Shown here: positions 1 through 64,000 of the stretch, piece by piece
Layout of the letters: every line of letters begins with the position of its first letter
Position numbering within the stretch: position 1 is the first letter of the stretch
Sequence record: MH992122.1
From: Escherichia phage OLB35
Reading direction: 5' to 3' (one strand)
Length of the DNA stretch: 64,000 nt
Made by a program: the position numbers and the translations under genes
The notes under the pieces: generated by a model
Database searches by the model: none
Seen by the model: only the letters and a program-made list of their open reading frames with translations
What the model was told of the DNA's origin: nothing

Positions 1-2214
1 TTATTTGGCTGCTTCCACAGCCTTCATGAATTTAACGATTTGAGCGACTTGTTCTTTAGAAAGAGTACCACGTCGTCCCATGTAGTCTGACACAATATGA
101 TAATTGGTTTCGAATTCAATAACCATTTTATCATCATTATCGTAAGCATTATCTTTAAGCTTATCGAAAATTTTAGCACACAATTCTAACTTTTTATTCA
201 GTTCTCTGTTAGTAGCACCTGAGAATCGATTCCATCCCCAACGATTATTTACTGTTGAGAGTTTTGCAAAATCTTTACTGATTTCTTTGTTTTTAGAGCT
301 AAAATACTTACTAAGGAAGTTAAGCTCTTCATTACGAGTAATATGATTCAAATAAGGCTGTGCTCTACGACTTGGTGATACATACTCATCATAATCCACT
401 TTATCGATTAGCGTAATATAGTCATTAATTGATTTTTCGAACAAACATTCTACTTCACCAAGTTTACGAACTTTCTTAGCAATCTGTGGACGAACTACAG
501 TGAACTCTTTAATACCTGACAAATCAGCAATACGGGTCAAGAAATTGGAGTCATAGTTCAACCAACCTTTATCTGCGTCAAGACATTCAGCATTAGAACG
601 ATTACGAACTATAGCATAACCTTGGATTTCATCTGCTTCACTTGCCGGAATAAAGAGGTCTTCTGATACCCAAACATCGTTTTCATTCTTAAAGAATCGA
701 TGAGCACTTGGCGATTTAGGACGAGGCTCATTAGTCCGTTTCCTGACTTCAATCCATGGCTTAACGATTTGTAAAAGCTCTGAAGTCTTGTACATGTTAA
801 TGTTGTCGCCATCAAAGATAACTTTAAGGCGTTCCAGAAGTTTCATTGCATCTTCGTCTGTAGGGTCAACGAATAGTACACTTTTACCAAAACCGCGTGG
901 AACTTTACCAGTTAATTTAACCTCGTCTTTAGACATTTCAATTGAATTAAGAGCTCGCATTAATGGAACGCGTCCCTTAACATCGTCAATAACAATTTCA
1001 ACATTTTTAATATTAATGCCAATCAGACTGTTAATTGAAATAGTTGCCGATGAGCTACCACTTTCACGAATACGACGAAGACGAGGGGATTCAACTATAT
1101 CGTATACGACGCCGAGATTACACCACTCAGGCCCCATTTTAAAACGTTTGTACAACTCAGAATAAGTTAGTTGTTCTTTAGAGTATTTCAGTGATTCAAT
1201 ATTAGACCCAGCCTTTTCCATGTATTTACGAGCGGTATAGCCAAGAGAATCAATTTCACGGAACACATGACGTGGGTATTTACAATCAATCCATTTCTTA
1301 GAATCTTCAGCGAACAATTTAGCATCGATTTCTGCAACACGTTTATGGATATTTGCTACCGTACGTTTATCAAATGACAATGCTTCACGAGACGGGGCTA
1401 CATCTAGTTCACCCATAGGGAATTTAATATAAGCTGTAGTGCATCGCGTCATCATCCATGTTTGTTCTTTAATAACACTTCCGATTGGATATACAATACC
1501 GCCGTAAACAGCCATGATATTACCACGTTCACCCCATGGAGCTTCCTTGGCCAAATATACATCGTCAAATTCAGGGAAGTATTTAATATCTTTAACACCA
1601 CGAACTTCTGCAATATCGCCGAGAGGACGCATAACATAAGCAATTTCGGATGCAAACTTTTCAAAATCTTCCGGGTTAACCGGTACAACTACTTCTACAC
1701 CCGTACGGTCATCAGGACCCATCTTATCTACAAAGGTCGGCTTAATCTGTGGACCTGTGTCATCTTGGTAGATTACGTAACCACGAACTTCACCATTATG
1801 ATAAGACGTAAGGTTAAACGTATCAGTATATGCTAATGGAGCTTTAGAGCCGAGTCCGAATCCACCAATGAAATCGTTACTCGATGTTTTAGTTGAAGCA
1901 AAATATGAGTTATAAATTCCTGGCTCTTCGTCATTACCACGAATAGTGAAATCGCTCATACCAGGACCAAAGTCTCGAACTACAAAACGTGGGTCTAAAC
2001 GACCTGGAGCCTGAACAATAAACTTATCAGTGCAACCATTAAGAATTTGCCCATCGATACAGTTTGTAATTAATTCACGTACACAAGCCAATTCTTTGTT
2101 TGTATAAAGGTCATTAGACAAAATCTTATAAACTTTGCTATTGCCTTGAATAGTGAATGCTGTGCTCTTACCGCCTGAACCAATAATCGTTTCTTTAGCC
2201 GTTTCAATAATCAT
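1..2214 (-). CDS. rIIA: rIIA membrane-associated protein
   Basis: 737-aa ORF; N-terminus MIIETAKETIIGSGGKS... closely matches T4 rIIA; ATG at 2212-2214, stop at 1-3. Confidence 0.93.
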   Translation of the reverse strand: MIIETAKETIIGSGGKSTAFTIQGNSKVYKILSNDLYTNKELACVRELITNCIDGQILNGCTDKFIVQAPGRLDPRFVVRDFGPGMSDFTIRGNDEEPGIYNSYFASTKTSSNDFIGGFGLGSKAPLAYTDTFNLTSYHNGEVRGYVIYQDDTGPQIKPTFVDKMGPDDRTGVEVVVPVNPEDFEKFASEIAYVMRPLGDIAEVRGVKDIKYFPEFDDVYLAKEAPWGERGNIMAVYGGIVYPIGSVIKEQTWMMTRCTTAYIKFPMGELDVAPSREALSFDKRTVANIHKRVAEIDAKLFAEDSKKWIDCKYPRHVFREIDSLGYTARKYMEKAGSNIESLKYSKEQLTYSELYKRFKMGPEWCNLGVVYDIVESPRLRRIRESGSSSATISINSLIGINIKNVEIVIDDVKGRVPLMRALNSIEMSKDEVKLTGKVPRGFGKSVLFVDPTDEDAMKLLERLKVIFDGDNINMYKTSELLQIVKPWIEVRKRTNEPRPKSPSAHRFFKNENDVWVSEDLFIPASEADEIQGYAIVRNRSNAECLDADKGWLNYDSNFLTRIADLSGIKEFTVVRPQIAKKVRKLGEVECLFEKSINDYITLIDKVDYDEYVSPSRRAQPYLNHITRNEELNFLSKYFSSKNKEISKDFAKLSTVNNRWGWNRFSGATNRELNKKLELCAKIFDKLKDNAYDNDDKMVIEFETNYHIVSDYMGRRGTLSKEQVAQIVKFMKAVEAAK

Positions 2215-2226
2215 ATTTTTCTCTCA

Positions 2227-2427
2227 TCACAAGTTACGTTTAAAAATTTCTGCTACTTCAAGAAGTTCTTCTTTAGTAGCTGTATCGGTTTGTATTTTAT
2301 ATCGAATTTCTTTAAAGCGTTCTTTAAAGGACTCTGCTGACTCGATATCAAAAAATCTTTGGATAAGCCGGAATTCCCGGAGCACTGCTTTATCAAAAAG
2401 TTCCAAGTCCACGTTATATGTTCTCAT
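2227..2427 (-). CDS. small protein in rIIA.1 position
   Basis: 66-aa ORF with ATG, immediately upstream of rIIA, T4 synteny. Confidence 0.5.
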   Translation of the reverse strand: MRTYNVDLELFDKAVLREFRLIQRFFDIESAESFKERFKEIRYKIQTDTATKEELLEVAEIFKRNL

Positions 2428-2519
2428 AATATTCTCTTCAGTAGATTCCTAGGGCACTATTACTAAAGACCATATAATCTATCATCTTATGTGTAATAGT
2501 GCCTCAGGCTATTCAGGAT

Positions 2520-3620
2520 TTACGCTGTGAAGATTTTATCCCACATCGCAACAACTGCATCTCGGTTATACTTCTTCCATACTGCTTCAGCACGTTTAAC
2601 TCGAGCTTCGTATGTGTCAGTGAATTCTAATACAGCTTTTGTGTAAAGCGCAACTACTTCTTTCTTAGGAGTAGAGGAATCAATTTCTACACGCACAGTA
2701 TCTGGGTCGTATTCGAATGTCGCATGAGGATAATCCTTAAAAACTAACTGAATTACAGGGACACCTTTAGAGATGGCTTCAATAGAACTATTCTCTACCG
2801 TACCCGTGTCAGGACACGTATTGATAAGTGCTTTAGCTGTTTTAAGACGTTCCATGATTTCACTGTGTGGAGCATCAATAATAACAGGATACTTAGCCGG
2901 TGGTGCCCATTTACTAGGACAATAACCAATACCATTTTCGCCTAGTGCTTTAATCGCTTCAAGAGCAACATCAGTACGACGCATTTTAGTGTCATAACGT
3001 TGTGCACTAATAATCAGATCAGTCGCCGGAAGAATTTCAGGTTTCTCATTCAAACAAATAACCGGATAATCTTCAGCTTCAAACAACGGATTTGCTCGCC
3101 AATAATCATAATCAATTTTGTCAGTCAGACCTGAAGTCATATAACAATATTTGCGTTCAAATTCACGGAAGGCTTTAGTAGGAGCATAACTCTTACCACC
3201 GTTCTTATGAATTTGAATAGTCTGGTCCCAAATTTGAACAATGCCACGAGATACAGGTTCAAATGGTGTTGCCATAAAATTCTTATGAACTTTAGAAAGA
3301 CCTGCGTCTTTAATTGCCTGAACGGTTAGTTTGGTCGGTTCCATTGTAACAACGAAATCGTACTCATTAATGCCGGCTAGTTCAACAATCTTACGAGCCA
3401 TAGTATAACTCATACCTAGACTGAATTTAGTCAGATGACCAACAGGATGATGATTAACCTTCCAATCACCAAATGTGTCATTATCAAAGCCGATATAATC
3501 AATATCAGCACCGATGGACACAAGATATTTCAACACATTTAAATGTACTGCTTCAAGACCACCTTGTACACGTTCTGGGTTAAATGGGACTGCGCGAGAT
3601 GGGATAAACATAACTTTCAT
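2520..3620 (-). CDS. glycosyltransferase (GT-B/GT1-like), candidate DNA hmC glycosyl(arabinosyl)transferase
   Basis: 366-aa ORF; C-terminal ...TGTVENSSIEAISKGVPVI... resembles GT1 nucleotide-sugar binding motif; lies between rIIA.1 and 39 where T4 has gene 60/mobA. Confidence 0.55.
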   Translation of the reverse strand: MKVMFIPSRAVPFNPERVQGGLEAVHLNVLKYLVSIGADIDYIGFDNDTFGDWKVNHHPVGHLTKFSLGMSYTMARKIVELAGINEYDFVVTMEPTKLTVQAIKDAGLSKVHKNFMATPFEPVSRGIVQIWDQTIQIHKNGGKSYAPTKAFREFERKYCYMTSGLTDKIDYDYWRANPLFEAEDYPVICLNEKPEILPATDLIISAQRYDTKMRRTDVALEAIKALGENGIGYCPSKWAPPAKYPVIIDAPHSEIMERLKTAKALINTCPDTGTVENSSIEAISKGVPVIQLVFKDYPHATFEYDPDTVRVEIDSSTPKKEVVALYTKAVLEFTDTYEARVKRAEAVWKKYNRDAVVAMWDKIFTA

Positions 3621-3629
3621 AATTAAGCC

Positions 3630-3664
3630 TTATTAAAATTAAAATGAAGCTCCCGAAGGAGCTT
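3630..3664 (-). terminator. intrinsic terminator after gene 39
   Basis: hairpin aagctcc-cgaa-ggagctt (3647-3664), followed on minus-strand RNA by cauuuuaauuuu. Confidence 0.5.
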
Positions 3665-3678
3665 AGGACATCTATCAA

Positions 3679-5499
3679 TTAACCAAGCATCCAATCTTTA
3701 CGGAGTTCAGGGTCGTTACCCATGAGCATTTCAAAGAGTTCTTTCCAATTTTCAGGAAGTTTAACTACGTCGTACACAGGGTTCTGAATCATTTCTTTAT
3801 ATTCATCCCGCTGAAGTGAGCCCAATCCCTTTATGTATCGAATACTATGCTTAGGCAGTGTATCTTTAACTTCTTCATACTCAGCTACAGTATAAAACCA
3901 TTTTTGAGTTTTACCAATTTGTGCAATAATTACAGGCGTTTTAACAAAGCGAATACGTCCTTGTTCAAACAATTCAGGCCAATTACTAAAGAAAGCAAGC
4001 AAAGCCGGATAGATACTTCCAAGGCCGTCATGATCGGCATCGGTCATAATTGCAATATTACGATAGTTCGTATTCTCTGCTTTTTCACCAAGAATAAGAC
4101 CCGTGATAGCACAGATATCAAAGAGCTCTTTGTTCTTCATCATATCAGCATATGACATACCCCAGCTATTCATCACCTTACCACGTAATGGGAATCCACC
4201 GTGTAGTTCACGGTCACGAACATCAATGAGATATCCAATTGCCGAATCACCTTCTGTTAAGAACAATGTCGTATCTGCATCTTTACCACATTGGTTAGCT
4301 TTAATATGCTTATGAACCTTAGCTTTAGTTGCCTTTTTAGCTGCTTTAGTTTCTGCAGCCTTTTCTGCTGCCAATTTACGAGCTAATGCTGCTTCAACAA
4401 TAGGCATAATCAAGGCTTCGTTTTTAAGAAGTGCCTGAGCAATTTTCTTAGCATCTAATTGGATATGATTACGAATATCACCATATGTTGACGTTAAACG
4501 TTCTTTAGTCTGAGAATCAAAACGCATGTTGCTCATGTCTCTAATAAACATCAACATTGTGAGACATTCTTTAACACGAGCTTTAGTGACTTCAATACCC
4601 TTATATTTCTTTTTAATACCCGGCAAAAGATGTTCGCAGATATCGTCCATTACACATTCAACATGATGTCCACCGTTTTTAGTATGGATGTTATTCACAT
4701 AAGTTAAATGACGGAAGCCATCTGGTGATGTTGTGAATGCTATAGAGACTTTATCATTTTCTTGAATGATGTTATCTTCACCAAATTGTTTAGCAAATCG
4801 TTTAAAATTGCCATCAACCTTTTTACCATTAAATGTGAACTTGATATCAGGATAAACGACTGCCAATGTTTGAAGTCGGTCTAAAGTAATATCTAAATAA
4901 ATTTGAGATAAATTATGCTCTTCAAATGAAGTGAAATCAGGAGTGAAGATTACTTTAGTGCCTTTACCTTTAGATTTCTTAGAAGACCATGATTTGTTTT
5001 CCATTCCGTTTGAACAGTTAACAGTGATTTCATTTTCGCCATCTGACGTGATGCCTGTAAACAACGTAGAGAAGATATTAGTTAAACTACTCCCGACGCC
5101 GTTCATACCACCAGTCTTGCGTTCAGAGTCATCGCCAAAGTTACCACCGGCCTTTGGAATAGTCCAGGCTGCTACAGGCCCAGGAATTTGTTCACCTGTT
5201 TGGTCGGTAACTAAACCTTGAGGAATACCACGTCCGTTATCTTCCACCGAAACTTGATTATTTTTAATTTGCACATCAATTTTATTTGCAAACTTAAACG
5301 ATGTACGAATAGCTTCATCAACCGAGTTGTCAATAATCTCATCGATTAATTTAACCAGACCAGGAACATATTCAACTTGTTGATATTTACCAAACAAAAA
5401 ACGCTCGTGGGCTTCTTTAGCAGAAGAACCAATATACATACCACTACGTTTCTTAATATGTTCTACATCTGACAATACCTTAATTTCATTTTTAATCAT
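3679..5499 (-). CDS. 39: DNA topoisomerase II large subunit, gp39 fused with gp60 region
   Basis: 606-aa ORF; MIKNEIKVLSDVEHIKKRSGMYIGSS... near-identical to T4 gp39; single continuous ORF of fused 39+60 length. Confidence 0.95.
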   Translation of the reverse strand: MIKNEIKVLSDVEHIKKRSGMYIGSSAKEAHERFLFGKYQQVEYVPGLVKLIDEIIDNSVDEAIRTSFKFANKIDVQIKNNQVSVEDNGRGIPQGLVTDQTGEQIPGPVAAWTIPKAGGNFGDDSERKTGGMNGVGSSLTNIFSTLFTGITSDGENEITVNCSNGMENKSWSSKKSKGKGTKVIFTPDFTSFEEHNLSQIYLDITLDRLQTLAVVYPDIKFTFNGKKVDGNFKRFAKQFGEDNIIQENDKVSIAFTTSPDGFRHLTYVNNIHTKNGGHHVECVMDDICEHLLPGIKKKYKGIEVTKARVKECLTMLMFIRDMSNMRFDSQTKERLTSTYGDIRNHIQLDAKKIAQALLKNEALIMPIVEAALARKLAAEKAAETKAAKKATKAKVHKHIKANQCGKDADTTLFLTEGDSAIGYLIDVRDRELHGGFPLRGKVMNSWGMSYADMMKNKELFDICAITGLILGEKAENTNYRNIAIMTDADHDGLGSIYPALLAFFSNWPELFEQGRIRFVKTPVIIAQIGKTQKWFYTVAEYEEVKDTLPKHSIRYIKGLGSLQRDEYKEMIQNPVYDVVKLPENWKELFEMLMGNDPELRKDWMLG

Positions 5500-5540
5500 G
5501 TTGTCTCCTCGTTATGAAGGTATTCTATCATCCGAAATCT

Positions 5541-5564
5541 AAAGCAAAAAGGGCCGAAGCCCTT
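5541..5564 (-). terminator. intrinsic terminator
   Basis: hairpin aagggc-cgaa-gccctt (5549-5564), then uuuuugcuuu on minus-strand RNA; overlaps stop codon of upstream ORF. Confidence 0.5.
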
Positions 5565-5988
5565 ATTTAAATTTAATTTTCTGAAGTGCATCAATTGCAG
5601 CCAAACGCCCTTGTTCACTTTTAACTGTAATGACCACATCGCCTGATACGATCACCGAACCATCAACAAATTCTATAGAGCCTTTTTTGAAATCGATAGC
5701 TGTATCTGGTTCCTGAACTTCTTCAAAGAATTTAAATTCTGCACCATAAAGCAGAATATCACCTTGCATACTATGAATAGTTCGGCCATAATCGCCTACG
5801 GCTTCTACAGCAATCATTGAAACACCGTAACCAATCATCTCTTCCACAATAAAATCTTTGGACAATAAAGTAGTATGCAGATTAGTATTAAGACGTTTAC
5901 CAGTCGTATTAAGAATTCTCAAGAAATTATCTTCTTGACCTTTGATAATACGATATTTCTTACCAACTTCAAAACCTTTAAAAGCCAT
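5563..5988 (-). CDS. hypothetical protein
   Basis: 141-aa ORF with ATG; operon position downstream of small zinc-ribbon ORF. Confidence 0.55.
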   Translation of the reverse strand: MAFKGFEVGKKYRIIKGQEDNFLRILNTTGKRLNTNLHTTLLSKDFIVEEMIGYGVSMIAVEAVGDYGRTIHSMQGDILLYGAEFKFFEEVQEPDTAIDFKKGSIEFVDGSVIVSGDVVITVKSEQGRLAAIDALQKIKFK

Positions 5989-5990
5989 AA

Positions 5991-6170
5991 TTAACCCTTT
6001 TTAAGTAAGTCGTAAAAACCACCGTTCACATGTTTAGGAGCAGAAACCCGACGAGTAGACAGACGATGACATTCAGGGCAAACATCGTTTTCTCGTTCAG
6101 AAATCCTTTTAATTTTTTCATATTCATGACCACAATCTTCAGATTGGCATTTATAGTCGTATAACGGCAT
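5991..6170 (-). CDS. small zinc-ribbon protein (CxxC...CxxC), below the ORF-track size cutoff
   Basis: hand translation MPLYDYKCQSEDCGHEYEKIKRISERENDVCPECHRL...; ATG at 6168-6170, stop at 5991-5993. Confidence 0.4.
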   Translation of the reverse strand: MPLYDYKCQSEDCGHEYEKIKRISERENDVCPECHRLSTRRVSAPKHVNGGFYDLLKKG

Positions 6171-6172
6171 TA

Positions 6173-6583
6173 TTATTCCTTAAAATGTGCTTTCAACATT
6201 TGATACAAAGACCATGCCTGGTCGTTATTTTTGATAGTAATCGTCATCACCGGAAATTCAGACAATTCATCAAGTTCTCCAGAGTCTTGCTCTTCAGACG
6301 CTTGATATGGATTTCCAACTTCGTCAAAGAACTCTGCTTCATTCGTGGAGAGCCAGATAAAGTTTTCATCAAGAGTATCACCACCTGTCGCGTATCCAAC
6401 CATGCCAGTAGATGTCACAATTTTAGTAGGACGACCAAGATGGTCAACATCTAATACTTTAAATGGTTTCATGCCAAGACGTCGTGCATAAATCCCATTA
6501 TCGGTGTGGTCCTTAATAAACTCTTCTTGGGCACGTTTATCTTTAAATTGGTACCACGAGTTAACGTGGAATTTATTAGCCAT
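6173..6583 (-). CDS. hypothetical protein
   Basis: ORF 6173-6601; internal ATG at 6581-6583 overlaps upstream stop (TAATG), consistent with coupling. Confidence 0.5.
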
Positions 6584-6810
6584 TAGTAAGTTTCCTTCCA
6601 ATAAGTTGTACCGTTTTCAGTGATTTCACGGAAGATACCGTAGATAGGCATTTCATCACCGAGTTTTTCGTAAACGTAAACCACTTCGGTGTAGCATAAA
6701 AATCCGGTCCAGCTTTTCTGTACAACAACTAAATCAGGATTAAACAGAACATCTTCAAACTCATCGATGTTTGAATCAGTAGTTACGTTTTTAATGATTT
6801 GACGTTTCAT
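6583..6810 (-). CDS. hypothetical protein
   Basis: ORF 6583-6855 trimmed to ATG at 6808-6810 preceded by AGAGGAG; the listed longer start would include the promoter. Confidence 0.45.
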
Positions 6811-6838
6811 AATATTCTCCTCTTGTTTTGATAGGTCT

Positions 6839-6868
6839 ATAGTATCATAGACCATAGTTGTTGTACAT
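6839..6868 (-). promoter_or_regulatory. T4-type early promoter (-35 TGTACA / -10 TACTAT)
   Basis: motif gataggtctatagtatca shared with other early promoters in the window. Confidence 0.4.
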
Positions 6869-7392
6869 CATTTTAGCAAAATAAAATCAACTTGTTCTGC
6901 CAATGAACGTCTAAACATTAATTGACAACTTCCGAGGATGAAATCAGGTGCTTCATAGACCGCGATGTAGTATCCTTTAGCTTTCAAGAGTTCAACATCC
7001 ACCTGGTCATCAAACCATGCATAAACCGCGTCAACGCTTTCAAATCCAAAATAGAACCCTTGAGCCCAATCTTCACTCAATTCAAATGTGTACTCAATTC
7101 TACGGTATCTTAAGATATTTTGTTCAAGAAGTTTGTCTTCATTTACTGTAGGACGATTAGGGACATTATAGTTGTCGCCGTGATGGTAGAAGTTACCTGA
7201 GATTATTCCATGTTTATCAAGGAACTCCCATGTTTCTTCAGAGTTGTCAGTGCCAGACCAACCGTAAGGTGAGCGTGGTTCTTTATTCCAAGAGGTTTCC
7301 CAAATTCTGACGGCTTTACCGTCTTCGATAGCAATTCCTGGTAATGATTCACGTTGAGTACAAAAACTACGTTCTACGCGGTAAACTAACAT
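6868..7392 (-). CDS. hypothetical protein
   Basis: 174-aa ORF; ATG at 7390-7392 with AGGAG RBS inside hairpin arm. Confidence 0.55.
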   Translation of the reverse strand: MLVYRVERSFCTQRESLPGIAIEDGKAVRIWETSWNKEPRSPYGWSGTDNSEETWEFLDKHGIISGNFYHHGDNYNVPNRPTVNEDKLLEQNILRYRRIEYTFELSEDWAQGFYFGFESVDAVYAWFDDQVDVELLKAKGYYIAVYEAPDFILGSCQLMFRRSLAEQVDFILLK

Positions 7393-7396
7393 ATTA

Positions 7397-7447
7397 TTCT
7401 CCTCTGGTTGATATGGTTATAATATCAAAACCAGAGGAGAAGTAAAC
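7397..7447 (-). promoter_or_regulatory. early promoter embedded in RBS-sequestering stem-loop (PeSL-like cassette)
   Basis: -35 GTTTAC (7442-7447), 17-bp spacer, -10 TATTAT (7419-7424); inverted repeat ttctcctctggtt (7397-7409)/aaccagaggagaa (7429-7441) contains the SD. Confidence 0.5.
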
Positions 7448-7451
7448 AACT

Positions 7452-7871
7452 TTATGCGAAAGCAGCCGGGCTATATTTTTTAATTTGGAATTCAGGAACT
7501 ACCATGAACTGTCCAGCGAAAACGATGTTATAAAGCTTAACACCATCTTCTACCCAACGGTCGCTAATAAAACCAGCAATTTGCTTAGTTTTCCATGGCG
7601 TTCCATCAGTTGCCGCAGCAATAGTGAATTCATGGTCTTTTTCAACAGAAACTGATCTGCATAGTCCCCATTTGAACGCTTTTTCTTCCGGTTCAATGAA
7701 TTGGCCTGAGACATAGCCAATGTTACCATCGGCGTCACGAACTTTAACTTCATTACGTCCAAAAACCGGATCGCTCACAGAAAGAACTTCAACCAACTTA
7801 CCAGCAACTTTAGAGCGAGAAGCATCTGATACGTGTACATAATCACCAATAGAGAGATTTGCAATATTCAT
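7452..7871 (-). CDS. hypothetical protein, paralog family member 1
   Basis: 139-aa ORF; C-terminal ...WVEDGVKLYNIVFAGQF.VVP shared with two neighbouring ORFs. Confidence 0.6.
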   Translation of the reverse strand: MNIANLSIGDYVHVSDASRSKVAGKLVEVLSVSDPVFGRNEVKVRDADGNIGYVSGQFIEPEEKAFKWGLCRSVSVEKDHEFTIAAATDGTPWKTKQIAGFISDRWVEDGVKLYNIVFAGQFMVVPEFQIKKYSPAAFA

Positions 7872-7880
7872 AATAATTCC

Positions 7881-8366
7881 TTAAGCTTTACGAGGAGACA
7901 CATAACGAGTGATTTCGGATTCTTTAACAACTCTGAAGTCACCTAAGAATACGATATTGTATAACTTTTCACCATCTTCAACCCATTGGTCACTAATGAA
8001 GCCGCACATAGTATCAGTTTTGCTTGGATAACCGTATTCATCGATGAAGTCAAATTCTTTATCAGTCTGGAATTCAACGCCTTTGCAAAGGGCCCATTTG
8101 AACTGTACATTATGCTCTGTGGATTCAACTTTTTCTCTTGAAGCAAAAGCACTACTCACAGGCGTTTCCAAGAACTTTGCACGAACATAAGCAAATTTGG
8201 TTTCCTGTGTCCCAAAACTAGGAATAATACGAACTTTTACCTCAGAATCTTCATCTTTAACGCCTTCTTTAAGTTGAATACTTACAACTTCGACCAATTT
8301 TCCTGCGGCTTTAGAACGAGATTTGTTAGATACGCGAACGATTTCACCAATAATACCAAGATTCAT
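7881..8366 (-). CDS. hypothetical protein, paralog family member 2
   Basis: ORF 7881-8429 trimmed to ATG at 8364-8366 (MNLGIIGEIVRV...); ...WVEDGEKLYNIVFLGDF.VV. Confidence 0.5.
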   Translation of the reverse strand: MNLGIIGEIVRVSNKSRSKAAGKLVEVVSIQLKEGVKDEDSEVKVRIIPSFGTQETKFAYVRAKFLETPVSSAFASREKVESTEHNVQFKWALCKGVEFQTDKEFDFIDEYGYPSKTDTMCGFISDQWVEDGEKLYNIVFLGDFRVVKESEITRYVSPRKA

Positions 8367-8428
8367 AATTTCTCTCTCTTTGTTTAAATTGAATTCATTA
8401 TACTCCATCCATCCTTGGATATACAACA

Positions 8429-8923
8429 TTAATTAAGGATATTAACCGCAGCACTACGTGGAACTACACTAAAATCACCTGCATGAACAACGTTCAGAAG
8501 TTCAACACCGTCTTCAATCCACTGGTCAGTTACCCATCCATTTACTGGACCTGCGAACGGACGTCGAATTGAAACATATTTACACAGCAAATCAGTAGGC
8601 TCAATAGGCTTAATCAGAGTACCGTACATACAAGCGATATCCATATCAATACAGATGTCTTTAACGGGTTCTACTTCTTCAATCAACAGTTCAAAGTCTG
8701 TGCTTGGAAGGGCGGTAGTAGAAATTGTACCATATGAATTTTTAATTTCTAAGAATAACCAAGGGCCTTCAGCTTGTTTGATGAAGTTAACAATAGTGAA
8801 ACTATTGCCTTGAGTGGCACCTAAAATTTCACAAAACTTTTCGTAAGCTCGCACTGAAGCACTGTACCAGTTGATTTGTTTTTCGTCTTTCAGGATGTAA
8901 GTAGCCGTAGTATTGATATTCAT
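8429..8923 (-). CDS. hypothetical protein, paralog family member 3
   Basis: 164-aa ORF; ...WIEDGVELLNVVHAGDFSVVP. Confidence 0.55.
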   Translation of the reverse strand: MNINTTATYILKDEKQINWYSASVRAYEKFCEILGATQGNSFTIVNFIKQAEGPWLFLEIKNSYGTISTTALPSTDFELLIEEVEPVKDICIDMDIACMYGTLIKPIEPTDLLCKYVSIRRPFAGPVNGWVTDQWIEDGVELLNVVHAGDFSVVPRSAAVNILN

Positions 8924-8954
8924 AATGTTTTTCCTGTTTGGTTAAGATAGAAAG

Positions 8955-8984
8955 ATTATACTCCAACCATCCTTGGTTGTAAAC
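8955..8984 (-). promoter_or_regulatory. T4-type early promoter
   Basis: -35 GTTTAC (8979-8984), spacer aaccaaggatggttggag, -10 TATAAT (8955-8960); same sequence recurs at 50869 and 51889. Confidence 0.5.
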
Positions 8985-8989
8985 TGATT

Positions 8990-9667
8990 TTATCGCTGTT
9001 TTACACTTAACGGGTCAGGATTCTCAGGGACATCTTCAAGGCCAAGCGCATAACGCTGAGCATATTTTAACATCAAAATATCTTTAGCACAATCATGAAT
9101 ACTATCATGGGCAACGAATCCTTTTAGCGTACCCATCGGTAATGGACACATACTTAATCCTCGTGTCAACGAGTAAGCTTCGATTGCCGTACGAATATCG
9201 CGTTGAGCCCAGAATTTAACCGGTTCTAATTTATCAGTATCAATCTCTGGTTCAAGAACACCTTCATCACGATAGAGATCACGAATCAAATCGACCAAGA
9301 TCGGGAAGTCAAAGCTCATACCACGGCACCACATCTGTGATTTCCATTGGTCAACTTTATTAGCTCGACAATAATCTAAAAAGATTTTAATGCCTTCAAG
9401 CGTAGTGACATCGTCTTCAGACGGAGCCAGGTTTTTACGTGCTTCTGCTGATTGTTCTTTCCACCATTTCATAGTGGATTTAGCGAAAACTCGCTTCCCT
9501 TTTTGAGAAGCTAAATTAAATTTAATTCGCTTACCTCGTTGAACAAGTTCTTCAAATGATTCAACAACTTCAGGGTCGGAATTATATGCAATAACCGCAA
9601 GGTCAATAACAGCCGCTTTTGATGTATTGCCGAATGTTTCAAAATCTATAATAACATCAGTGCTCAT
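8990..9667 (-). CDS. dexA: exonuclease A (DnaQ-like 3'-5' exonuclease)
   Basis: 225-aa ORF MSTDVIIDFETFGN...; matches T4 DexA; ATG at 9665-9667. Confidence 0.88.
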   Translation of the reverse strand: MSTDVIIDFETFGNTSKAAVIDLAVIAYNSDPEVVESFEELVQRGKRIKFNLASQKGKRVFAKSTMKWWKEQSAEARKNLAPSEDDVTTLEGIKIFLDYCRANKVDQWKSQMWCRGMSFDFPILVDLIRDLYRDEGVLEPEIDTDKLEPVKFWAQRDIRTAIEAYSLTRGLSMCPLPMGTLKGFVAHDSIHDCAKDILMLKYAQRYALGLEDVPENPDPLSVKQR

Positions 9668-9676
9668 AATTTTCTC

Positions 9677-10990
9677 TCAAATAAAATGGACGTCAAAACG
9701 ACCACGAGTTGTGCCGACATACAATAACTGTTTAGCTAATTCTGAATCAGCGTAATGGATGCACGGTGTATAAACAAAGGCCGTGTCAACAGACATACCC
9801 TGAGCCTTATGGAAGGTTGATACTGGTAGTGCCTTCACCTTAGTGAACATACGTTTAGCATCCCAGAATTCGCTCCATGGAGCTTTACCACCTTTATTCC
9901 AAAATTTGTATGTTTCTGCGGTCTTAGCCAAAAACAAATTGAATTTATAAAGCTCTTCTTCAGAAGAAATAACCTTTATATCTTCGCGGATGTATTCTTC
10001 ATCATCCCCATATGTTTCTACTGTAAGATTCCAGTATCGTATCATATACTCGCCAGAAACACCACGTGCTTTAACGAATGTAGACGTTTCTACAGCATCT
10101 CGAATACGAACGAATTGCCCGTTATTGAAAAGCATTTCGGTCATATTTTTACCATCTAGCTTATATGTCTTAGTAAATGGCTCTTGTAGAACAATGACTT
10201 CGTCTTTAATAAATGGCTTTTCTGTTTCAAGAAGTTTTCGGCGAATAATTGAATTTAACTTGTCCACCGACTTATTTGTGAATGCCATCATTCGATTTTC
10301 GAAAAGGTCTTCAGGAGTTTTAACGACGTTAAAATAGTTCATCATATACGATTTAAGGTCTGTATATCCGTGAACACCATGTCCATCAACTACTTTATCG
10401 TAAATCCATTTGCCATTACGAATATCAGTCGCAACATCAATAATTGGTGCATTGCTACGTTTAACTTCTGTAAGGTTGCATTGCACGAAGTCTTTGTGAG
10501 TGAAGAAAGGACTTAGATACGCAGTTGATTCGCCTGGGTCTACTGGTCGAATCTGACATCGGTCACCAATTCCAATTACTGTACACCATTTAGGGATACT
10601 AGCTAACATTATTTTAAACAGAGAACGGTCACACATTGATGCTTCATCAAATAATAGTACACGACACAAGGCTAAGTCGGGGACCTTTTTCTGTTCAAAT
10701 AATACGTTTTCTTCGTATGTAGTTGGGTTGATTTTAAGAATGCTATGAATGGTTGATGCTTCTTGACCCGCAAGTTTGCTTAGAACCTTTTTAGCAGCAT
10801 GTGTAGGGGCTGCTAAAATAATACCTGATTCTCCGGAAGAAATAAGGGCTTCAACGATGAATCTAGTAAGGGTTGTTTTACCTGTACCAGCAGGCCCATT
10901 AATAGTTACGTGATGTTTCTTTTCTTTAATAGCTTTCATAACAACGTTGAAGGCGTTTTTCTGGCCTTCGGTCAAATCATCAAATGTCAT
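9677..10990 (-). CDS. dda: Dda DNA helicase (SF1)
   Basis: 437-aa ORF MTFDDLTEGQKNAFNVVMKAIKEKKHHVTINGPAGTGKTT... near-identical to T4 Dda. Confidence 0.97.
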   Translation of the reverse strand: MTFDDLTEGQKNAFNVVMKAIKEKKHHVTINGPAGTGKTTLTRFIVEALISSGESGIILAAPTHAAKKVLSKLAGQEASTIHSILKINPTTYEENVLFEQKKVPDLALCRVLLFDEASMCDRSLFKIMLASIPKWCTVIGIGDRCQIRPVDPGESTAYLSPFFTHKDFVQCNLTEVKRSNAPIIDVATDIRNGKWIYDKVVDGHGVHGYTDLKSYMMNYFNVVKTPEDLFENRMMAFTNKSVDKLNSIIRRKLLETEKPFIKDEVIVLQEPFTKTYKLDGKNMTEMLFNNGQFVRIRDAVETSTFVKARGVSGEYMIRYWNLTVETYGDDEEYIREDIKVISSEEELYKFNLFLAKTAETYKFWNKGGKAPWSEFWDAKRMFTKVKALPVSTFHKAQGMSVDTAFVYTPCIHYADSELAKQLLYVGTTRGRFDVHFI

Positions 10991-11298
10991 CGTAAAGTCC
11001 CTGCAATTGGAATACTAACAATACGGCCTGTGTCCAGAATTCGTTGATACAATCTTTGCGTCTCCGCATCTAGTTTAATGTGTTTCATTTCAAGCTTATT
11101 AAACCAGAACTTACGCGGAGTTTCGACCATTCTTAGAACTCCCATTTTTAAATCTGTTTTATACTGTGTTTTCAAAGTATCGAAAACTTTATCTGCAATA
11201 TCCTTTCTAAAAAATACTGCAGGACGATGTTCATCAAGTGGAACTGGGACAGTAAATCCTTCCATATCTCGATAAACTATTGCATATACATAAACCAT
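10987..11298 (-). CDS. dda.1: Dda.1-like hypothetical protein
   Basis: 103-aa ORF overlapping dda start by 4 nt; T4 synteny. Confidence 0.55.
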   Translation of the reverse strand: MVYVYAIVYRDMEGFTVPVPLDEHRPAVFFRKDIADKVFDTLKTQYKTDLKMGVLRMVETPRKFWFNKLEMKHIKLDAETQRLYQRILDTGRIVSIPIAGTLR

Positions 11299-11443
11299 AA
11301 TTAACCTTTAATCAGTTGGAATAATGATGCGCTAAGTGGTAGGCCACGTTTCAATTTTAATTTACCAATGAAACCAATCTTTTCAAAACGTTGCAGACCT
11401 TGGATAACTTTATCATATGTATCGAAAAGCGATTCAGCGTCAG

Positions 11444-12049
11444 TTAATTTAGTTTTAGTTTTCCAGTCAGAGCCTTTAAAAGAAGAACGTTGAGTTTAGT
11501 AAGTTCATGTCCTTCCGCTTGATGTGAGCCGTTAATGCGTGCTTTCAAAGCAACAATTCTAAGTTTAGATTCGTTAGATAAAGGTTGATTTTTCATCATG
11601 TTCGCCATATGCTTAACACGATTTTCACGTTTTGCTCGGATTTTTAAAATAGTACCATAAACCTTTTTGATTTGGGCCCATTTCTTCTCGTCGAGATTAA
11701 GTTTCTCTACTTTACGGGCAGAAGGATTAGCGATACGTCTTGCAATGGCATCACGTTTCTCAATAAGTTCTTCTAATGTTAAATCAGAACGAGCCGTGTT
11801 ATATTTTTTCTTAACTGGGATAACATTACCTTTAATGTAGCCGATATTGTTATCAAAACGTTCTAAGGATAATTTCTCACCTTCAACAGAGTTATTGAAA
11901 GATTCACCTGAGTAAGCGCAGACCTTTTGATCAAGAATGTTTTTAAGGTAGTTAAAGTCTAAGTTAAAATCCTTAGAGCGTCTCTTCGCAGAAGCTCTGG
12001 TGTGGTCAAGACGACGATTTATTTTGTTAATTTTATTATTTGATAACAT
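11444..12049 (-). CDS. hypothetical protein in srd position
   Basis: 201-aa ORF between dda.1 and modA-like gene; own early promoter upstream; identity with T4 Srd not verified. Confidence 0.45.
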   Translation of the reverse strand: MLSNNKINKINRRLDHTRASAKRRSKDFNLDFNYLKNILDQKVCAYSGESFNNSVEGEKLSLERFDNNIGYIKGNVIPVKKKYNTARSDLTLEELIEKRDAIARRIANPSARKVEKLNLDEKKWAQIKKVYGTILKIRAKRENRVKHMANMMKNQPLSNESKLRIVALKARINGSHQAEGHELTKLNVLLLKALTGKLKLN

Positions 12050-12098
12050 AATATTTTCCTCTGTCTTACGGACGTTAGGTCATTTGGCTGATAGGTCT

Positions 12099-12127
12099 AT
12101 AATATCATGCCCTCAGGTAGTGTACAC
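12099..12127 (-). promoter_or_regulatory. T4-type early promoter
   Basis: -35 GTGTAC (12122-12127), 17-bp spacer, -10 TATTAT (12099-12104), motif gataggtctataat. Confidence 0.45.
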
Positions 12128-12201
12128 TCTTTTTTCATAAAATGCTTTAATTTTTTATGTGTTATAATGGTTCTGAGTTCCATCCGGTTATTCCAATCCA
12201 G

Positions 12202-12810
12202 TCAGTAACCGACAATAGACAGATTCCAGATTGTATAACGTCCATCTTGAATAATAGAATCTACACGCAGTGTAGTCCCTATAGGGAGCATAAATTCGCA
12301 TTCGTCAGATATAAGTCTAGCATTAGACCGTCTTGTAGCTTCAGGGAAAGCTCCATTGAACTCACAAGATGGCGCAGCCAGAATCATGTTAAGCATATGT
12401 TCACGGAAGTTGAAAGCAAATGGTGCATCTTTGATGCAGAACATATTAAATGTTCCATAAAAATTATATGAAGCGAAGTTACGTGCTACACCGAACACTG
12501 GACTAAAGCTCATTACTCTATCAAATTTAATAATACTACCAACATCTTTATCGTCGAGTGTGGCCATAGTTTTCTTAGAGATTCCACGATACATTGTCTC
12601 AGGAACAGAAGACGTCCAATTTCTACGAACAATTGCACTTAAATCTTGTTGGATGCTATCAGGCTTGTTTTCCATACACTGCCATAGTACACTTTGTTCA
12701 ATGTCGCTGAATTGCTCATCGATTTTGTACTGAAGCATATCTTGATAATCTGGGCATTGAGCACGACGAACCATTTCTTCAATTTCACACTCGTTATACG
12801 GCATAAACAT
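12202..12810 (-). CDS. modA: ADP-ribosyltransferase, ModA-like
   Basis: 202-aa ORF with R-S-E ART motifs (..YRG.., ..SFS.., ..ECEF..); T4 synteny after srd position. Confidence 0.65.
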   Translation of the reverse strand: MFMPYNECEIEEMVRRAQCPDYQDMLQYKIDEQFSDIEQSVLWQCMENKPDSIQQDLSAIVRRNWTSSVPETMYRGISKKTMATLDDKDVGSIIKFDRVMSFSPVFGVARNFASYNFYGTFNMFCIKDAPFAFNFREHMLNMILAAPSCEFNGAFPEATRRSNARLISDECEFMLPIGTTLRVDSIIQDGRYTIWNLSIVGY

Positions 12811-12867
12811 TTAGGTTTCTCCTGTGGTTGATAAAGGTATAGTATCATCATCGGAAGAGTTTGTACA

Positions 12868-13449
12868 CTAAAAATTCAACATTTTTAAATGAATGATTTT
12901 GTATAACCGAGATAAAGGGTCATATTCTAAGTCTTCAATTTCTACAATCTCAAATCTAGAGATACCTGAGACCATGTATTCTTGTTCAGATTCAATCATA
13001 TCTAGGACGTCAACACGTTTTTCTTCCATAACATGCTTAGGGTTCTTTCCGGCGAGTACAATGTTAACCATGTTTTGGTAGTAATCGAAAATGAACGGAG
13101 CATTCCTGAGACTAAGAATAGTGTACGTCTGATATTCCCAACTCCCAGAGAACTGTCTGGCCGTACCAAAGTCTGTTGTAAACGATGTTACTCGTCCAGG
13201 AGACCAATGGCATCCAACAGAAAGAAGGGAAAGACGTTCTACTTCTTCTGGAGTTACACCACGGTAGAGTTCTACTGGTACTGTAGAAGTCATATGCTTA
13301 CGAACAAGACGGTCTAATTCATAGTGGAAATCTGGGTCTTCCTTAGAATCAGTGCAAGCCCAGAGAATGTTTTGTTCTTGGCGGGTGAATTTGCTATCAA
13401 TCAGATTTGTTAGGTATTCGCGTTCTTGAAGTTCAGATTGACATGTCAT
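12868..13449 (-). CDS. modB: ADP-ribosyltransferase, ModB-like
   Basis: 193-aa ORF with ..YRG.., ..SFTT.., ..EQEY.. motifs; paralog of neighbouring gene. Confidence 0.65.
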   Translation of the reverse strand: MTCQSELQEREYLTNLIDSKFTRQEQNILWACTDSKEDPDFHYELDRLVRKHMTSTVPVELYRGVTPEEVERLSLLSVGCHWSPGRVTSFTTDFGTARQFSGSWEYQTYTILSLRNAPFIFDYYQNMVNIVLAGKNPKHVMEEKRVDVLDMIESEQEYMVSGISRFEIVEIEDLEYDPLSRLYKIIHLKMLNF

Positions 13450-13665
13450 GATAGACCTCCATTTAAAGATAAGCCTATCATAACACGAGAGGAGGGAATG
13501 TAAACTACTTTTTAAGCTTTCCTACTAAAGGACCATCTGGGCCAGGTTGTTCTAACATGAATAAGGACGCTTTAAAAAGCAATGTCAACCCTTTCACCAT
13601 TCGATACCATGTCTCAAAGTCTTTTTCCTTGATTTCTAGTAAGAATTTCTCTTTAAATTTCTCTT

Positions 13666-13854
13666 TCATTTCCAAGGACTCCATGGTGGAGGGTCGTCAT
13701 AATAAGAGGCAAGGTCTTTCAGGGCTTCAACAGGTAAACTAAAGCCGTGTCGTTGTATAATACTATCTAGTTCATCAACAAGTTCACTACGATGCACTTT
13801 AGGAGCCTTGACTTCAGGCTCATCAAACATACTCATAAGGTCCATATTATTCAC
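13666..13854 (-). CDS. hypothetical small acidic protein
   Basis: 62-aa ORF, operon context. Confidence 0.35.
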   Translation of the reverse strand: MNNMDLMSMFDEPEVKAPKVHRSELVDELDSIIQRHGFSLPVEALKDLASYYDDPPPWSPWK

Positions 13855-14311
13855 CTAAATAAAAACTAGCAGGTTCAGAGAATGTTTCTAGCGCTACACC
13901 TTTTGTCTTAAAAAATTTCCAAATAGCTCGTTGCAAATGGATTAAATCTGCTAATGATGTAATAAAGTATTTTTTGGCAAAATACGTATGGTCTCGCTTT
14001 TCAAACAGGTCTAAACGCTTTTCAGGATTCACATAAACCGCATTTTCTGTGGATTCATACCCTAAGTCCTTTATGCCTTCTTCAAGACTAAACGGAGAAT
14101 TTTTAGAATGAGTAATAGCTCCAACTCGCTCTACACGAATTTTGTAACCTTTAGGAATCTGCAATTTGCAGAATTCTTCTACGATATATTGCGGATTATT
14201 TAGACTTTTGTTAATGAGAATAGCTATTTCTAGTGGAGTCTTATCTTCTACTGGTATATGTTTAAATGACTTGGCTTCAAGCAAATACATTTTAAATAAC
14301 ATAGCATCCAT
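13847..14311 (-). CDS. hypothetical protein (mrh-region)
   Basis: 154-aa ORF; T4 synteny between modB and soc. Confidence 0.5.
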   Translation of the reverse strand: MDAMLFKMYLLEAKSFKHIPVEDKTPLEIAILINKSLNNPQYIVEEFCKLQIPKGYKIRVERVGAITHSKNSPFSLEEGIKDLGYESTENAVYVNPEKRLDLFEKRDHTYFAKKYFITSLADLIHLQRAIWKFFKTKGVALETFSEPASFYLGE

Positions 14312-14489
14312 TATAATTTCCTCGGTGGTTCACCCATATAAAGTTTTACAATACGTTCGCCTTCATCTTCGACGAGCTTTTCTTCATGTTTCTGGAATTC
14401 TTTAGCCATATTCTCTTCAAGAACATCTAACCAATCTTCTGGTCCGACTCCATCATTCCAGCTTTTAAACCATTTTACTATTCTGTTCA

Positions 14490-14678
14490 CTAATCACAAC
14501 TCCCAGAGTCCGAACTACAATCGTAATAACTTGAACCAGAATCTCCAGACCAGGATGATACGTAAGAATGATTATAACTTGAAGAGTTTGAAGCAGACTT
14601 AGGACGAATAACTTCTTCCATCATGCCGTCACCAATATATTCCCAACTTTTTTCATGTGTATCAGGAATAGGCATCAT
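14490..14678 (-). CDS. hypothetical protein with Ser/Asp-rich C-terminal tail
   Basis: ORF 14490-14801 trimmed to ATG at 14676-14678, just after the upstream stop. Confidence 0.3.
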   Translation of the reverse strand: MMPIPDTHEKSWEYIGDGMMEEVIRPKSASNSSSYNHSYVSSWSGDSGSSYYDCSSDSGSCD

Positions 14679-14691
14679 ACCTTCGCCTGGT

Positions 14692-14919
14692 TTAACAACA
14701 AATAACTTCTTCAGCATCGTAAGCATTAATTGTTCCTCGAACAAAACGAACACCACCATCATCCCAACGGATTTCGGCATTAAATTTGACGTCTTCACCA
14801 TCCATCATGAATGAGTGTACGACTACGTCATCATAATATCCAAGACCGTATTTCAGCGAAACTTCTTGTGCAATCAAAGCGCCTAATGTGTTATTAGGTT
14901 TAATCCAACGATTTAACAT
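14692..14919 (-). CDS. hypothetical protein
   Basis: 75-aa ORF; early promoter (GTTTAC at 14972-14977) and AAGAGGAG RBS upstream. Confidence 0.5.
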   Translation of the reverse strand: MLNRWIKPNNTLGALIAQEVSLKYGLGYYDDVVVHSFMMDGEDVKFNAEIRWDDGGVRFVRGTINAYDAEEVICC

Positions 14920-14980
14920 AGTGTTCTCCTCTTGAGTAAGTAAGAATATCTTAACATAGTTTTTAGTGGATGTAAACTCT

Positions 14981-15013
14981 AGAAACGAAAAAAGGAATCC
15001 CGAAGGATTCCTT
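14981..15013 (-). terminator. intrinsic terminator after soc
   Basis: hairpin aaggaatcc-cgaa-ggattcctt (14992-15013), then uuuucguuu on minus-strand RNA. Confidence 0.6.
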
Positions 15014-15020
15014 AAATTAT

Positions 15021-15257
15021 TTAACCACTTACTGGTGTAGGGGTAAACATTGCAGCGTTCTTAGTACGCCAATCTGCTGCGTCAGTCACCACAGTAGTGT
15101 AAGCAGCTTTTTCAGACGGGAAAGTCTGATAATGAGAATCTGCAATCCGATGTTCGTTTGAATAAATCTCAAACGGAACAGAAACTTCCATACCTTTAAC
15201 TTCTTTGCCTTCACCAGCAGGATGCGTAAAGGTTTTGATGTTTACATAACCACCCAT
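15021..15257 (-). CDS. soc: small outer capsid protein Soc
   Basis: 78-aa ORF MGGYVNIKTF...HYQTFPSEKAAYTTV... matches T4 Soc; late promoter TATAAATA upstream. Confidence 0.85.
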   Translation of the reverse strand: MGGYVNIKTFTHPAGEGKEVKGMEVSVPFEIYSNEHRIADSHYQTFPSEKAAYTTVVTDAADWRTKNAAMFTPTPVSG

Positions 15258-15380
15258 AATTAACTCCTTTGTTGTTTAATTACAGGTGTATTTATAACTT
15301 AATTAGTAACCATTATCCTGACGTTCAAAGTTGTGTTGGTTTTTCAAGTAGTAAAGTTTAAAGATTTCTTCAGCAGAAAG
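15238..15380. repeat. direct repeat copy A (gene 56 3' end + late promoter + first soc codons)
   Basis: about 143 bp, roughly 95% identical to 15579-15724. Confidence 0.85.
15289..15296 (-). promoter_or_regulatory. late promoter TATAAATA for soc
   Basis: plus-strand tatttata at 15289-15296, about 30 nt upstream of soc ATG. Confidence 0.6.
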
Positions 15381-15598
15381 AGGAGTATTAAATTTCCAGT
15401 GGAGTCTAGTATTATATCCATCAGAGCCGAATGCTTTATTAGCCGGTCTCCCGGCTTTTGCCATGCATAAAAATCAAGTTTCATTTGCAACCCAATCAAC
15501 CATATGTAGATGGTCTGATAATTGACTAACATGCTGAAGCTGATTAGACAGGAGTTTACAAATAAGCTCACTGTTATCATGTTTACATAACCACCCAA
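15344..15598 (-). other. chimeric ORF starting with duplicated soc start (MGGYVN) and reading into the inter-repeat insert
   Basis: 84-aa ORF driven by the duplicated late promoter/RBS; coding status uncertain. Confidence 0.3.
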
Positions 15599-15724
15599 AT
15601 AATCGTAACTCCTTGTTGTTTAATTACAGGTGTATTTATAACTTAATTAGTAACCATTATCCTGACGTTCAAAGTTGTGTTGGTTTTTCAAGTAGTAAAG
15701 TTTAAAGATTTCTTCAGCAGAAAG
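15579..15724. repeat. direct repeat copy B (contains the genuine gene 56 3' end)
   Basis: second copy; carries tatttata at 15633-15640 and an MGGYVN start at 15596-15598. Confidence 0.85.
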
Positions 15725-16168
15725 ACCAAGACCTTGGAACATATTTAGAACGAAATGCAGAATATCAATCATTTCAAATTTAATTTCAAGCTGGTCTTCA
15801 GGAGACAGTTCATCGATACGACGATTTCGATATTCAGCGTGTTGTGCTTTCCATGGCTTCCATACACTGCTAGCGGCTTTTTCACCATTGCTCATACCAC
15901 CAAGTGAAGTCAGCAGTTCACGGAATTCATCATCAATATAATCTTTCTGATTACGCAGCCAATCAACAACATCACCAGCAGTAGCCAATTCATCAGGATG
16001 TTTGTTATGTTCAGGCTTGTCATTTGCCAGACGAACCTGTAAAGATTTCTGCATATCAAGCATTACCTGCAGTGGGTCTTTATCTTCGTGAATCAGAGCA
16101 TTAAAATAAGCTTCTTCTGCTTTATCAACACCAGAAATAAGTTGTGAACATTCATTAAAGTGCGCCAT
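15647..16168 (-). CDS. 56: dCTP pyrophosphatase gp56
   Basis: ORF 15647-16183 trimmed to ATG at 16166-16168 (MAHFNEC...), matches T4 gp56 MazG-like dCTPase. Confidence 0.88.
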   Translation of the reverse strand: MAHFNECSQLISGVDKAEEAYFNALIHEDKDPLQVMLDMQKSLQVRLANDKPEHNKHPDELATAGDVVDWLRNQKDYIDDEFRELLTSLGGMSNGEKAASSVWKPWKAQHAEYRNRRIDELSPEDQLEIKFEMIDILHFVLNMFQGLGLSAEEIFKLYYLKNQHNFERQDNGY

Positions 16169-16256
16169 TATTTTTCCTTTCAATTCAGTATAAGAGAGTT
16201 AATTCTAACATTAATTTTATAAAGCGTAATAAATAATAGGTAACTAAGGAGATATT

Positions 16257-16454
16257 ATGTTTAAACTTCCATCGTTAATCAACGCTATTAAAGGCAATAA
16301 AAAGAAAACTGCTATCGCCGCAATAGTTGTAGGTGGCATTATTTCATGGAACTTCGGGATTGCACCATTGTTAGTTGCCCATGGTATTATAGTTCCTTCT
16401 GTTCCATTGGATACTGTAGTTGATTTGGCCTTTGCTATTATAGGACTTGTTTAA
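16257..16454 (+). CDS. small hydrophobic membrane protein (plus strand)
   Basis: 65-aa ORF; strong SD taAGGAGa 4 nt upstream of ATG 16257; AATAAATA late-promoter-like box at 16231-16238. Confidence 0.4.
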   Translation: MFKLPSLINAIKGNKKKTAIAAIVVGGIISWNFGIAPLLVAHGIIVPSVPLDTVVDLAFAIIGLV

Positions 16455-17473
16455 ATCTTCGAATAACGAGATAATCTCATTTTAGCATGCAACCCACTTG
16501 AAATATTCTGTTTCATATATTCTAAAATTTCTTGTGGTGTTGCATTTTCTTTCATTACCATATCATTCACATCCTTTGAACTCCATGGAGCTCGGTCCCA
16601 GAACATAACACGTTCGCCTGCATCTACTAATCGCTTCATACGAGCTATAGTATCCGGATGCCTAGGTTCATTATCCATCACCCATACCCGACGTTCTTTA
16701 AATGGTACCACATCTAAATCTATTGAGCCGCCTGTAATAGCGATTGCATTGGGTATGAATAAACTATCAATAGGGCCTTCCATTACCCAGACGTCTCCTT
16801 CCTTAACACGTTCAACACCATAAATTTTTGTTGCAGACTCAAACGCTTTAATAGTGATATATTTCTGAGGAGCATCTTTGCGAAGTGCACGTCCTTGAAA
16901 TGACTCAGCCTTCCCGTCTTTATTAAAAATAGGAATCACTAAACGCGGTTCTGGAATCTCTTTCTTATACGTGCCTGGTTGAATCTTGTTGACCAATTTA
17001 GGCCATTCTAATGTGAACCATAATCTGTTCCACGATTCTTTAGGAATACACCGAGACTTAACATATTTCACAATAGGATGCTCTTCAGGCAGTTTGTCTA
17101 TGCGAGAACAAGACGGCAAAGAATTTATAGTCTTTTTCTCCGGTTCTGGTTTATGTTCAGGAACCTTTTCAATCTTTGGTTCCATTCTAGCTTTTTCTTT
17201 ACGAACTTCCATTAGATATTCACGATAAAGCTCTTCGTCATACTCTTTTAAGTATCCGGAAATTGTATTATGATATTGACAGTTATAGCAATGCACATTA
17301 CCTGGAGTACCGCCATAATACCATCCGCGAGCTTTCATTGCATCTGTCTGAGAGTCGCCACAAACTGGACATCGAAATGTTAATTTAAATGTGCTTGAAT
17401 TATTGATTTGTCTAAAACGAGGTAGGTGAGAAAACGCACGATAAGCAAATTCATTATCTATCCATTCAGCCAT
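16451..17473 (-). CDS. 61: DNA primase gp61
   Basis: 340-aa ORF ...WIDNEFAYRAF...CPVCGDS... matches T4 gp61 zinc-ribbon/TOPRIM primase. Confidence 0.95.
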   Translation of the reverse strand: MAEWIDNEFAYRAFSHLPRFRQINNSSTFKLTFRCPVCGDSQTDAMKARGWYYGGTPGNVHCYNCQYHNTISGYLKEYDEELYREYLMEVRKEKARMEPKIEKVPEHKPEPEKKTINSLPSCSRIDKLPEEHPIVKYVKSRCIPKESWNRLWFTLEWPKLVNKIQPGTYKKEIPEPRLVIPIFNKDGKAESFQGRALRKDAPQKYITIKAFESATKIYGVERVKEGDVWVMEGPIDSLFIPNAIAITGGSIDLDVVPFKERRVWVMDNEPRHPDTIARMKRLVDAGERVMFWDRAPWSSKDVNDMVMKENATPQEILEYMKQNISSGLHAKMRLSRYSKI

Positions 17474-17512
17474 AGTATTCTCCAGAGGCCTTAAATTAAT
17501 AAGGCCATCATA

Positions 17513-18007
17513 TCACAACTTATTGATATTTACTTTAATTCGCTTTCTTTTCTTGGAAGGAATTTGTTCTGGACCTTTATTTACGACTGCACCTGTAGTT
17601 GTTCCTGATGCAATAGCTTGAGGGCTGCCACCTGAATCACCAGCCACCATATCCTCAAATAAAGGGAGTTCTTTAAATATTTCTTTCTGCTGTTCTTCTG
17701 TAATGTTATAGCGGGATGCTACAGCACTCCAGGCAGACATCATTGAGGCCATTCCATTAAGACCTGGAACAGTACTCATCATTCGCTTCATTGAACGAAC
17801 TGAAGCATGAAAAGGTGTATAAGCCGCTTTCTCTTCGGGAGTAGAAGGACGTTTAAGAACACTTCCACGTTCGTCGATGATTTTGGCTTCGTACGCTTTC
17901 CATTCGGTAAAAGGTTTTTGCATTAGTCGAATAAACTTATATGCGTAAACAGAATCTATTGCAGTGTTAATAATACCCATAGGTACCTCCTGAGTATATT
18001 TAATCAA
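17513..18007 (-). CDS. hypothetical protein
   Basis: 164-aa ORF in 61.x region. Confidence 0.5.
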   Translation of the reverse strand: MIKYTQEVPMGIINTAIDSVYAYKFIRLMQKPFTEWKAYEAKIIDERGSVLKRPSTPEEKAAYTPFHASVRSMKRMMSTVPGLNGMASMMSAWSAVASRYNITEEQQKEIFKELPLFEDMVAGDSGGSPQAIASGTTTGAVVNKGPEQIPSKKRKRIKVNINKL

Positions 18008-18197
18008 TTACAAAGATTGCTTTGTCACCGTTCGCATCTGTGACTTCATATGTAGTGTCTTCATAGTGTGGAATATTCCAAATTACACCATCATTAGCTT
18101 TTACGCTAATATGGCATTGGTGTTTTGAAACAACTTCATAATCTTCAAAACTTGTAAAAACACTAATTTTAGAACCAGTGCAAATTGCAGTAGTCAT
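18000..18197 (-). CDS. hypothetical small protein
   Basis: 65-aa ORF, coupled overlaps. Confidence 0.4.
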   Translation of the reverse strand: MTTAICTGSKISVFTSFEDYEVVSKHQCHISVKANDGVIWNIPHYEDTTYEVTDANGDKAIFVID

Positions 18198-18198
18198 T

Positions 18199-18858
18199 TT
18201 AACCTCGATTCATAAATGCATTAAATATTTGGTCATCAACAGAAATTTCTAATTCGACTTCAATTGTTTCAGCCTTTTCTTCAGGTGGTAATTCGTATCC
18301 ACACACTACAATTTTTTCATCGATATCAAAATATACAGAAGCAATACGATTAATGTTACTTTCAGTTAAGTCTAAATCAACATCAACATCTTTTTGACCT
18401 ACACTTAAAGGATAACTAATACGGGTTATTTTATTATCTTTAACAAAGAGTCCACCAACATACTCTGTACTACGTTTGAAGTTTACACGTTTCCGAATTG
18501 AAAGATATGATACATCTTTACCGTGAGCTCGGCTCATAGGACATAATGAATAGCTAGAATAAGAGATGTCAAATCCTACACCTTCAATATGAGCCAACGT
18601 GTCATGAGTAAACCAATTATAATCATATGCCAAATCCATTATATTGTAATATGTGAAAGGCACAGGATTAACGTCATATGTTGTACCTTTAAAATCTGCC
18701 CAGGCAACGATTTCGTTATCTTTAACAATTACAAAAATTACACCAATATGGTATCCATTATTATTTTCATTCGGCGTTATATTATAACATTGTGCATTAG
18801 GAAATTTACCATATTTAAATGGCGCGTTTTTGTGCATGTAATAAATCATATTATTCAC
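18199..18858 (-). CDS. hypothetical protein
   Basis: 219-aa ORF in 61.x region. Confidence 0.5.
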   Translation of the reverse strand: MNNMIYYMHKNAPFKYGKFPNAQCYNITPNENNNGYHIGVIFVIVKDNEIVAWADFKGTTYDVNPVPFTYYNIMDLAYDYNWFTHDTLAHIEGVGFDISYSSYSLCPMSRAHGKDVSYLSIRKRVNFKRSTEYVGGLFVKDNKITRISYPLSVGQKDVDVDLDLTESNINRIASVYFDIDEKIVVCGYELPPEEKAETIEVELEISVDDQIFNAFMNRG

Positions 18859-19144
18859 CTGTGATTTCGGTTACGATATCTTTGTTATCGAAATTAGGGT
18901 CACAATACAAAACATAGTTGTACTGCATGATACCGCCAGACTTAAGTTGTTCAACAACTTTATTAACCATATTAGGACGATCTCGTTTAGTGATGTTCAT
19001 GATATCAGAGAAGATTTGTTGTTCAACATCTTCTTGATTTGCAGTCATTGACCACTCACAGAGGTCTTTATCATAACCTGCCGTAACTGGAGCTGGTGCA
19101 CATGATACTGCAAGTAAGATTGCTGCCAATGATAACTTTTTCAT
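18851..19144 (-). CDS. sp: Spackle periplasmic protein (superinfection exclusion, lysozyme inhibitor)
   Basis: 97-aa ORF with signal peptide; ...AGYDKDLCEWSMTA...GGIMQYNYVLYCD... matches T4 Sp. Confidence 0.8.
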   Translation of the reverse strand: MKKLSLAAILLAVSCAPAPVTAGYDKDLCEWSMTANQEDVEQQIFSDIMNITKRDRPNMVNKVVEQLKSGGIMQYNYVLYCDPNFDNKDIVTEITGE

Positions 19145-19207
19145 TTTAACTCCTTAGTTGATTTGATAGGACTATTATACTATAGTCCATCTATAATGTA
19201 AACAAGT

Positions 19208-19456
19208 TTATTCTTTTTCGCGAATAATAATTACTTGTTGAGGCTGCTGAGCAGATTTCTTTTCGGCAACGATAGACCAAATTAAAGTTCCAATCCAACC
19301 AACCATCGTCCAGTTAAAGAGCAAAGATACAAAGAAGATCGCTGTTGTGCTTTTTGTGCCACGAATAAGTGCGATTACCCAAGGCAACATGTAAATGATG
19401 ATTGAACCAATACCTGCGATTAAAACTGCTACTGAACTGGCTACGAATAATTCCAT
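19208..19456 (-). CDS. superinfection-immunity (Imm)-family small membrane protein
   Basis: 82 aa, two TM segments; ...MLPWVIALIRG...WTMVGWIGTLIWSIV resembles the Imm_superinfect motif. Confidence 0.5.
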   Translation of the reverse strand: MELFVASSVAVLIAGIGSIIIYMLPWVIALIRGTKSTTAIFFVSLLFNWTMVGWIGTLIWSIVAEKKSAQQPQQVIIIREKE

Positions 19457-19517
19457 GGTAATTTCCTCTTGATTTGTTATGTTTATAGTATCTTATTTTA
19501 ACTTTTGTGTAAACCAA

Positions 19518-19886
19518 TTAATTAAATTTGTTTAAACGTTCAATACACTGGACGTAGTTATTCGCGATTTGTTTCTGGGTAGGCTCTTTACCCGTTGTTT
19601 CAACATAGCGAATGAATGCGATTTCAGTAGCCTGTAAGCAATGTTCTTTAACGCGTTGTTCTTTTGACAATGCTACAGTATCAGAATCACGATAACGTTG
19701 AGCATGAGCATCAGCTTGAATCATTCGATTACCTACAGTAACCGGGTCTTCCACTTCAACTTTAGGTTGGTTGTACTGTTTAACATTCGGGTTATAAATC
19801 AATTGGCCAACGTTATTAGGGATAAAGCCATGGGCACCACATCCGGTTAATCCAAATACCATTGCTAAAGCTATTAATTTTTTCAT
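19518..19886 (-). CDS. putative lipoprotein
   Basis: 122 aa; signal peptide with lipobox LTGC. Confidence 0.55.
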   Translation of the reverse strand: MKKLIALAMVFGLTGCGAHGFIPNNVGQLIYNPNVKQYNQPKVEVEDPVTVGNRMIQADAHAQRYRDSDTVALSKEQRVKEHCLQATEIAFIRYVETTGKEPTQKQIANNYVQCIERLNKFN

Positions 19887-19920
19887 TTCAATTTCCTCTG
19901 TAGTTGATAGAAAGATAGTA

Positions 19921-20034
19921 ACACAGTATGTGGGGCTTGTAAACAGTTATTTTAAAATTATCGAAAATCTGCTTCGAAAACTTTCTCGTCATTAACAAAT
20001 GCTTTAACTAATGCTTTGTTCACTTCAGCAAGAT
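19921..20034. repeat. direct repeat copy 1 (orphan dmd 3' end + early promoter)
   Basis: about 114 bp, near-identical to 20069-20185; contains GTTTAC early-promoter -35. Confidence 0.85.
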
Positions 20035-20068
20035 CGAAAACAGCTTCGTCTTCATAGACGCTACAACC

Positions 20069-20185
20069 ACACAGTAGTATGTGGGGCTTGTAAACAGTTA
20101 TTTTAAAATTATCGAAAATCTGCTTCGAAAACTTTCTCGTCATTAACAAATGCTTTAACTAATGCTTTGTTCACTTCAGCAAGAT
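20069..20185. repeat. direct repeat copy 2 (genuine dmd 3' end + early promoter)
   Basis: second copy, separated from copy 1 by a 34-bp unique spacer. Confidence 0.85.
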
Positions 20186-20303
20186 TGTACCGTAACCCAC
20201 TCGATTTCTTCGCGATCACCTGATAACATGATAACACTTCTTTAGTGAACATCTCCCCGCTTTTAAACCAGCCGATAAAAGTCACTTTAGTTATAATGCT
20301 CAT
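20109..20303 (-). CDS. dmd: Dmd antitoxin (inhibitor of host RnlA/LsoA toxins)
   Basis: ORF 20109-20351 trimmed to ATG at 20301-20303; ...VTFIGWFKSGEMFTKEV...AEVNKALVKAFVNDEKVFEADFR resembles T4 Dmd. Confidence 0.7.
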   Translation of the reverse strand: MSIITKVTFIGWFKSGEMFTKEVLSCYQVIAKKSSGLRYNLAEVNKALVKAFVNDEKVFEADFR

Positions 20304-20304
20304 T

Positions 20305-20622
20305 TTAGATTTCCTCGCAAAATGCCCATTCAGCGTGATAAACTGTAGCACCTTTAGTATTATTCATTTGAACTACATCTACCGGAGAAATTACTCGATA
20401 GAGACGTGGTTCACCTCCATAAGAGCGTGCTGCTCGTCCTGCATAAATCTTTGCTAAACCGATATCTTCAGTAAAGAATACACGATCCAAGTTTTTCTTA
20501 CGTCCAGTTTCAGACAGAACTCCTGTTTCTTCAGGAGGACAAAGCATGTTTTCGATGTTAGCTGAACTACTTGAACCGTGATAAAAAATCTTAAATTTTG
20601 CTTTACAATCGATGGTTTTCAT
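20305..20622 (-). CDS. hypothetical protein
   Basis: 105-aa ORF with ATG; early promoter and hairpin upstream. Confidence 0.5.
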   Translation of the reverse strand: MKTIDCKAKFKIFYHGSSSSANIENMLCPPEETGVLSETGRKKNLDRVFFTEDIGLAKIYAGRAARSYGGEPRLYRVISPVDVVQMNNTKGATVYHAEWAFCEEI

Positions 20623-20648
20623 TTTGTTCTCCAGTAGTTGATAGGTCT

Positions 20649-20677
20649 ATAATAACACAACTACTGGAGAAGTAAAC
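20649..20677 (-). promoter_or_regulatory. early promoter within RBS-sequestering hairpin (PeSL-like)
   Basis: -35 GTTTAC (20672-20677), 17-bp spacer, -10 TATTAT (20649-20654); inverted repeat tctccagtagttg (20628-20640)/caactactggaga (20659-20671). Confidence 0.5.
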
Positions 20678-21052
20678 TTAAAAATGTAATTTAGATACAT
20701 CTGCGTTGATTTCACTTTGGTTTGCGTCATATGCAATTAAACGAACCGCTTTAGATGGGTCATTCAATGCATAGAAATGATGGAACATTGCTCGAACGAT
20801 ATCACCATTTACGAGTTCTACCTGGATAGGAGAACCTTTTTCGAGTTGGAAATGTTCATAAGCTTTGATGGTTCGCAGATAATCAAGTTTTTGATTTCCG
20901 GCTCCAACGATTTGTACGATACGTTTGCCCATGTTTTCCATACGAGATACAATAGATTTAGGAGCAAGAATAACGTAGGTTGCCAGCGGAGAAACTACTT
21001 CAACAGTTGTGTTTTCGGTGATTGCAGTAAAAATTGCTTGAGACATATTCAT
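20678..21052 (-). CDS. hypothetical protein
   Basis: 124-aa ORF. Confidence 0.5.
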   Translation of the reverse strand: MNMSQAIFTAITENTTVEVVSPLATYVILAPKSIVSRMENMGKRIVQIVGAGNQKLDYLRTIKAYEHFQLEKGSPIQVELVNGDIVRAMFHHFYALNDPSKAVRLIAYDANQSEINADVSKLHF

Positions 21053-21116
21053 AATGTTTTCCTCTTGGTTGGTGTAAGTACATCATATCATGCCTAGAGG
21101 AAGATGTAAACCCCGA

Positions 21117-21136
21117 AAGGAGACCGAAGTCTCCTT
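21117..21136. terminator. UUCG-type stem-loop after gene 41 (possibly bidirectional)
   Basis: aaggagac-cgaa-gtctcctt; T-run follows on the plus strand, weaker U-tract on the minus strand. Confidence 0.4.
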
Positions 21137-21140
21137 TTTA

Positions 21141-22583
21141 TTAAAATTTTAACTCGTTGGCTAAGCTATCTAGGTCAGCACGTGTTGCTTTGGCTTTACC
21201 TACGCGTTCCGTACGATTCACCTCTGCCTGACGCATCTGAGCACCTGCGTTTTCATTTACTGTGTTAGGTGTGTTCATGCCTTCTTGCTCAATCTCAATC
21301 CATTTCTGGTTACCTTTACGTACACCCATCAGGAATTTATTCCACTTATTCTTATCACCATATCGTGATTTGATTTGTTTGATAAGTTGTTGTTCAGCTT
21401 GTGCAAGTTCTTCGGTTTCAATTACAGCCAAAATGAAATCTGCTGTTGCTGGTAAACCTGCTGATTCTGCAATATCACTCATGTTCATGTCTGAAGCATC
21501 CCATGCTGCACGTCCTACTTGAGCTGCAGTCCATAGAACTGTTTCAGATTCTACTGCTAATGCACGAAGTTCTTCTGCGATAGCTTTAACTAATGTATAG
21601 CTATTTTCAGTGTAAACTCTGATACGACAAGACCCACAAATACCTAAGTAATCAACCATGATTACAGATGGCACAAAGTTCTTCTTAAGTTTTAACTCAT
21701 TAAGCAATGCACGAAATGTATTAGCGTTAGCTCCACCAGTAGGATACTGTTTAACTACTAAACGTCCTAATGTTGTTTTTGAACGCCATTTTTCCATCTT
21801 GGCTTTATATTCAGCATAAGATACGTTACCATCATCGATATCATCGAGTGATACGTCAAGCATGTTTGCATCTATACGCTTAGCACAAACTTCTTCAGCC
21901 ATTTCCATGGAAATATAAAGAACATTATGTCCTGTTTGAAGATAATCTGCAGCAAGTGAACAAAGGCCTAAAGATTTACCAACGTTAACACCGGCCATTA
22001 AAACGTTCAGTGTACCTGTTTCTGCGCCACCTTTGGTGATTTTATTAAGAATGTTTAATTTGAACGGGACCTTACGTGCTTTATTTAGATAAGAAAGCCA
22101 GCGTGCTTCATAGTCTTCCATCCAGTCATGACCAACATAACTATCAAACGAAATTGAAAGTGCTTGACGCATAATATCAGGAATAGCTCCTACGTCAGGC
22201 ATTTTCTTGTTACGTTGTTCTGGAGGTAGTTCAGCATTAGACTGAATCTCAATGATTTTGGATGTAGCATTATACATCGCTTTTTGCTGGACATATTTCT
22301 CAGTTTCTTTAACCAACCATTCGTGGTCTTCAGGAGTATCAGCCAATTTTTCAATTAGGTCTGAAGTTCCTTTATATTCGGCTTCAGTTAAAGAACTGTT
22401 ATCTAAAGCCACCTTTAATGCATTGATAGATGGCATTGCATTATATTCGTTAACGTGGCTCTTTATAATTTTAAAGACATTTTTTGCCGGTCCACGCTCA
22501 AAATACTCAGAATCCATATAAGGCCAGACCTTAGAAAAATAAGCCTGGTCGTATACGAGATGAGACAAAATAATTTCTACCAC
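21141..22583 (-). CDS. 41: replicative DNA helicase gp41 (DnaB-like)
   Basis: 480-aa ORF MVEIILSHLVYDQAYFSKVWPYMDSEYFE... near-identical to T4 gp41. Confidence 0.97.
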   Translation of the reverse strand: MVEIILSHLVYDQAYFSKVWPYMDSEYFERGPAKNVFKIIKSHVNEYNAMPSINALKVALDNSSLTEAEYKGTSDLIEKLADTPEDHEWLVKETEKYVQQKAMYNATSKIIEIQSNAELPPEQRNKKMPDVGAIPDIMRQALSISFDSYVGHDWMEDYEARWLSYLNKARKVPFKLNILNKITKGGAETGTLNVLMAGVNVGKSLGLCSLAADYLQTGHNVLYISMEMAEEVCAKRIDANMLDVSLDDIDDGNVSYAEYKAKMEKWRSKTTLGRLVVKQYPTGGANANTFRALLNELKLKKNFVPSVIMVDYLGICGSCRIRVYTENSYTLVKAIAEELRALAVESETVLWTAAQVGRAAWDASDMNMSDIAESAGLPATADFILAVIETEELAQAEQQLIKQIKSRYGDKNKWNKFLMGVRKGNQKWIEIEQEGMNTPNTVNENAGAQMRQAEVNRTERVGKAKATRADLDSLANELKF

Positions 22584-22592
22584 GATAACTCC

Positions 22593-22955
22593 TTAAAAGA
22601 ATTTAAATTTTTTCTTGGTTCGTTCATTAAAAGCTTGTTGTACTTGCATTGTAACACATTTTTCAACATGTGGTGCAAGTTCTGCTTTTCTGTCCTGGTC
22701 AAGAACTGCAAAGTCCATTACGATTTTACCATCAACCCAGTCTAGTTTTGTAATATAGACTATATGATGGGAACCGTCTTCAAGTGTAATCAGAATCTCT
22801 TGAATGACATTTTCCATTGCTGAACGGATAATTTTAAGAGATTCATTAAACACTCGTTCTTTGCGAATGTCTTCCCCTTCCGAAGAAGGGGATTCATCAA
22901 CGATTTCTAGATTTAAATCATCGAGATTATTCATCGAAATCTTCCATTTCGTCAA
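22593..22955 (-). CDS. 40: gp40 head-assembly related protein
   Basis: 120-aa ORF between 41 and uvsX, T4 synteny. Confidence 0.55.
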   Translation of the reverse strand: MTKWKISMNNLDDLNLEIVDESPSSEGEDIRKERVFNESLKIIRSAMENVIQEILITLEDGSHHIVYITKLDWVDGKIVMDFAVLDQDRKAELAPHVEKCVTMQVQQAFNERTKKKFKFF

Positions 22956-24099
22956 GGTCGTTTTCTATATCTGCTGCAGACGGAGCATCAGAAGCTTTAA
23001 CAGGAACTTTAGTTGTTGCTTTGCAATTAATAAGGTCGTTAACAGCGTCATCAACTTCTTTAATAGAAGAGATAGCACCTAGTTTATATTTAGTTTCAAT
23101 TGCATCTCGGAAAGGTTTGTGTTTAAACAACGGTCCCCAGAATTCTACACAATCAGTAGCTTTAGCACGCCACGATTTCTCTTCACGAATCATTTCACCT
23201 GTTTCTTCGTCAAGGAATTCACGAGCATACCAACCGGCTTTAGGCTTAACAACAAATCCAATTTCAGTTGCCATTTCTAACAAGCCACTGAATGGGTCGA
23301 TACCGCCATCAAAATTAACCGTGATTGGGAAAGTAGATTTCTCTTTAACTGTACGAGATTTTTCTGCTTTCAACGTGAAGTCATAACCGGTCAATTCTGT
23401 ACCTTCTTTAACCTGACGTTTAGAGATAAAGAATACAGTGTTAGCAGAGTAAAGAATACCTGTACCACCACCCATAATCTCTTTAGGATATAGTCCGCCG
23501 ATTTCCATTGCTGTATGGTTGATTGCAACACACGGAATATCTTTAATAGTCAGATAAGGGGTCACAATACGGAACAGAGATTTAAGTGCCTTAGCACGGG
23601 ACATATCACCTACGACTTTCTCGTTCAATGCATCTTCGGTTTCTTTCTTAGATGCAGTATTACCGATTGAATCGATAAAGATAATAACTTTATCACCGCG
23701 TTCAATAGCGTCAAGCTGATTAGTCATATCAACTTTAAGTTGTTCGACAGATTGAATCGGAGTATGAACTACACGGTCTAAATCAACACCCATTGAACGA
23801 AAATAAGATTCTGAAGCACCGAATTCTGAGTCATAGAACAAACAGATTGCATCTTTATATTTCTTCATATACGCTGCAACCATAGTTAGTCCAAACAGCG
23901 TTTTAAAGTGTTTAGAAGGTGCAGCAAAAATAGTCAAGCCTGATTGCAATCCTGCATTCAGAGCACCACCTAGTGCAATATTCAACATCGGAATACGAGT
24001 AGGGACTTCATCACGATTATTAAACAGCTTAGACTTAGTCAAGTCTGCAGTCATTTTAGAAGTAGAAGCTTTAATCAGACGAGATTTTAAATCAGACAT
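22927..24099 (-). CDS. uvsX: UvsX recombinase (RecA-like)
   Basis: 390-aa ORF matches T4 UvsX in length and sequence. Confidence 0.95.
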   Translation of the reverse strand: MSDLKSRLIKASTSKMTADLTKSKLFNNRDEVPTRIPMLNIALGGALNAGLQSGLTIFAAPSKHFKTLFGLTMVAAYMKKYKDAICLFYDSEFGASESYFRSMGVDLDRVVHTPIQSVEQLKVDMTNQLDAIERGDKVIIFIDSIGNTASKKETEDALNEKVVGDMSRAKALKSLFRIVTPYLTIKDIPCVAINHTAMEIGGLYPKEIMGGGTGILYSANTVFFISKRQVKEGTELTGYDFTLKAEKSRTVKEKSTFPITVNFDGGIDPFSGLLEMATEIGFVVKPKAGWYAREFLDEETGEMIREEKSWRAKATDCVEFWGPLFKHKPFRDAIETKYKLGAISSIKEVDDAVNDLINCKATTKVPVKASDAPSAADIENDLDEMEDFDE

Positions 24100-24198
24100 T
24101 GTATTTTTCCATAGGCATCATTATATTTTACTCATGTTTAAAAGATAAAACGATTATATACTAAGGGTTATACAGCATTTAAAACTTTAAACAGGCTC

Positions 24199-24747
24199 TT
24201 AACGAGCCCATTTGATGATTTCTGTAATCAAACCATTACGTTCGCTTGCATTAAATCCTATAACTTTGTTAGCACCATCATGATTAAGTAATTGATATGT
24301 TTGGATTTTGTTATGAATTGCAAACTCTTCAAAATGTGAAATGACTGTATTAAAACCGAATGAAGACAAAGTAATAAGGTCGTCTTCAAAACTTTCAGTC
24401 ATTTCGTTACGTGTTAAAATAATTGTGAACACATCATGGTTTTGGCAAAGACGAACATAGTCCTGTTCATAAACGTCAAGAATCGAGTCCGCATCTTGTC
24501 GAATACGTCCATAAACCCAGTTACTAATATATCCACGGTCTAACAGATAAATCTTAGTAGGGTCTAAATAATTCAACATCGTTTCGAAACAACCAACTTC
24601 ATTTCGAGACTTAACATCGAAACGTCCATCAACTGTTCGTTTAGGGAAATCAATCTTTACATATCTTTCACTAATTTCCATTATGTCATTAATGAAAGTT
24701 GTTTTACCGGCATTATCCGGGCCATCTACTAAAATAATTTTAGCCAT
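24199..24747 (-). CDS. P-loop nucleotide kinase-like protein (thymidylate/dNMP kinase fold)
   Basis: 182 aa; Walker A GPDNAGKTT and LDRGY motif; abuts the next gene. Confidence 0.55.
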   Translation of the reverse strand: MAKIILVDGPDNAGKTTFINDIMEISERYVKIDFPKRTVDGRFDVKSRNEVGCFETMLNYLDPTKIYLLDRGYISNWVYGRIRQDADSILDVYEQDYVRLCQNHDVFTIILTRNEMTESFEDDLITLSSFGFNTVISHFEEFAIHNKIQTYQLLNHDGANKVIGFNASERNGLITEIIKWAR

Positions 24748-24748
24748 T

Positions 24749-25648
24749 TTATTCCTCGATTACGACATCTTCGTATTTAGGTATATTATACGGCGAAGAA
24801 ATTAAAGCGTTAAAGTAGATGAACTCACCAAGACCTGGATGGAATACTTCTTCAGGATTTTCGAAATATTGAATCTTCGGACGTCCTTTAAGAATTTGAT
24901 AGTACTCAGTTTTAGTTGGTTTAAAAATTCGAATCAGCGCTTCTTCAGGATACTTATTTCTGTCAAAGCTATTATTTGGATCAGTTATATAAAGCGGTTG
25001 ACCTAATTGAATTGCACATTCAACCACTTGTTCAAAATGATAACACGGATCACTAATTCGAAATGGATGAAAAATACCATCTACATGAATAGGAGCCAAA
25101 TCACCTACAAGACGCTGCATGATGGAAGGACGTATAACTTTCTGCGTTACGATAATCTTATTACCATCTGCACCGGCGTTAACCAGCACTTCTTTTTGAC
25201 GTTCATTCAACACAGTAGTTTGAAGTGAACGATTAACTGACAACATATCGGTTTTTAAGAATTCGTCAATATAAAAACGTGGTTTATTAGGGTCTGCCGT
25301 GATATTGAAATTGAATTCTACATCAAAAGCGCCGTCATATCCAGTGATATCTGTTATTAGAAAATCACAATCATAATAAGCAATTAATGAATCAACCACA
25401 AATTCATTTTCAGACCAGAAATATTTACGAGTGTTATACGCGTTATCTTTATACCATAATGGAACAAACTTAAATTCCGGGAAAAGACGTTCACATTCTT
25501 TAATATCAGATGCATTACGTGGATATGTAATCACATCACCTGGATTAGCACGGTGCAAATGAAGTTGGAAGTTGCCGTCCTTAAGGATAGCATACTGTCC
25601 AGTTTCATAAGACCGCATACTCAAGATTGGTACGCGGAAAATAGCCAT
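24749..25648 (-). CDS. hypothetical protein at the T4 beta-gt position (candidate DNA-modifying transferase)
   Basis: 299-aa ORF between uvsX and gene 42; overlaps gene 42 stop; no recognisable T4 Bgt similarity. Confidence 0.5.
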   Translation of the reverse strand: MAIFRVPILSMRSYETGQYAILKDGNFQLHLHRANPGDVITYPRNASDIKECERLFPEFKFVPLWYKDNAYNTRKYFWSENEFVVDSLIAYYDCDFLITDITGYDGAFDVEFNFNITADPNKPRFYIDEFLKTDMLSVNRSLQTTVLNERQKEVLVNAGADGNKIIVTQKVIRPSIMQRLVGDLAPIHVDGIFHPFRISDPCYHFEQVVECAIQLGQPLYITDPNNSFDRNKYPEEALIRIFKPTKTEYYQILKGRPKIQYFENPEEVFHPGLGEFIYFNALISSPYNIPKYEDVVIEE

Positions 25649-26364
25649 TAGTCAAGGAATCCTTTAACATAATCAAAATCACGTTCAAACACATGGGCAC
25701 TTACCATGGTATGAGTATAATCACCAACTTCTACACCGCATTCGTTAGCGATATAATGAAGTAATTTTCCTTGGAGATAAAAATCCAACTGCATAACAAC
25801 AGCACAGTTCTGAGAACGCATATGACAGTGGGTATAAAGCTTACCATCACGAATATAATAAGTTACTGAGTCAGTACATGGATATTCAAGTGTTTCGTCC
25901 GAATCAAGCAAAGCCTGATCAGAACTTTCTAGAATTTGGAACACAACTCTTCGAGAGTTAGGTTTTTCTTTAAGTTCTTTTAGAAGAGTTGGTAATTGGG
26001 CCGCAATGCGAGGACCATAGAAAGTGTTGAAGTTCGCCGGCAAAACATCTGATTTTGGTTTAGAAATAAATTTAGCGACATTAGGATATGCCTTAAACGC
26101 TTCTTCTGCGTTGGTACCACCAGAAATCATAAACTTCCAGAAGTCTTCGGCATATTCATAAGAGATGCGGTTAATACGTGGGTCGGTCATTTTGAATGAT
26201 GATGGAGTGTCAACAACTACTGTCATAGACCCAATTTCATTACAACGTCCAATACGAGAATCAGTTACGAATTCGGGGTTTTCTAAAATTTCACGATTGA
26301 CTGCTTTAAATGCGGTTTGAAAATCTGCGGCTTTGATATATTTCATTGTGTTATGTTTTCCCAT
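25648..26364 (-). CDS. 42: dCMP hydroxymethylase (gp42-like, divergent)
   Basis: 238 aa; ...PCTDSVTYYIRDGKLYTHCHMRSQN... aligns with T4 gp42 CTNTVQYLIRDKKINAVVNMRSND active-site region. Confidence 0.8.
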   Translation of the reverse strand: MGKHNTMKYIKAADFQTAFKAVNREILENPEFVTDSRIGRCNEIGSMTVVVDTPSSFKMTDPRINRISYEYAEDFWKFMISGGTNAEEAFKAYPNVAKFISKPKSDVLPANFNTFYGPRIAAQLPTLLKELKEKPNSRRVVFQILESSDQALLDSDETLEYPCTDSVTYYIRDGKLYTHCHMRSQNCAVVMQLDFYLQGKLLHYIANECGVEVGDYTHTMVSAHVFERDFDYVKGFLD

Positions 26365-26406
26365 GTTTACCTCAATACAATTTATTATATACTCAATTCA
26401 TAAAGC

Positions 26407-26646
26407 TTATTTGAATTTCTTGACAATGTTGATATAACGTAAAGCTTCAGAATCTATACTTCCAAGAACACTATGAAGGAATGCATCAGTGTAGTATTCC
26501 AATTGAACAGGTTCTTTAATCACTTTAGCCGCTTTGGTTTCAAACAGGCCCATAAGGGCCTTTTTAAGAATTTGTTCGTTAGTGTTCAGTTTCATAGTCA
26601 AAATCTCTTCGTTAAGTTTATAATTAAAACTTTTTCTAGAAATCAT
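26407..26646 (-). CDS. hypothetical protein
   Basis: 79-aa ORF; ATG overlaps upstream stop as ATGA (coupling). Confidence 0.45.
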   Translation of the reverse strand: MISRKSFNYKLNEEILTMKLNTNEQILKKALMGLFETKAAKVIKEPVQLEYYTDAFLHSVLGSIDSEALRYINIVKKFK

Positions 26647-26969
26647 TCCGGGTACCTCAAAGCGTCATCAGAGTTAGTTATATCAATAATAGATATGGAG
26701 TTTTCTGCTAACCCGTTTTTAGATAATTGACGTTTATAATACCTTTCACAATATGTACACGTTGACCCACAGATTTCATTAGCACAATCAAAATCTGGAT
26801 GTCTGAACCACCTTTTTTCTAAAAAGCCATCTAACAAAGAGGTTTCAATATTTACTGTATGTGAAAACTCAGTCTCATTTTCAAGAGTGAAAATAGTCTC
26901 TAAAGGCTTCCACAGTTCTAACAAATTACCTTCAAACTTTTCAGAAGCGTATGCTTCAAGAACTTTCAA
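26643..26969 (-). CDS. Cys-cluster segment (CANEICGSTCTYC), probable C-terminal extension of the upstream ORF
   Basis: 108 codons with no ATG at all (only a TTG start); in frame with 26994-27803 across a single TGA. Confidence 0.45.
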   Translation of the reverse strand: MKVLEAYASEKFEGNLLELWKPLETIFTLENETEFSHTVNIETSLLDGFLEKRWFRHPDFDCANEICGSTCTYCERYYKRQLSKNGLAENSISIIDITNSDDALRYPE

Positions 26970-26993
26970 AATGTAGTCTGTGCTACCTGTACG

Positions 26994-27803
26994 TCATGAA
27001 ACTTTGAATTGAGTGATACCAATATCATTATAAAGTTTCAAATCTTGAGGACGAACAAAACGAGTTCTCAGCCAGTTAAATGGGTCTGTATCACGAGCTT
27101 TAATACAGTGCTGCATTGGATATCCATTTAAGGATTTAGCATCATCAGCGGTAACATCAGTACTATGGAAAATATAGCAAGAGACACGATAGCTACAATG
27201 TGTTGTATACCCTTTACCAGCATTAGAACAGAACTCATTTACAAGAACTTCAAATATTATATTGTTCTTATTGCAAAACTCTGCTGCACGCTTCAGGAAA
27301 GAAACTGAACGGTTCTTATGAATTCCGCAACAGACTTTTTTGATGTTATATTGGTCATGCAAGTATTTGATTTGAGTTACAGCATCGACATGTAGAATTG
27401 TTGAAACTTCAATCTCAATATCTTTATTGACTTCACGAACAATTTCCATAACAACAGGGTTAGCGATAGTAATACGCCATACGCCTATTGACCAAAGATA
27501 CTGAACATAATCCTGAATAGCTTTCTTCTTCCACTCAACTAGTTCTCTTTTTGAACCAGGATTTATCGTGTTGAGTGTATAGTTAAAGCAAATACCTAAT
27601 TCGTTACAACGTTTAACGTAGTCTTCTAACATCTTTTTGTCAACGTCAGGAAGCCTAAAATCAGGTCTGGCTGCTACAAAAGCCATTTCTCTTGTAGAGC
27701 CATATACTTCGTTTATCAAGCTATTAGGATAGGTTTTATTGAGCTCTACGATTTTATCAAGAAGAGCTAAATCAAAATTCGTTCCGATTTTAAAAGTATT
27801 CAT
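26994..27803 (-). CDS. Cys-rich enzyme, possibly peptidase-U32-like TIM barrel (family uncertain)
   Basis: 269-aa ORF; ...EVLVNEFCSNAGKGYTTHCSYRVSC... weakly resembles the U32 signature; ends at in-frame TGA 26994-26996. Confidence 0.5.
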   Translation of the reverse strand: MNTFKIGTNFDLALLDKIVELNKTYPNSLINEVYGSTREMAFVAARPDFRLPDVDKKMLEDYVKRCNELGICFNYTLNTINPGSKRELVEWKKKAIQDYVQYLWSIGVWRITIANPVVMEIVREVNKDIEIEVSTILHVDAVTQIKYLHDQYNIKKVCCGIHKNRSVSFLKRAAEFCNKNNIIFEVLVNEFCSNAGKGYTTHCSYRVSCYIFHSTDVTADDAKSLNGYPMQHCIKARDTDPFNWLRTRFVRPQDLKLYNDIGITQFKVS

Positions 27804-27861
27804 TTTTTTGCATCTCGCGTTAATTGATGCGATGGTTTTTTTGCAGGTCTTACTTAAATTA

Positions 27862-28263
27862 TTATAGATTCGGTTTATACGATTTAAATGTTTCGAATTC
27901 GCCTTTATTCATAAGAGCTTTGAATTCGTCAGGACGCATAGCTTTGTCGTCGATAATCCAATCATATACTGGTTTATGTGTTAGCAAATTATGGTACTTC
28001 AAGCCAATGTTTGCCAAGTTCTGAATCAGACTTGGGAGAATGTCAATTGCTATACGACCAGGACCTACTGACTTCATACCGCGAGCAGTGTAAAGCGTTA
28101 TGGTATGCCCTGCATCATACAGGGCATTAATGGCGGTCACCATTTCGACGTCTGGTTTGAAGTTCACATAATCACGATTGTTATTCCACTCTGTTATACA
28201 ATCATCGACATCAAAACAAAGATTAAGCATGTTTTCTACACGGTGCATTAGATTCGTTCCCAT
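27862..28263 (-). CDS. HAD-superfamily phosphatase (sugar-phosphate phosphatase-like)
   Basis: motif I FDVDDCIT, motif II TLYTARG, Lys and WIIDDKA; alternative ATG at 28246-28248 overlaps upstream stop (TAATG). Confidence 0.65.
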   Translation of the reverse strand: MGTNLMHRVENMLNLCFDVDDCITEWNNNRDYVNFKPDVEMVTAINALYDAGHTITLYTARGMKSVGPGRIAIDILPSLIQNLANIGLKYHNLLTHKPVYDWIIDDKAMRPDEFKALMNKGEFETFKSYKPNL

Positions 28264-29933
28264 TGATGAGTGATATCGCCACCGATTGGACGATAGGAAA
28301 CACCAGTTTCTTTATCAGTTAGTACCCATTTACCAGGATTTTTTGTAATCAGAGTAGCCGTTACAGGTTCTGCTACGTCATAACTAATAGAGCCGTCTTG
28401 AAGTACACGGCCCATGTTACGTAATTGCTTAGTTAGAAGTTCCATACCTTTATAATATGCGGCTACCGCTTTAAGTGGATTATTCTTGAAATAACCACCT
28501 AATGCAATCCAGATAATTGCCACTGCCAAATGATGATACTCGTTAAACGAACTCATCTTTCCATATTTGTAAACTAATGGATTGATGTTAATAGTCACAT
28601 TACAAGTTGTTTCATCAATAGTAAACTGGCCCCAGGTCGGATTAGCGTTGAATTCATCATAACCTGAAACAGCATAAAGCACTTTAGCTTCATCATACAA
28701 TTTTGGCCCGTAAATCTTGGTTTCACCAAAATATCCACGAGGGTCGATAAACTTGACTTCGCCGTTATCAGTAATCATAGTATTACTGAAGTTTGGGTCA
28801 CCGTGAATAACAGAGTACTGTCCCTGAGAACGGTTATGATAACGAATAAGGTGTTCTAAAGCTTGTTTCAGCATTGGCTTCAGCCGTCCAATCTTAGTGT
28901 AGTTCACATGTGTGATTTTACCAAATGAATCAATCAATGGTTGAATGCTTTCACAACGATCAATAACTTTCGTATAGAATTCTTTAGTGAAATCACGACG
29001 AACAGTTTCAGGACTTACAAAATAAGTGTCTGTGCTGAATTTCAGTGCATCTAAAATTGCATCAACAATTTGTGGACGAGCAAGACTTGATTTGGATTTA
29101 ATATATTCAAATGCTGGCTTACCTTTAATGCGTTCCATTTCAAAGTTATTTTCATTAACAGAAACTAACTGAGGAACTGAATCTGATTTCACTTTAAGAT
29201 ACCACGAAATCTCATCTTTCTGAAGAGCTCGTCCCTGTTCGGTTAATGCGAATTTAGTTACAGTTTCTTCACCAATTTCAACTGCATTAAAACTACGATT
29301 AAGTTCACGAACTTCATGAGCTTTTTCGAGTTTAGGCATATCACCTAAATCAATTAGATTCATAAGCTCTGATTTATTGAATGCACTGCCGTAAAGGAAT
29401 TCTACGAAATCACGCCCTTTGCAGTATTCATGAATTTCCTCATCAGTAGAACCCATATAGAATTCCCAGTCTTTGAACTGATAAATTCCTACAACATTAC
29501 CGCCTGTTGAACCTACGTTAGTGATATTTTCACCATCGAAATTATATCGACATTCATCACCCTTAACATAGATTGCGTTAACATTCCAAGACCATGAACC
29601 AAAATCAGGAATAATATCACACCAGTTAACAATTACGTTATGGCCATCTAAATCTTTGTATAATTTAGCAAGAGCATAAGCAGAACCATACGCTTCATCA
29701 ACTGTACGAATAGTCACATTGAACCCTTCTTGCTCACAATAAGCTCGAACAGTTTCAACAAATTTTGAATGAACTACTACAATAATTTCATCTGCACCAA
29801 GGTCAGAATAAATTGTATACAAATTGCTCAGAATAGTGTCTTGTTTATAGTTAACAAGCACCTTAGGAATATGGTGCGTTATTGGATACAAACGAGTTGC
29901 CAGTCCAGCACCAAGAATAACAGCTTTTTTCAT
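28248..29933 (-). CDS. bifunctional sugar-1-phosphate nucleotidyltransferase / anomeric sugar kinase (APH-like)
   Basis: 561 aa; N-terminal MKKAVILGAGLATRLYPITHHIPKVLV (NTP-transferase G-x-G-x-R-L); C-terminal ...IHGDPNFSNTMITDNGEVKFIDPRGYFG (kinase catalytic loop). Confidence 0.8.
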   Translation of the reverse strand: MKKAVILGAGLATRLYPITHHIPKVLVNYKQDTILSNLYTIYSDLGADEIIVVVHSKFVETVRAYCEQEGFNVTIRTVDEAYGSAYALAKLYKDLDGHNVIVNWCDIIPDFGSWSWNVNAIYVKGDECRYNFDGENITNVGSTGGNVVGIYQFKDWEFYMGSTDEEIHEYCKGRDFVEFLYGSAFNKSELMNLIDLGDMPKLEKAHEVRELNRSFNAVEIGEETVTKFALTEQGRALQKDEISWYLKVKSDSVPQLVSVNENNFEMERIKGKPAFEYIKSKSSLARPQIVDAILDALKFSTDTYFVSPETVRRDFTKEFYTKVIDRCESIQPLIDSFGKITHVNYTKIGRLKPMLKQALEHLIRYHNRSQGQYSVIHGDPNFSNTMITDNGEVKFIDPRGYFGETKIYGPKLYDEAKVLYAVSGYDEFNANPTWGQFTIDETTCNVTININPLVYKYGKMSSFNEYHHLAVAIIWIALGGYFKNNPLKAVAAYYKGMELLTKQLRNMGRVLQDGSISYDVAEPVTATLITKNPGKWVLTDKETGVSYRPIGGDITHQWERI

Positions 29934-30194
29934 GTTGTGGTCCTCATTGGTAAGTAGGTGTATTGTACACTATTCTAGTTAAAGCATTCATACTTTGCTT
30001 GTAGTCCAATCATAATCCATCCGATTATAAGAGTCGGAATCATTACTGGAGCCGTTAAGCTCCAGTAGATAGTCATGACAAGCATCAATAGTAAAAGTCC
30101 TATTGTTATTGCTTTCATTGCTCGCCTCGTAACATGGCACCTAGTGCACCACCAGGGTGGAACTTAAGGAAGATCATTAGAGGTAAATCCACGT

Positions 30195-30753
30195 TCAGAT
30201 GAAAGGTTGATAGCGAACGTATCGATAAGCGCTAACAACAATGTAGTGGACATGGTCGGAGCTAAAGAGATTCTCGTCGACCTCTACCGCGATGCCTGTA
30301 CAGAAAGAGTAATCAAAAAGGGCTTCATTTTCTTGCGGAATGTCCGGGTTACAATGCAACAGAATCTGTTTAACCTGAGGACGAATCATACGAAGATGTT
30401 TAGCAACACCTATCATTTCTTCGGTCTTACCAGAACGACTAATATGAATCAACACATCATTAGGCGCAATGAATCCTGCATCACCATGAGAATAATGCCC
30501 GGTGTTCAAATACATGCTAGGAATACCCAATGAAGCAAAATGTCTCGGAAGCTTTAGTTGCGATATTAGCGTTCTTACCGACACCTGTAATAATTACACG
30601 ACTTTCATAATTGCTCAGTCCTGGGCGACGAAGAGTTTCAAGAATAGCATTATATCGGGCAGGGTTTTTACTAATTACTTTAGCCATAGTAGCCAAAGAA
30701 GAAGCTTGTTTTACGATTGCGTCAATAGCGATAGTGATTGGTGTAGTTTTCAT
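30195..30753 (-). CDS. SIS-domain sugar-phosphate isomerase (GmhA/KdsD-like), frame broken at a homopolymer
   Basis: ORFs 30517-30753 (...ITGVGKNANIATKASETF) and 30195-30584 (...ASLGIPS...HGDAGFIAPNDVLIHISRSGKTEE) join into one SIS domain if one T is removed from the run at 30537-30540. Confidence 0.65.
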
Positions 30754-30793
30754 ATTTCTCTCATTTAATTAGTTTACCGTCCATGGCATTATA

Positions 30794-33531
30794 TCAAAAA
30801 TCAAACATATCGAACAGAGATGCTTTCTTCTCGTAATCGAGTTTAGCTGCTGTTGTGAATCCTTCAAGTGGTTTAATAAATGTCTTCTCAAGGAGAACAG
30901 TATAGTCCATCCAATGAAGTACATCATCTTTGATTAAATCGGTGATTTCCGTACCAGAAGGCCATGCGATACATTTATCACCGAACGGGTTTCCATCACG
31001 TAAAGGCAGAACATATACTTTTTCACCTTCTACAACTTGTGGAGCATCAATATTACCTTTGATAGCTCGGTTATATGTCAGAATTCCACGAATATGGAAC
31101 GGACATTTAGGACCAGGGAATCCACCAACGTCATATTTAGCAATGTTATTCGCAGAAGATACCGCCGCGATGCTAATATAATTCAATTGACGGAATTCTT
31201 TTTCAAACTCTTTAAAATATTCTTGTAATGATTCTTCACCTTCTTGAAGCATACGACGAATACATTCTTTAAGAGCTTTCTGTACTGCTTTAGGGGTCGA
31301 AGATTTCTGAGTCTCTAGACCCATGATTTTGAGTTTAGGCTCAGCGTATCTGGTTCCTTCCATATCCCACACGTTTAATGCATAACGTTTCTTACCAGTC
31401 CAGAATCCACCAATACCTTTAGAACCGAGCGGAGGACCAGCGATAGCTTCTCGGTCCATGAACATTAAGTGTTGTTTATTGTTCATGTATTCGCACATTT
31501 CACGGAAACCTCTATCAATAGCCGGTTCCATACGTTCACGTGCAAACTTATCTAAGAAGTCTACCCAATGGTTGGTATCACGGAATTTAGATTCACCGAC
31601 CTTATCAATAATTTTATCAGCAGATACGTAAATAGAGTCTGTATCACCGTAAAGAACGAAAGCTTCACCTTCTGTACCACAAACTTCGTTCAGATATTCA
31701 TTAACTTTACGTTCAATCCACTGTAAAGCCATTTGCCCAAATGTTGTGATTGCAGTAGCATTACGCAAATCATAATAACGGAACCAAACGTTGCCAAGTG
31801 CACCATAAAGCGAGTTGATGAGCAATTTACGGTTAATTTGTGCAGTCATACCTGCAACTTCAGTACGTTGAGCTCTAAACAACATTTCATTAAGAGATTT
31901 AGCAGACAACTTTTTAATCTTTTCTTTAATCTCATCGCTGAAGTCGAAACGATAATCAACATCTAATGGTTCGTCAACAGAAAGATTAGGATTATGTAAG
32001 GCTTCTTTAATTATTTCACCATTACGTTGAGCTGCAAGCATGTAACCTTTATGTTCTTTACGTTGATTAAAGACCTTAGTGATTTCAGTTGGAACTACAC
32101 CATCACGGTCTTTATAATACATCATGCCGTTAGGAGAGCAACTGTACACATCTGAAGGACGTTCAGCGATTGCGTTAATATAATCATGCAATGGAGCTAC
32201 TTTAAACGTTCCTGCTATTGTTTCTGGGCTAATATTCACTTGGCGAATAATACTTGGATACAGAGATGTAAGGTCGAAACTCATTACATATTTGTATCGA
32301 TTTGGAATAGGTTCCTTAACAAAAGCGCCAGGATAAGGTTGAACCTGGTGAGAACGACCTTGTGGAATCACCTTGTTCTGCTCTTTAAGGCTATTAAAAA
32401 TAATAACATCCCATGTTTTAATTGGGCTAAACACAGATTGAATCTGTATCTTAGCATAATAACCCATGTCCAAACTCAAGTTTATGAACTGGCGTTTAGC
32501 ATCAATTTGCAATACACGATACACGTCGATAATGTTATAAGAAATATATCGTTGGTGATTACTTTCACGAAGTTTAGAAATAGGACCGTCATATTTCAGT
32601 TTACCGACATTCAATTCAAATTCTGAAATGTAATCCAGAGAATACGACGGTTGGTTTGTGAAAGAGAATTTTTTGTAAAGGTCGATATAATCAAGAACAG
32701 AGATACCGAACAATGTAATGATTTCACGAGAACCGTACATGTTTTCAATAACTTTAACACGAGTCTTGCGATACTGCAAAAACCTAGATCATTGTCGGGT
32801 GGTGATAAACGTTTCGCAGTAGATTCGCCAAAAATATTCTTGATTCGGTTATACACATATGGAATATCAAATGACTCAACGTTCCATCCAGTCAAAATGA
32901 CAGGAGTTTTCTGTTGCCAGAAGTTGAGATATTCCATCAACAATTCTTTTTCGTTATCAAACGGCATATAAATGATTTTATCAATAATTTCGGATGGAAC
33001 TTCATCACCACCTTGTTCTTGAAGCTTAGCAGCGATTTCAATAGACCATTCTTCTACATTACCATATGGAGAATTCAATAGATCAAATACGTAGAACCTG
33101 TCGTCAATTGAGTCATAATGGGTGATAGCATCAATCGGATGTTTTGCTTGTGACGGCTCAGGGAACCCATCCGGAGATGTTACTTCGATGTCGAAGTTAG
33201 CCACACGAATTTTTGTATGGTCGTATTTGATTTCATAGTTATAAGTGTCAGACAAATACGCCAATTTGAAATCGTCCATACCTAATGCTTCAAGACCAAT
33301 ATCTTCCATGCGTTTAATCCATTGGGAGGCATCACGCATATTAGCGAACAACTTACGAGTACACGGCTTACCGTAGATATCGAAATATTTAGTAGCCTGA
33401 CTTTCTGGACAATGAGCAAACAATGATGGTTTATATTCTACTTCACGAGTACGTTCACGGCCATTAGAATCGATGTAACGTTCAAAAATTGAATCACCAA
33501 TCTGTTCAACCGTTAAGTAAAATTCTTTCAT
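30794..33531 (-). CDS. 43: DNA polymerase gp43 (family B), two overlapping frames
   Basis: ORF 32611-33531 (MKEFYLTVEQIGDSIFERYIDSNGRERTREVEY..., RB69-type N-terminus) and ORF 30794-32779 (...NMYGSREIITLFGISVLDY...YGDTDS...); frame break near 32771-32799. Confidence 0.9.
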
Positions 33532-33612
33532 TTAATTTCCTTTAGACGAGTTATTGTCTTTTGTTTGTTGATGAACTTATTATACTCCAAATGGGACCGA
33601 AGTCCCATTGCT

Positions 33613-33981
33613 TTAATTACCAATTGTGTATTTTGCTTTCAAAGTCCAGTCATCTTTCTGTTTAAAAGAGATAACACGGAAGTTATTAGTCAGGCCAAAC
33701 AGATCTTCACGAGCAGAGTCTTCAATAACAATCAATCCCCAGTCTTCAAGCAGCTGAGCAATCGAATCACGTCGCTGATAGTCTTCACCATCAATATCAA
33801 CCTGACGTCCGTCCATACGCAGCATTTCTTTAAAGTGGACGATGTAATATTTACCTTGCTTTTGGAGGATATGACAGGACTGATAAAGGACTTTATCTTT
33901 GTTATTAGCGATGCCCATACGGGTTAGAGTCTCTTTGACTTTCAGAAAATCTTCAGGGTTCTTCAATTTAATTTCAATCAT
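33613..33981 (-). CDS. regA: translational repressor RegA
   Basis: ORF trimmed to ATG at 33979-33981 (MIEIKLKNPEDFLKVKETLTRMGIANNKDKVLYQSCHIL...), near-identical to T4 RegA. Confidence 0.85.
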   Translation of the reverse strand: MIEIKLKNPEDFLKVKETLTRMGIANNKDKVLYQSCHILQKQGKYYIVHFKEMLRMDGRQVDIDGEDYQRRDSIAQLLEDWGLIVIEDSAREDLFGLTNNFRVISFKQKDDWTLKAKYTIGN

Positions 33982-33983
33982 TT

Positions 33984-34547
33984 TTACCATTCCAATGCTA
34001 ATTTTTTAAATTGTTTTTGTTCTTTTACGTTTTTAGTAACTTCTTTGAGAAATTCATCAGTGACCATGGCCTTCAGTTCTTTAAGGACTATTGGCAACTT
34101 GTTATTTTTTTCAAGGAGCCGCTTATACTCGGTAGCATCATTCATGTTGATTGTGTAATGTTTCATCAACAGTTTGATAACTAGTAACTCTGAAGTGTCT
34201 TCGACTAGTTTAGCCCATTTAGAGAATCGACGACCACGTGGAATTGCCGCCATCATATAGTTGAAGTGCGCTTCATCACTTAATTCAGAACCGACTAAGT
34301 TCATCATGTAAACGGCTGGCATACATTCTGGAAACTGTGATAATGAGTTCTCAACCATAAATTTTGAGTAGTCGACCTGAGCAATTGACATAGATTTCTT
34401 TTCATTAATAGCATTAATGATTTTAAAGAATTCATTCTCAGGTTTTTCTTTAAACATATCAGCACATTTTTGAATCGCATCAGCGTCATTAGACTTCCAT
34501 GCAATTTGGTGCTCGTTAAGCTGGACGTCATCATCGAATAAGTTCAT
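33984..34547 (-). CDS. 62: clamp loader small subunit gp62
   Basis: 187-aa ORF, T4 gp62 length and synteny. Confidence 0.88.
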
Positions 34548-34548
34548 A

Positions 34549-35511
34549 TTATTTCCAAGTCAGTTCGCAGGTCAGTTGAAGAAGCATATACATAACATGT
34601 AATTCAATATTACTTGCTAGTCCATGAAACTTATTATTTTCGCCTGCAATTTCGTAAAGCGAAATAATACTTTTACCAGGTGCAACTTGATCATAACATT
34701 CTGAAACTAATTTATCGATGAACCATGAATAATCTGCAGCATATTTTGGAGCTAATGCACGAAGTTGTTTGATATCTTTGTTCTTCATTGCTTCGATAAC
34801 ATCGGAGACTGTGCCACGGTCATTAGTTACGATAGACAGAATACCTGCATCAAGAACACCTTTAGACGAGTACTGGTCTAATTGGCCAATTGTACGACGA
34901 AAGTCTGGGAAGTTCTTTTTAACCAGAGCTGCAACAACTTTCATATCAGCGATTTCGATATTTTCGTTCTTACAGATTTCAACCATACGATGAATCATTT
35001 TCTTCATCATCGAGATTTTATCTTCTTCAGTCGGACGACCGAATTCGATAACTCGACAACGACTACGTAATGGTTCAATAATTCCATCAATATTGTTAGC
35101 AGTGATAATAATAGAGCAGTTACTAGAGAATTCTTCCATAAACGTACGAAGGTGACGTTGTGATTCGGCAAGGCCACTACGGTCAAATTCGTCAATAACA
35201 ATAACTTTAGGCTTGCCTTCCATTGAGACTGAACGAGCGAATGCAGTTAACGGACCACGCACAAAATCAATCTTACAATCAGAACCGTTGACGAACATCA
35301 TTTCGGCATTGATATCATTACATAATGCTTTTGCTACGGTTGTTTTACCTGTACCAGGAGAAGGAGAGTGCAAAATAATATGAGGAAGTTTTCCTTTAGA
35401 TACTAAAGACTTGAATATTTCATGGTCATACGCAGGCAGAATACATTCGTCAATGGAAGAAGGACGATATTTCTGTTCTAGAATGTGTTCTTTGGAATTG
35501 ATAGTAATCAT
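34549..35511 (-). CDS. 44: clamp loader large subunit gp44 (AAA+)
   Basis: 320-aa [30 protein letters not shown]...[10 protein letters not shown]... matches T4 gp44. Confidence 0.95.
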
Positions 35512-35586
35512 GTAATTTTCCTCATTATCATTAATCTGGAGGATTTCTCCTCCATAATCGTACTACATTAAACGTAAAGCTTTGAC

Positions 35587-36273
35587 TTAGAAGTCGTGAG
35601 TAGAATCGGCTTCCATTGCAATAACATAACTTACTTGAGAGCTTTCAAACTTGGCTGCAACTTTATCACCAGCTCCCCACAACATTACTTTATAGTTACC
35701 TGGCTGGATTTTCATATTAGCCATGTTGATTACGAAGTTAAAGTTGTTAGAACCATCATAATCGGTAAGAGTCAAAGAATACTTAGGACGAGTCAAGCCA
35801 GAATCTTCAACTTTATTGTAACCATTGATAACAATTTTACCATCTTTATTTGTAATAGCAATTGTATCAATCTGGAGACCACGTGAAACTCGAAGCAATT
35901 GTTGAAGGTCTTCAGCTTTAATTTCAGTAATCACAGAAGCCACCGGGAATTGAATTGGCTTATTAGGAAAAACAATGGTGCTCTTGTCGGCGGCAGGCCA
36001 ATAAACTGTGGAACGCGTATCGGCAATTTTAATATTGCCGTCAGTGTGCATTGAAATTTCAGCATCGTCAGACACTAGACTCAAAATGCTTAAGAAGCTA
36101 TTCAAATCATAAAGTGCTACGTCAAAATCAATTTCATCAGAGATATTTGCTTCCGCATAAGTAGTGCCATTAACTGCACGCGTCATAATAAATTTACCTT
36201 GACTCAGCAGAATACCGGAGTTAATAGAGGCAAAGTTTTTCAGAATAGCGATAGTATCTTTAGACAGTTTCAT
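35587..36273 (-). CDS. 45: sliding clamp gp45
   Basis: ORF trimmed to ATG at 36271-36273 (MKLSKDTIAILKNF...), 228 aa as in T4; AGGAAA RBS. Confidence 0.95.
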   Translation of the reverse strand: MKLSKDTIAILKNFASINSGILLSQGKFIMTRAVNGTTYAEANISDEIDFDVALYDLNSFLSILSLVSDDAEISMHTDGNIKIADTRSTVYWPAADKSTIVFPNKPIQFPVASVITEIKAEDLQQLLRVSRGLQIDTIAITNKDGKIVINGYNKVEDSGLTRPKYSLTLTDYDGSNNFNFVINMANMKIQPGNYKVMLWGAGDKVAAKFESSQVSYVIAMEADSTHDF

Positions 36274-36315
36274 TTTATTTCCTTTCAAGACAATTCAAAG
36301 TTTATAACAAATTTA

Positions 36316-36732
36316 TTATGCAGCGACCATCTGCTTTTTAATAGCTTCAGGTAGTGATTCAATATATTCTGGAATTTTAGAAGCAACAATTTCGCCAGCT
36401 GCAATTAATTGTTCGTCGGCATCAACACAGTAGAAATCTTCCAGACGCTCAGAACCATCTTTATCAAGAACGATTTTTCCACCAGCTTCAATAGAATCTT
36501 TATAGTGCTTACGCATCAGATGAATCCACATATCAGATACATCGTTATCAATAAAACCATAAATCATAAAACGAGTTTCTTGTGGCAAAGATTGAAGCTT
36601 TTTAGCACTTGCGTCATCACAATGCAGGACCCATGCTTTACGAACACGATTATGGTTATGCGGGTTAGCGTCAGTACGGATAGAAGTAACTTTCAGATCA
36701 GCAGCGGTAAAACCTTTAGCAGTAGTAAACAT
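36316..36732 (-). CDS. rpbA: RNA polymerase-binding protein RpbA
   Basis: 138-aa ORF downstream of 45, T4 synteny. Confidence 0.6.
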   Translation of the reverse strand: MFTTAKGFTAADLKVTSIRTDANPHNHNRVRKAWVLHCDDASAKKLQSLPQETRFMIYGFIDNDVSDMWIHLMRKHYKDSIEAGGKIVLDKDGSERLEDFYCVDADEQLIAAGEIVASKIPEYIESLPEAIKKQMVAA

Positions 36733-36744
36733 ATTATTTCTCTC

Positions 36745-36945
36745 TTATTCGTAGAAGTCAGTAACTGTCCATGCGGAATTGCGATTAGACATTATTTTAT
36801 TATACTCATCTTTAAAAGCAGATTTGAGCATTTGTTCAGTAACAATATGTTCTTCACCTGAAAACGTATTGGTCAAAACATATTTTTTAATTTCAGGGAC
36901 AACAAGAAGATGTTGTCCGGTTGAATACTCCATGTTGTTCTCCAT
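36745..36945 (-). CDS. hypothetical small protein (45.2 position)
   Basis: 66-aa ORF. Confidence 0.45.
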   Translation of the reverse strand: MENNMEYSTGQHLLVVPEIKKYVLTNTFSGEEHIVTEQMLKSAFKDEYNKIMSNRNSAWTVTDFYE

Positions 36946-36987
36946 TTAATTTGATGTGGTCATTATAACCACATCGTGTTAAAGCGT

Positions 36988-38676
36988 TTATGAAACAGTC
37001 ATTACAGTAAATCGTCCAACTTTACTCATCTGAAGATGTTGTCCATAACGTTGAGGGTCATGGTCTCGATGAGAGATAATGAACACGTTAGTATTTTGTA
37101 AACTTCCAAGAATGGTATCTATAGCCTTAACAGCTTCAGAATCTACAGCGCCGTCAAAAACCTCATCAAGAATCAACGTGTTGATTTTAACACCAGAAAC
37201 CTTTTCAGCAATATCTCGCCATGTAAACAACAATGCGATATCGATACGTGCCTTTTCACCTTGACTAAATGAAGCATAACTAAAATCTTCACGACCACGT
37301 GATTTTATAGATTCATTGAATTCTTCATCAATAGAAAACACGTAATCAGCTTCCATGATTTTAAGGTAATGGTTAATCTGCTTGTTGAACAGAGGCACAT
37401 ATTTTTTAATGATAGCACCTTTAATACCAGAATCTTTTAACATATCTGTGATAATACCACGATGGTATTTTTCAAGAACGATATCCGATTTTGTTTTAAT
37501 GATTTTATCAAGTTCTTTTTGAAGCAAAGCTATCTCATCGGCATGGTCGATAAATTCTGCCGAGGCTTGCTCTATTGCAGCTTTAACTTTCTTAGCTTTA
37601 TCAATAGTGGCAATCATTGCTTGTTTCTTGGTACGAATATCAGATGCAAGGTCCTGTTTAGTCTTAACATTAGCTCTATATTCGTCCACTAGGACACTCA
37701 GATTATCTCTGTGACAGGTAAGTTGCTCGAATGAGTGATTACATTCATGAAGCTTATCGGTAATCTTAGAGACAATAGGATCACCCTGGTGCAACTGTGA
37801 TGCACAAGTAGGACATGTACCGCCATCGTGATACATCTTAATAACTTTGTTATACGAGTCAATTTTAGATTTAATCAAGAATGCTTCTTGTCCGATCTTG
37901 TTGAATGCCTCAGTAGGGTCTTCGTCAAGAACGATATTAAGTAGTCGCTCATTAGCTTCTTCGATTTCTGCTTTTAATGAACGAGCTTCTTTGGCTAGGT
38001 CGTCATACATATTCTGTAGACGCGCTACATTATCGCCAGATAATTTCTTTTGACGTTCGATATTCTCGTTATAAATCTTAATTTGTTGGATAATACCATC
38101 TTTCTTGGCATCGAGAACTTGTCCCTGGGAATTAAGTTCTCGAACTTGAGACTTATTGATTTTATCCATTTCAGCGAGTGTTCCAACTTCTAATAAGTCT
38201 TCAACAAGCTTTCTGCGAGCAGGGGTGTTAAGAGCCATGAAAGGGGTATACCCTGCCGTCCCAAGCACAACGATCTGTTTAAAAGACGCGTATGACATTC
38301 CGATGCTACGTTCAAATTCTTCTTGGAAGTCACGACTGCTGGCAGATTCATCAAGACGAACACCGTCAACGGAGATTTCGAAAATATTGGGCTTTTGGCC
38401 ACGTTTAATGAAGTATTTTTTATCATCAAATTCCATCCAAAGCTCAACTAAGAGCTCTTTCTTGTTCGTGCTATTAATGATTTGTCCTTTCTTAACATCA
38501 CGAAATGGTTTACCGAAAAGTCCGAAAGTAATGGCTTCTAACATCGTAGATTTACCACCGCCATTTTTACCAGTGATTAATGTCTTTTGGACTTTATCTA
38601 ATTGGATATCAATAGGATTCCCACCTACCGACATGATGTTTTGATAACGAACACGATTTAATTTAAATGATTTCAT
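36988..38676 (-). CDS. 46: recombination endonuclease subunit gp46 (Rad50/SbcC-like ATPase)
   Basis: 562 aa; Walker A GKNGGGKST; matches T4 gp46. Confidence 0.95.
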   Translation of the reverse strand: MKSFKLNRVRYQNIMSVGGNPIDIQLDKVQKTLITGKNGGGKSTMLEAITFGLFGKPFRDVKKGQIINSTNKKELLVELWMEFDDKKYFIKRGQKPNIFEISVDGVRLDESASSRDFQEEFERSIGMSYASFKQIVVLGTAGYTPFMALNTPARRKLVEDLLEVGTLAEMDKINKSQVRELNSQGQVLDAKKDGIIQQIKIYNENIERQKKLSGDNVARLQNMYDDLAKEARSLKAEIEEANERLLNIVLDEDPTEAFNKIGQEAFLIKSKIDSYNKVIKMYHDGGTCPTCASQLHQGDPIVSKITDKLHECNHSFEQLTCHRDNLSVLVDEYRANVKTKQDLASDIRTKKQAMIATIDKAKKVKAAIEQASAEFIDHADEIALLQKELDKIIKTKSDIVLEKYHRGIITDMLKDSGIKGAIIKKYVPLFNKQINHYLKIMEADYVFSIDEEFNESIKSRGREDFSYASFSQGEKARIDIALLFTWRDIAEKVSGVKINTLILDEVFDGAVDSEAVKAIDTILGSLQNTNVFIISHRDHDPQRYGQHLQMSKVGRFTVMTVS

Positions 38677-38927
38677 ATGTATTCTCTTCGAATGAAGTCC
38701 TCTACATATTTTAACATGTCATCCCTATCAGCAAAATATTCATCTAGTTCTGCATACATAACAACACCTGGTGCGTACTCACAGGTAACATACATTGTTC
38801 CAAAGAAACGAGGAGTTGATTCCTCGTAATTCTCAGTCCATTCAACTATACCAATATAACCGTCACCAATACTAAATTCATGACGATGGATTTCATAATC
38901 AGTCTTCGTCATTATACGCATCCTCAA
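38673..38927 (-). CDS. hypothetical protein (46.1 position)
   Basis: 84-aa ORF overlapping gene 46 start. Confidence 0.45.
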   Translation of the reverse strand: MRMRIMTKTDYEIHRHEFSIGDGYIGIVEWTENYEESTPRFFGTMYVTCEYAPGVVMYAELDEYFADRDDMLKYVEDFIRREYI

Positions 38928-39156
38928 TACACGCTTCAGCCATTTTAAGAATAGAGCCAGGAGTATCGTTGTCCATTATATTAAAGCTAAATTCAATAGC
39001 CCAGTCGGTACAGACATGAACGGCTTTAACTTCATTGCCTTCAACGCGTAATGGCTCAATCCAATACTTGATAGTGTTCTCGAATCCATCATCATCTTTA
39101 ACGTCTATTTCAACTTCAAGCCCAAGCCCAGCATTGTTAAATTCATCTAAAGTCAT
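38899..39156 (-). CDS. hypothetical protein (46.2 position)
   Basis: 85-aa acidic ORF. Confidence 0.45.
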   Translation of the reverse strand: MTLDEFNNAGLGLEVEIDVKDDDGFENTIKYWIEPLRVEGNEVKAVHVCTDWAIEFSFNIMDNDTPGSILKMAEACIEDAYNDED

Positions 39157-40172
39157 TGTGTTGCCTCAATATAAAGTTCGTTGGAATATTTGACCAGCGC
39201 TTCTCTGTCTTCGTCTGAGATATCCGGAATCGCGTCAATATATTCTTTAATGATATCTTGAAGTGATTTAATCTCGATTTCCTGGTCGTCATCAGATTCA
39301 ACACTGTTATCAACTTTAGAAACCATACGAAGAGAGTGAACTACTTTTTCAAGTTCAGATTCAAACTTAGTCAACTCTGAATCAATTTCTGATACTATAA
39401 CACGTACGGCTAGATTAGTATAATCAGAATAATTAATTTTGCCTTTAAACGGATAAGTGATTCGTCGATGCCATGTCGTTTCATTGGGAATAAATTCCAT
39501 ACGTTCAACAACAGTGTCAAATACCCAGAATCCTCGCGGATCGTTCTCATCACCTGCAGTAAGGGTCCATGGTGTCCCAATATATTTGACGTTAGCAGCT
39601 TCAGAGATTGTGTGGAAGTGGCCAGACCAGACTTGTTTATAGGTCTTTAAGAAATCAGGTTCAAGCCCATGAGACTTCATTCCTTTATAGAAATAAAAGC
39701 CGTTCAGTTCCCAGTGCCCAACACAGTACGCTGCGGAAGAAGTCTTGATGTGCTCTAAGATTTCACCTGTATTTTCTTCACACATCCACGGAACGATATC
39801 GATCAGACATCCGTCAAAATCTACAGTAGTTGGATGTTCGTAAATAGTAAAGTTTTCAAATTGAGTTAACAATTCAGAAACAGTGTTAGGTGTTATTGTA
39901 TTCTTAAACGCCATGTCATGGTTTCCTATCGTGACATGAACGTGAATGCCTGCCTTAGAAATCATATCAACTATTTCACGATTGAATTCCATCGTACGAT
40001 GTGTAATTGCTTTACGGACGTCAAACCAATCACCGTACTGAATCCAAGTTTTAATACCGTGTTTCTTAGAGTATTCAATTGCTTGACGAATACCATCACG
40101 TTGAATATCTTGAACCCATGGGTCGTCCTGTTTAACGCCGATATGGAAGTCACCTAAATGTAAAATTTTCAT
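39153..40172 (-). CDS. 47: recombination endonuclease subunit gp47 (Mre11/SbcD-like)
   Basis: ORF trimmed to ATG at 40170-40172 (MKILHLGDFHIG...), 339 aa as in T4. Confidence 0.95.
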   Translation of the reverse strand: MKILHLGDFHIGVKQDDPWVQDIQRDGIRQAIEYSKKHGIKTWIQYGDWFDVRKAITHRTMEFNREIVDMISKAGIHVHVTIGNHDMAFKNTITPNTVSELLTQFENFTIYEHPTTVDFDGCLIDIVPWMCEENTGEILEHIKTSSAAYCVGHWELNGFYFYKGMKSHGLEPDFLKTYKQVWSGHFHTISEAANVKYIGTPWTLTAGDENDPRGFWVFDTVVERMEFIPNETTWHRRITYPFKGKINYSDYTNLAVRVIVSEIDSELTKFESELEKVVHSLRMVSKVDNSVESDDDQEIEIKSLQDIIKEYIDAIPDISDEDREALVKYSNELYIEATQ

Positions 40173-40233
40173 AAGTCTAACGCCGTTATCGCGATGCAAA
40201 TTAAAACCACAGAAATAAATAAAAAAGGAAGCA

Positions 40234-40443
40234 CTAGGCTTCCTTTCCAATTAATACACCGTACAGAGGCTCATTTGAACTTTTAAATCGAATTGGCTTG
40301 TACGTAATAGTTCCTTCGGCTTTAGCTTTATCATAAGACTCTTTAAAACGTCTCATTCTTTCTGCTTTGCCTTTACGGATTTTATCGAAATTTTCAGAAG
40401 TCGGGATGTTCGTCATGCATAAGCACCTCTCAGAAAAAGCCAC
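40234..40443 (-). CDS. hypothetical small protein
   Basis: 69-aa ORF; occupies the region where T4 has alpha-gt. Confidence 0.4.
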   Translation of the reverse strand: MAFSERCLCMTNIPTSENFDKIRKGKAERMRRFKESYDKAKAEGTITYKPIRFKSSNEPLYGVLIGKEA

Positions 40444-40455
40444 CTGTCCACGTTA

Positions 40456-40677
40456 TCATCGTTTCCACCATTTCTTAACTTGAAATGAATCAACCCACAC
40501 GAGTTGTTTTGGGTCTGCCTTTACAATAGGCGGACAAATTTCTGTAATAGAACCGTCGTGATATTCCTTTTCAGAAATTTTAACACAAAGAGGACCTCCC
40601 AATTTAAGGGTGAACCCTGCGTTCAAATTCAGACGTTTAAACTTTGTTTGAAGTAGTGCCATTAATGATGTCCTCAA
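40456..40677 (-). CDS. hypothetical small protein
   Basis: 73-aa ORF. Confidence 0.4.
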   Translation of the reverse strand: MRTSLMALLQTKFKRLNLNAGFTLKLGGPLCVKISEKEYHDGSITEICPPIVKADPKQLVWVDSFQVKKWWKR

Positions 40678-40960
40678 TAGCCTGACGAGTAGTAACCCAT
40701 TGGATTTTAATTAACTTTTCATTATATGGTTGTCGTAGAATATCCCGAGATTTCTTAATAGCATATTCGTAAGCTTCGAAGTTGTTTTGAATTGCTGCTT
40801 CTTGAGCATGAGCATAAAGACGGTTTAGTTCAAAACGATTCTTTTTAAGAATCTTTTCGGATTTTTTACGTGCTTCAGCTTCATTTTTCTTTTGGATTTC
40901 TTGTAGCATTTTAGCTACTGCATCTTCTGCTTCTTTATTTTCAATAATCTCGGTAGTCAT
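40637..40960 (-). CDS. hypothetical protein
   Basis: 107-aa ORF. Confidence 0.45.
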   Translation of the reverse strand: MTTEIIENKEAEDAVAKMLQEIQKKNEAEARKKSEKILKKNRFELNRLYAHAQEAAIQNNFEAYEYAIKKSRDILRQPYNEKLIKIQWVTTRQAIEDIINGTTSNKV

Positions 40961-40961
40961 A

Positions 40962-41177
40962 TTATCTCATTAAATTAAAATAAAAACGTCCGTCCTCTTC
41001 AATACAGAACTCGTACTCAACTGGAGTCCCATTTATCGAAAATGACACGTCATGTGGGTTCAAAGGGTCGATGTCAAAATTAATTTTAAATTCTCGACCC
41101 AACAGTTTTACCAAATAAGGGATTGCTTCGTCAAAAGGTTCTTCTAAGTAGTTAGAGATATCAATTGTCATCCTCAT
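40962..41177 (-). CDS. hypothetical small protein
   Basis: ORF 40962-41255 trimmed to an ATG downstream of the gene 55 stop. Confidence 0.4.
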
Positions 41178-41718
41178 ATAAAAAATCCAAACTAGGCGAA
41201 TCGCTAACAACTTCCTTCTTTTCAGCCCCAGGAGCTTTATAAGCGGATTCTTCATAATGCGTCATTTTATCGTAGATGTCTTGAATAAACGTTTCATCTA
41301 CCAACGCTACCATATCATCGTCATGACTGTCGTAGACATTATGAACGAAGTAACTATATTTCTTTGCAACTTCCTTACGTTCTTTTTTGATACGTTGGAC
41401 AAAAGCATTAAAACAAGCTCGAGTTATGTATGCATGTGGGTTATTGTACTTAGTTTCGTCGAAATTATGAAGTCCCTTAATAGAGGCTTCAATCCCATCT
41501 GCAATCATCTCCTGCTTCCAAGACTGGGTATATCCTGAAAAGTTGAAACGTTTGGACAGGCCTTCGGCGATAAGCATAATTGCTAAACCGATGGTATCAT
41601 TCTGACGAATAATTTTGTTTGGGTCTTTATTATTTAAGAGCTCCTTTTTCCACTCGATTATAGCGGCGAGAAGCTCTTTATTATTCACATAGTTATTTTT
41701 AGGTTTTTGTTCAGTCAT
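41161..41718 (-). CDS. 55: late sigma factor gp55
   Basis: ORF trimmed to ATG at 41716-41718 ([17 protein letters not shown]...), 185 aa, near-identical to T4 gp55; AAGAGG RBS. Confidence 0.93.
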
Positions 41719-41790
41719 AAGTACCTCTTGGCTCAATTCATAGGTCTATTATATCATAATATTTAGAGACCTATCTTAAAGCACGAGATA

Positions 41791-42060
41791 CTATCGGAGC
41801 AAACAATACGCCTGGAATACTTTTTCCATTAAACGTTTGAACTCATGGATATCGATATAAAGCTCAGTAAGACCGGCATTATAAAGAAAATCTAAAAAGT
41901 TCTCATGTGTTTCGTTATAGTCGCCTTCGTTTAATTGAGATACATGAGTTTCCCAAAAACCAACACCTTTAACGAATGGAAAATACGTGACTTTCATGTA
42001 TTCGTCAACATAAAATTCGCCCAGCTTTTCTTCAGTTATACTGATTCGAGTTAATTTCAT
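41791..42060 (-). CDS. hypothetical protein (55.x region)
   Basis: 89-aa ORF. Confidence 0.45.
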   Translation of the reverse strand: MKLTRISITEEKLGEFYVDEYMKVTYFPFVKGVGFWETHVSQLNEGDYNETHENFLDFLYNAGLTELYIDIHEFKRLMEKVFQAYCLLR

Positions 42061-42284
42061 TCTAGTTCCTTTGCTGCTTCAAGAGCAGCATCCAGCGAAT
42101 CAAATTGGTCAACGAAATCAATATTCAACGCATCGTCAACCGTAGCATATAACCACCATTGTTTGAATTCGTATTCTAGAATAAATCCAGGACCTTCAAT
42201 CTGAGGAAGACCTAGGCTATTTGTACCAACTTCGTAACCAGCTAGACGCAGGTCATTAATCAAAGTTTCTGTTAATACGCTCAT
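42057..42284 (-). CDS. hypothetical protein
   Basis: 75-aa ORF, 4-nt overlap coupling. Confidence 0.45.
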   Translation of the reverse strand: MSVLTETLINDLRLAGYEVGTNSLGLPQIEGPGFILEYEFKQWWLYATVDDALNIDFVDQFDSLDAALEAAKELE

Positions 42285-42613
42285 TTTACCGCCTTAACAA
42301 TTTTCAGGTCAACGAATTTTTTCTTACGTTGATTTTTCATACGACGGATAGTCTTTTCAGAGATTTCATGTTTCTGATAAGCTTTAGATTCAACACCAAA
42401 TGCAGCAACGTCAAATTCAGAAAGAATATATTGTACTAGAATTTCACGAATAGAATTACGTCCAATTTTCTGGTCATGTTTTTGCATAATTTCGTAAAGA
42501 CGGAATTCCCACGCGTCAAGAACTTGAGGAGTAACAATATTGCCGGATTCCAGAAGAGCAACAACTTTATCGAAAGCGAAAGAATTAACTACGTTTTTGA
42601 TTTTAGTAGACAT
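42281..42613 (-). CDS. hypothetical protein
   Basis: ORF 42281-42661 trimmed to ATG at 42611-42613 with GAGGA RBS; the longer start remains possible. Confidence 0.45.
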   Translation of the reverse strand: MSTKIKNVVNSFAFDKVVALLESGNIVTPQVLDAWEFRLYEIMQKHDQKIGRNSIREILVQYILSEFDVAAFGVESKAYQKHEISEKTIRRMKNQRKKKFVDLKIVKAVK

Positions 42614-42679
42614 ATTATTTTCCTCGGTTATTTTATTATCCAACGAGAGAATTATACTCATCTCTCAAGAGTTTGTATA

Positions 42680-42919
42680 CTATTTTTTAAGCATGAAAAG
42701 CAAGTAATTTGTATCGCGTGGAGTAATATCAACACCCATATCAAAGATGCCTTTATAGATTGGGTATTTGTTTTCGGTTGTATCGAAGCTGAAACTATTT
42801 CCATCACAACTAACAGTAATAGCATCTGTTAAAATGTCATACTCAATCCTAACAATTGAATCTCCAATTTTAACGTCGAGGTGTTTTTTGAATTTGATAA
42901 AATCTAATTCTTGGGCCAT
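42680..42919 (-). CDS. hypothetical protein
   Basis: 79-aa ORF. Confidence 0.45.
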   Translation of the reverse strand: MAQELDFIKFKKHLDVKIGDSIVRIEYDILTDAITVSCDGNSFSFDTTENKYPIYKGIFDMGVDITPRDTNYLLFMLKK

Positions 42920-42982
42920 GATATTTTCCTCATTTTAAGACGATAGGAAGACATGTTATTATCTTCCTATCGTTGTACATTA

Positions 42983-43195
42983 TTAACCGAACTTTTTAGC
43001 GCCTTTCCAGCCTTCGTACATAACTGCACAAGTCAATAGTACAGCATGTTGGCATTCTTTGTATTTGTAAATCCAGAACCAGCGTAAGAAGTCTTCATCC
43101 TCAACGCCGTTGAGTTTCATATTGGCAAAGAATTCAGCACGTTCTTCACGAAGCTTTTGCGATAACATAGATTCAGGATTCATTTTGTGTTCCAC
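42983..43195 (-). CDS. hypothetical protein
   Basis: 70-aa ORF. Confidence 0.4.
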   Translation of the reverse strand: MEHKMNPESMLSQKLREERAEFFANMKLNGVEDEDFLRWFWIYKYKECQHAVLLTCAVMYEGWKGAKKFG

Positions 43196-43314
43196 ACCCC
43201 ATTTTCATCGATGAACTTAATCCAGTCATTTACAGACCATTTAGTTGTATCACCCTTTGGATTAACATTTAAAGTATATAATCCCTGCTTAAAAAGCATT
43301 CGTTTGATATTCAT
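43180..43314 (-). CDS. hypothetical small protein
   Basis: ORF 43180-43407 trimmed to ATG at 43312-43314 with GAGGAAATT RBS. Confidence 0.4.
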   Translation of the reverse strand: MNIKRMLFKQGLYTLNVNPKGDTTKWSVNDWIKFIDENGVWNTK

Positions 43315-43321
43315 AATTTCC

Positions 43322-43615
43322 TCAACTGTAACGATAACATTCGTTAGCTTTACGTTTGGCTTCAGTATGAGAAGTATTATAATCATACTCTTCTTTACTG
43401 TAAACATCTTTTTTCAACTTACGAACTTCTTTGCGGAGTTGTTGATTCATTTCATTCTTGACTTCAGAATCAACGCCTTTCATACGTTTCCATTTATCTG
43501 AGCGGAAAATGTTTTCAACCATGTCTTTGTGGCTAACACCGTCAGGAGCTTTACGTTTACCAAAATAGTCATAATCGCGAACTTTCAAATCTTTACGACG
43601 ATACGTTTTACCCAT
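43322..43615 (-). CDS. hypothetical basic protein
   Basis: 97-aa Lys/Arg-rich ORF. Confidence 0.45.
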   Translation of the reverse strand: MGKTYRRKDLKVRDYDYFGKRKAPDGVSHKDMVENIFRSDKWKRMKGVDSEVKNEMNQQLRKEVRKLKKDVYSKEEYDYNTSHTEAKRKANECYRYS

Positions 43616-43622
43616 AAGTACC

Positions 43623-43871
43623 TCAGAGGTTGATTGATACGATGCGTTTGATAAAATTCACTTCACTTACTGAAAGGTTTTTAAGACCGATTGATTCTAA
43701 ACGCTGAGTAAGCGTCAACATTGGGATATAGTCCCAATGAGTTTTATATGCTTGATAAGTACGAACGCCATTAGCAATTTCAACATGCAAATCAGAAATG
43801 GTAACGAATACCGGATGCTCGTCATTAACTCTAAGTGTTAGAACAACCTTCTTTGAATCTAAACTAATCAT
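43623..43871 (-). CDS. hypothetical protein
   Basis: 82-aa ORF. Confidence 0.45.
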   Translation of the reverse strand: MISLDSKKVVLTLRVNDEHPVFVTISDLHVEIANGVRTYQAYKTHWDYIPMLTLTQRLESIGLKNLSVSEVNFIKRIVSINL

Positions 43872-44170
43872 AGTTTAATTTCCTTCGCAATTGAACAGAA
43901 GATACTACGGTCACAAAGCATTTCACCAATTTCTGGATATTTGATTGAACGGTACCAAACATCCAGGCTTGAAACTCTGGTTATCTGTACGGCATTACCG
44001 TTGACAGAATAGTACTGGTCAACCTTAATTTCTTTATCTTCAATTGTCATTTTGTTTTCCTCTATAGCAGATGGTTTAATCTTAACATAACTATCGAGGA
44101 TGTAAACTGTTTTATGAAAATATTTTTGATTTGAGAGGGGCACAAGGAGATAGTGAAGTGAAGATTCCAA
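43868..44170 (-). CDS. hypothetical protein
   Basis: 100-aa ORF. Confidence 0.45.
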   Translation of the reverse strand: MESSLHYLLVPLSNQKYFHKTVYILDSYVKIKPSAIEENKMTIEDKEIKVDQYYSVNGNAVQITRVSSLDVWYRSIKYPEIGEMLCDRSIFCSIAKEIKL

Positions 44171-44215
44171 TGGATTATATTAGAAATAAGATAAAGAAGA
44201 CCAGGCGGCACCTGG

Positions 44216-44539
44216 TCAATCTTCTATGATATCAGAGTCGTATCCTAATGAAATCAAGGACTTTTTAAACTCTGCAATATTCTTTTGTTTCTTATCATTT
44301 AAAAATATGACAGGATAACGAATATTAAGTGAAGTGAATCCTGCACGTTTAGCAAGAGATACGATTAAAGAACGGTCGTATTCGATCTTACCATTATTAG
44401 TGAGGACTTTATAAAATGTATAAGGAACATTGAGCTCCTTTAAAAGTTTTATAACAGTATAACATCCTGGACAACGTCCTACTTCTTCAGGGATACCATA
44501 AATTTCAATCTTGTTCTTTAAGTTCGAGTTTTGTTCCAC
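44216..44539 (-). CDS. nrdH: glutaredoxin-like protein NrdH
   Basis: ORF 44216-44668 trimmed to GTG at 44537-44539; ...IEIYGIPEEVGRCPGCYTVIKLL... CPGC redox motif; upstream of nrdG. Confidence 0.5.
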   Translation of the reverse strand: MEQNSNLKNKIEIYGIPEEVGRCPGCYTVIKLLKELNVPYTFYKVLTNNGKIEYDRSLIVSLAKRAGFTSLNIRYPVIFLNDKKQKNIAEFKKSLISLGYDSDIIED

Positions 44540-44822
44540 GAGAAATAATTCCTTGGTAAGCCCAATAAGGAGGATTAACAGAATCCTCGCCAGAGTTTTC
44601 TTCAGGAAAATAAACCTGGATAACAAATCCAGATGCATCAAAGGTAAAATAAACCGTAGGCAGTTCACCTAACAATTCGGCACGAGCATTAATTTCTTCG
44701 AGATCTCGTTCACGTCCAGCCCAAAAACTAGGATTTAGATTACATTCGTAAAAATAATAGTCATTACCGAACATATCAAACCCCTTCCAACTCTCTACCA
44801 CGTACCGCTCAAAACTAATCAT
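44505..44822 (-). CDS. hypothetical protein
   Basis: 105-aa ORF. Confidence 0.45.
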   Translation of the reverse strand: MISFERYVVESWKGFDMFGNDYYFYECNLNPSFWAGRERDLEEINARAELLGELPTVYFTFDASGFVIQVYFPEENSGEDSVNPPYWAYQGIISRGTKLELKEQD

Positions 44823-44824
44823 AA

Positions 44825-45040
44825 TTAAGCCTTTTTATCAAGAACAGAATTCAGTTTGTTAGTAATTTTATCCAGACGCTCATTGAACTCATTAGAAGAT
44901 AAGCCCTTTTCTGGAGAAATTAAACTAATCACGAAAAATACACCAGTAAAAGGAATAAGAAAAATAGCTCCAACTGCCATAAACAAAAAGAACGTTACAG
45001 TTGTAAGAAAATCAGCTAAACCTTTACGAAATTTATACAT
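44825..45040 (-). CDS. hypothetical membrane protein
   Basis: 71-aa ORF with hydrophobic segment. Confidence 0.4.
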   Translation of the reverse strand: MYKFRKGLADFLTTVTFFLFMAVGAIFLIPFTGVFFVISLISPEKGLSSNEFNERLDKITNKLNSVLDKKA

Positions 45041-45154
45041 ATTTACCCTTAATTAATTAACCAAGCATTGATAAGCACTAAACCATATTGCGAATAAAAT
45101 TCTGGACCAAAATGAAAAATCATATCATTTATAGTATCCATAATGTAATTCAAT

Positions 45155-45625
45155 TTAATCATGTTTCCACACCCCATCGGTATTTGACCAAAGTCGCTGA
45201 TTATCTGATCCTCGCCACAGCTTTTTGGTCGGAAGATTTTTCTCATACTTCCCATCAATAATAACATCAACATATTTAAGCATTTCTAGCTGTTTAATAT
45301 CTTCAAACTTATATCCTGTCCACAACCAAATGCTTTTATTGGGATAAAAATTTTTTACTGTTTGAACAATGCAATGAATAACATCTCGATTGTCAGGATA
45401 GAGAGGGTCTCCTCCAGATATAGTTAATCCTTCTATATAATCATTATTCAAACATTCAATTAATTGTTCTAGTGTTTCACCAGTGAATGGAATACCATTT
45501 CTAGCATTCCATGTTGATTTATTATAACACCCTTCGCATTTATGCAAACACCCTGTAACGAAAAGAACAGTCCTGCAGCCCGGGCCATTCACAAAATCGC
45601 AAGGATAAAATCTATCATAATTCAT
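45155..45625 (-). CDS. nrdG: anaerobic ribonucleotide reductase activating protein NrdG (radical SAM)
   Basis: 156 aa; CxxxCxxC-type cluster ...GCLHKCEGCYN...; matches T4 NrdG. Confidence 0.9.
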   Translation of the reverse strand: MNYDRFYPCDFVNGPGCRTVLFVTGCLHKCEGCYNKSTWNARNGIPFTGETLEQLIECLNNDYIEGLTISGGDPLYPDNRDVIHCIVQTVKNFYPNKSIWLWTGYKFEDIKQLEMLKYVDVIIDGKYEKNLPTKKLWRGSDNQRLWSNTDGVWKHD

Positions 45626-47439
45626 TGGTGTTTAACCCTATGCATGATTTCTTTATTTTTACCGAGATTAAATCCGCGTTCGTTCGGATTTCCCAAATAA
45701 CCGCATGTCCTTCTTATAGTGTTCATCTTTTTAGGATCAGTTTCTCCACAAACTGAACAAACAAATCCGTTTTCAGTAGGAGTCATTTCATGAGTACTTC
45801 CGCATGTAAAACATTTATCCACTGGCATATTAACACCAAAATAATCTAAATGTTGTGCAGCATAATCCCAGACAGCCTCAAGACCCTTTAAATTGTTTTT
45901 CATATCTGGAAGTTCAACATAAGAAATGTGACCACCTGTCGCAATGAAATGATATGGGGCTTCGCGAGAAATCTTTTCAAACGGAGTGATATTTTCTTCT
46001 ACTGAAACATGGAAACTGTTAGTGTACCAGCCTTTATCAGTAACATCTTTTACACTTCCATATTTTTCAGTATCAAGTTTACAGAAGCGATAACAAAGGT
46101 TTTCAGCAGGAGTAGAATATAAGCTAAAAGCAAATCCAGTTCTTTCAGTCCACTGTTTAAGATGAGCATTCATTTTAGTTAAAATTTCTTGTCCAATATC
46201 ACGACCAACAAGAATATTCAATTCATGAATACCAATGTATCCTAAAGACACTGAACTTCTACCGTTTTTAAATAACTCAATTATATCGTCATCAGGTTTA
46301 AGACGAACCCCGAATGCACCTTCTTGGTAAAGAATAGGAGCAACAGTAGCTTTAACTCCTTTTAAGGAACCAATTCTACACATCAAGGCTTCAAAGCACA
46401 GATCCATTCGTTCATTGAATAATTCAACAAATTTCTGTTCATTGAACTGTGTTCCAATATAAGAATCTAATGCGATACGAGGAAGATTCAGTGTTACAAC
46501 ACCAAGATTATTGCGACCATCAAGAATTTCATTACCAGTCGAATCTTTCCATACGCTCAAGAAACTACGACAACCCATTGGAGAAACTGGAACTGAAGAA
46601 CCAGTAATAGCTTTATTATTCTTAACCGAAATAATGTCAGGATACATTCTTTTGCTTGCACATTCTAACGCAAGTTGTTTAATATCATAGTTTGGATCAT
46701 CTTTATAAAGATTAACACCTTCTTCAACAAACATAACAAGTTTAGGAAAAATAGGAGTTATTCCATCACGACCGAGACCTTTAATACGATTTTTCAGAAT
46801 TGCTTTCTGAATCATTCGTTCAGTCCAATCAGTTCCAGTACCAAATGTAATTGTTACAAAAGGCGTTTGTCCGTTTGAACTAAAGAGAGTATTTACTTCA
46901 TATTCATAAGCTTGGAATGCGTCATAGACATCTTTTTCTGTTTTGGATTGAGCATAATTCAGAATGTCCGGTATTTGCCATTTTTCTGCATCTTCAACAT
47001 GTTTAGCGTATGTACGTTTAACATAAGGAGAAAGTACTTTATCGACATTCGCAAATGTAGTTCCGCCATACTGATGTGAAGCAACTTGTGCAGTAATTTG
47101 TGCCATAATTGCAGTAGCAACACCAATCGATTTAGGCGTTTCAATTTGAGCATTGCCTAATTTAAATCCGTTCTCAAGCATTCCTTTTAAATCTACTAAA
47201 CAACAATTAGTAAATGGCAATGATATACTGTAATCTAAATCATGAAAATGAATTAACCCGGCATTATGAGCATTTACAATATGGCTTGGAAGAATACTAC
47301 AAGCGATATGTTTAGAAACAATACCGGCCATTAAATCTCTTTTTGTTGGAAAGACACGAGAATCTTTGTTGGCGTTTTCGGTATTTAATTCTTTATCTTT
47401 ATTTGAAATAAAATATAATAGTTTATATACTACATTCAT
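45622..47439 (-). CDS. nrdD: anaerobic ribonucleoside-triphosphate reductase NrdD (uninterrupted, no intron)
   Basis: 605-aa continuous ORF; C-terminal ...RRTCGYLGNPNERGFNLGK... glycyl-radical region as in T4 NrdD. Confidence 0.95.
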   Translation of the reverse strand: MNVVYKLLYFISNKDKELNTENANKDSRVFPTKRDLMAGIVSKHIACSILPSHIVNAHNAGLIHFHDLDYSISLPFTNCCLVDLKGMLENGFKLGNAQIETPKSIGVATAIMAQITAQVASHQYGGTTFANVDKVLSPYVKRTYAKHVEDAEKWQIPDILNYAQSKTEKDVYDAFQAYEYEVNTLFSSNGQTPFVTITFGTGTDWTERMIQKAILKNRIKGLGRDGITPIFPKLVMFVEEGVNLYKDDPNYDIKQLALECASKRMYPDIISVKNNKAITGSSVPVSPMGCRSFLSVWKDSTGNEILDGRNNLGVVTLNLPRIALDSYIGTQFNEQKFVELFNERMDLCFEALMCRIGSLKGVKATVAPILYQEGAFGVRLKPDDDIIELFKNGRSSVSLGYIGIHELNILVGRDIGQEILTKMNAHLKQWTERTGFAFSLYSTPAENLCYRFCKLDTEKYGSVKDVTDKGWYTNSFHVSVEENITPFEKISREAPYHFIATGGHISYVELPDMKNNLKGLEAVWDYAAQHLDYFGVNMPVDKCFTCGSTHEMTPTENGFVCSVCGETDPKKMNTIRRTCGYLGNPNERGFNLGKNKEIMHRVKHQ

Positions 47440-47909
47440 TTTAAACTCTTTCTAAGCTGCTTTTTGAATGAAGCTATTAATTGTGTTTTAGTATCAGATT
47501 CATTATATTCAAATCCTCTTTGAAGCATCTCAGTCATCATTTCCTCTTTACCTAGTCTTGAGAACTCTTTAGTTTTGTCTGGAACAAAATTAGGATGGAT
47601 ATTATTATCAGAATAATCTTGTTTCAAATAAACAAGAAGAGCTTCAAGCCATTCGAGGTAGTCGACATCACGACCTTTAAGACCAGAACGGTTGAACTTA
47701 TGCTTCATTTGACCTTCTGCTGCATTGCACAGGTTACATAGTAAACCACGAACCTTACCAGCTTTTGGCCCGTTTAATTCATGGTCGTGGTCAAGATGGT
47801 TACCTTGAACATCAGGGTCTAATTCACGGTGGCAAATAGGACACTTACCGTTCTGTGCATCATAAAATTTTTGTTTTTCTTCTTTATATTTTGCGCCTGA
47901 TAATAACAT
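47436..47909 (-). CDS. 49: endonuclease VII (Holliday junction resolvase) gp49
   Basis: 157-aa ORF MLLSGAKYKEEKQKFYDAQNGKCPIC... near-identical to T4 endo VII. Confidence 0.95.
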   Translation of the reverse strand: MLLSGAKYKEEKQKFYDAQNGKCPICHRELDPDVQGNHLDHDHELNGPKAGKVRGLLCNLCNAAEGQMKHKFNRSGLKGRDVDYLEWLEALLVYLKQDYSDNNIHPNFVPDKTKEFSRLGKEEMMTEMLQRGFEYNESDTKTQLIASFKKQLRKSLK

Positions 47910-47938
47910 GATAAACCCTTACCTTAAATAGATAAGGG

Positions 47939-47946
47939 TATTTATA
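47939..47946 (-). promoter_or_regulatory. late promoter TATAAATA upstream of gene 49, next to an RBS-sequestering hairpin
   Basis: plus tatttata at 47939-47946; hairpin ccctta (47916-47921)/taaggg (47933-47938) overlaps the SD of gene 49. Confidence 0.55.
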
Positions 47947-48247
47947 ATTTAGTAAATGTTATAAAAGTTACGATGAGAACGTTTAGCTTTGCGAAGCTGA
48001 CGTTTAGTAGGACGAACTGTAAATGGTTGTCCAGAGAAAAAATTCGGATCGGTTTTAATAAGCAAATACCAATCACGCTTGCCATTTTTTAATAAACGGT
48101 ACAATAATTTAACTTGCATAATAATCTCTTCCCATTTCCATATCGATTAATTCATTTATTGAAGGTTCATCATAACATGGTTCTTCGTCGTTGTAATCTG
48201 TTTCGACGTCTGGCTCGACAGTCTCCCATCGAGCAGAATACCACGGT

Positions 48248-48604
48248 TTAACCCCGGAGTTTATTGAGCTCTTCATAATCAATCCAGGATTCTAGCCCTG
48301 ACGGCAGGTCACATTCAATGTTCCACAGAAGCTCTTCAATGGCTTGCAGGCGATTATATTCTTCAACGGTAATGGTAACCATTGGTGCAACCGGTTCTGC
48401 CTTTTTAACCATCATGTCGTTCATCAGGACGTAAAGGTCATCACGAACGACAGTGTCGTTCCATCCCCATGATTTGGCTTCGTAAGCTAATGATGAAGGG
48501 AGCACATTTAAAACTTCAATAATAGTTGGAGCATCAGGACCAAGTTCATTGGCACAAACTTCGTATACATCCTGGAAATCTTTAAGATTTAATGAATATG
48601 TCAT
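48248..48604 (-). CDS. hypothetical acidic protein
   Basis: 118-aa ORF. Confidence 0.5.
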   Translation of the reverse strand: MTYSLNLKDFQDVYEVCANELGPDAPTIIEVLNVLPSSLAYEAKSWGWNDTVVRDDLYVLMNDMMVKKAEPVAPMVTITVEEYNRLQAIEELLWNIECDLPSGLESWIDYEELNKLRG

Positions 48605-48622
48605 TTAAAATTTTCTCGCAGG

Positions 48623-48919
48623 TTATTGTTCTACCCATGAACAAGAGACTTCAAAATCAGGACCACCGTATTCCCAGTGATATTCACCAACAGGAATCCA
48701 GTCACCGTGCTCGTTTTCTTCATAGTCCTCAGGCTCAAGGCCAACGAATCGCCATTGGACACCGATGATTCGATTACCCATCATTACTCGAAATTCGCCC
48801 CATGGATTATCGATAGCATACTGAATATCGTTCTTGGCACGAGAGCACATTTCTTGATATAATAAAGCTTCTAATTCACCCTGGTCATAAGGGCCAGGGA
48901 AAGTTAAATCAATACTCAT
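48623..48919 (-). CDS. hypothetical protein
   Basis: 98-aa ORF. Confidence 0.5.
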   Translation of the reverse strand: MSIDLTFPGPYDQGELEALLYQEMCSRAKNDIQYAIDNPWGEFRVMMGNRIIGVQWRFVGLEPEDYEENEHGDWIPVGEYHWEYGGPDFEVSCSWVEQ

Positions 48920-49179
48920 TTAAAATATTCTCGTAGTTGGTCAAATCCACCAATGTGACTTCCGTCAGGAGCAAACACTTGAGGCATAGTCAATCCAACT
49001 TGTGATTCACGTCCAAGCTTAACCAGAAGCTCAGCAATTTTCTCATCGTCGAACACACCTTTTTCCGGCATAACATTAATGAATTCGAATGGCTGTTTCT
49101 TAACAGTCAGCAATCGTTTCGCATTATCACAATAAATGCATTTATGAATAGTAGAGTCATACCCGTACACTTTAAACAT
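48916..49179 (-). CDS. nrdC: thioredoxin/glutaredoxin NrdC
   Basis: ORF trimmed to ATG at 49177-49179 (MFKVYGYDSTIHKCIYCDNAKRLL...), 87 aa as in T4. Confidence 0.9.
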   Translation of the reverse strand: MFKVYGYDSTIHKCIYCDNAKRLLTVKKQPFEFINVMPEKGVFDDEKIAELLVKLGRESQVGLTMPQVFAPDGSHIGGFDQLREYFK

Positions 49180-49585
49180 TATTTTTCCTTTCATCGATTA
49201 AATATGCAATGCCAAATACAATACATGTAATAAAACCTGTGATACAGATAGAAACCAACAACACTGTACCAAAGAACCAAATCAAGTTATCTTTAGTAGT
49301 TTGTTTGATATCCATCTCACGAATTTCTATAGCTATCGTATCACCTTTATTCAGAAGCGTATAAAACGATGGCGATACACACCTGTCAAAAACTCGTCCT
49401 TGCTCATCTTTATAGACTGCAATAAATTCTAATTTAGAATATTTTCCTGTAGATTGGCCTGAGATTAATTCCACTACCTCCACAGGAATTACTTTAGTTT
49501 CCATGTAAGTATTCTGACTGTTCCAAATGAATGGAATAATAGCAAAAACTAAAGCTGCGATAAAACAACGAAGGCTATATCTCAT
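49172..49585 (-). CDS. hypothetical membrane protein
   Basis: 137 aa with N- and C-terminal hydrophobic segments. Confidence 0.5.
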   Translation of the reverse strand: MRYSLRCFIAALVFAIIPFIWNSQNTYMETKVIPVEVVELISGQSTGKYSKLEFIAVYKDEQGRVFDRCVSPSFYTLLNKGDTIAIEIREMDIKQTTKDNLIWFFGTVLLVSICITGFITCIVFGIAYLIDERKNNV

Positions 49586-49890
49586 TATAATGTTCTCTCA
49601 AATTTGTGGAAGCATTTACGGCATTTCAATTTCAAGTTATCAGTGGTCCAGTTAACCAGTTGGACCTGGATAGTTCCACATTCCGGGCATGGATGTTTTG
49701 CTGCTGATTTGGCAGCATTTTCACGTCGTTCAACCATTTTCATTATTTCGTTCCATGCTGGAGGAACGAACTCTTCTTCACCGTGGATTTTATCTCGCTG
49801 AACAAATTCAATCTTTGAACTATCGTCAATAAACTTAGCCAAGCCATGATTAGTGCTCATATCAATATCCTCTAAAAGACGTAGTTTCAT
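49585..49890 (-). CDS. zinc-ribbon protein
   Basis: 101 aa; CPEC...CRKC. Confidence 0.5.
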   Translation of the reverse strand: MKLRLLEDIDMSTNHGLAKFIDDSSKIEFVQRDKIHGEEEFVPPAWNEIMKMVERRENAAKSAAKHPCPECGTIQVQLVNWTTDNLKLKCRKCFHKFERTL

Positions 49891-50840
49891 TATAACACCT
49901 CAATGGCATTTCGTAAACCGTCCGCTTTCGCATTCAGAGCTTTTAACGATTTAGTTTGTTCTTTAATCTGGGCTTCGACTTCTTTCAGACGAGATTTGAG
50001 GTACTCACGTTCTTCTCTCAAGTTGTCAACTTTTTCTACTTTAGGTTCTTTAATAGTCTTAAGTTTATACTCGTTAGGGTTCTTCAGCTTAATTCGGGTG
50101 CGAGAACTGTATAACATTGAACCGTTATCTTCGGATTCGTCGAACGTTTCAACAACATCCATAGTCTCTAACAATGTAATAAGTTTATAAGACAATGAAC
50201 GAACGGTTTTGTTATGCTTATTAATTTCTTCAGCTTTCATGGTACCGAGATTACGTGAGTAGTAATAAGGAACCTGGATATCAATTGATAATGATGCGTT
50301 ACCATTACCGGTCGGTTTGAATACTGCAGTAACCCAATCTTTAACATGAACTTTATTTGTACGACCATCACCGCCCGTGAATAATTTACGAGAATGTTTA
50401 AAAAGCATATTCACTTGGTTATTGAATTCACAAGCAAATTTATCAGCAAATTTAGTTTCAGGAATGGTAGATAACCAATCAGCCAAATGAGTCTTTTTAA
50501 CATCATTAACAATAGTGAATTCAACCAAATCGGTTTTAGATGTCACAGATTTAATAAAGCTCGGCTTCATAAAGTTTTTAATGTTATCGCGAGCTACAGT
50601 AGAAGATAATAAACGAGAACGTTTGAACCATTGAAGCAGTGTCCCTAATGAATGAGAATATGCATTCTGAGTATCTTTACAGATATGATTTTCTTGGCCT
50701 GTGTATGTACCAAAATCGCGAAGAATACCACTTACTACATCTCGGTGTGGAACATCAAATCCTAGTGCACCAGAAGCGCGCTGAGCATGAACGTTAGCGA
50801 TAAGACCGGCAAAGTATTCAATGTAATGTGAACGTGTCAT
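49890..50840 (-). CDS. hypothetical protein with C-terminal coiled coil
   Basis: 316-aa ORF; ATG at 50838-50840; own early promoter. Confidence 0.55.
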   Translation of the reverse strand: MTRSHYIEYFAGLIANVHAQRASGALGFDVPHRDVVSGILRDFGTYTGQENHICKDTQNAYSHSLGTLLQWFKRSRLLSSTVARDNIKNFMKPSFIKSVTSKTDLVEFTIVNDVKKTHLADWLSTIPETKFADKFACEFNNQVNMLFKHSRKLFTGGDGRTNKVHVKDWVTAVFKPTGNGNASLSIDIQVPYYYSRNLGTMKAEEINKHNKTVRSLSYKLITLLETMDVVETFDESEDNGSMLYSSRTRIKLKNPNEYKLKTIKEPKVEKVDNLREEREYLKSRLKEVEAQIKEQTKSLKALNAKADGLRNAIEVL

Positions 50841-50868
50841 AATATTTTCCTCTAGTTAAGATAGATTC

Positions 50869-50898
50869 ATTATACTCCAACCATCCTTGGTTGTAAAC
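50869..50898 (-). promoter_or_regulatory. T4-type early promoter
   Basis: -35 GTTTAC (50893-50898), spacer aaccaaggatggttggag, -10 TATAAT (50869-50874). Confidence 0.5.
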
Positions 50899-50902
50899 TA
50901 TT

Positions 50903-51862
50903 TTATGATTTTAATGCATTCATTGCGTTAAAAAGTTTAGAATACTGCAACTGGAGATTCGTTACAACACTTTGAGCATCACGAAGCTTAGCTTGTGCTT
51001 TGTCAAGTTCAACAGACAGTTGGTCCATAGTGGCCTTGATTTGATTGTAATGGTAATCTTCGACCGGAAGAAGGTCATTAGAAACATTTAGTTTTACTGC
51101 AGACAGTTTGCACACATTTGGCAAACCTTTAAACATTGATTTACCCGAAGTAGAATATGAACCTAGAACTTCAGCATTACCAATTGGGGTTGCAGTAATT
51201 GACGCTTCAAATGTTGCATTTTCCTTTTTAAGATTTTGATAGTATTCAGAGTCTTTGTGCCACCACGGCGCAGGAACCTTTTTACCAATAGATACACGAG
51301 CCTGGATAGCGATATGGCCCTTATTCTTGATAGGGTCGATAATATTAAGCTCACGAGAATAAATTGCTTTAATCTGGTGGATATTATCACCTAAAACTTC
51401 CAACGCTTGGTGGAATACACGAGCAACGTTATCATTCTTAGGTTTATACGTAAGAGTGAACTCGTTCTCACTGATAACCATGATTTCTAACTTATCGTAA
51501 GTATATTTCAAATGTTTCATGTTAATTGCTTGAGGACGAATACGAGAAGCAATGGCCATCAGATTGTTAAGGTTATTCCGGAACTGCTTAGCGAAATATT
51601 GACCTTCACCGCCAATACAAAAATTACGAAGTTTCTGTTTGGCCAATAAACGGCTGAACTCACCATTTTTAATGAACTCTTTAACGGGTGTGTTAGTAAC
51701 GCATTCAAATTGGGTAAACATACGAGAAGTAATCCCATAATATGAACAGATTTCCTCAATCTCTTCAGGAGTCTTTACAGGCATACGGATAGGATTAGGT
51801 CCTGGAGTATATGCGTTCGAGGTAAATTCTTTGATAAGTTCTCTACGTGTAATAAAAGCCAT
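50903..51862 (-). CDS. hypothetical protein with C-terminal coiled coil
   Basis: 319-aa ORF; ATG at 51860-51862. Confidence 0.55.
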   Translation of the reverse strand: MAFITRRELIKEFTSNAYTPGPNPIRMPVKTPEEIEEICSYYGITSRMFTQFECVTNTPVKEFIKNGEFSRLLAKQKLRNFCIGGEGQYFAKQFRNNLNNLMAIASRIRPQAINMKHLKYTYDKLEIMVISENEFTLTYKPKNDNVARVFHQALEVLGDNIHQIKAIYSRELNIIDPIKNKGHIAIQARVSIGKKVPAPWWHKDSEYYQNLKKENATFEASITATPIGNAEVLGSYSTSGKSMFKGLPNVCKLSAVKLNVSNDLLPVEDYHYNQIKATMDQLSVELDKAQAKLRDAQSVVTNLQLQYSKLFNAMNALKS

Positions 51863-51888
51863 TTTATATTCCTCATGTTGAAAAATTT

Positions 51889-51918
51889 ATTATACTCCAA
51901 CCATCCTTGGTTGTACAT
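51889..51918 (-). promoter_or_regulatory. T4-type early promoter
   Basis: -10 TATAAT (51889-51894), same spacer as at 50869, -35 ATGTAC (51913-51918). Confidence 0.45.
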
Positions 51919-52913
51919 CATTCCTTAAGAAGTTTTACTACTTGAATAAGATTAGCTCGTTCTGTTTTATTTTTACCGTTTAAGCCTGCTAATCGTGAGA
52001 TTTCATCGTCAGTCTGTTGAATAGTTACATTAAGTTCGTTAATCAAAGCTTCAAAGTATTTGATTTGCTCAGCATGTTTTGATTCAAATTTCTGAACAGG
52101 AATAACATCTTGGTTCAGTTCATCAATAAGGTCTTTAAGAGCATCTTCTTGGTTGATATCATATTCAACTTCTTTTATTTCTTCAACGAGCTCGTCTTTA
52201 TATCTAACGTCTTTTAGTCCTGGAGCTGGTCCTGAAATCTCTTCTTTAAGAGTACAAACATACCCAATACGGTATCCAATGCCGTCTCGCTTGATATCAA
52301 CTTCGTCGATAAATCCACAATGTTTAAGACCAGAGCCGATTATGTCAAAATATCCTTGACGTCGTCCTTCAAACGTTACACGAACTACTAAGACAGTTTT
52401 ACCACCAACCTTTTGAAGCTCACATTTATAAAAGTCTGTTGAACCTGAATAACGTGGATGAGTTTTAAAGTTCATCTGACGATCTAGGCCCATTTGTAAA
52501 CGTGCTGTTACGGCCATAAAACGTGTTTGGTTCTCGTTAAGATGAGCAACAATCCATTTCAAAGGCATTTTACACTGTTCACGACCGAACAAATCAGTAC
52601 GTCCTAGATTACGCAGGATATTGTTAGAGTTAATCATCGACAGAACGTTAAGTTTATTCAGCGCGCTGAAGATTCCATCAGCCATTGATTTTCCATAACC
52701 TTTACACGCTTTAATAAGTGCTCGCGGCAGATTAGTATAGATTTCAGACGGCATATGAAAATCAAATTTACTAGTCAGTAATTGATGAACTTGGATAGCA
52801 ATTTGCTCGTAATTAAGTGCTCTGCGATCATTATGGTCTTTAAACCACACTTTAATCTGTGAAGCACATAAACCGTTAATTTCATGTTTTACCGCATCAG
52901 ATGTAATACTCAT
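51918..52913 (-). CDS. hypothetical protein with C-terminal coiled coil
   Basis: 331-aa ORF. Confidence 0.55.
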   Translation of the reverse strand: MSITSDAVKHEINGLCASQIKVWFKDHNDRRALNYEQIAIQVHQLLTSKFDFHMPSEIYTNLPRALIKACKGYGKSMADGIFSALNKLNVLSMINSNNILRNLGRTDLFGREQCKMPLKWIVAHLNENQTRFMAVTARLQMGLDRQMNFKTHPRYSGSTDFYKCELQKVGGKTVLVVRVTFEGRRQGYFDIIGSGLKHCGFIDEVDIKRDGIGYRIGYVCTLKEEISGPAPGLKDVRYKDELVEEIKEVEYDINQEDALKDLIDELNQDVIPVQKFESKHAEQIKYFEALINELNVTIQQTDDEISRLAGLNGKNKTERANLIQVVKLLKE

Positions 52914-52975
52914 AACTATTTCCTCAGATTGAATTGGAACTCAAAACCATTATAACCCGTCCTTGGGTAAAGCGT

Positions 52976-53503
52976 TTATGCGTGAACCGTCTTTAAACGT
53001 TCTTCAAATTTCCGAAGAGTACTAATACGTTCTGCTTTCTGTTTTGTATAGTTTGCAATACGTTCTGAAGTGAGAGCGTATCGTTCGTTTACTGTTTCTT
53101 TCATGAAGTCAGGGATTTCACGAGAAGCTTTAATTTCATCAAACTTGTCGAGTACTGCCTGGTCTTCAGCGATTAAATTTTCGTACATCTCGATATCTTT
53201 CTTGATAAACTCGATATCTTCCTGGGTTACTTTGGATAAACGAGACGCTTTATCCTTTTTGTACTGCTCGTTAGTTTCACGAGACCAGAATAATGTACGT
53301 TTTTTGTTAGTGTTTTTGTAGACTTCCACAATTCCAACTGAATCGATGATAACAATCCAATTCCAGCGAGATTTGAAAATCTGACCTCCGTCCACGGTAA
53401 TCTCGTTATCATAAGCAACGTCATTAAAGAACTTGCTTTGTGCTTCAGATTTAAATTTACCGTCGTTATAATTTACCAGGTTGAAAATATCTTTAGCGTT
53501 CAT
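52976..53503 (-). CDS. hypothetical protein
   Basis: 175-aa ORF. Confidence 0.5.
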   Translation of the reverse strand: MNAKDIFNLVNYNDGKFKSEAQSKFFNDVAYDNEITVDGGQIFKSRWNWIVIIDSVGIVEVYKNTNKKRTLFWSRETNEQYKKDKASRLSKVTQEDIEFIKKDIEMYENLIAEDQAVLDKFDEIKASREIPDFMKETVNERYALTSERIANYTKQKAERISTLRKFEERLKTVHA

Positions 53504-53530
53504 GTTTTACCTCCAGTAGTTGATAGGTCT

Positions 53531-53559
53531 ATAATAACATAACCATAGACCTTGTAAAC
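53531..53559 (-). promoter_or_regulatory. T4-type early promoter
   Basis: -35 GTTTAC (53554-53559), 17-bp spacer, -10 TATTAT (53531-53536), motif gataggtctataataac. Confidence 0.5.
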
Positions 53560-53561
53560 AA

Positions 53562-53849
53562 CTAAAAGAAACTTTTTTCAGTATTTTTTCCACTGAACCA
53601 AACAGACTTCGGGATTTTTTGTAATTTTTCAGACTTAAGTTTCTCTTCCTGTTCTTTCTTATATACTCCCTTGTCGTACTGGAGCATCTCTAGGGCATTC
53701 TTTTGCAAACGATCTAAGGTAATTAAGGCTTTAGTTTTTCCTTTCAAGGAAGAGTCCTGGCGAACTTCCTCGCTATATTGCATCGTAGAACTAACCATAC
53801 GATGTGCATACAGTTCGACTGCGGCTTTGATTTTTTGCATAAAATCCAT
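53562..53849 (-). CDS. hypothetical protein
   Basis: 95-aa ORF. Confidence 0.45.
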   Translation of the reverse strand: MDFMQKIKAAVELYAHRMVSSTMQYSEEVRQDSSLKGKTKALITLDRLQKNALEMLQYDKGVYKKEQEEKLKSEKLQKIPKSVWFSGKNTEKSFF

Positions 53850-53987
53850 AACATATCCTCTTTGATTTGTACATCATTATTTTTAAATATTTCTATGCCC
53901 TCAGTAGGTTCCTGGTGTCCTTCTTTGAGGTAAGCCATATGGTTATTAATCTTTATGGCTTTTGTTACCTCAGGACTTCCTGTAAGC

Positions 53988-54968
53988 TTATTTCAGTAAA
54001 GTTACTTCAGAGATTTCCTCCCAACCATCTTTATCAGTTGAAATAAAATCTGCTACATAAAGAGCCGTACGTAATGATACATTGCGAAGACGAGATACGT
54101 TAGCCTTCATCCAGGACAATGCTTTGTACGTTTCAGCATCAGTCAAGCCACGTTTCTGCATCATGTCAGTAGATAATATTACATCTTCAACTCGAACCAT
54201 AATCTCTTCATTAGAGTGTACTCCAAGGTCCAAATACACTGAACGAGATACTAAAGCTTGAAGGTGTGGAGCAAGTTTCGAACCGCGTTCTAACTCTTTA
54301 TCAATATCAACGTTTGTAATGAAAACGATAGTACCTTCAAACTCAAATTCTTTATCGATACCCTTATCATCGAGATAAGATGACGCAGTGCTCCAGCAAA
54401 CTTTGCGTTTATCACCAGTATCTAATGCTGCTTTAAGAAGGTTCAAGATGTCCATATCCGAGAATACGTCAACGTCGTCGATTAAGAGAACGCTGTCTGC
54501 ATCACGGTTGAGCCAAAGTTGTTCGTAAAGGCCAATACCAGAGATTTTACCATTAATGCTTTTGTATTTGATGAAACCGTTATCATTAGCATTATTAAGT
54601 GCTTTATCCAGAGAATACGTCTTACCAATACCGGCTGCACCTGAAATAATGAGTGAACGAATTTTGCCATCGATAATACCATTCGTCATCATGTTCATTA
54701 CTTTAAAGCGTTTGTTGATACGAGTTTTCATATCTTCAGTGCTTTCAACAACTGCAACTGGTGATGTCTCAACTCCTTCCATTACGATGTCTGATTTGAA
54801 GACCCATACTCCACGTTCAGAACCATCAATCATAACGAAAATTTTACCGTCACCTAAGTGGGAACATTCAGGATTAAGCTTTGCCGGGAACCATGTCTTT
54901 GTGGCAACATAAGAACCAGAGATTTCGTTATTACGATAGATACCTTTTTTGATTTGAACGTTGAACAT
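53988..54968 (-). CDS. P-loop ATPase (AAA-like) with N-terminal extra domain
   Basis: ORF trimmed to ATG at 54966-54968 with GGAGAATAAA RBS; Walker A GAAGIGKTY, Walker B LLIDDVD. Confidence 0.6.
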   Translation of the reverse strand: MFNVQIKKGIYRNNEISGSYVATKTWFPAKLNPECSHLGDGKIFVMIDGSERGVWVFKSDIVMEGVETSPVAVVESTEDMKTRINKRFKVMNMMTNGIIDGKIRSLIISGAAGIGKTYSLDKALNNANDNGFIKYKSINGKISGIGLYEQLWLNRDADSVLLIDDVDVFSDMDILNLLKAALDTGDKRKVCWSTASSYLDDKGIDKEFEFEGTIVFITNVDIDKELERGSKLAPHLQALVSRSVYLDLGVHSNEEIMVRVEDVILSTDMMQKRGLTDAETYKALSWMKANVSRLRNVSLRTALYVADFISTDKDGWEEISEVTLLK

Positions 54969-55007
54969 TTTATTCTCCAAATTTACTCATTTCGTTTCGA
55001 TAGGTCT

Positions 55008-55036
55008 ATAATAACATGTTTAAAGCAAAAGTAAAC
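55008..55036 (-). promoter_or_regulatory. T4-type early promoter
   Basis: -35 GTTTAC (55031-55036), 17-bp spacer, -10 TATTAT (55008-55013). Confidence 0.5.
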
Positions 55037-55038
55037 AA

Positions 55039-55257
55039 TTATTTGCGACGAGATTTTTTGGTAAGAGGTTGAAAGAACACTGCTTTACCGGCAGGAGTCA
55101 AAGTGACTCGTAATGCATTACCGATTCCCAAGGATGCTTTAACCAGACCTTTAGATTTCAGTTCACCGAATGCTTGACGTTGGTCTGCATTACGAGTGTT
55201 AACCATAAGACCTTTATCACCAGCTTCACGAATCATTTCTAGCATTTTGGTTTTCAT
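55039..55257 (-). CDS. small basic protein, possible DNA-binding
   Basis: ORF trimmed to ATG at 55255-55257 (MKTKMLEMIREAG...) with GAGGAG RBS; the listed longer start would include the promoter. Confidence 0.5.
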   Translation of the reverse strand: MKTKMLEMIREAGDKGLMVNTRNADQRQAFGELKSKGLVKASLGIGNALRVTLTPAGKAVFFQPLTKKSRRK

Positions 55258-55288
55258 TTTGTTTTCTCCTCTTGTTTTGATAGGTCCT

Positions 55289-55317
55289 ATAATAACATAT
55301 CCTAAAAGCATGTACAC
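55289..55317 (-). promoter_or_regulatory. T4-type early promoter
   Basis: -35 GTGTAC (55312-55317), 17-bp spacer, -10 TATTAT (55289-55294). Confidence 0.45.
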
Positions 55318-55363
55318 TACTTTTTAAAAATATTTTGACCCCTAAAGGGCCCGAAGGCCCTTA

Positions 55364-56353
55364 TCATTTATAGTATGAATTATGATTTTCGAGATAGACT
55401 TGCTCAAGGAAATCATCCCAGAAACTCATATCTACCTTTTGTTGCATACCGTTCTTAGCGGCTTGTTCTGACGCGTGTTCAACTTGGTCAACGATATCTT
55501 CTAGGAATTCTTGTACAGTTTTAAACGTATGTTTACCAAGCTTAACATCGAGAATAAATGGAGCATCCTGAAGTGGGTAAACCAGGTCGCCGGTTTTGTA
55601 AATTTCCAATAATTGAAGTCCACCACGACACGCATGACTCAATGCTTTCCAGTCAATACCTTCATTGGCTTCTGCCTTACGAGCACGTTCACCATAGTTC
55701 TCTTCCAGTTTAACCAGGATGGCATTGAACTCTTTATTGGTTAACGTGTCTTGGAATTTACGGTCTAACAGATTATAGAATGTTTGCTTACCTGTTTTCT
55801 CGTTTTCGGTTTCAACCCACGAAGCAAATTCACCTATAGGCAGAACATTCTTCATATGTGATAAACGAATTACTGCACCGTTATCAAAGTATTGTCCCCA
55901 TTCATTAGAACGTTTAAGGGCTTGACGAAGAACAGCCAGTCGAGAACCCTTGACGCCATATTTAGAAGCTTGCTTACGGACATACCCTAAATAAGATTTC
56001 ATGTTAGTGGTATAGAAACGAGACCTGTTATCTTGAATATACTTCCATACATCAGGCAAATCAGATTTAACTACTAGACTTGGTGGAGTGTGAAGCATAT
56101 CTAATGCGACGGTTTCACCATCAGCAGCTAGTTTAAAGAAATATTTGAGACTATACAACTCATGGTCCACGTCGTCTTTTGTGTTCTTAGAAGATGTGTT
56201 ATTCGTGTTCTTGCTCATATGTTCTTTAACGTTACCGGTCAAGATATCACGAGCATGAGGGACATAAATTTCTTTAAAATCGACGTCAGATTCAGGAGTA
56301 GACGTTCCATAAAGGTGGCTACCAAAGTAGCCTTTCATAATTGTTTTCATCAT
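55364..56353 (-). CDS. Pol-beta-superfamily nucleotidyltransferase-fold protein
   Basis: 329 aa; N-terminal GSHLYGTSTPESDVD matches the GS-x(9-13)-D-h-D NTase motif; UUCG-type hairpin directly downstream (55345-55362). Confidence 0.55.
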   Translation of the reverse strand: MMKTIMKGYFGSHLYGTSTPESDVDFKEIYVPHARDILTGNVKEHMSKNTNNTSSKNTKDDVDHELYSLKYFFKLAADGETVALDMLHTPPSLVVKSDLPDVWKYIQDNRSRFYTTNMKSYLGYVRKQASKYGVKGSRLAVLRQALKRSNEWGQYFDNGAVIRLSHMKNVLPIGEFASWVETENEKTGKQTFYNLLDRKFQDTLTNKEFNAILVKLEENYGERARKAEANEGIDWKALSHACRGGLQLLEIYKTGDLVYPLQDAPFILDVKLGKHTFKTVQEFLEDIVDQVEHASEQAAKNGMQQKVDMSFWDDFLEQVYLENHNSYYK

Positions 56354-56823
56354 TTAGCCTTATATTCAAGAGTAGGACAGACTTTTTCTTTACGAGCTTT
56401 AAGGTATTCACCTATTAATGATTTCTTACGTTCAATAGGCTCAAGTCCATTTTTAATTCGTTCTTGGTTTTGTGCAATGAGCTCAACTTCTTTATAATAC
56501 TTCCGCTCTCTGTATAAGTCGATTAGCCACGGTATGCCTAATACTAAAACTATAGAAATACCAACACATAATGCAATGAATAAAACACCTACACCAATTG
56601 AGGCCGGAACCAATGTCCATAAACTACTAAAGACAAAGAATTTAGTTAAAATTTCCTGGCCAACGATTGTGGCCGCTGCTAAAATCGCAAATCCAATAAT
56701 CGAAACAAACAATACCGGGAGAAACGTTTTCCAAAAATAAGCACACAACGTTTTCGGACGATTCCATGTACTATTAAACGCGGCATAAATTTTAAAGTGC
56801 CAAGAGTTTTCATTGATAATCAT
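56350..56823 (-). CDS. hypothetical membrane protein
   Basis: 157 aa with about three TM segments. Confidence 0.5.
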   Translation of the reverse strand: MIINENSWHFKIYAAFNSTWNRPKTLCAYFWKTFLPVLFVSIIGFAILAAATIVGQEILTKFFVFSSLWTLVPASIGVGVLFIALCVGISIVLVLGIPWLIDLYRERKYYKEVELIAQNQERIKNGLEPIERKKSLIGEYLKARKEKVCPTLEYKAK

Positions 56824-56832
56824 AATAATTCC

Positions 56833-57363
56833 TTATTTCAAAGTTGGGATAATAGAATCGAGATAAGCTTTAAGAGCAACTGCTTCATCTTTGTCTAATG
56901 TAACGATATGTTGACGAAGGTCATCAATTTGACGAATAACTACAACATCGCCATCTTCATAAGAAGGATTAACGCCTAGGACCGTTGTATAGTCAGGGCG
57001 GTCCTGATTTGTAATAAAAGCATTACGGCATTTAGCCCATTGAAGTTTGGCCTTTTTGGCTGTTTCAGATTCCATTAATTCTTTCACCTTAGTGACGAAT
57101 GTTTTCCAATTATTAATAGAAAGGCATTCATCTTCTGTTTCGATATTAACCCCACTATAAAGACCGTGATAAAAACGAACTTGAAGGTCTTCATCGATGT
57201 TAATTACAGATGCATGGCCGGGCGGATTGAGTTTCAAAATCTTGTCCAGTTCCATAGGAAGAATAGTAACAGAATCATCTTCTTGTGTCAGAACATACAC
57301 ATAACCACGTTTTTCGATACATAAATCGCCAAACAACTCGGTTGTTTCAATTACAGTTTTCAT
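56833..57363 (-). CDS. hypothetical protein
   Basis: ORF 56833-57375 (TTG) trimmed to ATG at 57361-57363. Confidence 0.5.
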   Translation of the reverse strand: MKTVIETTELFGDLCIEKRGYVYVLTQEDDSVTILPMELDKILKLNPPGHASVINIDEDLQVRFYHGLYSGVNIETEDECLSINNWKTFVTKVKELMESETAKKAKLQWAKCRNAFITNQDRPDYTTVLGVNPSYEDGDVVVIRQIDDLRQHIVTLDKDEAVALKAYLDSIIPTLK

Positions 57364-57708
57364 ATTATTCACCAATTAAAGTTTCAACAAAATTCACCAA
57401 ATCATTCAGACAAGCATCAACCTGTTTTTCATAAAAGTCTTCGTTATCATTTACTGCATGATAAGCTACATCATTCAAATCTGAATCGGCTTCACGTAAG
57501 TTACGGATAAGTTCCATCAATTTATTAGCTTGTTCACGGGTCATTTTACCATACTCGTTTCAATAAGATTCACTATGCCGTTTACCATGTTATAAGTAAA
57601 CATCGGATAATTGTATTGTACTACAACATAAGCGATAAGCAAAAGTTTCATTTTGTTCTCCGTTCGTTTTGGTAGGACTACTATAACATAATCCTACCAA
57701 GATGTAAA

Positions 57709-57945
57709 CTACCGATTGTGTTTTAAATGTTGATAAAGTTCTTCAACTTGTTTAGGGTCCAAAACAATTAGGTCATTTTCTTGACGAAGATAAATCCATC
57801 CCTTATCACCAGGTCCATTTTTACAAAACATCACCGTCGTCATATCATCATCTTCAGCGCTTTCAGGTAAAAGTTCAAGTACACCGTCTTCAGATTTTCC
57901 AGTATAATCGTAAAGCATAATATCCTCACATAATCTCGTTAACAT
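57709..57945 (-). CDS. hypothetical protein
   Basis: 78-aa acidic ORF. Confidence 0.45.
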   Translation of the reverse strand: MLTRLCEDIMLYDYTGKSEDGVLELLPESAEDDDMTTVMFCKNGPGDKGWIYLRQENDLIVLDPKQVEELYQHLKHNR

Positions 57946-58174
57946 ACATTTGCAATTCGGTGTGGGCGTCGGCCATCTTTTTCATTGCCTTATTGATATC
58001 AATATCGCCATCTTCGCACCCATGAGCATTTTCCCAATCGGATACAGAATTAGCATACTCTTCAATCAAAAACATCAACTTAGAAATCTTTTCTTTACGT
58101 GTCATAACGTTCTCCTCTAGTAAGTAAGGACTACTATAACACAACCTGAGGAGAAGTAAACTGATAATATCCAA
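57926..58174 (-). CDS. hypothetical protein
   Basis: 82-aa ORF. Confidence 0.45.
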   Translation of the reverse strand: MDIISLLLLRLCYSSPYLLEENVMTRKEKISKLMFLIEEYANSVSDWENAHGCEDGDIDINKAMKKMADAHTELQMYVNEIM

Positions 58175-58206
58175 AAAGCCCCAACCATAAGGAAGGGGCT
58201 AGTAAA

Positions 58207-58509
58207 TTAGATAGATGTAGACTCTAATTTTATTTTCATGAACTCGGCAAATTGTTTGGCAGTTTTTATGCCTTGTTCATGACATTCAAATGCATCATCA
58301 CAGGGGCTATTTTTGTAATGCTTTGCCATATACTTATAGAATTTTTCAGAGTTCTCGACATTTTGAATTTCAAACAAAGTATATACGTTTTTAATCCCTG
58401 ATTCCATAAAGTTATCAAAGTATGGGTCAACATATGCAGTACCAACGATAGGAGTTGTTGCTGCAAAAAACCCAAGCATCGCCATGACAGCTATCGCTCT
58501 TAAGGCCAT
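58207..58509 (-). CDS. rI: lysis-inhibition protein RI (antiholin)
   Basis: 100 aa with signal-anchor; ...VDPYFDNFMESGIKNVYTLFE...KNSPCDDAFEC... matches T4 RI. Confidence 0.8.
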   Translation of the reverse strand: MALRAIAVMAMLGFFAATTPIVGTAYVDPYFDNFMESGIKNVYTLFEIQNVENSEKFYKYMAKHYKNSPCDDAFECHEQGIKTAKQFAEFMKIKLESTSI

Positions 58510-58521
58510 ATAGGCCTCCTG

Positions 58522-58734
58522 TTAATTTTGGCCAGTATTTATTTTTCGCCTTTGGACGGCCTTAACATCTGCGAGGTATTTTTCCAGCTTTCGCTTGCGT
58601 GTATAATCAGCTTTAGAACCAGTTTGACGGATATCCTCGTTTAAATGAGAAATAGAATGTCCTAATTCTCTTCGGATTTCGTCCAATTGGGTTACAGTAA
58701 GATTACGAAGTTGTCTTTCGTTTAATTGCTGCAT
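58522..58734 (-). CDS. hypothetical protein
   Basis: 70-aa ORF, ATG at 58732-58734 with AAGAGG RBS; late promoter upstream. Confidence 0.5.
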
Positions 58735-58758
58735 ATATACCTCTTGGTTAGATATTAG

Positions 58759-58766
58759 TATTTATA
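58759..58766 (-). promoter_or_regulatory. late promoter TATAAATA
   Basis: plus tatttata at 58759-58766, overlapping the tk stop codon, about 25 nt upstream of the 58734 ATG. Confidence 0.45.
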
Positions 58767-59343
58767 ACAACCCTGTCAAATCATTCCAATGCTTCCGGCA
58801 TAATGACACGTATCTATCGGTATCACCAATTTCAATTTGACTGCCATCTGTAATTGGAAGTCCGTCTTCCGTGACTCTAGCTACCATTGTGGCTTTTTTA
58901 CCGCAATGACAGACACCTTTAAGTTCAACAAGCTTATCGGCAATAGCCATTAATGCTTGAGAACCTTCAAATAGATTACCTTTAAAATCTGTTCGTAGTC
59001 CGTATGCCATTACCGGCACATTGTATACGTCAACAATACGACTAAGTTGATACACCTTTTCAGTAGTTAAGAACTGAGCTTCGTCAACAAATACACAGTG
59101 AATATCCTTTTGTGCTGCAGCCCATTTATAAAATTCAAAGATATCCATGTCTTTTGTAATTATATTGGCATCCTGACGAATACCAATACGGGAGACTATT
59201 TCACCTTTTGAATCGCGAGTATCAATAGCCGGTTTAAGAACTAATACACCCATGCCACGTTCTTTATAGTTATGTGCGGCAGTAAGTAATGAAGCAGACT
59301 TACCAGCGTTCATAGCGGCATAGGTAAAAATTAAACTAGCCAT
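58762..59343 (-). CDS. tk: thymidine kinase
   Basis: 193 aa; P-loop AAMNAGKSASLL and Zn-ribbon cysteines; matches T4 Tk. Confidence 0.92.
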   Translation of the reverse strand: MASLIFTYAAMNAGKSASLLTAAHNYKERGMGVLVLKPAIDTRDSKGEIVSRIGIRQDANIITKDMDIFEFYKWAAAQKDIHCVFVDEAQFLTTEKVYQLSRIVDVYNVPVMAYGLRTDFKGNLFEGSQALMAIADKLVELKGVCHCGKKATMVARVTEDGLPITDGSQIEIGDTDRYVSLCRKHWNDLTGLL

Positions 59344-59352
59344 AAGAGTCCC

Positions 59353-59535
59353 TTATAGTGAATTCACGTAGTCAATGAGTTCTTGTTCTTTCCTGTCAAA
59401 TGATTCCATCAATGCTTGATATTCTTCGTCTGTTAAAGGAGCATATTCATCGTACGCATTAGTGGCTGCTTGCTCATCCAATAGGTCATGGATAAGTTCG
59501 AACAGTTTAGTTTTCTCTTCTTTAGTTAATTTCAT
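59353..59535 (-). CDS. hypothetical small acidic protein
   Basis: 60-aa ORF. Confidence 0.4.
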   Translation of the reverse strand: MKLTKEEKTKLFELIHDLLDEQAATNAYDEYAPLTDEEYQALMESFDRKEQELIDYVNSL

Positions 59536-59753
59536 TTAGGTTCACCTTCTTTAATGAAATCCGGATAAGGATTAAATCCAGAATAAAATCCTTCACCTTT
59601 ATGATTGCTACAACCCTTGTTCGAGCAATAGCACCAATAATCAAAATCACAAGCCATTTCGTCATTGCATAGAGCAAATACTACAGGCCATTCACATTTT
59701 TCACATTTAGCACCTGTAAGAATTTTTGTTTGGCTCATAACAATGGTTCCCAA
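59532..59753 (-). CDS. Cys-rich small protein
   Basis: 73 aa with multiple Cys pairs. Confidence 0.45.
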   Translation of the reverse strand: MGTIVMSQTKILTGAKCEKCEWPVVFALCNDEMACDFDYWCYCSNKGCSNHKGEGFYSGFNPYPDFIKEGEPK

Positions 59754-60232
59754 TCAACAATCACAATTTCTAGTTTAGTGGAATACGTATCTAAAATCTC
59801 TTCGATGACATCCCAGTTTCCGCCACCGATACCTGCACCAATTCTTGGCATATAAATTACAGGCTTTGTTATCTTATTCTTTCCGAATTCATTTAATTCT
59901 ATTATACAATTCATTAAAGCAGGGTACTCAAAATTAGGTCCCGGCTCAAACTGTGTATAAAGATTAAAGCAATAAGCTTTATGGGTCTTAAAATATTTTT
60001 CATAAACCGAATAAGTCCCGAGTTTAGACTCGTCTCCGAATTCGGTTTGAAGTTTATCTGCTTCCAGAATTTTTGGATAAGCCTTTGCCAATTGACCTGC
60101 TACACCGGCACCCATTGTATGAAAACAATTGCACCCATGAGCAATATTATTACCTTTAGAAAACAGGGCGACAATATCGCCCTTGATATAGTTTTTAATC
60201 ACTTGCTGCAAGTCCTCTAGTATAAGAGTCAA
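59735..60232 (-). CDS. macro-domain protein (ADP-ribose binding/hydrolase-like)
   Basis: 165 aa; ...NIAHGCNCFHTMGAGVAGQLAKAYP... and ...GAGIGGGNW... resemble macrodomain motifs. Confidence 0.6.
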   Translation of the reverse strand: MTLILEDLQQVIKNYIKGDIVALFSKGNNIAHGCNCFHTMGAGVAGQLAKAYPKILEADKLQTEFGDESKLGTYSVYEKYFKTHKAYCFNLYTQFEPGPNFEYPALMNCIIELNEFGKNKITKPVIYMPRIGAGIGGGNWDVIEEILDTYSTKLEIVIVDWEPLL

Positions 60233-60542
60233 CTAGACGGTCCACCATAGAATTGCATGCTGCCTTATCTTTAGGTTCCGCCACCGAGCATTCTAATATT
60301 TGCCATTTTTTATGATATCGTTTAATTAAGGTAGACGCCTTGAACCTACTAGACGCCCCATCTTTTTCTCCGTCTTTATATGCGTATAACAATTTTTGTG
60401 AAAAATCTACTTTACACTCTTGACTTTTACCACAATAATCAGACGCCGTTCTGTTTGTATACTCCGTTACATCAGTATATGTAGTATTAGCAAGAGCGTT
60501 AAATGAAACCAAGCCAACTATTAAAGCCAACATTTTGGTCAT
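60195..60542 (-). CDS. secreted protein (signal peptide)
   Basis: 115 aa, N-terminal signal peptide, several Cys. Confidence 0.5.
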   Translation of the reverse strand: MTKMLALIVGLVSFNALANTTYTDVTEYTNRTASDYCGKSQECKVDFSQKLLYAYKDGEKDGASSRFKASTLIKRYHKKWQILECSVAEPKDKAACNSMVDRLVDSYTRGLAASD

Positions 60543-61081
60543 TCTTTTACTTCCAGTAGTTTATTTGATTTAAGGTAATTAGCCTTTTCTAGGACTTCAG
60601 AAGCATATTTACTGCCAGCACTTGTCTTCCATCCCGCATTATATGAGGATATAGCTTTTCTTATATCCCCGTTATGTATATTTAACCAATAAGAAAATTC
60701 GATATAAGCCCATCTTGTTGAATTAGACCGCTTAGATAGCATTTTCTTAATTTGGGCATCAGTCATATTATAACCAAGCTGGTTAATTCTTGCCCTCATT
60801 GTTGGTAGATAGTTTTGGAACATTCCATACGCATGGTGACCTTTCTTATCTTTAAGATTAATACCGGCAGATGATTCTTGCCATAGTATTGCGGCCATTA
60901 TGTATCCAAGTCCTTTCTTATGCATATTTTCATGCGTTTTAAATTTTCCGTCCTTAGAAAACTGTTCCCCAAACTGATAAGCATAATTCAAGTTATCGAG
61001 TTGGACATTACTAAAAGTATGCTCGGAGCTATGTGCTGATAACGAAAGAGCAAATAGACCAGCGAGTAGTGCTTTTCTCAT
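60539..61081 (-). CDS. periplasmic lytic transglycosylase-like protein
   Basis: 180 aa; signal peptide; ...AAILWQESSAG... SLT-type catalytic Glu motif. Confidence 0.55.
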   Translation of the reverse strand: MRKALLAGLFALSLSAHSSEHTFSNVQLDNLNYAYQFGEQFSKDGKFKTHENMHKKGLGYIMAAILWQESSAGINLKDKKGHHAYGMFQNYLPTMRARINQLGYNMTDAQIKKMLSKRSNSTRWAYIEFSYWLNIHNGDIRKAISSYNAGWKTSAGSKYASEVLEKANYLKSNKLLEVKE

Positions 61082-61089
61082 GTTTACCT

Positions 61090-61548
61090 CTAGATTTTAA
61101 TCACTGCTTTAGAAGCTTTTCCTGGTAGTCGTTTACTGTTAATAATAGCCATTCTACATTGAAGAGTCTTCATTTTGAATGCCGGATTTTCGCGACAAAC
61201 TGTAAGTCCTAACCAAAGATTTCCATCAGTTATTTCTAAACGGCCTGGGCGATATTCGACACCTTCGACAAAATCTTCATCAACATCTGGACGTGCCGGC
61301 ATTGATAAAAATTCTGCAACTTCTTTAACATGATTTTTTACTTTACGAAATAATTCAAAAACGTAATTCTCATCTATTTCTCTCTGGATGGCACGATCTA
61401 AGAGATGTTGAGAATACTTGATATGAAAGCCTGGTAGTCCAAGAGACTTTGCAGCATCTTTTATACCGGCATTGATTTGACGAAACTCCGTTTCAAAGAT
61501 TCGACGGAGTTTATTGCGACGGATAAAAACTTCCGAATTGATAGTCAT
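61090..61548 (-). CDS. regB: RegB site-specific endoribonuclease
   Basis: ORF trimmed to ATG at 61546-61548 (MTINSEVFIRRNKLRR...), matches T4 RegB. Confidence 0.88.
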   Translation of the reverse strand: MTINSEVFIRRNKLRRIFETEFRQINAGIKDAAKSLGLPGFHIKYSQHLLDRAIQREIDENYVFELFRKVKNHVKEVAEFLSMPARPDVDEDFVEGVEYRPGRLEITDGNLWLGLTVCRENPAFKMKTLQCRMAIINSKRLPGKASKAVIKI

Positions 61549-61556
61549 TTTTATTT

Positions 61557-61605
61557 CTCCTCTAGTTGACAGGTCTATAGTAACACAACTAGAGGAGAAG
61601 TAAAC
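61557..61605 (-). promoter_or_regulatory. early promoter within RBS-sequestering hairpin upstream of regB
   Basis: -35 GTTTAC (61600-61605), 17-bp spacer, -10 TACTAT (61577-61582); inverted repeat ctcctctagttg (61557-61568)/caactagaggag (61586-61597) contains the SD. Confidence 0.5.
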
Positions 61606-61628
61606 CACTTTTTGATAGGAATTAACTT

Positions 61629-61905
61629 TTAAACTGCTTTAGATACTTCGTCACGAACCTGGTGGAAGTTCTTGAGCTGTTCAAGGCGTTGTTCGTAATA
61701 CGCAATCTCATCTTCTTCAAGACAATCGTCAGCGTCTTCTTTCAGATATGCCTTGTACTCATTAAAGAGGGCCCATAGGCGGTTCTCAAAGTCATCAAGG
61801 CTTTGAATTTTCTTGTGCTTAGGAACAAGGCTAAAAGGATTGCTTTCAGTTATGCTTGTGACCTTTTCTTATGAGTTCCAAATACCCAGTAATAGTAGAA
61901 GCCAT
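61629..61905 (-). CDS. hypothetical protein, frame-broken at a homopolymer (absent from the ORF track)
   Basis: ATG 61903-61905 overlaps upstream stop (TAATG); after about 14 codons a T4 run (61864-61867) shifts the frame; the other frame reads ...[57 protein letters not shown] to TAA at 61629-61631. Confidence 0.35.
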
Positions 61906-62171
61906 TAGTATTTTTCCTCAGGTCGAAATACTGCACGACACGCCCACATGCTGGCTTCTTTTAGATGTTGCTTAGCGTACTTAAGAGCCTGCACTGCATC
62001 CATATCTTCTTTGGTTTGCTGCTCTGTTTCATTTTCTTTCAAGATATATGCTTCTTCAATAAGAGCATCAAACAGCAATCCAAGACGGACTTCTGCATCT
62101 TTAATAGCGTTCACTTTACCGATTTTATCATCGGTATGCGGCTTGTAGCCTTTGATGTCTTCAATCGACAT
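61905..62171 (-). CDS. hypothetical protein
   Basis: ORF 61905-62345 trimmed to ATG at 62169-62171 because the listed N-terminus overlaps the upstream gene in another frame. Confidence 0.4.
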   Translation of the reverse strand: MSIEDIKGYKPHTDDKIGKVNAIKDAEVRLGLLFDALIEEAYILKENETEQQTKEDMDAVQALKYAKQHLKEASMWACRAVFRPEEKY

Positions 62172-62385
62172 AAGGAATTTCCTCATCGGTGGCAAGGTCA
62201 TATTCGACCAATTGGATAGGCTCGTTAATACCATATCCACGTACAGTGATATCGGTTGTCGGATATTTTCCAGTAATATCACCCATTCTAAATGATTCAG
62301 TGAATGATTGCTCGCCTGAATTACTAAACCATTCTGCGAAAGCATTTAGCACATCTTTAGACCCTTCTATAATCAATTTAGCCAT
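62161..62385 (-). CDS. hypothetical protein
   Basis: 74-aa ORF, ATG overlaps the upstream stop. Confidence 0.45.
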   Translation of the reverse strand: MAKLIIEGSKDVLNAFAEWFSNSGEQSFTESFRMGDITGKYPTTDITVRGYGINEPIQLVEYDLATDEEIPYVD

Positions 62386-62747
62386 TATAGACTCTCAGTA
62401 AAGGTACGAGCGATAACGTCGCGCTGCTGTTCCGGAGTCAGAGAGTTAAAGCGAACTGCATAACCGGATACACGGATGGTCAGCTGCGGATATTTTTCCG
62501 GATGCTTAACTGCATCTTCCAGAGTTTCACGTCGCAGAACATTAACGTTCAGGTGTTGTCCACCTTCAATTTTAACTTTAGGTTGATGTTCAATTTCAAT
62601 TTCACGGGCATTCAAACCGTAGAAAATTTCCGGGTCTACAATAGCGTCTTCTTTAAAAGTCTTAGAGGCAATAATCCGGGCTTGAGTACCGTCTTCAAAA
62701 TAAATAGTGCCTTTATGTGCACCTTCAAGAATTTGATATGCTTTCAT
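62385..62747 (-). CDS. autonomous glycyl-radical cofactor (GrcA/YfiD-like, T4 Y06I-type)
   Basis: 120 aa; C-terminal ...[60 protein letters not shown] carries the RVSGY glycyl-radical motif and is essentially identical to E. coli GrcA. Confidence 0.85.
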
Positions 62748-62753
62748 ATAACC

Positions 62754-63062
62754 TCAATTAGAAAATAAATTTATCCAAGTTTTTTCTTTAATCAAAAATG
62801 GGTCGGAATTAAACGCCATTAAACTTTGAGTGATTAATCCCTTAAATGGACCATCAATAAATTCCATTTTGAAATGCGGAATAGTAGTCATCAACCGTGC
62901 ATTAGGAGCAGTACAAAGAACCTGCTGCCCTGCGAACGGACCTTTAGTCAAACGGTATCGTTTAGGTTTAAAATGGTAAATCTCATAATTTTCTACAAGG
63001 GCCCTTTTATTGCATACTGGGCTGTTATAACAATATTCAAAAACTTCAATAGTGGTCATCAT
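62754..63062 (-). CDS. hypothetical protein
   Basis: 102-aa ORF. Confidence 0.45.
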   Translation of the reverse strand: MMTTIEVFEYCYNSPVCNKRALVENYEIYHFKPKRYRLTKGPFAGQQVLCTAPNARLMTTIPHFKMEFIDGPFKGLITQSLMAFNSDPFLIKEKTWINLFSN

Positions 63063-63634
63063 TGCATTCCAATCACAAAAAATTGAGGACGAGCATTACC
63101 GCCGATGCAATATTTGCTTTTGCAGCAGTACTGTACTGTTTTAATATGGACATTGTAAATCTTATCCATATCAGGAGCTTTAATAGGCTCGTCAATTATA
63201 TACAGAATACGAGAAAGCGTTAATCCACGGAATTTAGAACCTTCATTGCCAATAAAACTACGGACAGAATCAGTAAATAAACGGAATCGAATATCATCGC
63301 TAGAATAACGAGAAAATTCTTTTTCAATGTTGCCAGCAGAAATTTTAGCATAAGCTGAAGTATTAGAAAGAACAATAACTGTTCCACCATCATACAGCCA
63401 ATTAGCAGCAAAATTAGTCACAGCAATTGATTTACCTGATTGTCTGCCGCCGTCTAAACGAAGTGTACAGTACTGCTTGAGTACGTCTTCAAATGGTGGG
63501 ATATAACCGTTCTTACAAATTTCTTCTACTCTAGCATCAGAATGGTGTGTAAAAGCATTCATCAGGGATAGATAAGGTCCAGTTAAAAATGTTCTCATAT
63601 TATTTCTCTTAAGGTTTGGGCCATTCCGTGGCAC
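63059..63634 (-). CDS. hypothetical protein
   Basis: 191-aa ORF. Confidence 0.5.
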   Translation of the reverse strand: MPRNGPNLKRNNMRTFLTGPYLSLMNAFTHHSDARVEEICKNGYIPPFEDVLKQYCTLRLDGGRQSGKSIAVTNFAANWLYDGGTVIVLSNTSAYAKISAGNIEKEFSRYSSDDIRFRLFTDSVRSFIGNEGSKFRGLTLSRILYIIDEPIKAPDMDKIYNVHIKTVQYCCKSKYCIGGNARPQFFVIGMQ

Positions 63635-63711
63635 ATGTTAGGTCCTTCGACTCGCTATGTAAACCCATTACCGCATTGCGCTCGACCACAATTCTAGGAG
63701 AAAGTAAACTG

Positions 63712-63978
63712 TTATTTACCTTTAATTACTTTAGCTGCTTCGATAGCCGCTTGCTGAAGGTCATCCATAGACATACCGAATTTAGAAGCAAAGTTATCAA
63801 TTTTCTTTTCGACAGCATTCAAAGGCTTGGCCTGTTTACCTTCATTAGCGCCAGGAAGAGCGAGAATACGCTCTTTGTCAATATAAAGGCTTACAAGTTT
63901 CTTACGGTCTTTATCGGACAAATCATGAAATGAATGGGCCTTTTTATTTATAGCGGCTTCTAATTTACCTGCACTCAC
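63712..63978 (-). CDS. hypothetical Lys-rich protein
   Basis: 88-aa ORF. Confidence 0.4.
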   Translation of the reverse strand: MSAGKLEAAINKKAHSFHDLSDKDRKKLVSLYIDKERILALPGANEGKQAKPLNAVEKKIDNFASKFGMSMDDLQQAAIEAAKVIKGK

Positions 63979-64000
63979 TCGCGCTTCAGTAATAAATTCT

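Follow-up and report, generated by a model that had tools for sequence, protein, structure and literature searches.

We analysed a window of 64,000 nucleotides of Escherichia phage OLB35 (MH992122.1) and found that the gene at 2520..3620 (minus strand) encodes a 366-aa glycosyltransferase of the GT-B, GT4-like type. This protein is probably the second-step enzyme of DNA arabinosylation, which would transfer arabinofuranose (Araf) from UDP-Araf in a beta-1,3 linkage onto DNA containing alpha-arabinosyl-5-hydroxycytosine. Judged by its sequence, it is the published enzyme ORF003c/gp3 of phage RB69 and is already known.

The ORF at 2520..3620 was confirmed as a single ORF with an ATG start, and it is a real gene. 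An AAGG Shine-Dalgarno-like element (3628..3631, minus strand) was read from the sequence 7 nt upstream of the ATG. The gene sits between rIIA.1 (2227..2427; Pfam T4_RIIA1, E 2e-30), which lies downstream together with rIIA (1..2214), and the upstream gene 39, which encodes an unsplit topoisomerase II large subunit of 606 aa (3679..5499; HATPase_c, DNA_gyraseB, Toprim and TOPRIM_C). The T4 genes 60, 60.1 and mobA occupy the equivalent interval, and a preliminary description of this DNA had correctly placed the gene in the T4 gene 60/mobA slot. It had also placed the gene far from the sugar-nucleotide module; the distance to that module, at about 24.2-30.8 kb, is roughly 21 kb. Full-length homologues were found in 209 phage records, and the placement between rIIA.1 and gene 39 is kept in more than 150 of them (Mosigvirus). 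The GC and GC3 contents of the gene are like those of its neighbours, and comparison with RB69 gave 25 synonymous and 5 non-synonymous codon differences.

The 92-nt spacer from the glycosyltransferase stop to rIIA.1 contains a strong, conserved hairpin (2448..2508, minus strand) with an 11-bp perfect stem (GGCACUAUUAC/GUAAUAGUGCC). Its fold was calculated at -28.6 kcal/mol (z -4.6), 0 of 200 shuffles were as good, and no U-tract follows it. The hairpin is nearly identical in RB69, LH01 and JK45, whereas T4 lacks it. Just past the gene 39 stop and ahead of the glycosyltransferase ribosome-binding site, the terminator scan picked up a UUCG-tetraloop hairpin with a U-rich tail (AAGCUCC-UUCG-GGAGCUU; 3647..3664, minus strand), a putative terminator-like or stabilising element. 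The scan around the gene found 1 such element versus 1.0 expected by chance, and the fold z-score of this hairpin was only -1.2. Sigma-70 promoters around the gene were likewise not above chance (5 found vs. 6.4 expected).

The 366-aa protein is identical to RB69 ORF003c/gp3 (RB69p003, NP_861693) at 361 of 366 positions, and the five substitutions are all conservative. RB69 ORF003c occupies the same coordinates in NC_004928 (2520..3620), with the same length and neighbours. In a phmmer search against the PDB, the protein matched 9iqz/9ir0 (E 1e-248, about 98% identity), which are described as the glycosyltransferase of phage HY126, alone (apo) and with UDP. Both entries come from He et al. (Nat Chem Biol, 2026). 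The match to phrog_8302 (E 2e-222) covers residues 1-366 of 366. We see no functional distinction between the 366-aa protein, RB69 gp3, the HY126 glycosyltransferase and PHROG 8302. ORF003c was chosen by Thomas et al. 2018 as the best glycosyltransferase candidate and proposed to be an arabinosyltransferase (PMC6024577). More recently, RB69 gp3 was labelled 'beta-arabinosyltransferase 2' in Table 1 of PMC13326640, where the step was hypothesised. In GenBank, the protein is mostly labelled 'hypothetical', or wrongly 'DNA alpha-glucosyltransferase' or 'ATP-binding protein'.

The family is tiny. It is confined to Mosigvirus, with one place per record, and the Acinetobacter T4-like phages, with two places per record, both inside the arabinosylation cluster. 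A homologous-protein search with the 366-aa protein returned only 5 clusters, and an exhaustive search with the profile, which covered 1.84 billion representatives, gave only 12 hits.

The GT-B assignment, which agrees with the preliminary description, was made because a protein about 98% identical has been solved as a glycosyltransferase with UDP. For the 366-aa protein itself, Pfam gave no family up to E 1, and NCBIfam gave no match either. The phmmer and family-profile searches of the PDB, at E up to 10, found no chain beyond 9iqz/9ir0. The AF2 model was moderate (pLDDT 61), with a poor, low-confidence N-terminal domain, because few homologues were available and the alignment was shallow; we therefore relied on the solved structure. 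For the AF2 model, Foldseek placed 9iqz (TM 0.69) and 9ir0 first, followed by GT-B enzymes of family GT4 (PimA, WaaG, BshA and PglA; E about 1e-8).

The C-terminal signature had been described as GT1-like. The motif NTCPDTGTVENSSIEAISKGVPVIQL (residues 267-292) is real, but by the CAZy classification the protein is GT4-like, not GT1-like. The motif aligns with the EX7E region of P0135, a remote relative that matches Pfam Glyco_transf_4 (31.9 bits vs. a cut-off of 28.5) and also Glycos_transf_1. P0135 aligned with the 366-aa family over the full length at an hhalign probability of 98.3%, and it is only through this remote member that the 366-aa protein is indirectly linked to the GT4 Pfam families. 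The family does not have the EX7E motif as such. Its second Glu is kept as the invariant E281, whereas the first is replaced by the invariant G273, with an invariant E276 three residues on. The G286-P288-V289 stretch, Q207-R208 and Glu94 of the N-terminal domain are also invariant.

In the window genome, the 366-aa gene co-occurs with a 5-hydroxy-dCMP synthase and a module for UDP-arabinose synthesis, all on the minus strand. The synthase is a thymidylate-synthase homologue of 238 aa (25648..26364; Pfam Thymidylat_synt) that is identical to its orthologue RB69 gp48 at 235 of 238 positions (99%) and matches PDB 9iqc/9ir2/9iqu (E 3e-160). The activity of RB69 gp48 has been confirmed experimentally (PMC13326640). 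In a BLAST comparison with an E. coli ThyA sequence, the register of the 'D169N' signature was ambiguous by two residues; the identification of the synthase therefore rests on the 99% identity to RB69 gp48. Given this enzyme, the modified base is 5-hydroxycytosine, and the hydroxymethylcytosine acceptor named in the preliminary description has to be abandoned. The remaining genes of the module include a nucleotide kinase of 182 aa (24199..24747; RB69 gp45 orthologue), assigned by position, the RB69 annotation and a weak dTMP-kinase P-loop match. A HAD-type phosphatase of 133 aa (27862..28263) is the analogue of RB69 gp51 and HY126 AfhF; it matches the NCBIfam capsule biosynthesis phosphatase (E 5e-13), and its role was taken from PMC13326640. 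The bifunctional sugar kinase/UDP-sugar pyrophosphorylase (28248..29933, 561 aa), the analogue of RB69 gp52:53 and HY126 AfhE, has Pfam NTP_transferase in its N-terminal part and kinase-like matches in its C-terminal part, with NCBIfam support. Its gene is intact in the window. At the position corresponding to window 29280, the RB69 reference contains a 1-bp error. The arabinose-5-phosphate isomerase gene (29975..30753; RB69 gp55 orthologue, SIS domain remnant) is broken: single-base insertions at 30173, 30269 and 30537 have cut it into three small ORFs.

The DNA chemistry of RB69 has been established in published work (PMC13326640). Mosigvirus DNA contains mono- and di-arabinosyl cytosines (PMC13326640, PMC13390438), with the sugar attached directly through the C5 oxygen of 5-hydroxycytosine (PMC13326640). 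The multi-step glycosylation anticipated in the preliminary description is thereby borne out, as is its suggestion of a second transferase at the T4 beta-gt position. There, between the ThyA homologue and uvsX, lies the gene for a compact 299-aa protein (24749..25648, minus strand; RB69 gp46:47 orthologue, phrog_3891), which is GT-B in the predicted structure (pLDDT 95.6). This protein had no Pfam or NCBIfam match, and its PHROGs family, like that of the 366-aa protein, is annotated only as 'unknown function'. A paralogous relationship between the 299-aa and 366-aa GT-B proteins was rejected at the sequence level. The 299-aa family occurs in 348 phage records, whose hosts include Klebsiella, Serratia, Enterobacter, Yersinia, Proteus and Shewanella. 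Every arabinosylating T4-like phage that we examined has it, including reported single-sugar phages, and it is present in Serratia phage LC53 and Shewanella phage Thanatos. The 299-aa protein is probably the first arabinosyltransferase, which would place alpha-Araf onto 5-hydroxycytosine.

The number of 366-aa-family genes (0, 1 or 2) tracks the number of arabinoses reported (1, 2 or 3). LC53 and Thanatos have no such gene, and their DNA is mono-arabinosylated and mono-pentosylated, respectively (bioRxiv 10.64898/2025.12.19.695335; PMC13326640). RB69, NP and Bas46/47 have one gene and carry one and two sugars (PMC13326640, PMC13390438, PMC12923530), and DLP3 has two genes and three sugars (PMC13326640). 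No Serratia or Shewanella record appeared among the 209 phage records with a full-length homologue, and in many phages the 299-aa gene accompanies the sugar module and the 5-hydroxy-dCMP synthase, but no member of the 366-aa family is present. Thanatos TH1_065 was considered as a hidden member and rejected (hhalign probability 0.2%). TH1_065 has a motif common to the U32-like protein RB69 gp50. In vitro, DLP3 gp76 and gp77 together put a third arabinose on RB69 DNA with UDP-Araf; neither added it alone, and no single DLP3 transferase was active on bare 5-hydroxycytosine DNA (PMC13326640). The equivalents in DLP1, which gene order suggests are ADLP1_074 and ADLP1_075, are 40-43% identical to the 366-aa protein.

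Given this phyletic pattern and the in vitro data on the Acinetobacter homologues, we place the 299-aa enzyme first and the 366-aa enzyme second. Replicated phage DNA would have 5-hydroxycytosine in place of cytosine, and the 299-aa GT-B protein, encoded beside the 5-hydroxy-dCMP synthase, would put alpha-D-arabinofuranose on the C5 oxygen. The 366-aa protein, acting as a soluble GT-B enzyme with the UDP-sugar bound in its C-terminal Rossmann domain, would then take a second D-arabinofuranose from UDP-arabinofuranose made by the phage and attach it to O3 of the first. This would give beta-D-Araf-(1->3)-alpha-D-Araf-O5-deoxycytidine, which is the main modified base in the DNA of Mosigvirus. With its additional sugar, the glycan would form a longer shield against nucleases of the host and other defences still able to attack singly arabinosylated DNA. 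We infer that the 366-aa enzyme forms the second linkage and not the first, acts on DNA and uses UDP-Araf as donor. The preliminary description had taken it as the best candidate for the transferase that puts the phage-made sugar on DNA. Its membership in the pathway stands, whereas the phyletic and DLP3 data argue that it probably does not add the first sugar to the base, and the order of the two enzymes given there is probably reversed.

An alternative assignment, proposed by Thomas et al. 2018 and in the preliminary description, would make the 366-aa protein the primary transferase, adding the first arabinose to the modified cytosine, with the 299-aa protein serving, for example, in sugar activation. 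No other glycosyltransferase of the pathway has a structure on deposit, and this one was solved with UDP; it was also the candidate favoured by Thomas et al. 2018 (PMC6024577). Moreover, Thanatos TH1_063, a member of the 299-aa family, was reported to be a UDP-xylose pyrophosphorylase in vitro, and no transfer to DNA was seen (PMC12838424). This report counts against our main explanation, as it bears on the identity of the first transferase. However, a dedicated pyrophosphorylase domain is already present in the 561-aa protein, and the DLP3 homologues were inactive on bare 5-hydroxycytosine DNA (PMC13326640). LC53, Thanatos and many other phages have the 299-aa gene and the module without the 366-aa family. 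Since single-sugar phages lack it, the 366-aa family is not the general first transferase, and we regard this alternative as unlikely. The need for both gp76 and gp77 to add the third sugar (PMC13326640) also raises the idea that the 366-aa protein, as a cooperating partner or a scaffold, works only when complexed with the other GT-B protein. Mosigvirus, however, has a single family member, whose gene and the 299-aa gene are 21 kb apart. Crystals with UDP were obtained, and the invariant nucleotide-binding residues (E276, E281, G286-P288-V289 and Q207-R208) argue for a catalytically competent enzyme. Dependence on a complex thus appears very unlikely, although the DLP3 pair indicates that a picture of one enzyme for one sugar may be too simple. 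A target other than DNA, such as a glycolipid of the host envelope or a protein of the phage, would fit the best non-self structural matches, which are lipid and LPS glycosyltransferases (PimA, WaaG and PglA neighbours). Against it, the Acinetobacter members lie inside a DNA arabinosylation cluster, homologues modify DNA in vitro (PMC13326640), the family distribution tracks DNA glycan length, and the 366-aa protein has no membrane-association features and is encoded among early replication genes. We give this idea hardly any credence.

The stereochemistry also counts against second-step arabinosylation by the 366-aa protein, because the GT4 enzymes, which are closest to it in structure, are retaining and the product linkage would be beta. 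If both GT-B enzymes used the same UDP-Araf donor to give an alpha first sugar and a beta second sugar, one of these GT4-like enzymes would have to invert. The 366-aa family would be the better inverting candidate, as it has lost the first EX7E Glu (invariant Gly273) and has the invariant Glu94 in its N-terminal domain. We offer, tentatively and with considerable doubt, that the family is a GT4-type scaffold turned inverting for a furanose donor, with Glu94 as a possible general base.

The 366-aa protein shares the GGxE loop in the N-terminal domain, the Q-R...R phosphate-binding stretch and the C-terminal E-A-I-S-K-G-V-P-V helix, which carries the second Glu of EX7E (E281), with GT4 enzymes (PimA, WaaG, BshA and MshA). 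Unlike them, it has no Pfam match of its own, carries G273 in place of the first EX7E Glu and is proposed to give a beta product. In outline, it resembles T4 Agt (GT72, PDB 1XV5/1Y6F) and Bgt (GT63), which are GT-B enzymes that use a UDP-sugar for post-replicative glycosylation of C5-substituted cytosine. It differs in the sugar (arabinofuranose, not glucose), in the base (5-hydroxycytosine, not hydroxymethylcytosine) and probably in the acceptor, a sugar rather than the base. Although the preliminary description had pointed to Agt and Bgt for comparison, neither is a sequence relative in phmmer and profile searches taken to E 10, and Thomas et al. 2018 saw the similarity only at the HHpred level (PMC6024577). 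The role of the 366-aa enzyme would be closer to that of the second-step (gentiobiosyl-forming) transferases of T2 and T6. DLP3 gp76/gp77 (ADLP1_074/075 in DLP1) belong to the same family over the full length and have the same invariant motifs. The two DLP1 paralogues are 58% identical to each other and lie in the arabinosylation cluster beside the kinase, whereas the Mosigvirus gene is single and displaced; the DLP3 pair makes a third, beta-1,5-linked sugar, whereas the Mosigvirus enzyme is credited with the beta-1,3-linked second sugar. The coliphage Bas46 is reported to have doubly arabinosylated hydroxycytosine (PMC12923530), as Mosigvirus DNA does. According to the passage of PMC13216743 that cites Mahler 2025, Bas46 without the arabinosyltransferase Aat is viable but sensitised to a defence system. 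This dispensability fits an accessory second-step enzyme; Aat may have such a role, as proposed for the 366-aa protein, and may correspond to the 366-aa gene.

Arabinosylated 5-hydroxycytosine is one of the DNA hypermodifications through which T4-like phages evade restriction enzymes and CRISPR, and the number of sugars alters which host defences still work. RB69-like coliphages are often used for phage therapy. The biology was worked out in papers of 2018-2026, a crystal structure exists, and the present finding adds no new biology; its practical value is an annotation fix for the GenBank records of the 366-aa protein. In RB69-like coliphages, the second sugar is likely to be determined by the 366-aa gene.

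The window DNA belongs to a Mosigvirus, an RB69-like coliphage. Over the stretch with the gene for the 366-aa protein (2520..3620, minus strand), its identity to Escherichia phage LF82-4 was 99.6%, and matches at 95-99% came from more than 150 phages of Escherichia and Shigella. The exact protein is deposited as AYR03914.1 (Escherichia phage OLB35, 'hypothetical protein'). At identical coordinates RB69 (NC_004928) carries RB69p003, 'RB69ORF003c hypothetical protein', with 361 of 366 residues identical. The ORF reads from an ATG, preceded on the same strand by an AAGG ribosome-binding element at a distance of 7 nt. Given that full-length homologues occur in 209 phage records, that the codon differences from RB69 are mostly synonymous (25 vs. 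5 non-synonymous), and that GC and GC3 equal those of the adjacent genes, the ORF is a real gene.

Downstream of the gene lie rIIA.1 (2227..2427, minus; Pfam T4_RIIA1, E 2e-30) and rIIA (1..2214, minus). On the upstream side, 3679..5499 encodes the large subunit of topoisomerase II (606 aa; HATPase_c, DNA_gyraseB, Toprim and TOPRIM_C), equivalent to T4 gp39 plus gp60 in unsplit form. In T4, by contrast, the same interval carries genes 60, 60.1 and mobA, which bears out the placement of the gene in the T4 gene 60/mobA slot. It is also, as described earlier, far from the sugar-nucleotide module (24.2-30.8 kb), approximately 21 kb away. In the spacer before rIIA.1, positions 2448-2508 (minus) fold into a strong hairpin (-28.6 kcal/mol, z -4.6) whose stem pairs perfectly over 11 bp. 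It is almost base-for-base the same in RB69, LH01 and JK45 and missing from T4; no U-tract follows it, and it is therefore not a canonical terminator. Shigella phage JK45 (MK962757; locus L006, 1501-3104), classified as Tequatrovirus yet Mosigvirus-like at this locus, has a full-length glycosyltransferase gene and, in tandem behind it, a partial duplicate encoding the C-terminal 136 aa. In Escherichia phage LH01 (PP434429; locus L007, 301-1400), the gene is annotated as two ORFs of about 274 and 58 aa. Both forms are possible cases of natural or artefactual disruption of a dispensable glycosyltransferase gene.

Pfam and NCBIfam scans of the 366-aa protein gave no match, and PHROGs assigned it to phrog_8302 (category unknown function). 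The sequence search of solved structures returned a single sequence, 9iqz/9ir0 (E 1e-248, about 98% identity), described in the fold-search table as 'phage HY126 glycosyltransferase' and the same 'with UDP' (release 2025-07-16). An AlphaFold model, built from an alignment of six sequences only, was of moderate confidence (pLDDT 61), good in the C-terminal domain and poor in the N-terminal domain. Its best fold match was 9iqz (E 7e-51, TM 0.69), followed at E of about 1e-8 by the GT4-type GT-B enzymes PimA, WaaG, BshA, PglA and tetrahydrobiopterin glucosyltransferase. The glycosyltransferase call of the preliminary description is thus supported by both the model and the UDP-bound HY126 structure. 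Searches of solved structures with the single sequence and the profile linked the protein to neither T4 Agt nor Bgt at the sequence level.

The family is extremely small (five 90%-identity clusters), and its profile found 12 matches among 1.84 billion representatives. One remote match, P0135, exceeds the Pfam Glyco_transf_4 cut-off, matches Glycos_transf_1 below threshold, and can be aligned with 344 columns of the family profile (98.3% probability); P0135 therefore provides a sequence bridge to GT4. Its EX7E motif (E-TFGISNF-E) aligns to G273-TVENSSI-E281. Compared with the classical EX7E, the family retains the second Glu (E281), whereas the first is replaced by an invariant Gly (G273); an invariant Glu276 lies three residues further on. 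G20-G21-L22, E94, T118-P119, R125, Q207-R208, D210, R214, N267-T268-C269 and H299-A300-T301 are also invariant. Given this alignment and conservation, the C-terminal nucleotide-sugar binding signature of the preliminary description is genuine, though beneath the reach of curated HMMs. GT-B enzymes usually contact the ribose and phosphate through the positions of E281 and the G286-P288-V289 helix.

The feature is already on record, through a proposal of 2018, a structure made public in 2025 and papers on the pathway from 2025-2026. Thomas et al. 2018 (PMC6024577) detected arabinose in RB69 DNA, nominated ORF003c (366 residues) as arabinosyltransferase using custom HMMs, HHpred and Phyre2, and nominated the gene 43-uvsX module as the UDP-arabinose pathway. 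Lee et al. 2026 (PMC13326640) showed that the RB69 base is not hydroxymethylcytosine (hmC); the DNA contains alpha-D-Araf-O5-dC and beta-D-Araf-(1->3)-alpha-D-Araf-O5-dC (Araf, arabinofuranose) on 5-hydroxycytosine (5hoC), whose source is the ThyA homologue gp48, as 5hodCMP. They describe the gp48 family as a flavin-dependent 5-hydroxy-dCMP synthase. The 238-aa ThyA homologue of the window (25648..26364, minus) is identical to gp48 at 235 of 238 residues and essentially identical to PDB 9iqc/9ir2. The acceptor is therefore 5hoC, and the hmC of the preliminary description is incorrect, while the multi-step glycosylation it envisaged holds, since RB69 DNA carries mono- and di-arabinosyl cytosine (PMC13326640). 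PDB 9iqc, 9ir2 and 9iqu, all near-identical to the 238-aa protein, are titled only 'Thymidylate synthase', and T4 dCMP hydroxymethylase was not among its best 60 sequence matches.

The module also comprises a kinase (24199..24747), the 299-aa ORF (24749..25648, minus), a U32-peptidase-like gene (26643-27803, minus), a HAD phosphatase (27862..28263), a 561-aa nucleotidyltransferase-kinase fusion (28248..29933) and a remnant of arabinose-5-phosphate isomerase (29975-30753, minus; RB69 gp55 orthologue). Ribulose-5-phosphate would be converted to UDP-D-arabinofuranose in three steps by the isomerase, the bifunctional kinase/pyrophosphorylase and the HAD phosphatase, a route based on the PMC13326640 summary of HY126 AfhE and AfhF. 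The sugar-activation enzymology of these two proteins, like the HY126 structures, apparently comes from He et al. 2026 (Nat Chem Biol).

Several irregularities were observed in the module and in neighbouring gene 43. DNA polymerase gene 43 (30794-33531) carries, relative to RB69, a unique 26-bp insertion at 32773-32798 (minus), CCGACAATGATCTAGGTTTTTGCAGT, whose length is not divisible by three and which introduces an in-frame stop, leaving gp43 as ORFs of 306 and 661 aa. The window has no second copy, and the insertion is absent from all of the roughly 110 Mosigvirus records that match its flanks; a sequencing or assembly error in this essential gene is the probable cause. Three single-base insertions relative to RB69 (30173, 30269 and 30537) divide the isomerase gene into three small ORFs, and other Mosigvirus records have the isomerase annotated at this position. 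All of these records are about 30 nt shorter than the window over 29900-33600. The broken isomerase gene reflects either sequence errors or a pseudogene with reliance on host KdsD/GutQ. In the U32-like gene, a single G-to-T change at 26994-26996 (minus) converts a GGA (Gly) codon of RB69 gp50 to TGA, truncating the protein from 389 to 269 aa; the frame is intact beyond it. At 25105 and at 29280, NC_004928 contains one base more than the window, and these indels divide RB69 gp46/47 and gp52/53 each into two ORFs. The 299-aa and 561-aa genes are intact in the window, which fits the published view of these splits as sequencing errors.

The 299-aa family was found in 348 phage records (hosts Escherichia, Klebsiella, Serratia, Enterobacter, Yersinia, Proteus, Providencia, Edwardsiella, Pectobacterium, Erwinia, Shewanella and Acinetobacter), and its gene directly adjoins the ThyA homologue in every locus inspected. 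The 366-aa family, in 211 records, was confined to Mosigvirus-type coliphages (one place each) and Acinetobacter phages (two places each). Acinetobacter phage DLP1 has both its copies, ADLP1_075 and ADLP1_074, within the arabinosylation cluster, where they directly follow the kinase. Their identity to the window protein is 43% and 40%, respectively, and to each other 58%, which suggests a duplication within the Acinetobacter-phage lineage. Serratia phage LC53 was in the searched collection with its ThyA-299-kinase block, and none of the 211 matching phage records was from Serratia. Shewanella phage Thanatos has a 299-aa-family member, TH1_063; its neighbour TH1_065 (378 aa) was considered for the 366-aa family and rejected as unrelated.

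As cited in PMC12923530, Mahler et al. 2025 found Bas46 and Bas47 DNA doubly arabinosylated; LC53 DNA reportedly carries a single arabinose. Numbers of 366-aa-family genes (zero in LC53 and Thanatos, one in Mosigvirus, two in DLP3) equal those of arabinoses beyond the first. In experiments, gp76 plus gp77 of Acinetobacter phage DLP3, each needing the other, added a third arabinose from UDP-Araf to RB69 DNA, and bare 5hoC DNA was not modified by any DLP3 transferase on its own (PMC13326640). Together, the gene count and the in-vitro result favour a sugar-onto-sugar role. Table 1 of that paper likewise names gp3 'beta-arabinosyltransferase 2' and gp46:47 'arabinosyltransferase 1', as hypotheses from structure models and synteny with mono-arabinosylating Thanatos. 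The main rival, that the 366-aa enzyme installs the first sugar, seems unlikely to us. It would sit with the pyrophosphorylase activity assigned to the 299-aa family in the Thanatos paper (PMC12838424), in which Thanatos-1 TH1_063 (locus L002, 4995-5897) formed UDP-xylose from UTP and xylose-1-phosphate in vitro. Another group instead treats the family as the first DNA arabinosyltransferase.

We therefore consider the second step the probable, though not secure, place of the 366-aa enzyme. The ThyA homologue would make 5hodCMP, which would enter DNA as the triphosphate, and the 299-aa GT-B enzyme would add alpha-Araf onto O5. The 366-aa enzyme, with UDP-Araf bound in its C-terminal domain, would then extend the first sugar by an Araf at O3. 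As the linkages run alpha, then beta, one of the two GT4-like enzymes would have to be inverting. Of the two-enzyme scheme in the preliminary description, the DNA-modification role stands, whereas the order of the enzymes was probably reversed, given the gene count and the DLP3 data. The broader statement, that the 366-aa protein is an arabinosyltransferase of this DNA-modification pathway, can be made with high confidence. As relayed in PMC13216743, Mahler et al. 2025 found Bas46 lacking the arabinosyltransferase Aat to be sensitised to plasmid-borne defence.

Follow-up and report, generated by a model that had tools for sequence, protein, structure and literature searches.

Early promoters within predicted hairpins that pair with the downstream Shine-Dalgarno sequence in a T4-family phage

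Promoter-within-hairpin translational gating is known from the T4 genes e, soc, 49, I-TevI and segB and from Aeh1 mobE (PMC3014915 section 29; PMC2988022). Long transcripts of the e/soc/49/I-TevI type hide the Shine-Dalgarno sequence (SD) or the AUG in a helix, and an internal promoter gives a translated RNA without the 5′ strand. This logic has been shown experimentally for T4 e, where a hairpin comparable to those described here cuts lysozyme synthesis 100-fold (PMC3014915), and has been reported for I-TevI, soc, 49, segB and mobE, with late promoters (PMC3014915, PMC2988022). In the T4 cases reviewed the internal promoter is late (gp55, TATAAATA), and the gene is silent early and on late.

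A second described element is the PeSL (promoter-early stem-loop) cassette of T4-like phages (Arbiol et al. 2010, PMC2839356; Comeau et al. 2014, PMC4122927), a dispersed composite of ~50-60 nt found upstream of small early ORFs and made up of AT-rich DNA, a -35 box, 17 nt, a -10 box, a stem-loop, an SD and a start codon. Subclasses in RB49/phi1 have the stem between the boxes or overlapping the -10 (PMC2839356), while PST/T4 PeSLs have the promoter consensus TTTACW-N17-TAYWAT and stems whose described position is immediately 5′ of the promoter. In the PeSL papers the stem figures solely as a terminator/attenuator and a recombination linker, and the words 'translation' and 'ribosome' are absent from Arbiol et al. 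2010 (PMC2839356).

A third line of work concerns the early endoribonuclease RegB, whose target sites (GGAGRAYARAA) and autoregulation at the SD of regB itself have been described (Durand et al. 2006, PMC1702504); secondary structure is known to shield such sites from the enzyme. The T4 regB early promoter shuts off after 2-3 min, and the SD of regB is itself a RegB cleavage site (PMC3014915). In the accessible literature no structure is reported upstream of regB, nor is it reported that read-through and promoter-proximal regB RNAs differ in their sensitivity to RegB, and our keyword searches returned no early promoter inside an SD-sequestering hairpin and no such structure for regB; an earlier mention is possible in the older T4 literature. 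The cassettes described below combine two known ideas, the PeSL and promoter-in-hairpin gating, and their new part is the early promoter.

Cassette anatomy and genome setting

The window, meaning the whole stretch of DNA that was analysed (64,000 nucleotides of Escherichia phage OLB35, MH992122.1), is the first 64 kb of a Mosigvirus (RB69-like, T4 family) genome, with which coordinates and gene order agree. Shigella phage Shf125875 (Mosigvirus) is 98.3% identical over a 3-kb stretch around the finding, and RB69 aligns with the window at 95.8% identity. The early genes are on the minus strand, where there are 24 early-promoter candidates, and all cassette features read on that strand. Rfam covariance models, run over the whole window at the gathering score, gave 0 matches.

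An earlier, sequence-only reading of this DNA had reported at least three places where an inverted repeat encloses an early promoter, with the SD of the next gene in the 3′ arm and the -10 in the loop. We find all three, with perfect arms and with that anatomy, and the 5′ arm falls in the promoter spacer. The arms measure 13, 14 and 14 bp rather than the 12-13 bp first given, and the TATTAT assigned to all three -10 boxes holds for two of them, the third being TACTAT. Further members, overlooked in that reading, lie at 58110-58161, 44058-44100 and 21059-21102. The main sites (S1-S3) are 7397-7447, 20627-20677 and 61555-61605, with promoters of the type GTTTAC-N17-TAnnAT. Features are listed below in the order in which the minus strand is read.

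S1, minus strand
7452-7454, stop codon of the upstream ORF, 4 nt from the -35 and 10 nt before the 5′ arm
7442-7447, minus strand, -35 GTTTAC
7429-7441, minus strand, 5′ arm UUCUCCUCUGGUU, the first 13 nt of the spacer, present only in RNA started upstream
7419-7424, minus strand, -10 TATTAT in the hairpin loop, with TGA directly upstream (extended -10)
7397-7409, minus strand, 3′ arm AACCAGAGGAGAA, with the SD GGAG at 7399-7402 and the start codon at 7390-7392
7397-7409 and 7429-7441, inverted repeat of 13 nt, 100% complementary, 19 nt between the arms
6868-7392, minus strand, downstream gene, motB.2-like, 174 aa, phrog_1106

S2, 20627-20677, minus strand
Stop codon of the upstream ORF, adjoining the -35 and 6 nt before the 5′ arm
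20672-20677, minus strand, -35
20658-20671, minus strand, 5′ arm UUCUCCAGUAGUUG
20649-20654, minus strand, -10 TATTAT
20627-20640, minus strand, 3′ arm CAACUACUGGAGAA, with the ATG at 20620-20622
20627-20640 and 20658-20671, inverted repeat, 14 perfect bp within a 19-nt repeat at 89%
20305-20622, minus strand, downstream gene, RB69ORF040c-like, 105 aa, phrog_2110

S3, 61555-61605, minus strand
61600-61605, minus strand, -35
61586-61599, minus strand, 5′ arm UUCUCCUCUAGUUG
61577-61582, minus strand, -10 TACTAT
61555-61568, minus strand, 3′ arm CAACUAGAGGAGAA, with the ATG at 61546-61548
61555-61568 and 61586-61599, inverted repeat, 14 perfect bp within a 19-nt repeat at 95%
61090-61548, minus strand, downstream gene, regB endoribonuclease, 152 aa, phrog_1323 (E = 2e-75), syntenic with RB69 regB

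S4, 58110-58161, minus strand, a degenerate fourth copy with a helix of 8 bp only
58156-58161, minus strand, -35
58148-58155, minus strand, 5′ arm UUCUCCUC
58133-58138, minus strand, -10 TATAGT
58110-58117, minus strand, 3′ arm GAGGAGAA, with the ATG at 58103-58105
Downstream ORF, 59 aa, mobD.2a-like

Weaker members, minus strand
44058-44107, -35 at 44102-44107; UCCUCGAUAG (44091-44100) pairs with CUAUAGAGGA (44058-44067) with one mismatch
21059-21111, -35 at 21106-21111; UUCCUCU (21096-21102) pairs with AGAGGAA (21059-21065), and a UUCG-type terminator lies upstream

At S1-S3 the order is thus GTTTAC, a 17-nt spacer that opens with the 5′ arm, TGn and the -10, ~8 nt, a 3′ arm that includes GGAG, 4-6 nt and ATG; 13-14 nt of the promoter spacer are perfectly complementary to the SD region downstream. 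The S3 promoter is orthologous to the T4 regB early promoter, which has been described (PMC3014915). S1-S4 have TTCTCC...GGAGAA and much of the loop in common, as members of two repeat families (D1 and D2, 66-82% identity), and D1 as a whole has 9 copies in the window at 60-82% identity. Near-identical promoter cores also recur away from the hairpins, as the sequence-only reading had noted: one core, AACCAAGGATGGTTGGAGTATAAT, has its -35 at 8984, 50898 and 51917, and another, TATTATAG(G)ACCTATC, is at 12127, 20677, 53559, 55036 and 55317. The S1 cassette is 95-100% identical in 141 of the 145 phage records that match it.

On structure S1-S3 fit the definition of a PeSL. They have a sigma-70-like promoter with ~17-nt spacing, a stem-loop at the promoter, the SD and start of a small ORF, and dispersed copies; they contain the PeSL parts, share the PeSL position upstream of small early ORFs and match the PST/T4 promoter consensus, and among the RB49/phi1 subclasses they fit the one with the stem overlapping the -10 box. 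They differ from the PST/T4 stems in that their 3′ arm is the SD itself, and from the published account of PeSL stems in that they have no U-tract and a predicted effect on translation. With respect to the T4 late genes, geometry gives the same outcome, an internal promoter whose RNA is without the 5′ strand, and the model predicts the same hiding of the SD in long transcripts. With early promoters of the GTTTAC/TAnnAT type, and with loops that at S1-S3 lack the late-promoter motif (TATAAATA), the cassettes, which are predicted to work like the promoter-in-hairpin family, are strictly not members of it.

One candidate at these sites was rejected. S1 and S2 carry a perfect TATAAT on the plus strand, and an antisense promoter there would have only TTGATA, 4 nt away, and no -35 at 16-18 nt.

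Predicted folding and conservation of the helix

Two RNA forms were folded for each promoter: a read-through form, from upstream of the -35 to just beyond the ATG, and a promoter-proximal form beginning 7 nt downstream of the -10. The hairpins of S1-S3 have predicted energies of -20.9 to -23.7 kcal/mol, and the 86-88-nt read-through segments that contain them fold at -23.6 to -26.6 kcal/mol (z = -4.5 to -5.0; 0/200 shuffles equal). The corresponding short forms are essentially unstructured, at 0 to -1 kcal/mol. The S4 segment is unexceptional by this measure (z = -1.2). Predicted probabilities that the SD is unpaired are as follows.

S1, read-through 0.000, promoter-proximal 0.52
S2, read-through 0.03, promoter-proximal 0.76
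S3, read-through 0.000, promoter-proximal 0.36
S4, read-through 0.01, promoter-proximal 0.51
Promoter at 44107, read-through 0.01, promoter-proximal 0.62
Weak member at 21059-21111, 0.44 in both forms, no contrast in accessibility

The sequence-only reading had expected read-through transcripts to fold and hide the SD, and transcripts starting in the loop to expose it; structure prediction on both forms agrees, with the SD of S1-S3 unpaired at 0.00-0.03 in the first and at 0.36-0.76 in the second. The remaining early promoters of the window have little or no contrast between the two forms. T4 itself carries stems that occlude the SD at denV, nrdC.8, alc, alt.-3 and an ORF in the ndd region; their predicted values do not exceed 0.001 in the read-through form and lie at 0.54-0.88 in the proximal form. 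The computations thus give a structure that is stable and specific to read-through RNA.

Pairing between spacer and UTR is beyond chance. A helix score of at least 13 is reached by 6/21 promoters of the window, where spacer shuffling leaves 0.28 on average and 3 at most, and by 12/30 T4 promoters, compared with 1.6% of non-cognate spacer/UTR pairs. We also scanned IMG/VR with the pattern GTTTACTTCTCC-N30-42-GGAGAA, which constrains nothing beyond the -35 and the outermost 6 bp of the helix and leaves the inner arms free. Among 24 distinct matches in a promoter-plus-ATG context, 10 lengthen the helix by at least 5 Watson-Crick pairs, with seven different inner-arm sequences, each fully compensated; none of the 11 matches outside that context lengthens it by more than 2 pairs.

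Covariation was counted in an ungapped, anchor-registered alignment of 17 distinct cassettes, as MAFFT alignment of whole cassettes left the arms out of register. All 8 free inner pairs show two-sided changes, in 35 cells where shuffling gives 15.8 ± 2.9 and 0/500 shuffles reach 35, and the covariation score is 0.28 against 0.09 when shuffled (0/500) and 0.04-0.11 in slid registers; the sequences surveyed are often related, which makes the p-values optimistic. The helix is kept by compensatory change, under selection.

The strand on which the helix is kept can be judged from its mismatches. When stems were detected with the same penalty for G·U and A·C, the sense strand had 20 G·U and 5 A·C among its interior transition mismatches. 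No preference for G·U on this strand would be expected from a cruciform or from an antisense RNA, and the excess points to a sense-strand RNA helix rather than to either of these, although part of it could come from strand-biased mutation or from the fixed motifs (TGn, the start-site CTATC).

At regB promoters of several T4-like lineages (L numbers are our lineage labels) the SD-occluding helix is kept while the sequences differ.

regB in this window, UUCUCCUCUAGUUG with CAACUAGAGGAGAA
regB in T4, UUUUCCUCUUGACUG with CAGUUAAGAGGAGAA, a 15-bp helix that requires two G·U pairs
regB in L052, UUUCUCCUCUUUAUG with CAUAAAGAGGAGAAA
regB in L055, UCUCCUGUAAG with CUUACAGGAGA
regB in L053, 5′ arm with two mismatches
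regB in L056/57, stem GGGCCAU/AUGGCCC around the -10 that spares the SD and replaces the SD-occluding stem
regB in L059, classical terminator upstream, without a stem

The helices at motB.2, the S1 gene, and at denV are likewise retained with different sequences across lineages. In T4-like phages the orthologues of the S2 gene follow a UUCG terminator and pair spacer with SD over 5-6 bp only; the S2 helix is absent from them and is therefore evolutionarily labile.

Terminators and hairpins that leave the SD free

Intrinsic terminators have short G/C-rich stems, loops of 3-8 nt and a U-tract. The cassettes have stems of 13-14 bp that are A/U-rich to mixed, loops of 17-19 nt and an A-rich 3′ flank, with no U-tract after any of the S1-S3 stems (the flanks are UAAUAUG, CAAAAUG and AUAAAAAUG), and a terminator consensus scan called nothing at or just upstream of the cassettes. 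The missing U-tract, the long loops and the negative scan rule out an intrinsic terminator; the stems may still attenuate transcription by another route. Upstream of many early promoters in the T4 family there are UUCG-tetraloop terminators, placed at the cassette boundary where embedded hairpins also sit. Among 155 distinct early promoters, an upstream intrinsic terminator accompanies 2/49 strong embedded stems and 24/106 others (Fisher p = 0.0046). Because stems and terminators so rarely occur together, and because the S2 orthologues that have a terminator pair over only 5-6 bp, this suggests that an embedded hairpin and an upstream terminator are alternative routes by which a gene can be insulated.

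Two classes of hairpin emerge from 41 distinct strong promoter-embedded stems. The 25 that include the SD begin their 5′ arm 0-1 nt after the -35 in 20 cases, have loops of 14-36 nt, and have a 3′ arm that stops 3-8 nt short of the ATG. In the other 16 the SD lies outside the stem; most of these have a loop of 8-15 nt that is essentially the extended -10, with the 3′ arm directly after the -10, at the start-site region. Window examples of SD-sparing stems are at 57669-57700, 53559, 19203, 42680 and 6834-6853, and these stems too would exist in read-through RNA only. Since 16/41 strong stems leave the SD free, and since one regB lineage has swapped to such a stem, SD occlusion is therefore not the sole reason for promoter-embedded hairpins, and some other function selects for hairpins here. 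The sequence-only interpretation is partly supported: its structure stands, as does the specificity for one RNA form, but SD occlusion does not account for the whole set. Overall, the structure and its form specificity are strongly supported, and the function proposed below is probably not the only one.

A proposed translational gate and its alternatives

We put at roughly 0.55 the probability that the cassette is a cis anti-SD, carried in the promoter spacer, that would tie translation of a gene to that gene's own early promoter. In each cassette a T4-family early promoter of the sigma-70 type would be fused with the region where ribosomes initiate on the following gene. RNA polymerase coming from upstream genes would copy both arms, with no terminator in between and, at S1 and S2, with the upstream stop at 0-4 nt from the -35. 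The read-through RNA would form the 13-14-bp helix, extendable to 18-19 bp, and bury GGAG up to 3-6 nt from the AUG. If T4 e is a guide, the downstream gene on this RNA would be silent in translation, and its GGAG would be closed to the single-strand-specific RegB. RNA from the embedded promoter, judging by sigma-70 geometry, would start in the loop, ~7 nt after the -10 and 1-3 nt before the 3′ arm; lacking the 5′ arm, it would have its SD free. Translation of regB, motB.2 and ORF040c (in T4, of denV, alc, alt.-3 and nrdC.8) would be bound to the gene's own immediate-early promoter, and the presumed physiological purpose would be to insulate the gene from upstream early and middle read-through without a terminator. 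Because the internal promoter is early and not late, the temporal logic would be the reverse of that in the T4 cases, with expression only while the early promoter fires, and the 5′ arm is here the promoter's own spacer.

A terminating ribosome unwinds roughly 5 nt. The upstream stop codons lie farther than this from the 5′ arm (10 nt at S1, 6 nt at S2), which makes it unlikely that translational coupling would open the helix.

The PeSL as first proposed offers a different account, in which the stem-loop is a terminator/attenuator before a fresh promoter, the cassette serves mainly as a homology patch for shuffling small early genes, and pairing with the SD is incidental. It has precedents in the PeSLs of RB49/phi1, whose stems lie between or overlap the -35 and -10, and in those of PST/T4 and nt-1/KVP40 (PMC2839356, PMC4122927). 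One RB49-type stem lowered lacZ expression as much as rrnB T1, but that stem was of the G/C-rich RB49 type, unlike S1-S3, and in our set every stem is followed by A-rich sequence instead of a U-tract, with the scan result and loop lengths given above. The near mutual exclusion of embedded stems and upstream terminators suits the PeSL account, whereas the identity of the 3′ arm with the SD, ending at a short distance from the ATG in 25 distinct stems, is left unexplained by it. The role in shuffling accords with the D1 family of nine copies, with a regB divergence between L052 and L053 that falls exactly at the promoter, and with a replacement at ~61618-61858 (241 nt against RB69, 238 nt against L044/45) for ~160 nt (162 nt), whose junction is ~12 nt upstream of the S3 -35. 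Only 3/18 indel edges against RB69, however, lie within 30 nt of a cassette (1.03 expected, P = 0.07). The suggestion of the sequence-only reading that dispersed homology could mediate recombination thus finds its backing in the PeSL literature, and in this genome the association of cassettes with indels is weak and may be taken as suggestive. We regard the PeSL account of S1-S3 as rather unlikely. A quite improbable alternative is that the hairpin is an RNA-stability or processing element that shields intergenic GGAG from RegB, and perhaps acts as a 3′-end barrier stabilising upstream messages after cleavage, so that long delayed-early and middle transcripts stay whole and the translation block is a side effect. 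RegB cleaves only single-stranded GGAG that is followed by an A-rich tract, and the S1-S3 3′ arms bear both: S2 (GGAGAACAAAA) matches the consensus GGAGRAYARAA at 11/11 positions and S1 (GGAGAAUAAUA) at 10/11, and S3 holds regB's own SD, a known RegB target in RB69-type phages. A stability element would also give the SD-sparing hairpins a role. Against it, GGAG is not enriched in SD-occluding cassettes (9/13 vs 22/40, p = 0.52) and is absent from 4/13 of them (T4 and window), and the T4 denV GGAG is RegB-resistant for sequence reasons even when unstructured. Shielding is in any case compatible with the cis anti-SD, and we have dropped the RegB link from an explanation to a corollary, one that rests on the literature and is not specifically supported by GGAG enrichment.

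Two further alternatives place the cause in the DNA or in chance. An inverted repeat centred on the -10 might extrude a cruciform or hairpin that modulates melting or early-promoter shut-off, or be a target for a recombination or junction-cutting enzyme. The -10 does sit in the loop in both hairpin classes, with the symmetry centre within ~3 nt of the hexamer in most distinct stems; the loop of the SD-sparing class is just the extended -10 (8-10 nt); and the mechanism by which T4 early promoters shut off is still unexplained. The G·U excess nevertheless points to pairing kept for the RNA of one strand, as do the two G·U pairs that T4 regB needs, and extrusion would be costly with loops of 17-19 nt. 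Moreover, the spacer is the one non-coding stretch before the start site that is free of constraint; this accounts for the geometry without any role for the DNA, and we consider such a role very improbable. That the cassettes have no function, being recent copies of one chance-palindromic cassette or the product of templated (quasi-palindrome) mutation that keeps the arms perfect, is hardly credible. The similarity of S1-S4 and the unusual perfection of the stems would fit, but the inner arms differ between copies and are compensated in all seven versions, distant lineages retain the helix in their orthologues although the sequences are unrelated, non-cognate spacers and UTRs do not pair, and S1 is conserved in nearly all of the phage records that match it.

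It is possible, if doubtful, that spacer-leader complementarity is a general design rule of T4-family early promoters and no peculiarity of three sites. The one unconstrained part of every promoter would then have evolved together with the leader of its own transcript, and each read-through RNA would carry, as a hairpin with the -10 at its apex, a terminator-free RNA-level insulator at cassette boundaries that comes in two forms, a cis anti-SD that also hides the RegB site and a form that spares the SD. This extension draws on the proportion of promoters with strong pairing (12/30 in T4, 6/21 in the window). Such a rule could account for genes whose translation is confined to the immediate-early minutes and for the escape of delayed-early and middle read-through RNAs from RegB.

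If the cis anti-SD is confirmed, T4-type phages would use one trick both ways, with a late promoter for late-only expression (e, soc, 49, I-TevI) and an early promoter for immediate-early-only expression. This would explain the short pulse of the potentially harmful RegB, Alc and endonuclease V despite continuing transcription, would give the PeSL stem-loops of T-even/RB69-type phages a concrete post-transcriptional role, and would supply a structural reason why read-through RNAs could be RegB-resistant. On the practical side, the cassette would be a compact insulator of ~55 nt that uncouples the translation of a gene from upstream transcription with no terminator.

Hairpins that leave the Shine–Dalgarno sequence free

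The survey of early promoters also yielded a second class of promoter-embedded hairpin (16 distinct examples), in which the Shine–Dalgarno (SD) sequence lies outside the stem and stays free. Here the distal spacer holds the 5′ arm and the 3′ arm begins directly after the -10. In most of them the loop measures 8–15 nt and consists of little more than the extended -10 element; the longest stems among the 16 reach 14 bp. Members of the class in the window and in T4 are listed below.

Promoter hairpins with the SD outside the stem
57669-57700: window; hairpin of the promoter with its -35 at 57709
53559, 19203, 42680 and 6834-6853: further sites in the window
ipI, ipII and ipIII promoters: T4 (locus L042)
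dmd promoter: T4 (locus L041)

Promoter and stem are combined in yet another, third way at three window promoters (-35 at 8984, 50898 and 51917) that have the 24-nt core AACCAAGGATGGTTGGAGTATAAT in common: a small hairpin, AACCA-AGGA-TGGTT, lies wholly within the spacer. A search of both strands of the window (1-64000) found no Rfam family at the gathering score.

The S2 gene in relatives

Cassette S2 precedes an RB69ORF040c-like gene, whose orthologues in T4-like relatives (L065-L070, L072 and L074) have upstream an intrinsic terminator with a UUCG tetraloop, together with an early promoter whose spacer pairs with the SD over only 5–6 bp. It looks as if a cassette has either the intrinsic terminator or the long embedded hairpin. 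The RB69 cassette (L113) carries a single 3′-arm substitution, CACCTACTGGAGAA where the window has CAACTACTGGAGAA, which leaves the 14-bp helix with one mismatched pair, U·C.

Possible joints near promoters, and direct repeats

Directly upstream of the regB promoter, a segment of ~240 nt (window ~61618-61858), whose only ORF is a 32-codon remnant, stands in place of a different segment of ~160 nt that is present in RB69 (ORF117c region) and also in L044/L045, and the junction of this replacement falls ~12 nt upstream of the promoter -35. Two T4-like regB loci from otherwise similar phages, L052 and L053, are unrelated in sequence upstream of the -35 (about 1390-1500 in each locus), and the L053 promoter has GG instead of TT within the 5′ arm, which gives two mismatches. 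This divergence looks like a recombination joint within the promoter spacer.

In the T4 RefSeq record, 14 nt in the interval from cd.2 to cd.3 (133300-133313; 14301-14314 of L043) bear the remark 'inverted complement of previously reported sequence; corrects the early promoter Pe133295'. Either a promoter hairpin may have caused an error in sequencing here, or the loop may truly have inverted.

Two 110-nt direct repeats (19925-20034 and 20076-20185; 100% identical, 151 nt apart) start at the early promoter 19944, and indels separate RB69 from the window there; they look like a tandem duplication with an edge within the promoter cassette. In the soc/56 region, a 113-nt direct repeat pair (15269-15381 and 15613-15725; 100% identical, 344 nt apart) coincides with 276 nt of inserted sequence in the comparison with RB69 (15296-15573 of the window).

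What the first reader, a model, noticed from the sequence alone, without database searches (positions are those of the whole stretch)
7452..8923. Tandem triplication of a small-protein family upstream of dexA
Three adjacent genes (139, ~161 and 164 aa) share a conserved C-terminal block W[VI]EDG[VE][KE]L[YL]N[IV]V[FH].G[QD]F.VV and a related N-terminal SRSK.AGKLVEV segment; two have their own early promoters. Such paralogue arrays in T-even early regions often encode host-takeover or anti-defence factors.
Basis: seen in the sequence. Interest (0 to 1): 0.5.

Follow-up and report, generated by a model that had tools for sequence, protein, structure and literature searches.

The report
MotB / MotB.1 early-gene cluster
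The three adjacent small genes are the already described motB.1, motB and second motB copy of an RB69-like T4-type phage, early host-takeover proteins that share one C-terminal domain, so the finding is real but ordinary.

Summary
Three adjacent minus-strand genes (164, 161 and 139 aa; 8429-8923, 7881-8366, 7452-7871) share a homologous C-terminal domain (BLASTP E 2e-31 to 7e-10; profile-profile E 3e-32).

They are not a simple triplication. The 161-aa gene is the orthologue of T4 motB (58% identity). The 139-aa gene is an old, conserved motB paralogue (RB69 ORF010c). The 164-aa gene is motB.1: an unrelated SH3/LSm-like N-terminal domain fused to the MotB-type C-terminal domain. The SRSK.AGKLVEV segment occurs in only two of the three. 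The genes lie downstream of dexA in the direction of transcription, not upstream.

The window is a Mosigvirus, 98.7% identical to Shigella phage Shf125875. The arrangement "two motB plus one motB.1" in RB69 was published in 2021 (PMC7827196). T4 MotB is a toxic, non-specific DNA-binding early protein that co-purifies with H-NS/StpA.

What I add:
- The shared domain is acidic to neutral.
- The T4 and RB69 reference genomes carry single-base insertions that truncate or split motB.1.

Novelty: already known. Interest: low.

The parts
8429..8923 (-). motB.1-type gene, 164 aa. It has an SH3/LSm-like N-terminal domain (res 1-85), a disordered linker carrying the motif DMDIACMYGTLIKPIE (res 86-107), and a MotB-type C-terminal domain (res 108-164).
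   Evidence: PHROG 2333 at E 1e-81 over the full length; Pfam motB matches residues 84-158 only, 34 bits. 37% identity to T4 MotB.1. AF2 mean pLDDT 79, two beta domains. dN/dS 0.05-0.28.
8955..8983 (-). T4-type early promoter in front of motB.1 (TTTACA-17-TATAAT).
   Evidence: 11 of 12 consensus positions. It lies in the 66-nt gap between dexA and motB.1.
8376..8423 (-). Diverged copy of the motB.1 promoter/leader region in front of motB. The -10 TATAAT is at 8402-8397 and the -35 is weak (TGTATA/TTGTAT).
   Evidence: Direct repeat D2, 75% identity over 48 nt with 8934-8981; sequence read. Not reported by the consensus scan.
7881..8366 (-). motB orthologue, 161 aa. It has a KOW/SH3-like N-terminal domain (res 9-67), a disordered linker (res 70-86) and a C-terminal domain (res 96-156).
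   Evidence: Pfam motB 182 bits, profile positions 5-157 of 162. 58% identity to T4 MotB, E 1e-60. AF2 mean pLDDT 79.5, C-terminal domain above 90. dN/dS 0.12-0.36.
7452..7871 (-). Second motB copy (RB69 ORF010c type), 139 aa. Same two domains with a shorter linker. It starts 9 nt after the motB stop, so it is probably co-transcribed with motB.
   Evidence: 44% identity to the 161-aa protein and 40% to T4 MotB. PHROG 1671 at E 4e-52. Homologues 83-94% identical in many Mosigvirus contigs. dN/dS 0.03-0.17.
7393..7451 (-). Intergenic cassette that closes the array. A strong hairpin spans a promoter-like site (TTTACT-16-TATTAT, 7446-7419), and its 3' arm holds the Shine-Dalgarno sequence of motB.2.
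   Evidence: Promoter scan. RNA fold -24.6 kcal/mol, z -5.8, 0 of 200 shuffles as stable.
8990..9667 (-). dexA (exonuclease A), the gene transcribed before the array. Context only.
   Evidence: ORF of 225 aa; annotated as exonuclease DexA in Shf125875 and RB69.
6868..7392 (-). motB.2 homologue (174 aa), the gene after the array. It does not carry the shared domain. Context only.
   Evidence: PHROG 1106, no Pfam hit. Annotated 'similar to RB69 motB.2'. No hit to the C-terminal-domain HMM.

Best explanation
Identity (shown). The locus is the motB.1 - motB - motB-paralogue cluster of a Mosigvirus (RB69-like T4-type phage). All three proteins end in the same ~57-75-residue beta-barrel domain. Two carry a KOW-type N-terminal barrel with the basic SRSKxAGK motif. 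The third carries an unrelated SH3/LSm-like N-terminal domain. All three genes are intact, conserved and under purifying selection.

Expression (inferred). The genes are expressed early: motB.1 from a near-consensus early promoter, motB from a diverged copy of it, and the paralogue by read-through from motB.

Function (inferred from T4 MotB, not shown here). The 161-aa protein, and probably its 139-aa paralogue, bind double-stranded DNA without sequence specificity. They alter how the host nucleoid proteins H-NS and StpA sit on DNA. This de-represses some host genes, is toxic to the cell and raises burst size about two-fold.

Division of labour (my inference). The basic KOW-type N-terminal domain supplies nucleic-acid contact. 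The shared, acidic-to-neutral, highly conserved C-terminal barrel is a common partner-binding or self-association module. MotB.1 brings that same module together with an LSm-like, possibly RNA-directed, N-terminal domain.
For: - Identity of the window: 98.7% DNA identity over the whole locus to Shigella phage Shf125875. That record annotates the genes as 'similar to RB69 motB.1', 'RB69 motB' and 'RB69ORF010c; similar to motB'.
- Family membership: Pfam PF17613 above threshold for all three; PHROG 1671 and 2333.
- Orthology: 58% identity of the 161-aa protein to T4 MotB.
- Conserved adjacency: motB.1 lies immediately before motB in T4 as well.
- Shared domain: C-terminal domains homologous and N-terminal domains not.
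- Structure: AF2 gives two confident beta domains joined by a disordered linker in both modelled proteins.
- Selection: dN/dS 0.03-0.36.
- Function of T4 MotB: toxicity, non-specific DNA binding, H-NS/StpA co-purification and a 2-fold burst-size effect (PMC6070864); altered H-NS footprints and 75 host genes up-regulated (PMC7827196).
- Charge: the N-terminal domain of the window's MotB has pI 9.05, while the three C-terminal domains have pI 4.65-7.1.
- Modularity: the MotB.1-type C-terminal domain is 70-86% identical across proteins whose N-terminal domains differ completely.
Against: - No experiment exists for the Mosigvirus proteins.
- The window's MotB is acidic overall (pI 5.6, net charge -2), whereas T4 MotB is basic (pI 9.2, net +6). 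Strong non-specific DNA binding may therefore not transfer.
- The roles of MotB.1 and of the 139-aa paralogue are unknown. T4 motB.1 deletion had no phenotype and no effect in an RNA reporter assay (PMC12152347).
- The assignment of DNA binding to the N-terminal domain and partner binding to the C-terminal domain rests only on charge and conservation.
- The second promoter has a poor -35 hexamer and was not called by the scan.
Confidence: 0.75

Rival explanations
1. A recent tandem triplication of one small gene, with each copy now diverging.
For: The three genes are adjacent, on the same strand and similar in size, and share the C-terminal block. The promoter/leader region is duplicated in front of two of them.
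Against: - The N-terminal domain of the 164-aa protein is unrelated to the KOW-type domain of the other two (hhalign probability 2%) and belongs to a different PHROG.
- The 139-aa clade branches outside all canonical MotB orthologues of several genera.
- Intragenomic DNA similarity is limited to short stretches of 72-89% identity.
- motB.1 and motB are already separate genes in T4.
Confidence: 0.07
2. The proteins are anti-defence factors. The conserved C-terminal barrel binds and blocks a host immune protein, and the different N-terminal domains are accessory.
For: They are early, non-essential genes in a plastic genome region. There are several paralogues and shuffled architectures. The C-terminal domain is strongly conserved. 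T4 motB and motB.1 mutants have mild or no phenotype on laboratory hosts (PMC6070864, PMC12152347).
Against: No paper found links MotB or MotB.1 to a defence system. The only experimental data point to DNA and H-NS. H-NS silencing of foreign DNA could itself be regarded as a defence, so the two readings overlap.
Confidence: 0.12
3. The 139-aa copy or the 164-aa gene is a decaying, non-functional remnant.
For: The 139-aa protein lacks about 22 linker residues compared with MotB. The RB69 and T4 reference records show motB.1 split or truncated.
Against: - Both are intact here and in every other Mosigvirus examined.
- dN/dS is 0.03-0.17 for the 139-aa gene and 0.05-0.28 for the 164-aa gene.
- One 139-aa protein cluster is seen on 126 contigs.
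- The reference interruptions are single-base insertions absent from all other records listed or aligned.
Confidence: 0.03

Closest known systems
T4 MotB (Pfam PF17613, PHROG 1671); Patterson-West et al. 2018 and 2021
   Same: The 161-aa protein is 58% identical over the full length. It has the same two-domain layout, the same SRSKAAGKLVEVVSIQLK motif and the same position between dexA and cef, and motB.1 precedes it. The 139-aa protein is 40% identical with the same layout.
   Different: - The window's MotB is acidic overall (pI 5.6 against 9.2 for T4).
- Here motB is followed by a second copy that T4 lacks.
- motB.2 lies after the array here, not before it as in T4.
- My AF2 model gives an SH3-like C-terminal domain, whereas the papers predicted an OB-fold from HHpred.
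T4 MotB.1 / PHROG 2333, a member of the GoF-MotB.1-Frd.2 LSm-like family (Kim et al. 2025, PMC12152347)
   Same: The 164-aa protein matches PHROG 2333 end to end and is 37% identical to T4 MotB.1. It lies immediately before motB. Its N-terminal domain is a five-stranded beta domain with helices, as described for that family.
   Different: - It has a 20-residue insert (DMDIACMYGTLIKPIE motif) between the domains that T4 lacks.
- It carries the complete MotB-type C-terminal domain. The T4 reference annotation (119 aa) stops inside that domain because of one extra G.
RB69 locus (motB.1, 29-aa ORF, motB, ORF010c), as listed in PMC7827196
   Same: Same genus, same gene order and same two motB copies.
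   Different: In the RB69 reference, motB.1 is split into 132 aa plus 29 aa by two extra T residues. These are absent from the window and from the other Mosigviruses aligned. In the window the gene is one intact 164-aa ORF.
Tudor / chromo / PWWP / KOW small beta-barrels (SH3-like fold), e.g. the 53BP1 tandem Tudor domain and Spt5 KOW domains
   Different: There is no detectable sequence relationship (PDB profile search empty). Methyl-lysine cage residues were not examined. The resemblance is in fold only.

Membership tests
MotB (Pfam PF17613) | Whole-protein score above the Pfam gathering cut-off (25 bits) | tested here: met
   182, 82.4 and 34.4 bits for the 161-, 139- and 164-aa proteins.
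MotB (Pfam PF17613) | Full-length match: KOW-like N-terminal domain with the SRSKxAGK motif plus the C-terminal domain | tested here: met
   Met for the 161-aa protein (profile positions 5-157 of 162) and the 139-aa protein (PHROG 1671 positions 2-166; alignment). Not met for the 164-aa protein, which matches only profile positions 78-152 and is therefore filed under MotB.1.
MotB (Pfam PF17613) | Position in the dexA-cef early region, preceded by motB.1 | tested here: met
   Gene order here is dexA, motB.1, motB, motB copy, motB.2, cef. In T4 it is dexA, motB.2, motB.1, motB, cef.
MotB (Pfam PF17613) | Non-specific DNA binding, co-purification with H-NS/StpA, and toxicity on expression | not testable with these tools
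   Known only for T4 MotB (PMC6070864, PMC7827196). The window's orthologue is much less basic.
MotB.1 (PHROG 2333; LSm-like family of PMC12152347) | Full-length profile match and similarity to T4 MotB.1 | tested here: met
   PHROG 2333 at E 1.1e-81, residues 1-164. BLASTP to T4 MotB.1 at E 2e-27.
MotB.1 (PHROG 2333; LSm-like family of PMC12152347) | N-terminal bent five-stranded antiparallel beta-sheet (LSm/SH3-like) | tested here: inconclusive
OB-fold (cold-shock-like), as predicted for the MotB C-terminal domain in PMC7827196 | Five-stranded barrel with the helix between strands 3 and 4, and structural neighbours that are OB-folds | tested here: not met
Tudor / royal-family readers | Aromatic cage that binds methylated lysine or arginine | not tested

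The most novel reading that the evidence does not exclude
The shared C-terminal barrel is not the DNA-binding part. It is a portable targeting or partner-binding module, confined to T4-like phages, that is recombined with at least four kinds of N-terminal region:
- a KOW-like domain;
- an LSm/SH3-like domain;
- the DxDxAxMYGTLxKP motif followed by an unrelated domain;
- a longer form of 241-252 aa with additional N-terminal sequence.

On this reading the phage delivers different nucleic-acid-binding heads to one common host or phage partner, for example H-NS/StpA filaments. The published T4 MotB.1 experiments, done with a 119-aa form that lacks most of this module, would then have missed its activity.
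Probability: 0.25. Interest if true: 0.5.

Novelty: already known. Interest (0 to 1): 0.15.

Why it matters
As a genome feature it adds nothing new. MotB and MotB.1 are named families, and the RB69-type "two motB plus motB.1" arrangement is published.

The side results are useful to people working on T4 early proteins.
- The complete MotB.1 is 143 aa in T4 and 164 aa here, and it carries a whole MotB-type C-terminal domain. The 119-aa form in the T4 reference and the "29-aa peptide" of RB69 are products of single-base insertions in those reference records.
- The shared domain looks SH3/Tudor-like and is not basic. This shifts the likely DNA-binding role to the KOW-type N-terminal domain. It also suggests a partner-binding role for the shared domain, which can be tested with domain constructs.

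Tried and rejected
- PDB sequence searches with the 161-aa protein and with a C-terminal-domain profile found nothing usable.
- An HMM scan of the whole window for further copies of the domain found only the three known ones. A weak hit at 39156-40250 (E 0.009) was treated as chance.
- An exhaustive profile search of 1.84 billion representative proteins gave only 28 clusters. Two long hits (P0273, P0276) are repeat proteins matched by many weak stretches and were rejected as false positives. The domain therefore has no detectable cellular relatives.
- hhalign of N-terminal against C-terminal domains tested whether the C-terminal barrel is an internal duplication of the KOW barrel. There was no signal.
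- BLASTP of the 164-aa protein against the window's GoF and ORF005c gave no significant similarity. This matches the literature statement that the LSm-like family is visible only by deep or structural comparison.
- An Rfam scan of 5000-12000 on both strands gave only a sub-threshold Y_RNA match inside the motB.1 coding sequence (26 bits against a gathering score of 38), rejected as chance.
- The pseudogene reading was rejected on dN/dS.

Full report
**What is there.** Between 7452 and 8923 the minus strand carries three closely packed ORFs. They encode proteins of 164 aa (8429-8923), 161 aa (7881-8366) and 139 aa (7452-7871). The mechanical ORF of the middle gene runs up to 8429, but its upstream part overlaps a promoter-like sequence. 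The ATG at 8366 has a GAGAGA-type ribosome-binding site like that of T4 motB. The flanking genes are dexA (8990-9667) and dda (9677-10990) on one side, and a motB.2 homologue (6868-7392), cef and goF on the other. All are on the minus strand, so the array is downstream of dexA in the direction of transcription, not upstream.

**Is the similarity real?** Yes.
- The 139- and 161-aa proteins align over their whole length (44% identity, E 2e-31).
- Each aligns with the C-terminal part of the 164-aa protein (E 2e-11 and 7e-10).
- With family alignments, the C-terminal domains of the two groups match at 99.9% probability, E 3e-32, over 57 columns.
- The N-terminal domains do not match (probability 2%).
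The SRSK.AGKLVEV segment is present in only two.
- An HMM of the shared domain finds no further copy in the six-frame translation of the window.

**Identity.** The locus is 98.7% identical to Shigella phage Shf125875 and related Mosigvirus genomes. At least 151 phage records contain 80% or more of it. The Shf125875 record labels the genes "similar to RB69 motB.1", "RB69 motB" and "RB69ORF010c; similar to motB".
- Pfam motB (PF17613) is passed by all three. It is full-length for the 161-aa protein (182 bits), matches in two stretches for the 139-aa protein (82 bits), and covers only the C-terminal part of the 164-aa protein (34 bits).
- PHROGs puts the first two in "MotB-like transcriptional regulator" (phrog_1671) and the third in phrog_2333.
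- The 161-aa protein is 58% identical to T4 MotB and the 139-aa protein 40%.
- The 164-aa protein is 37% identical to T4 MotB.1.
- The T4 gene order is dexA, motB.2, motB.1, motB, cef. The motB.1-motB pair is therefore conserved. The second motB copy is extra, and motB.2 sits on the other side.

**Already published.** Patterson-West et al. 2021 (PMC7827196) grouped MotB homologues into those with the MotB N-terminal domain and those that share only the C-terminal domain (the MotB.1 group). They stated that RB69 has two motB copies, one motB.1 and a 29-aa peptide. Kim et al. 2025 (PMC12152347) showed that the N-terminal domains of MotB.1, GoF and Frd.2 have a common LSm/SH3-like predicted fold. 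So the finding is a known family in a known arrangement.

**Are these real genes, and how old is the duplication?** Nei-Gojobori estimates were made for the window against four or five other Mosigviruses. They give dN/dS of 0.05-0.28 for motB.1, 0.12-0.36 for motB and 0.03-0.17 for the 139-aa copy. All three are therefore under purifying selection. The 139-aa protein family is 83-94% identical across many contigs. In a neighbour-joining tree the 139-aa clade, together with two longer intermediates, branches outside all canonical MotB orthologues from several groups of phages. The duplication is thus old, or was followed by fast change, and is not a recent tandem event. Within the genome, DNA similarity between the copies is limited to short stretches of 72-89% identity.

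**Structure.** AlphaFold2 with family alignments gave mean pLDDT of 79 for the 164-aa protein and 79.5 for the 161-aa protein. Each model has two beta-rich domains joined by a linker with pLDDT below 50. The pTM of about 0.49 means the relative orientation of the domains is not defined. In both C-terminal domains the strand order is five antiparallel strands with a short helical turn between strands 4 and 5. This is the SH3-like arrangement. An OB-fold has its helix between strands 3 and 4.

The caveats are that these are predictions and that the tool does not report which domain was aligned. A Foldseek search of viral models finds only MotB-family proteins of T4-like phages with confidence.

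**How restricted is the domain?** A profile of the three C-terminal domains was searched against 1.84 billion representative proteins. It found 28 clusters, two of which are repeat-protein artefacts. The rest are proteins of 43-251 aa. The members read in full are mostly a KOW-like N-terminal domain plus this C-terminal domain. Those that carry source names are all from T4-like phages.

Among homologues of the 164-aa protein, the C-terminal 57 residues stay 70-86% identical while the N-terminal part changes completely. The forms seen are LSm-like (143-169 aa), a DxDxAxMYGTLxKP motif followed by another domain (160-183 aa), longer forms with additional N-terminal sequence (241-252 aa), and KOW-type (147-149 aa). 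The family is therefore modular.

**Likely function.** By orthology with T4 MotB, the 161-aa protein is expected to be an early, non-essential DNA-binding protein. T4 MotB changes H-NS/StpA-DNA complexes, is toxic when over-produced and raises burst size (PMC6070864; PMC7827196). This is inferred, not shown.

One reservation concerns charge. T4 MotB is basic (pI 9.2, net +6). The window's orthologue is acidic overall (pI 5.6); only its N-terminal domain is basic (pI 9.05). All three C-terminal domains are acidic to neutral (pI 4.65-7.1). From this and the extreme conservation of the C-terminal domain, I infer that the KOW-type N-terminal domain makes the nucleic-acid contacts. I also infer that the shared barrel binds a partner or mediates self-association. 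For MotB.1 and the 139-aa copy no function is known. T4 motB.1 mutants had no phenotype.

**Expression signals.**
- A near-consensus early promoter (TTTACA-17-TATAAT, 8983-8955) precedes motB.1.
- A 48-nt copy of that region, 75% identical, precedes motB. It has a perfect -10 and a poor -35.
- The 139-aa gene follows motB after 9 nt and has no promoter of its own.

**Side observations.**
- T4 reference: it has one extra G in motB.1 (gattGgaaga). This ends the ORF at 119 aa, and the next frame encodes EDGVELLNVVHAGEYSVVPRSAVVAILN. Every other T4-named record listed, and RB55 and RB59, has 250 nt where the reference has 251. T4T and MT984581 annotate a 143-aa protein. That 143-aa sequence is on 256 contigs.
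- RB69 reference: it has two extra T residues that split motB.1 into 132 aa plus the "29-aa peptide".
- Kim et al. 2025 describe MotB.1 as 13.8 kDa, which is the truncated form.
- The intergenic region after the array folds into a strong hairpin (-24.6 kcal/mol, z -5.8). It encloses a promoter-like site and pairs with the motB.2 ribosome-binding site. This recalls the promoter-stem-loop cassettes described for T4-type phages (PMC4122927).

**Verdict.** The feature is already known and of low interest as a discovery. It yields some useful corrections for specialists.

Noticed in passing
L002 (T4 NC_000866.4) about 1915-2010, minus strand; compare window 8432-8530: The T4 reference has one extra G in motB.1 (gattGgaaga), which truncates it to 119 aa. 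Every other T4-named record listed, and RB55 and RB59, lacks that base, and T4T and MT984581 annotate a 143-aa protein with the complete MotB-type C-terminal domain. Published MotB.1 work describes the 13.8-kDa (119-aa) form.
   Followed up: yes
L005 (RB69 NC_004928.1) 3377-3873, minus strand: The RB69 reference splits motB.1 into 132 aa plus a 29-aa ORF. The cause is two extra T residues (ccgTttcgc, gacggTtgttg) that are absent from the window and the two other Mosigviruses aligned. This explains the '29-aa peptide' category of PMC7827196.
   Followed up: yes
window 7385-7460, minus strand: A strong hairpin (-24.6 kcal/mol, z -5.8) lies between the 139-aa gene and motB.2. Its loop holds the -10 of a promoter-like site (TTTACT-16-TATTAT) and its 3' arm holds the motB.2 Shine-Dalgarno sequence. 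Read-through transcripts would have the ribosome-binding site sequestered, while transcripts started inside the hairpin would not. It resembles the PeSL promoter-stem-loop cassettes of T4-type phages.
   Followed up: partly
window 8602-8647 (residues 93-108 of the 164-aa protein); also P0029, P0030, P0037, P0038, P0065, P0088: The short motif D[IM]D[IVL]A[CS]MYGTL[IV]KP[IL]E recurs in MotB.1-family proteins. It lies either in the linker before the C-terminal domain or at the extreme N-terminus. It is absent from T4 MotB.1 and is predicted disordered (pLDDT below 50). It may be a short linear interaction motif.
   Followed up: partly
window 5563-5988 and 6173-6601, minus strand: Two GoF-family (phrog_622) genes sit close to the array: goF itself and an extra paralogue (RB69 ORF005c type). 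The extra paralogue also gives a weak hit to the MotB.1 N-terminal profile (phrog_2333, E 3.6e-4). This region therefore holds three proteins of the LSm-like family as well as three with the MotB C-terminal domain.
   Followed up: partly
window 7881-8366 compared with L002 1354-1842: The Mosigvirus MotB orthologue is acidic (pI 5.6, net charge -2), whereas T4 MotB is basic (pI 9.2, net +6). Its non-specific DNA affinity may therefore differ between genera.
   Followed up: no

Follow-up and report, generated by a model that had tools for sequence, protein, structure and literature searches.

The open reading frame of 65 codons on the plus strand at positions 16257..16454 of the window, the 64,000-nucleotide stretch of Escherichia phage OLB35 DNA analyzed here, is in our reading the gene for a late-expressed inner-membrane protein that spans the membrane a single time. 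Taken as a whole, this chain of claims is given a probability of about 0.7 on the sequence evidence presented below; the late timing, the start of transcription, the topology and the location in the membrane are parts of it that we infer from signals in the DNA and the protein. The gene as such is not new, as it is already listed as "hypothetical" in RB69 and in hundreds of T-even-type genomes. What is added here is the orthologue in T4, the reach of the family across genera within the Tevenvirinae, a tandem paralogue, the core of the late promoter, and a corrected membrane topology.

The window is 97-99% identical to the genomes of Mosigviruses, the RB69-like T-even phages (for example CAU_ECP01, PECP20, and ATK47), and in an ORF scan of the 64 kb the minus-strand ORFs of at least 70 aa covered 90% of the sequence. 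A previous reading of the DNA, made without database searches and in the following called the sequence-only reading, had singled out the small frame between genes 56 and 61 as the only plausible gene on the plus strand, had assigned it a strong Shine-Dalgarno (SD) sequence with a spacing of 4 nt, and had noticed a box resembling a late promoter ahead of it. Our scan recovered the frame exactly, and both signals are in place, the promoter box ending 21 nt before the ATG. Among the 7 plus-strand ORFs of at least 40 aa that lie mostly outside the minus-strand ORFs of at least 70 aa, it is also the sole frame led by an SD sequence. The features of the region are the following:

15647..16168, minus strand: gene 56, dCTPase, flanking ORF (PF08761)
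16202..16225, minus strand: MotA-type middle promoter for gene 56, GCTTTA-N12-TAGAAT, assigned from the sequence
16228..16235, plus strand: putative T4-type late promoter box AATAAATA, consensus TATAAATA at -13..-6, assigned by a sequence criterion
16241..16256, plus strand: inferred 16-nt 5' leader containing the SD sequence, with a predicted start near 16241 from the -13..-6 rule
16246-16252, plus strand: SD sequence AAGGAGA, 4 nt (tatt) ahead of the ATG
16257..16454, plus strand: intact CDS of 65 aa with ATG start and TAA stop, from the sequence and the ORF list
16451..16454: convergent overlap, read from the sequence, of the TAA stop of the ORF (16452-16454, plus strand) with the stop of gene 61 (16451-16453, minus strand)
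16451..17473, minus strand: gene 61, primase, flanking ORF (PF08275)

The minus-strand MotA-type promoter and the plus-strand late box stand back to back and diverge with 2 nt between them (16202-16235), and the middle promoter of gene 56 matches one annotated at the equivalent position in SA79RD. At the other end of the ORF the stop-stop overlap with gene 61 is found in T4, T2, RB69, and the remote-clade locus L023 as well, and the called genes of another remote-clade locus (L022) likewise overlap by 4 nt. Neither strand showed a terminator-like site in a scan of positions 15000-18500, and a plus-strand transcript would hence enter gene 61 unterminated, in the antisense direction.

The product of the ORF is RB69ORF029w (NP_861719), annotated at 16061..16258 in RB69, from which it differs by 1 amino acid, and it is 100% identical to the proteins of APCEc01 and SA79RD, whose genes have the same position and orientation. 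It matches PHROG 2024 (function unknown) with E = 1.9e-27 over residues 1-65 of the 65-position profile. By tblastn, the protein was matched in 692 phage records, with a coverage of at least 80% in 685, and intact copies are present in about 690 records. The label "hypothetical protein" is carried by the gene in at least 16 Mosigviruses, with SA79RD among the annotated relatives. The three main clades, those of the Mosigvirus, Tequatrovirus (T4, T2, and T6 among them), and Gaprivervirus phages, have proteins of equal length and 46-56% identity. In the window, T4, T2, RB69, SA79RD, and SP18 alike, the ORF is placed between the dCTPase gene (56, or dam) and the primase gene (61) and runs against all its neighbours.

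When 1.84 billion representative proteins were searched exhaustively with an HMM profile, no more than eight clusters were recovered. Four of the eight are remote, with identities of 22-32% and E values from 5e-5 to 4e-4, and have their counterparts in T4-like phages that infect Citrobacter, Klebsiella, Salmonella, Enterobacter, Edwardsiella, and others. In all four remote cases the gene is antisense to each of its neighbours and convergent with the next gene downstream. The dCTPase and primase genes flank three of them; the fourth comes from a contig of 745 bp that ends short of where gene 56 would be seen. The conservation in related phages that the sequence-only reading had named as a check is extensive, from the intact copies in about 690 records to remote homologues across genera.

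Some variation in the arrangement was also seen. In locus L024, and likewise in L025 and L026, a gene of 124 aa (3204-3578 on the minus strand of L024) separates the small ORF from the primase gene, and it is the stop of this gene, not that of gene 61, which overlaps the stop of the small ORF. The Gapriverviruses (TH41, VR-type) carry a divergent tandem paralogue of 66 aa directly downstream on the same strand (L007, 2207-2407, plus strand), present also in L010 and L016 and featuring a basic cluster, a TM segment, and the motifs LWN and PIAATQGVHLPQVTMEH. This second copy is closer to the homologues of the Klebsiella/Citrobacter type than the first copy is, and in SP18 (L006, 2215-2310) it is reduced to its C-terminal 31 codons. 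A GIY-YIG homing endonuclease was considered for the downstream plus-strand ORF of the Gapriverviruses and was rejected when the translation turned out to be the tandem paralogue of the small protein.

In T4 the orthologue is intact and has 66 codons, at 17738..17938 on the plus strand of NC_000866 (3239-3439 in locus L004). It is preceded by AAGGAGG and GATAAATA, and its stop overlaps with gene 61. NC_000866 shows a gap of 309 bp (17626-17934) between dam and 61 in which no feature is annotated, and in a collection of 15 billion proteins the exact T4 protein occurs in raw assemblies only, where it has no NCBI accession. Nolan et al. (2006) placed RB69ORF029w among the novel ORFs of RB69 (PMC1524935, supplementary file 2); since T4 has an orthologue, this status does not hold.

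The evidence that the ORF encodes a protein comes from a codon-level comparison of 17 distinct sequences. Within the clades the counts of synonymous and nonsynonymous changes were 13/4, 9/3, 8/1, and 11/9, against a chance expectation of approximately 0.25 for the synonymous fraction (binomial p = 1e-5, 2e-4, 1e-4, and 7e-3, respectively), and dN/dS was between 0.04 and 0.39. Between the clades the synonymous sites are saturated (pS 0.55-0.8) with pN at about 0.32, and the second codon positions show the fewest changes. To this comes the retention of frame, start, SD sequence, and length at 22-55% identity across many genera. One might still suspect that the frame arose by chance in an AT-rich spacer and is annotated by pipelines out of habit, since the annotators of the T4 RefSeq record did not call it and it has no known domain, but the retained frame and signals, the strong excess of synonymous changes, and the keeping of a tandem paralogue together exclude this at the level of sequence comparison. 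We thus consider the ORF to be almost certainly a real protein-coding gene. Disrupted copies are found in the T4-like strain T4_ev240 (LR597657), where a 1-nt deletion in an A-run breaks the frame (AATAAGAAACG to AATAAAAACG; L027, 1410-1465) and only the C-terminal 41 codons are called in the annotation, and in a few metagenomic frameshift variants (P0068 and P0073). The T4_ev240 frameshift may be a homopolymer sequencing error, or it may reflect a gene loss that is tolerated in the laboratory.

For the expression of the gene the direction of transcription is informative. Early and middle transcription in T4 is all of one polarity, opposite to that of the ORF, and late transcripts are of either polarity (PMC2988020). 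A scan upstream of the ORF showed no sigma70-like promoter on the plus strand. The T4 late promoter occupies -13..-6 relative to the start (PMC1524935), and the box is AATAAATA in the window and GATAAATA in T4. Promoters of this gp55-dependent type have their box close to the gene, roughly one helical turn ahead of the start, and can do without a -35 element. The ATAAATA core stands 14-33 nt ahead of the ATG in each of seven sequence contexts, which are the Mosigviruses, T4 with dam upstream, T2-type phages with a different upstream gene, T4-like phages with gene 56 directly upstream, the Gapriverviruses, three remote clades taken as one, and the fourth remote clade (L024), in which the core is 33 nt upstream. 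Of the homologous loci, 26 extend far enough upstream to be assessed, and in all 26 the core is accompanied by a GGAG-containing SD sequence, with the composite spacing ATAAATA-N(2-28)-GGAG-N(3-9)-ATG. The bases around the core diverge between the contexts, and position -13 is A, G, or C and never the consensus T, so the promoter may be weak. An A at -13 is found in 9 of 50 listed T4 late promoters and is the commonest natural variant (PMC2988020), and this base is poorly conserved among the late promoters of relatives (PMC1524935).

The heptamer ATAAATA is depleted in the window, with 9 occurrences in 64 kb (at 15289, 15633, 16229, 40215, 47939, 58536, 58759, 62700, and 63945; 3 of them on the plus strand) against 30 +/- 6 in shuffled sequences. 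This depletion of about three-fold fits with selection against stray late promoters in the early region. The composite signal ATAAATA-N(2-28)-GGAG-N(3-9)-ATG occurs 3 times in 64 kb where 0.22 are expected, and in the window it fronts only soc, the antiholin gene rI, and the 65-aa ORF. Neither of the two other plus-strand sites, at 40215 and 62700, is followed by an SD-led ORF on that strand. Three of the minus-strand sites are equal to RB69 late promoters predicted in 2006 (Pl:15279, 47792, and 58753), and the box of the ORF is absent from the list of 31 sites obtained in that HMM scan of RB69 (PMC1524935). Collectively, the comparative support for the predicted box as a late promoter of the ORF is good.

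The two other genes with the composite signal deserve a few remarks. Between soc and gene 56 there is a perfect direct repeat of 113 bp (15269-15381 and 15613-15725, 344 bp apart) in which the 3' end of gene 56 (…AEEIFKLYYLKNQHNFERQDNGY) and the late-promoter box of soc are both duplicated, the two copies of ATAAATA being at 15289-15295 and 15633-15639 on the minus strand; a soc-like start, MGGYVN, recurs at 15598. T4 has the homing endonuclease gene segF at the equivalent 56/soc junction, and the repeat may accordingly be a scar of recombination or homing. The antiholin gene rI (58207-58509, minus strand; PF24205, E = 3e-24) adjoins the thymidine kinase gene and has its composite signal at 58507-58542.

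Regarding the protein, the sequence-only reading had predicted two TM segments, of which only the one at residues ~18-42 would span the membrane. Scored on the Hessa scale in five family members, this segment has a summed dG of -2.9 to +2.8 kcal/mol, and the best 19-residue TM window begins at residue 16-22 in each of the five; the Mosigvirus segment is marginally hydrophobic at +2.4 kcal/mol. The C-terminal hydrophobic stretch was rejected as a second TM segment, because with 12-13 residues, two conserved acidic residues, and a score of +5 to +13 kcal/mol it is too short and too polar. A single TM segment at 21-41 and no signal peptide is also the published prediction for RB69ORF029w (PMC1524935, supplementary file 2). 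We also considered a SAR-like releasable TM segment, given that the Mosigvirus segment is rich in Gly and Ala and marginal, and rejected it since the Gaprivervirus segment is strongly hydrophobic and the property is hence not conserved.

The charges are distributed very unevenly in the T4/RB69/SP18 subfamily: all K and R residues are N-terminal to the TM segment, with none after residue 17, and all D and E residues are C-terminal to it. In two of the remote homologues one K or R is present in the tail. The N-terminus forms an amphipathic helix with five Lys and the basic cluster KGNKKK. The TM helix carries the invariant residues W31 and P37 and the near-invariant N32, and it ends just ahead of the invariant G43. 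In the tail (43-65) P47 and an acidic residue at 52 are near-invariant, and V55-D56 is invariant within subfamily A. The location of W31, N32, P37, G43, P47, and acidic residue 52 suggests that the outer half of the TM helix and the periplasmic tail make up the functional face. An AF2 model based on an alignment of 20 sequences has a pLDDT of 84 and shows helices at 3-11, 15-41, and 51-62. The likely topology, judged from the protein sequences, is a single span with the N-terminus inside and the C-terminus outside, leaving the conserved 23-aa Pro/acidic tail in the periplasm. No Pfam domain was matched, NCBIfam gave sub-threshold noise only, and no PDB entry was matched by the sequence profile. 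Foldseek searches of BFVD and PDB returned no structural neighbour beyond the family, where it should be kept in mind that a two- or three-helix model of 65 aa discriminates poorly.

Of the small late membrane protein gene proposed in the sequence-only reading, the gene itself, the membrane association, and the late signal are thus supported by the comparative data, and the two-TM topology is not. It is the combination of purifying selection, synteny throughout the Tevenvirinae, conservation of the late core with the SD sequence, and a plus strand in which no sigma70-like promoter was seen that speaks for a late small membrane protein. In the course of an infection we would expect the ORF to be silent in the early and middle phases, when transcription would be confined to the minus strand (gene 61 and the middle promoter of gene 56). 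After the onset of replication, RNA polymerase with gp55, gp33, and gp45 would start about 6 nt downstream of AATAAATA, and the short leader with its strong SD sequence would allow translation of the 65-aa protein. The five N-terminal Lys would stay in the cytoplasm and the helix at ~18-42 would cross the inner membrane, thereby placing the 23-residue tail with the pattern HG-x3-P-x4-D/E-x2-VD at the periplasmic face for a presumed contact with another component of the envelope. The transcript, having met no terminator, would run on antisense into the primase gene.

As to what the protein would do, a late task in the envelope, such as tuning the timing of lysis or lysis inhibition, is preferred by us over a structural or replication role, although this is a guess that we hold tentatively and that may well be wrong. 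The lysis timing and the exclusion put forward in the sequence-only reading are likewise guesses. It is based on the late timing, the membrane location, the short periplasmic motif, and on soc and rI being the only other genes with the late signal in the early block. The likeness to rI is that both genes are small, are embedded in the early region, and have ATAAATA and an SD sequence ahead of them, but the ORF is on the opposite strand. With T and RI the product shares a predicted N-terminal membrane segment and a periplasmic C-terminus, but T and RI have globular periplasmic domains and the periplasmic part of the ORF product is only ~23 residues. It has no sequence similarity to the holin T, the antiholin RI (PF24205), or RIII. 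Being a putative late membrane protein is the only thing that ties it to the holin/antiholin system. Searches of the literature on RB69ORF029w, on T4 Ribo-seq and small proteins, and on late antisense transcription yielded no expression or functional data.

Several other roles have to be weighed against such a late envelope function. The arrangement of the locus invites the thought that the late promoter is mainly there to drive an antisense transcript into gene 61 and beyond, shutting off early and middle mRNA, with the ORF being secondary. Early regions of T4 are known to be transcribed in antisense late in infection, the gene 32 region being an example (as cited in PMC3014915 and PMC2988020), and at several sites in T4 the two strands are read at different times (PMC2988020). 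The present case is similar in that a late promoter points against the early direction and read-through into gene 61 is expected, there being no terminator before gene 61 and the stops overlapping convergently, an overlap common to T4, T2, RB69, and two remote clades. Here the transcript, in distinction to those cases, carries a conserved and selected ORF with a strong SD sequence. The selection acts at the amino-acid level (dN/dS as given above), and the ORF survives separation from gene 61 by the Gaprivervirus paralogue, by a 108-bp spacer in SP18, and by the 124-aa gene in L024. There is no relevant Rfam match, and the folding z-score is +0.26 against shuffled sequences. Because the selection is on the protein and insertions before gene 61 are tolerated, the antisense effect cannot be the main selected function, and we consider a primary role at the RNA level unlikely; a side-effect of this kind on gene 61 is plausible and would be compatible with a function of the protein.

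Among roles for the protein itself, a superinfection-exclusion or immunity function of the Imm or Sp kind would suit a small predicted inner-membrane protein with a conserved motif at the periplasmic face, in particular as sp belongs to the same gene block in the closely related Mosigviruses RB69 and SA79RD, at a distance of ~2.5 kb, and as Imm and Sp are likewise small envelope proteins of T-even phages that are encoded in this early block and are non-essential in the laboratory. Imm and Sp are, however, early minus-strand genes. The ORF is read from the plus strand, where its sole promoter signal is late, which would be too late for the start of an infection; moreover, the family profile has no Pfam match and gave a best non-self E value of 0.18 against the window ORFs of at least 30 aa. 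We regard such a function as quite improbable, and the same holds for a membrane-side helper of late morphogenesis acting in the prohead start (gp20/gp40) or in baseplate or tail-fibre steps. T4 prohead assembly does begin at the inner membrane, the ORF has its late promoter signal in common with the nearby capsid gene soc, and it is conserved along with gene 40 in all contexts examined. Yet the product resembles no morphogenetic protein in sequence or structure, its tail is predicted to be periplasmic and hence away from the assembling heads, and the possible T4_ev240 frameshift speaks against an essential role. Very little speaks for a holin- or pinholin-like lysis effector beyond the small size, the at least one TM segment (~18-42), the late promoter signal, and a "Holin" label in UniRef/BFVD on the homologue P0067 (A0A482MZV5) of phage OE5505, which seems to be an annotation by a pipeline or a submitter that lacks support. 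The product has a single TM segment and a hydrophobic C-terminus (...DLAFAIIGLV) instead of a charged or hydrophilic one, no holin family in Pfam, NCBIfam, or PHROGs is matched, and the neighbours are the dCTPase and primase genes with no endolysin, spanin, or holin gene adjacent. In T4 the holin is the product of gene t and t-null phages fail to lyse, so a second autonomous holin is not expected, and of the roles weighed here this appears the least probable. The reading that we retain is therefore that of a late single-pass inner-membrane protein, with the tuning of lysis as a tentative suggestion for its task.

It follows from these results that T4, although among the most closely annotated genomes, has a RefSeq record lacking an ORF that is intact there and that is under purifying selection in T4-like relatives, with place and orientation conserved from T4 and RB69 to the relatives infecting Klebsiella, Citrobacter, Salmonella, and Enterobacter. 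To our knowledge the classical T4 deletion series never covered the region of the ORF, and its position between the essential gene 56 and the replication genes 61 and 41 would explain why it was missed. Even if no phenotype is found, the T4 reference annotation and the listing of RB69ORF029w as a novel ORF in 2006 need correction. The interest of the ORF would grow with a late phenotype in lysis or at the envelope. There is a small chance that T4 and essentially all enterobacterial T-even-type phages have in this overlooked late gene, which is read against the early direction, an unrecognised player in a late envelope process, for instance an extra component of the T/RI/RIII lysis-inhibition circuit or a different means of controlling the envelope as infection ends. 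If the protein is indeed late and acts in the membrane, it would provide a well-defined handle for asking whether a component is missing from the known programme of T-even lysis and lysis inhibition, or from another late step at the envelope.
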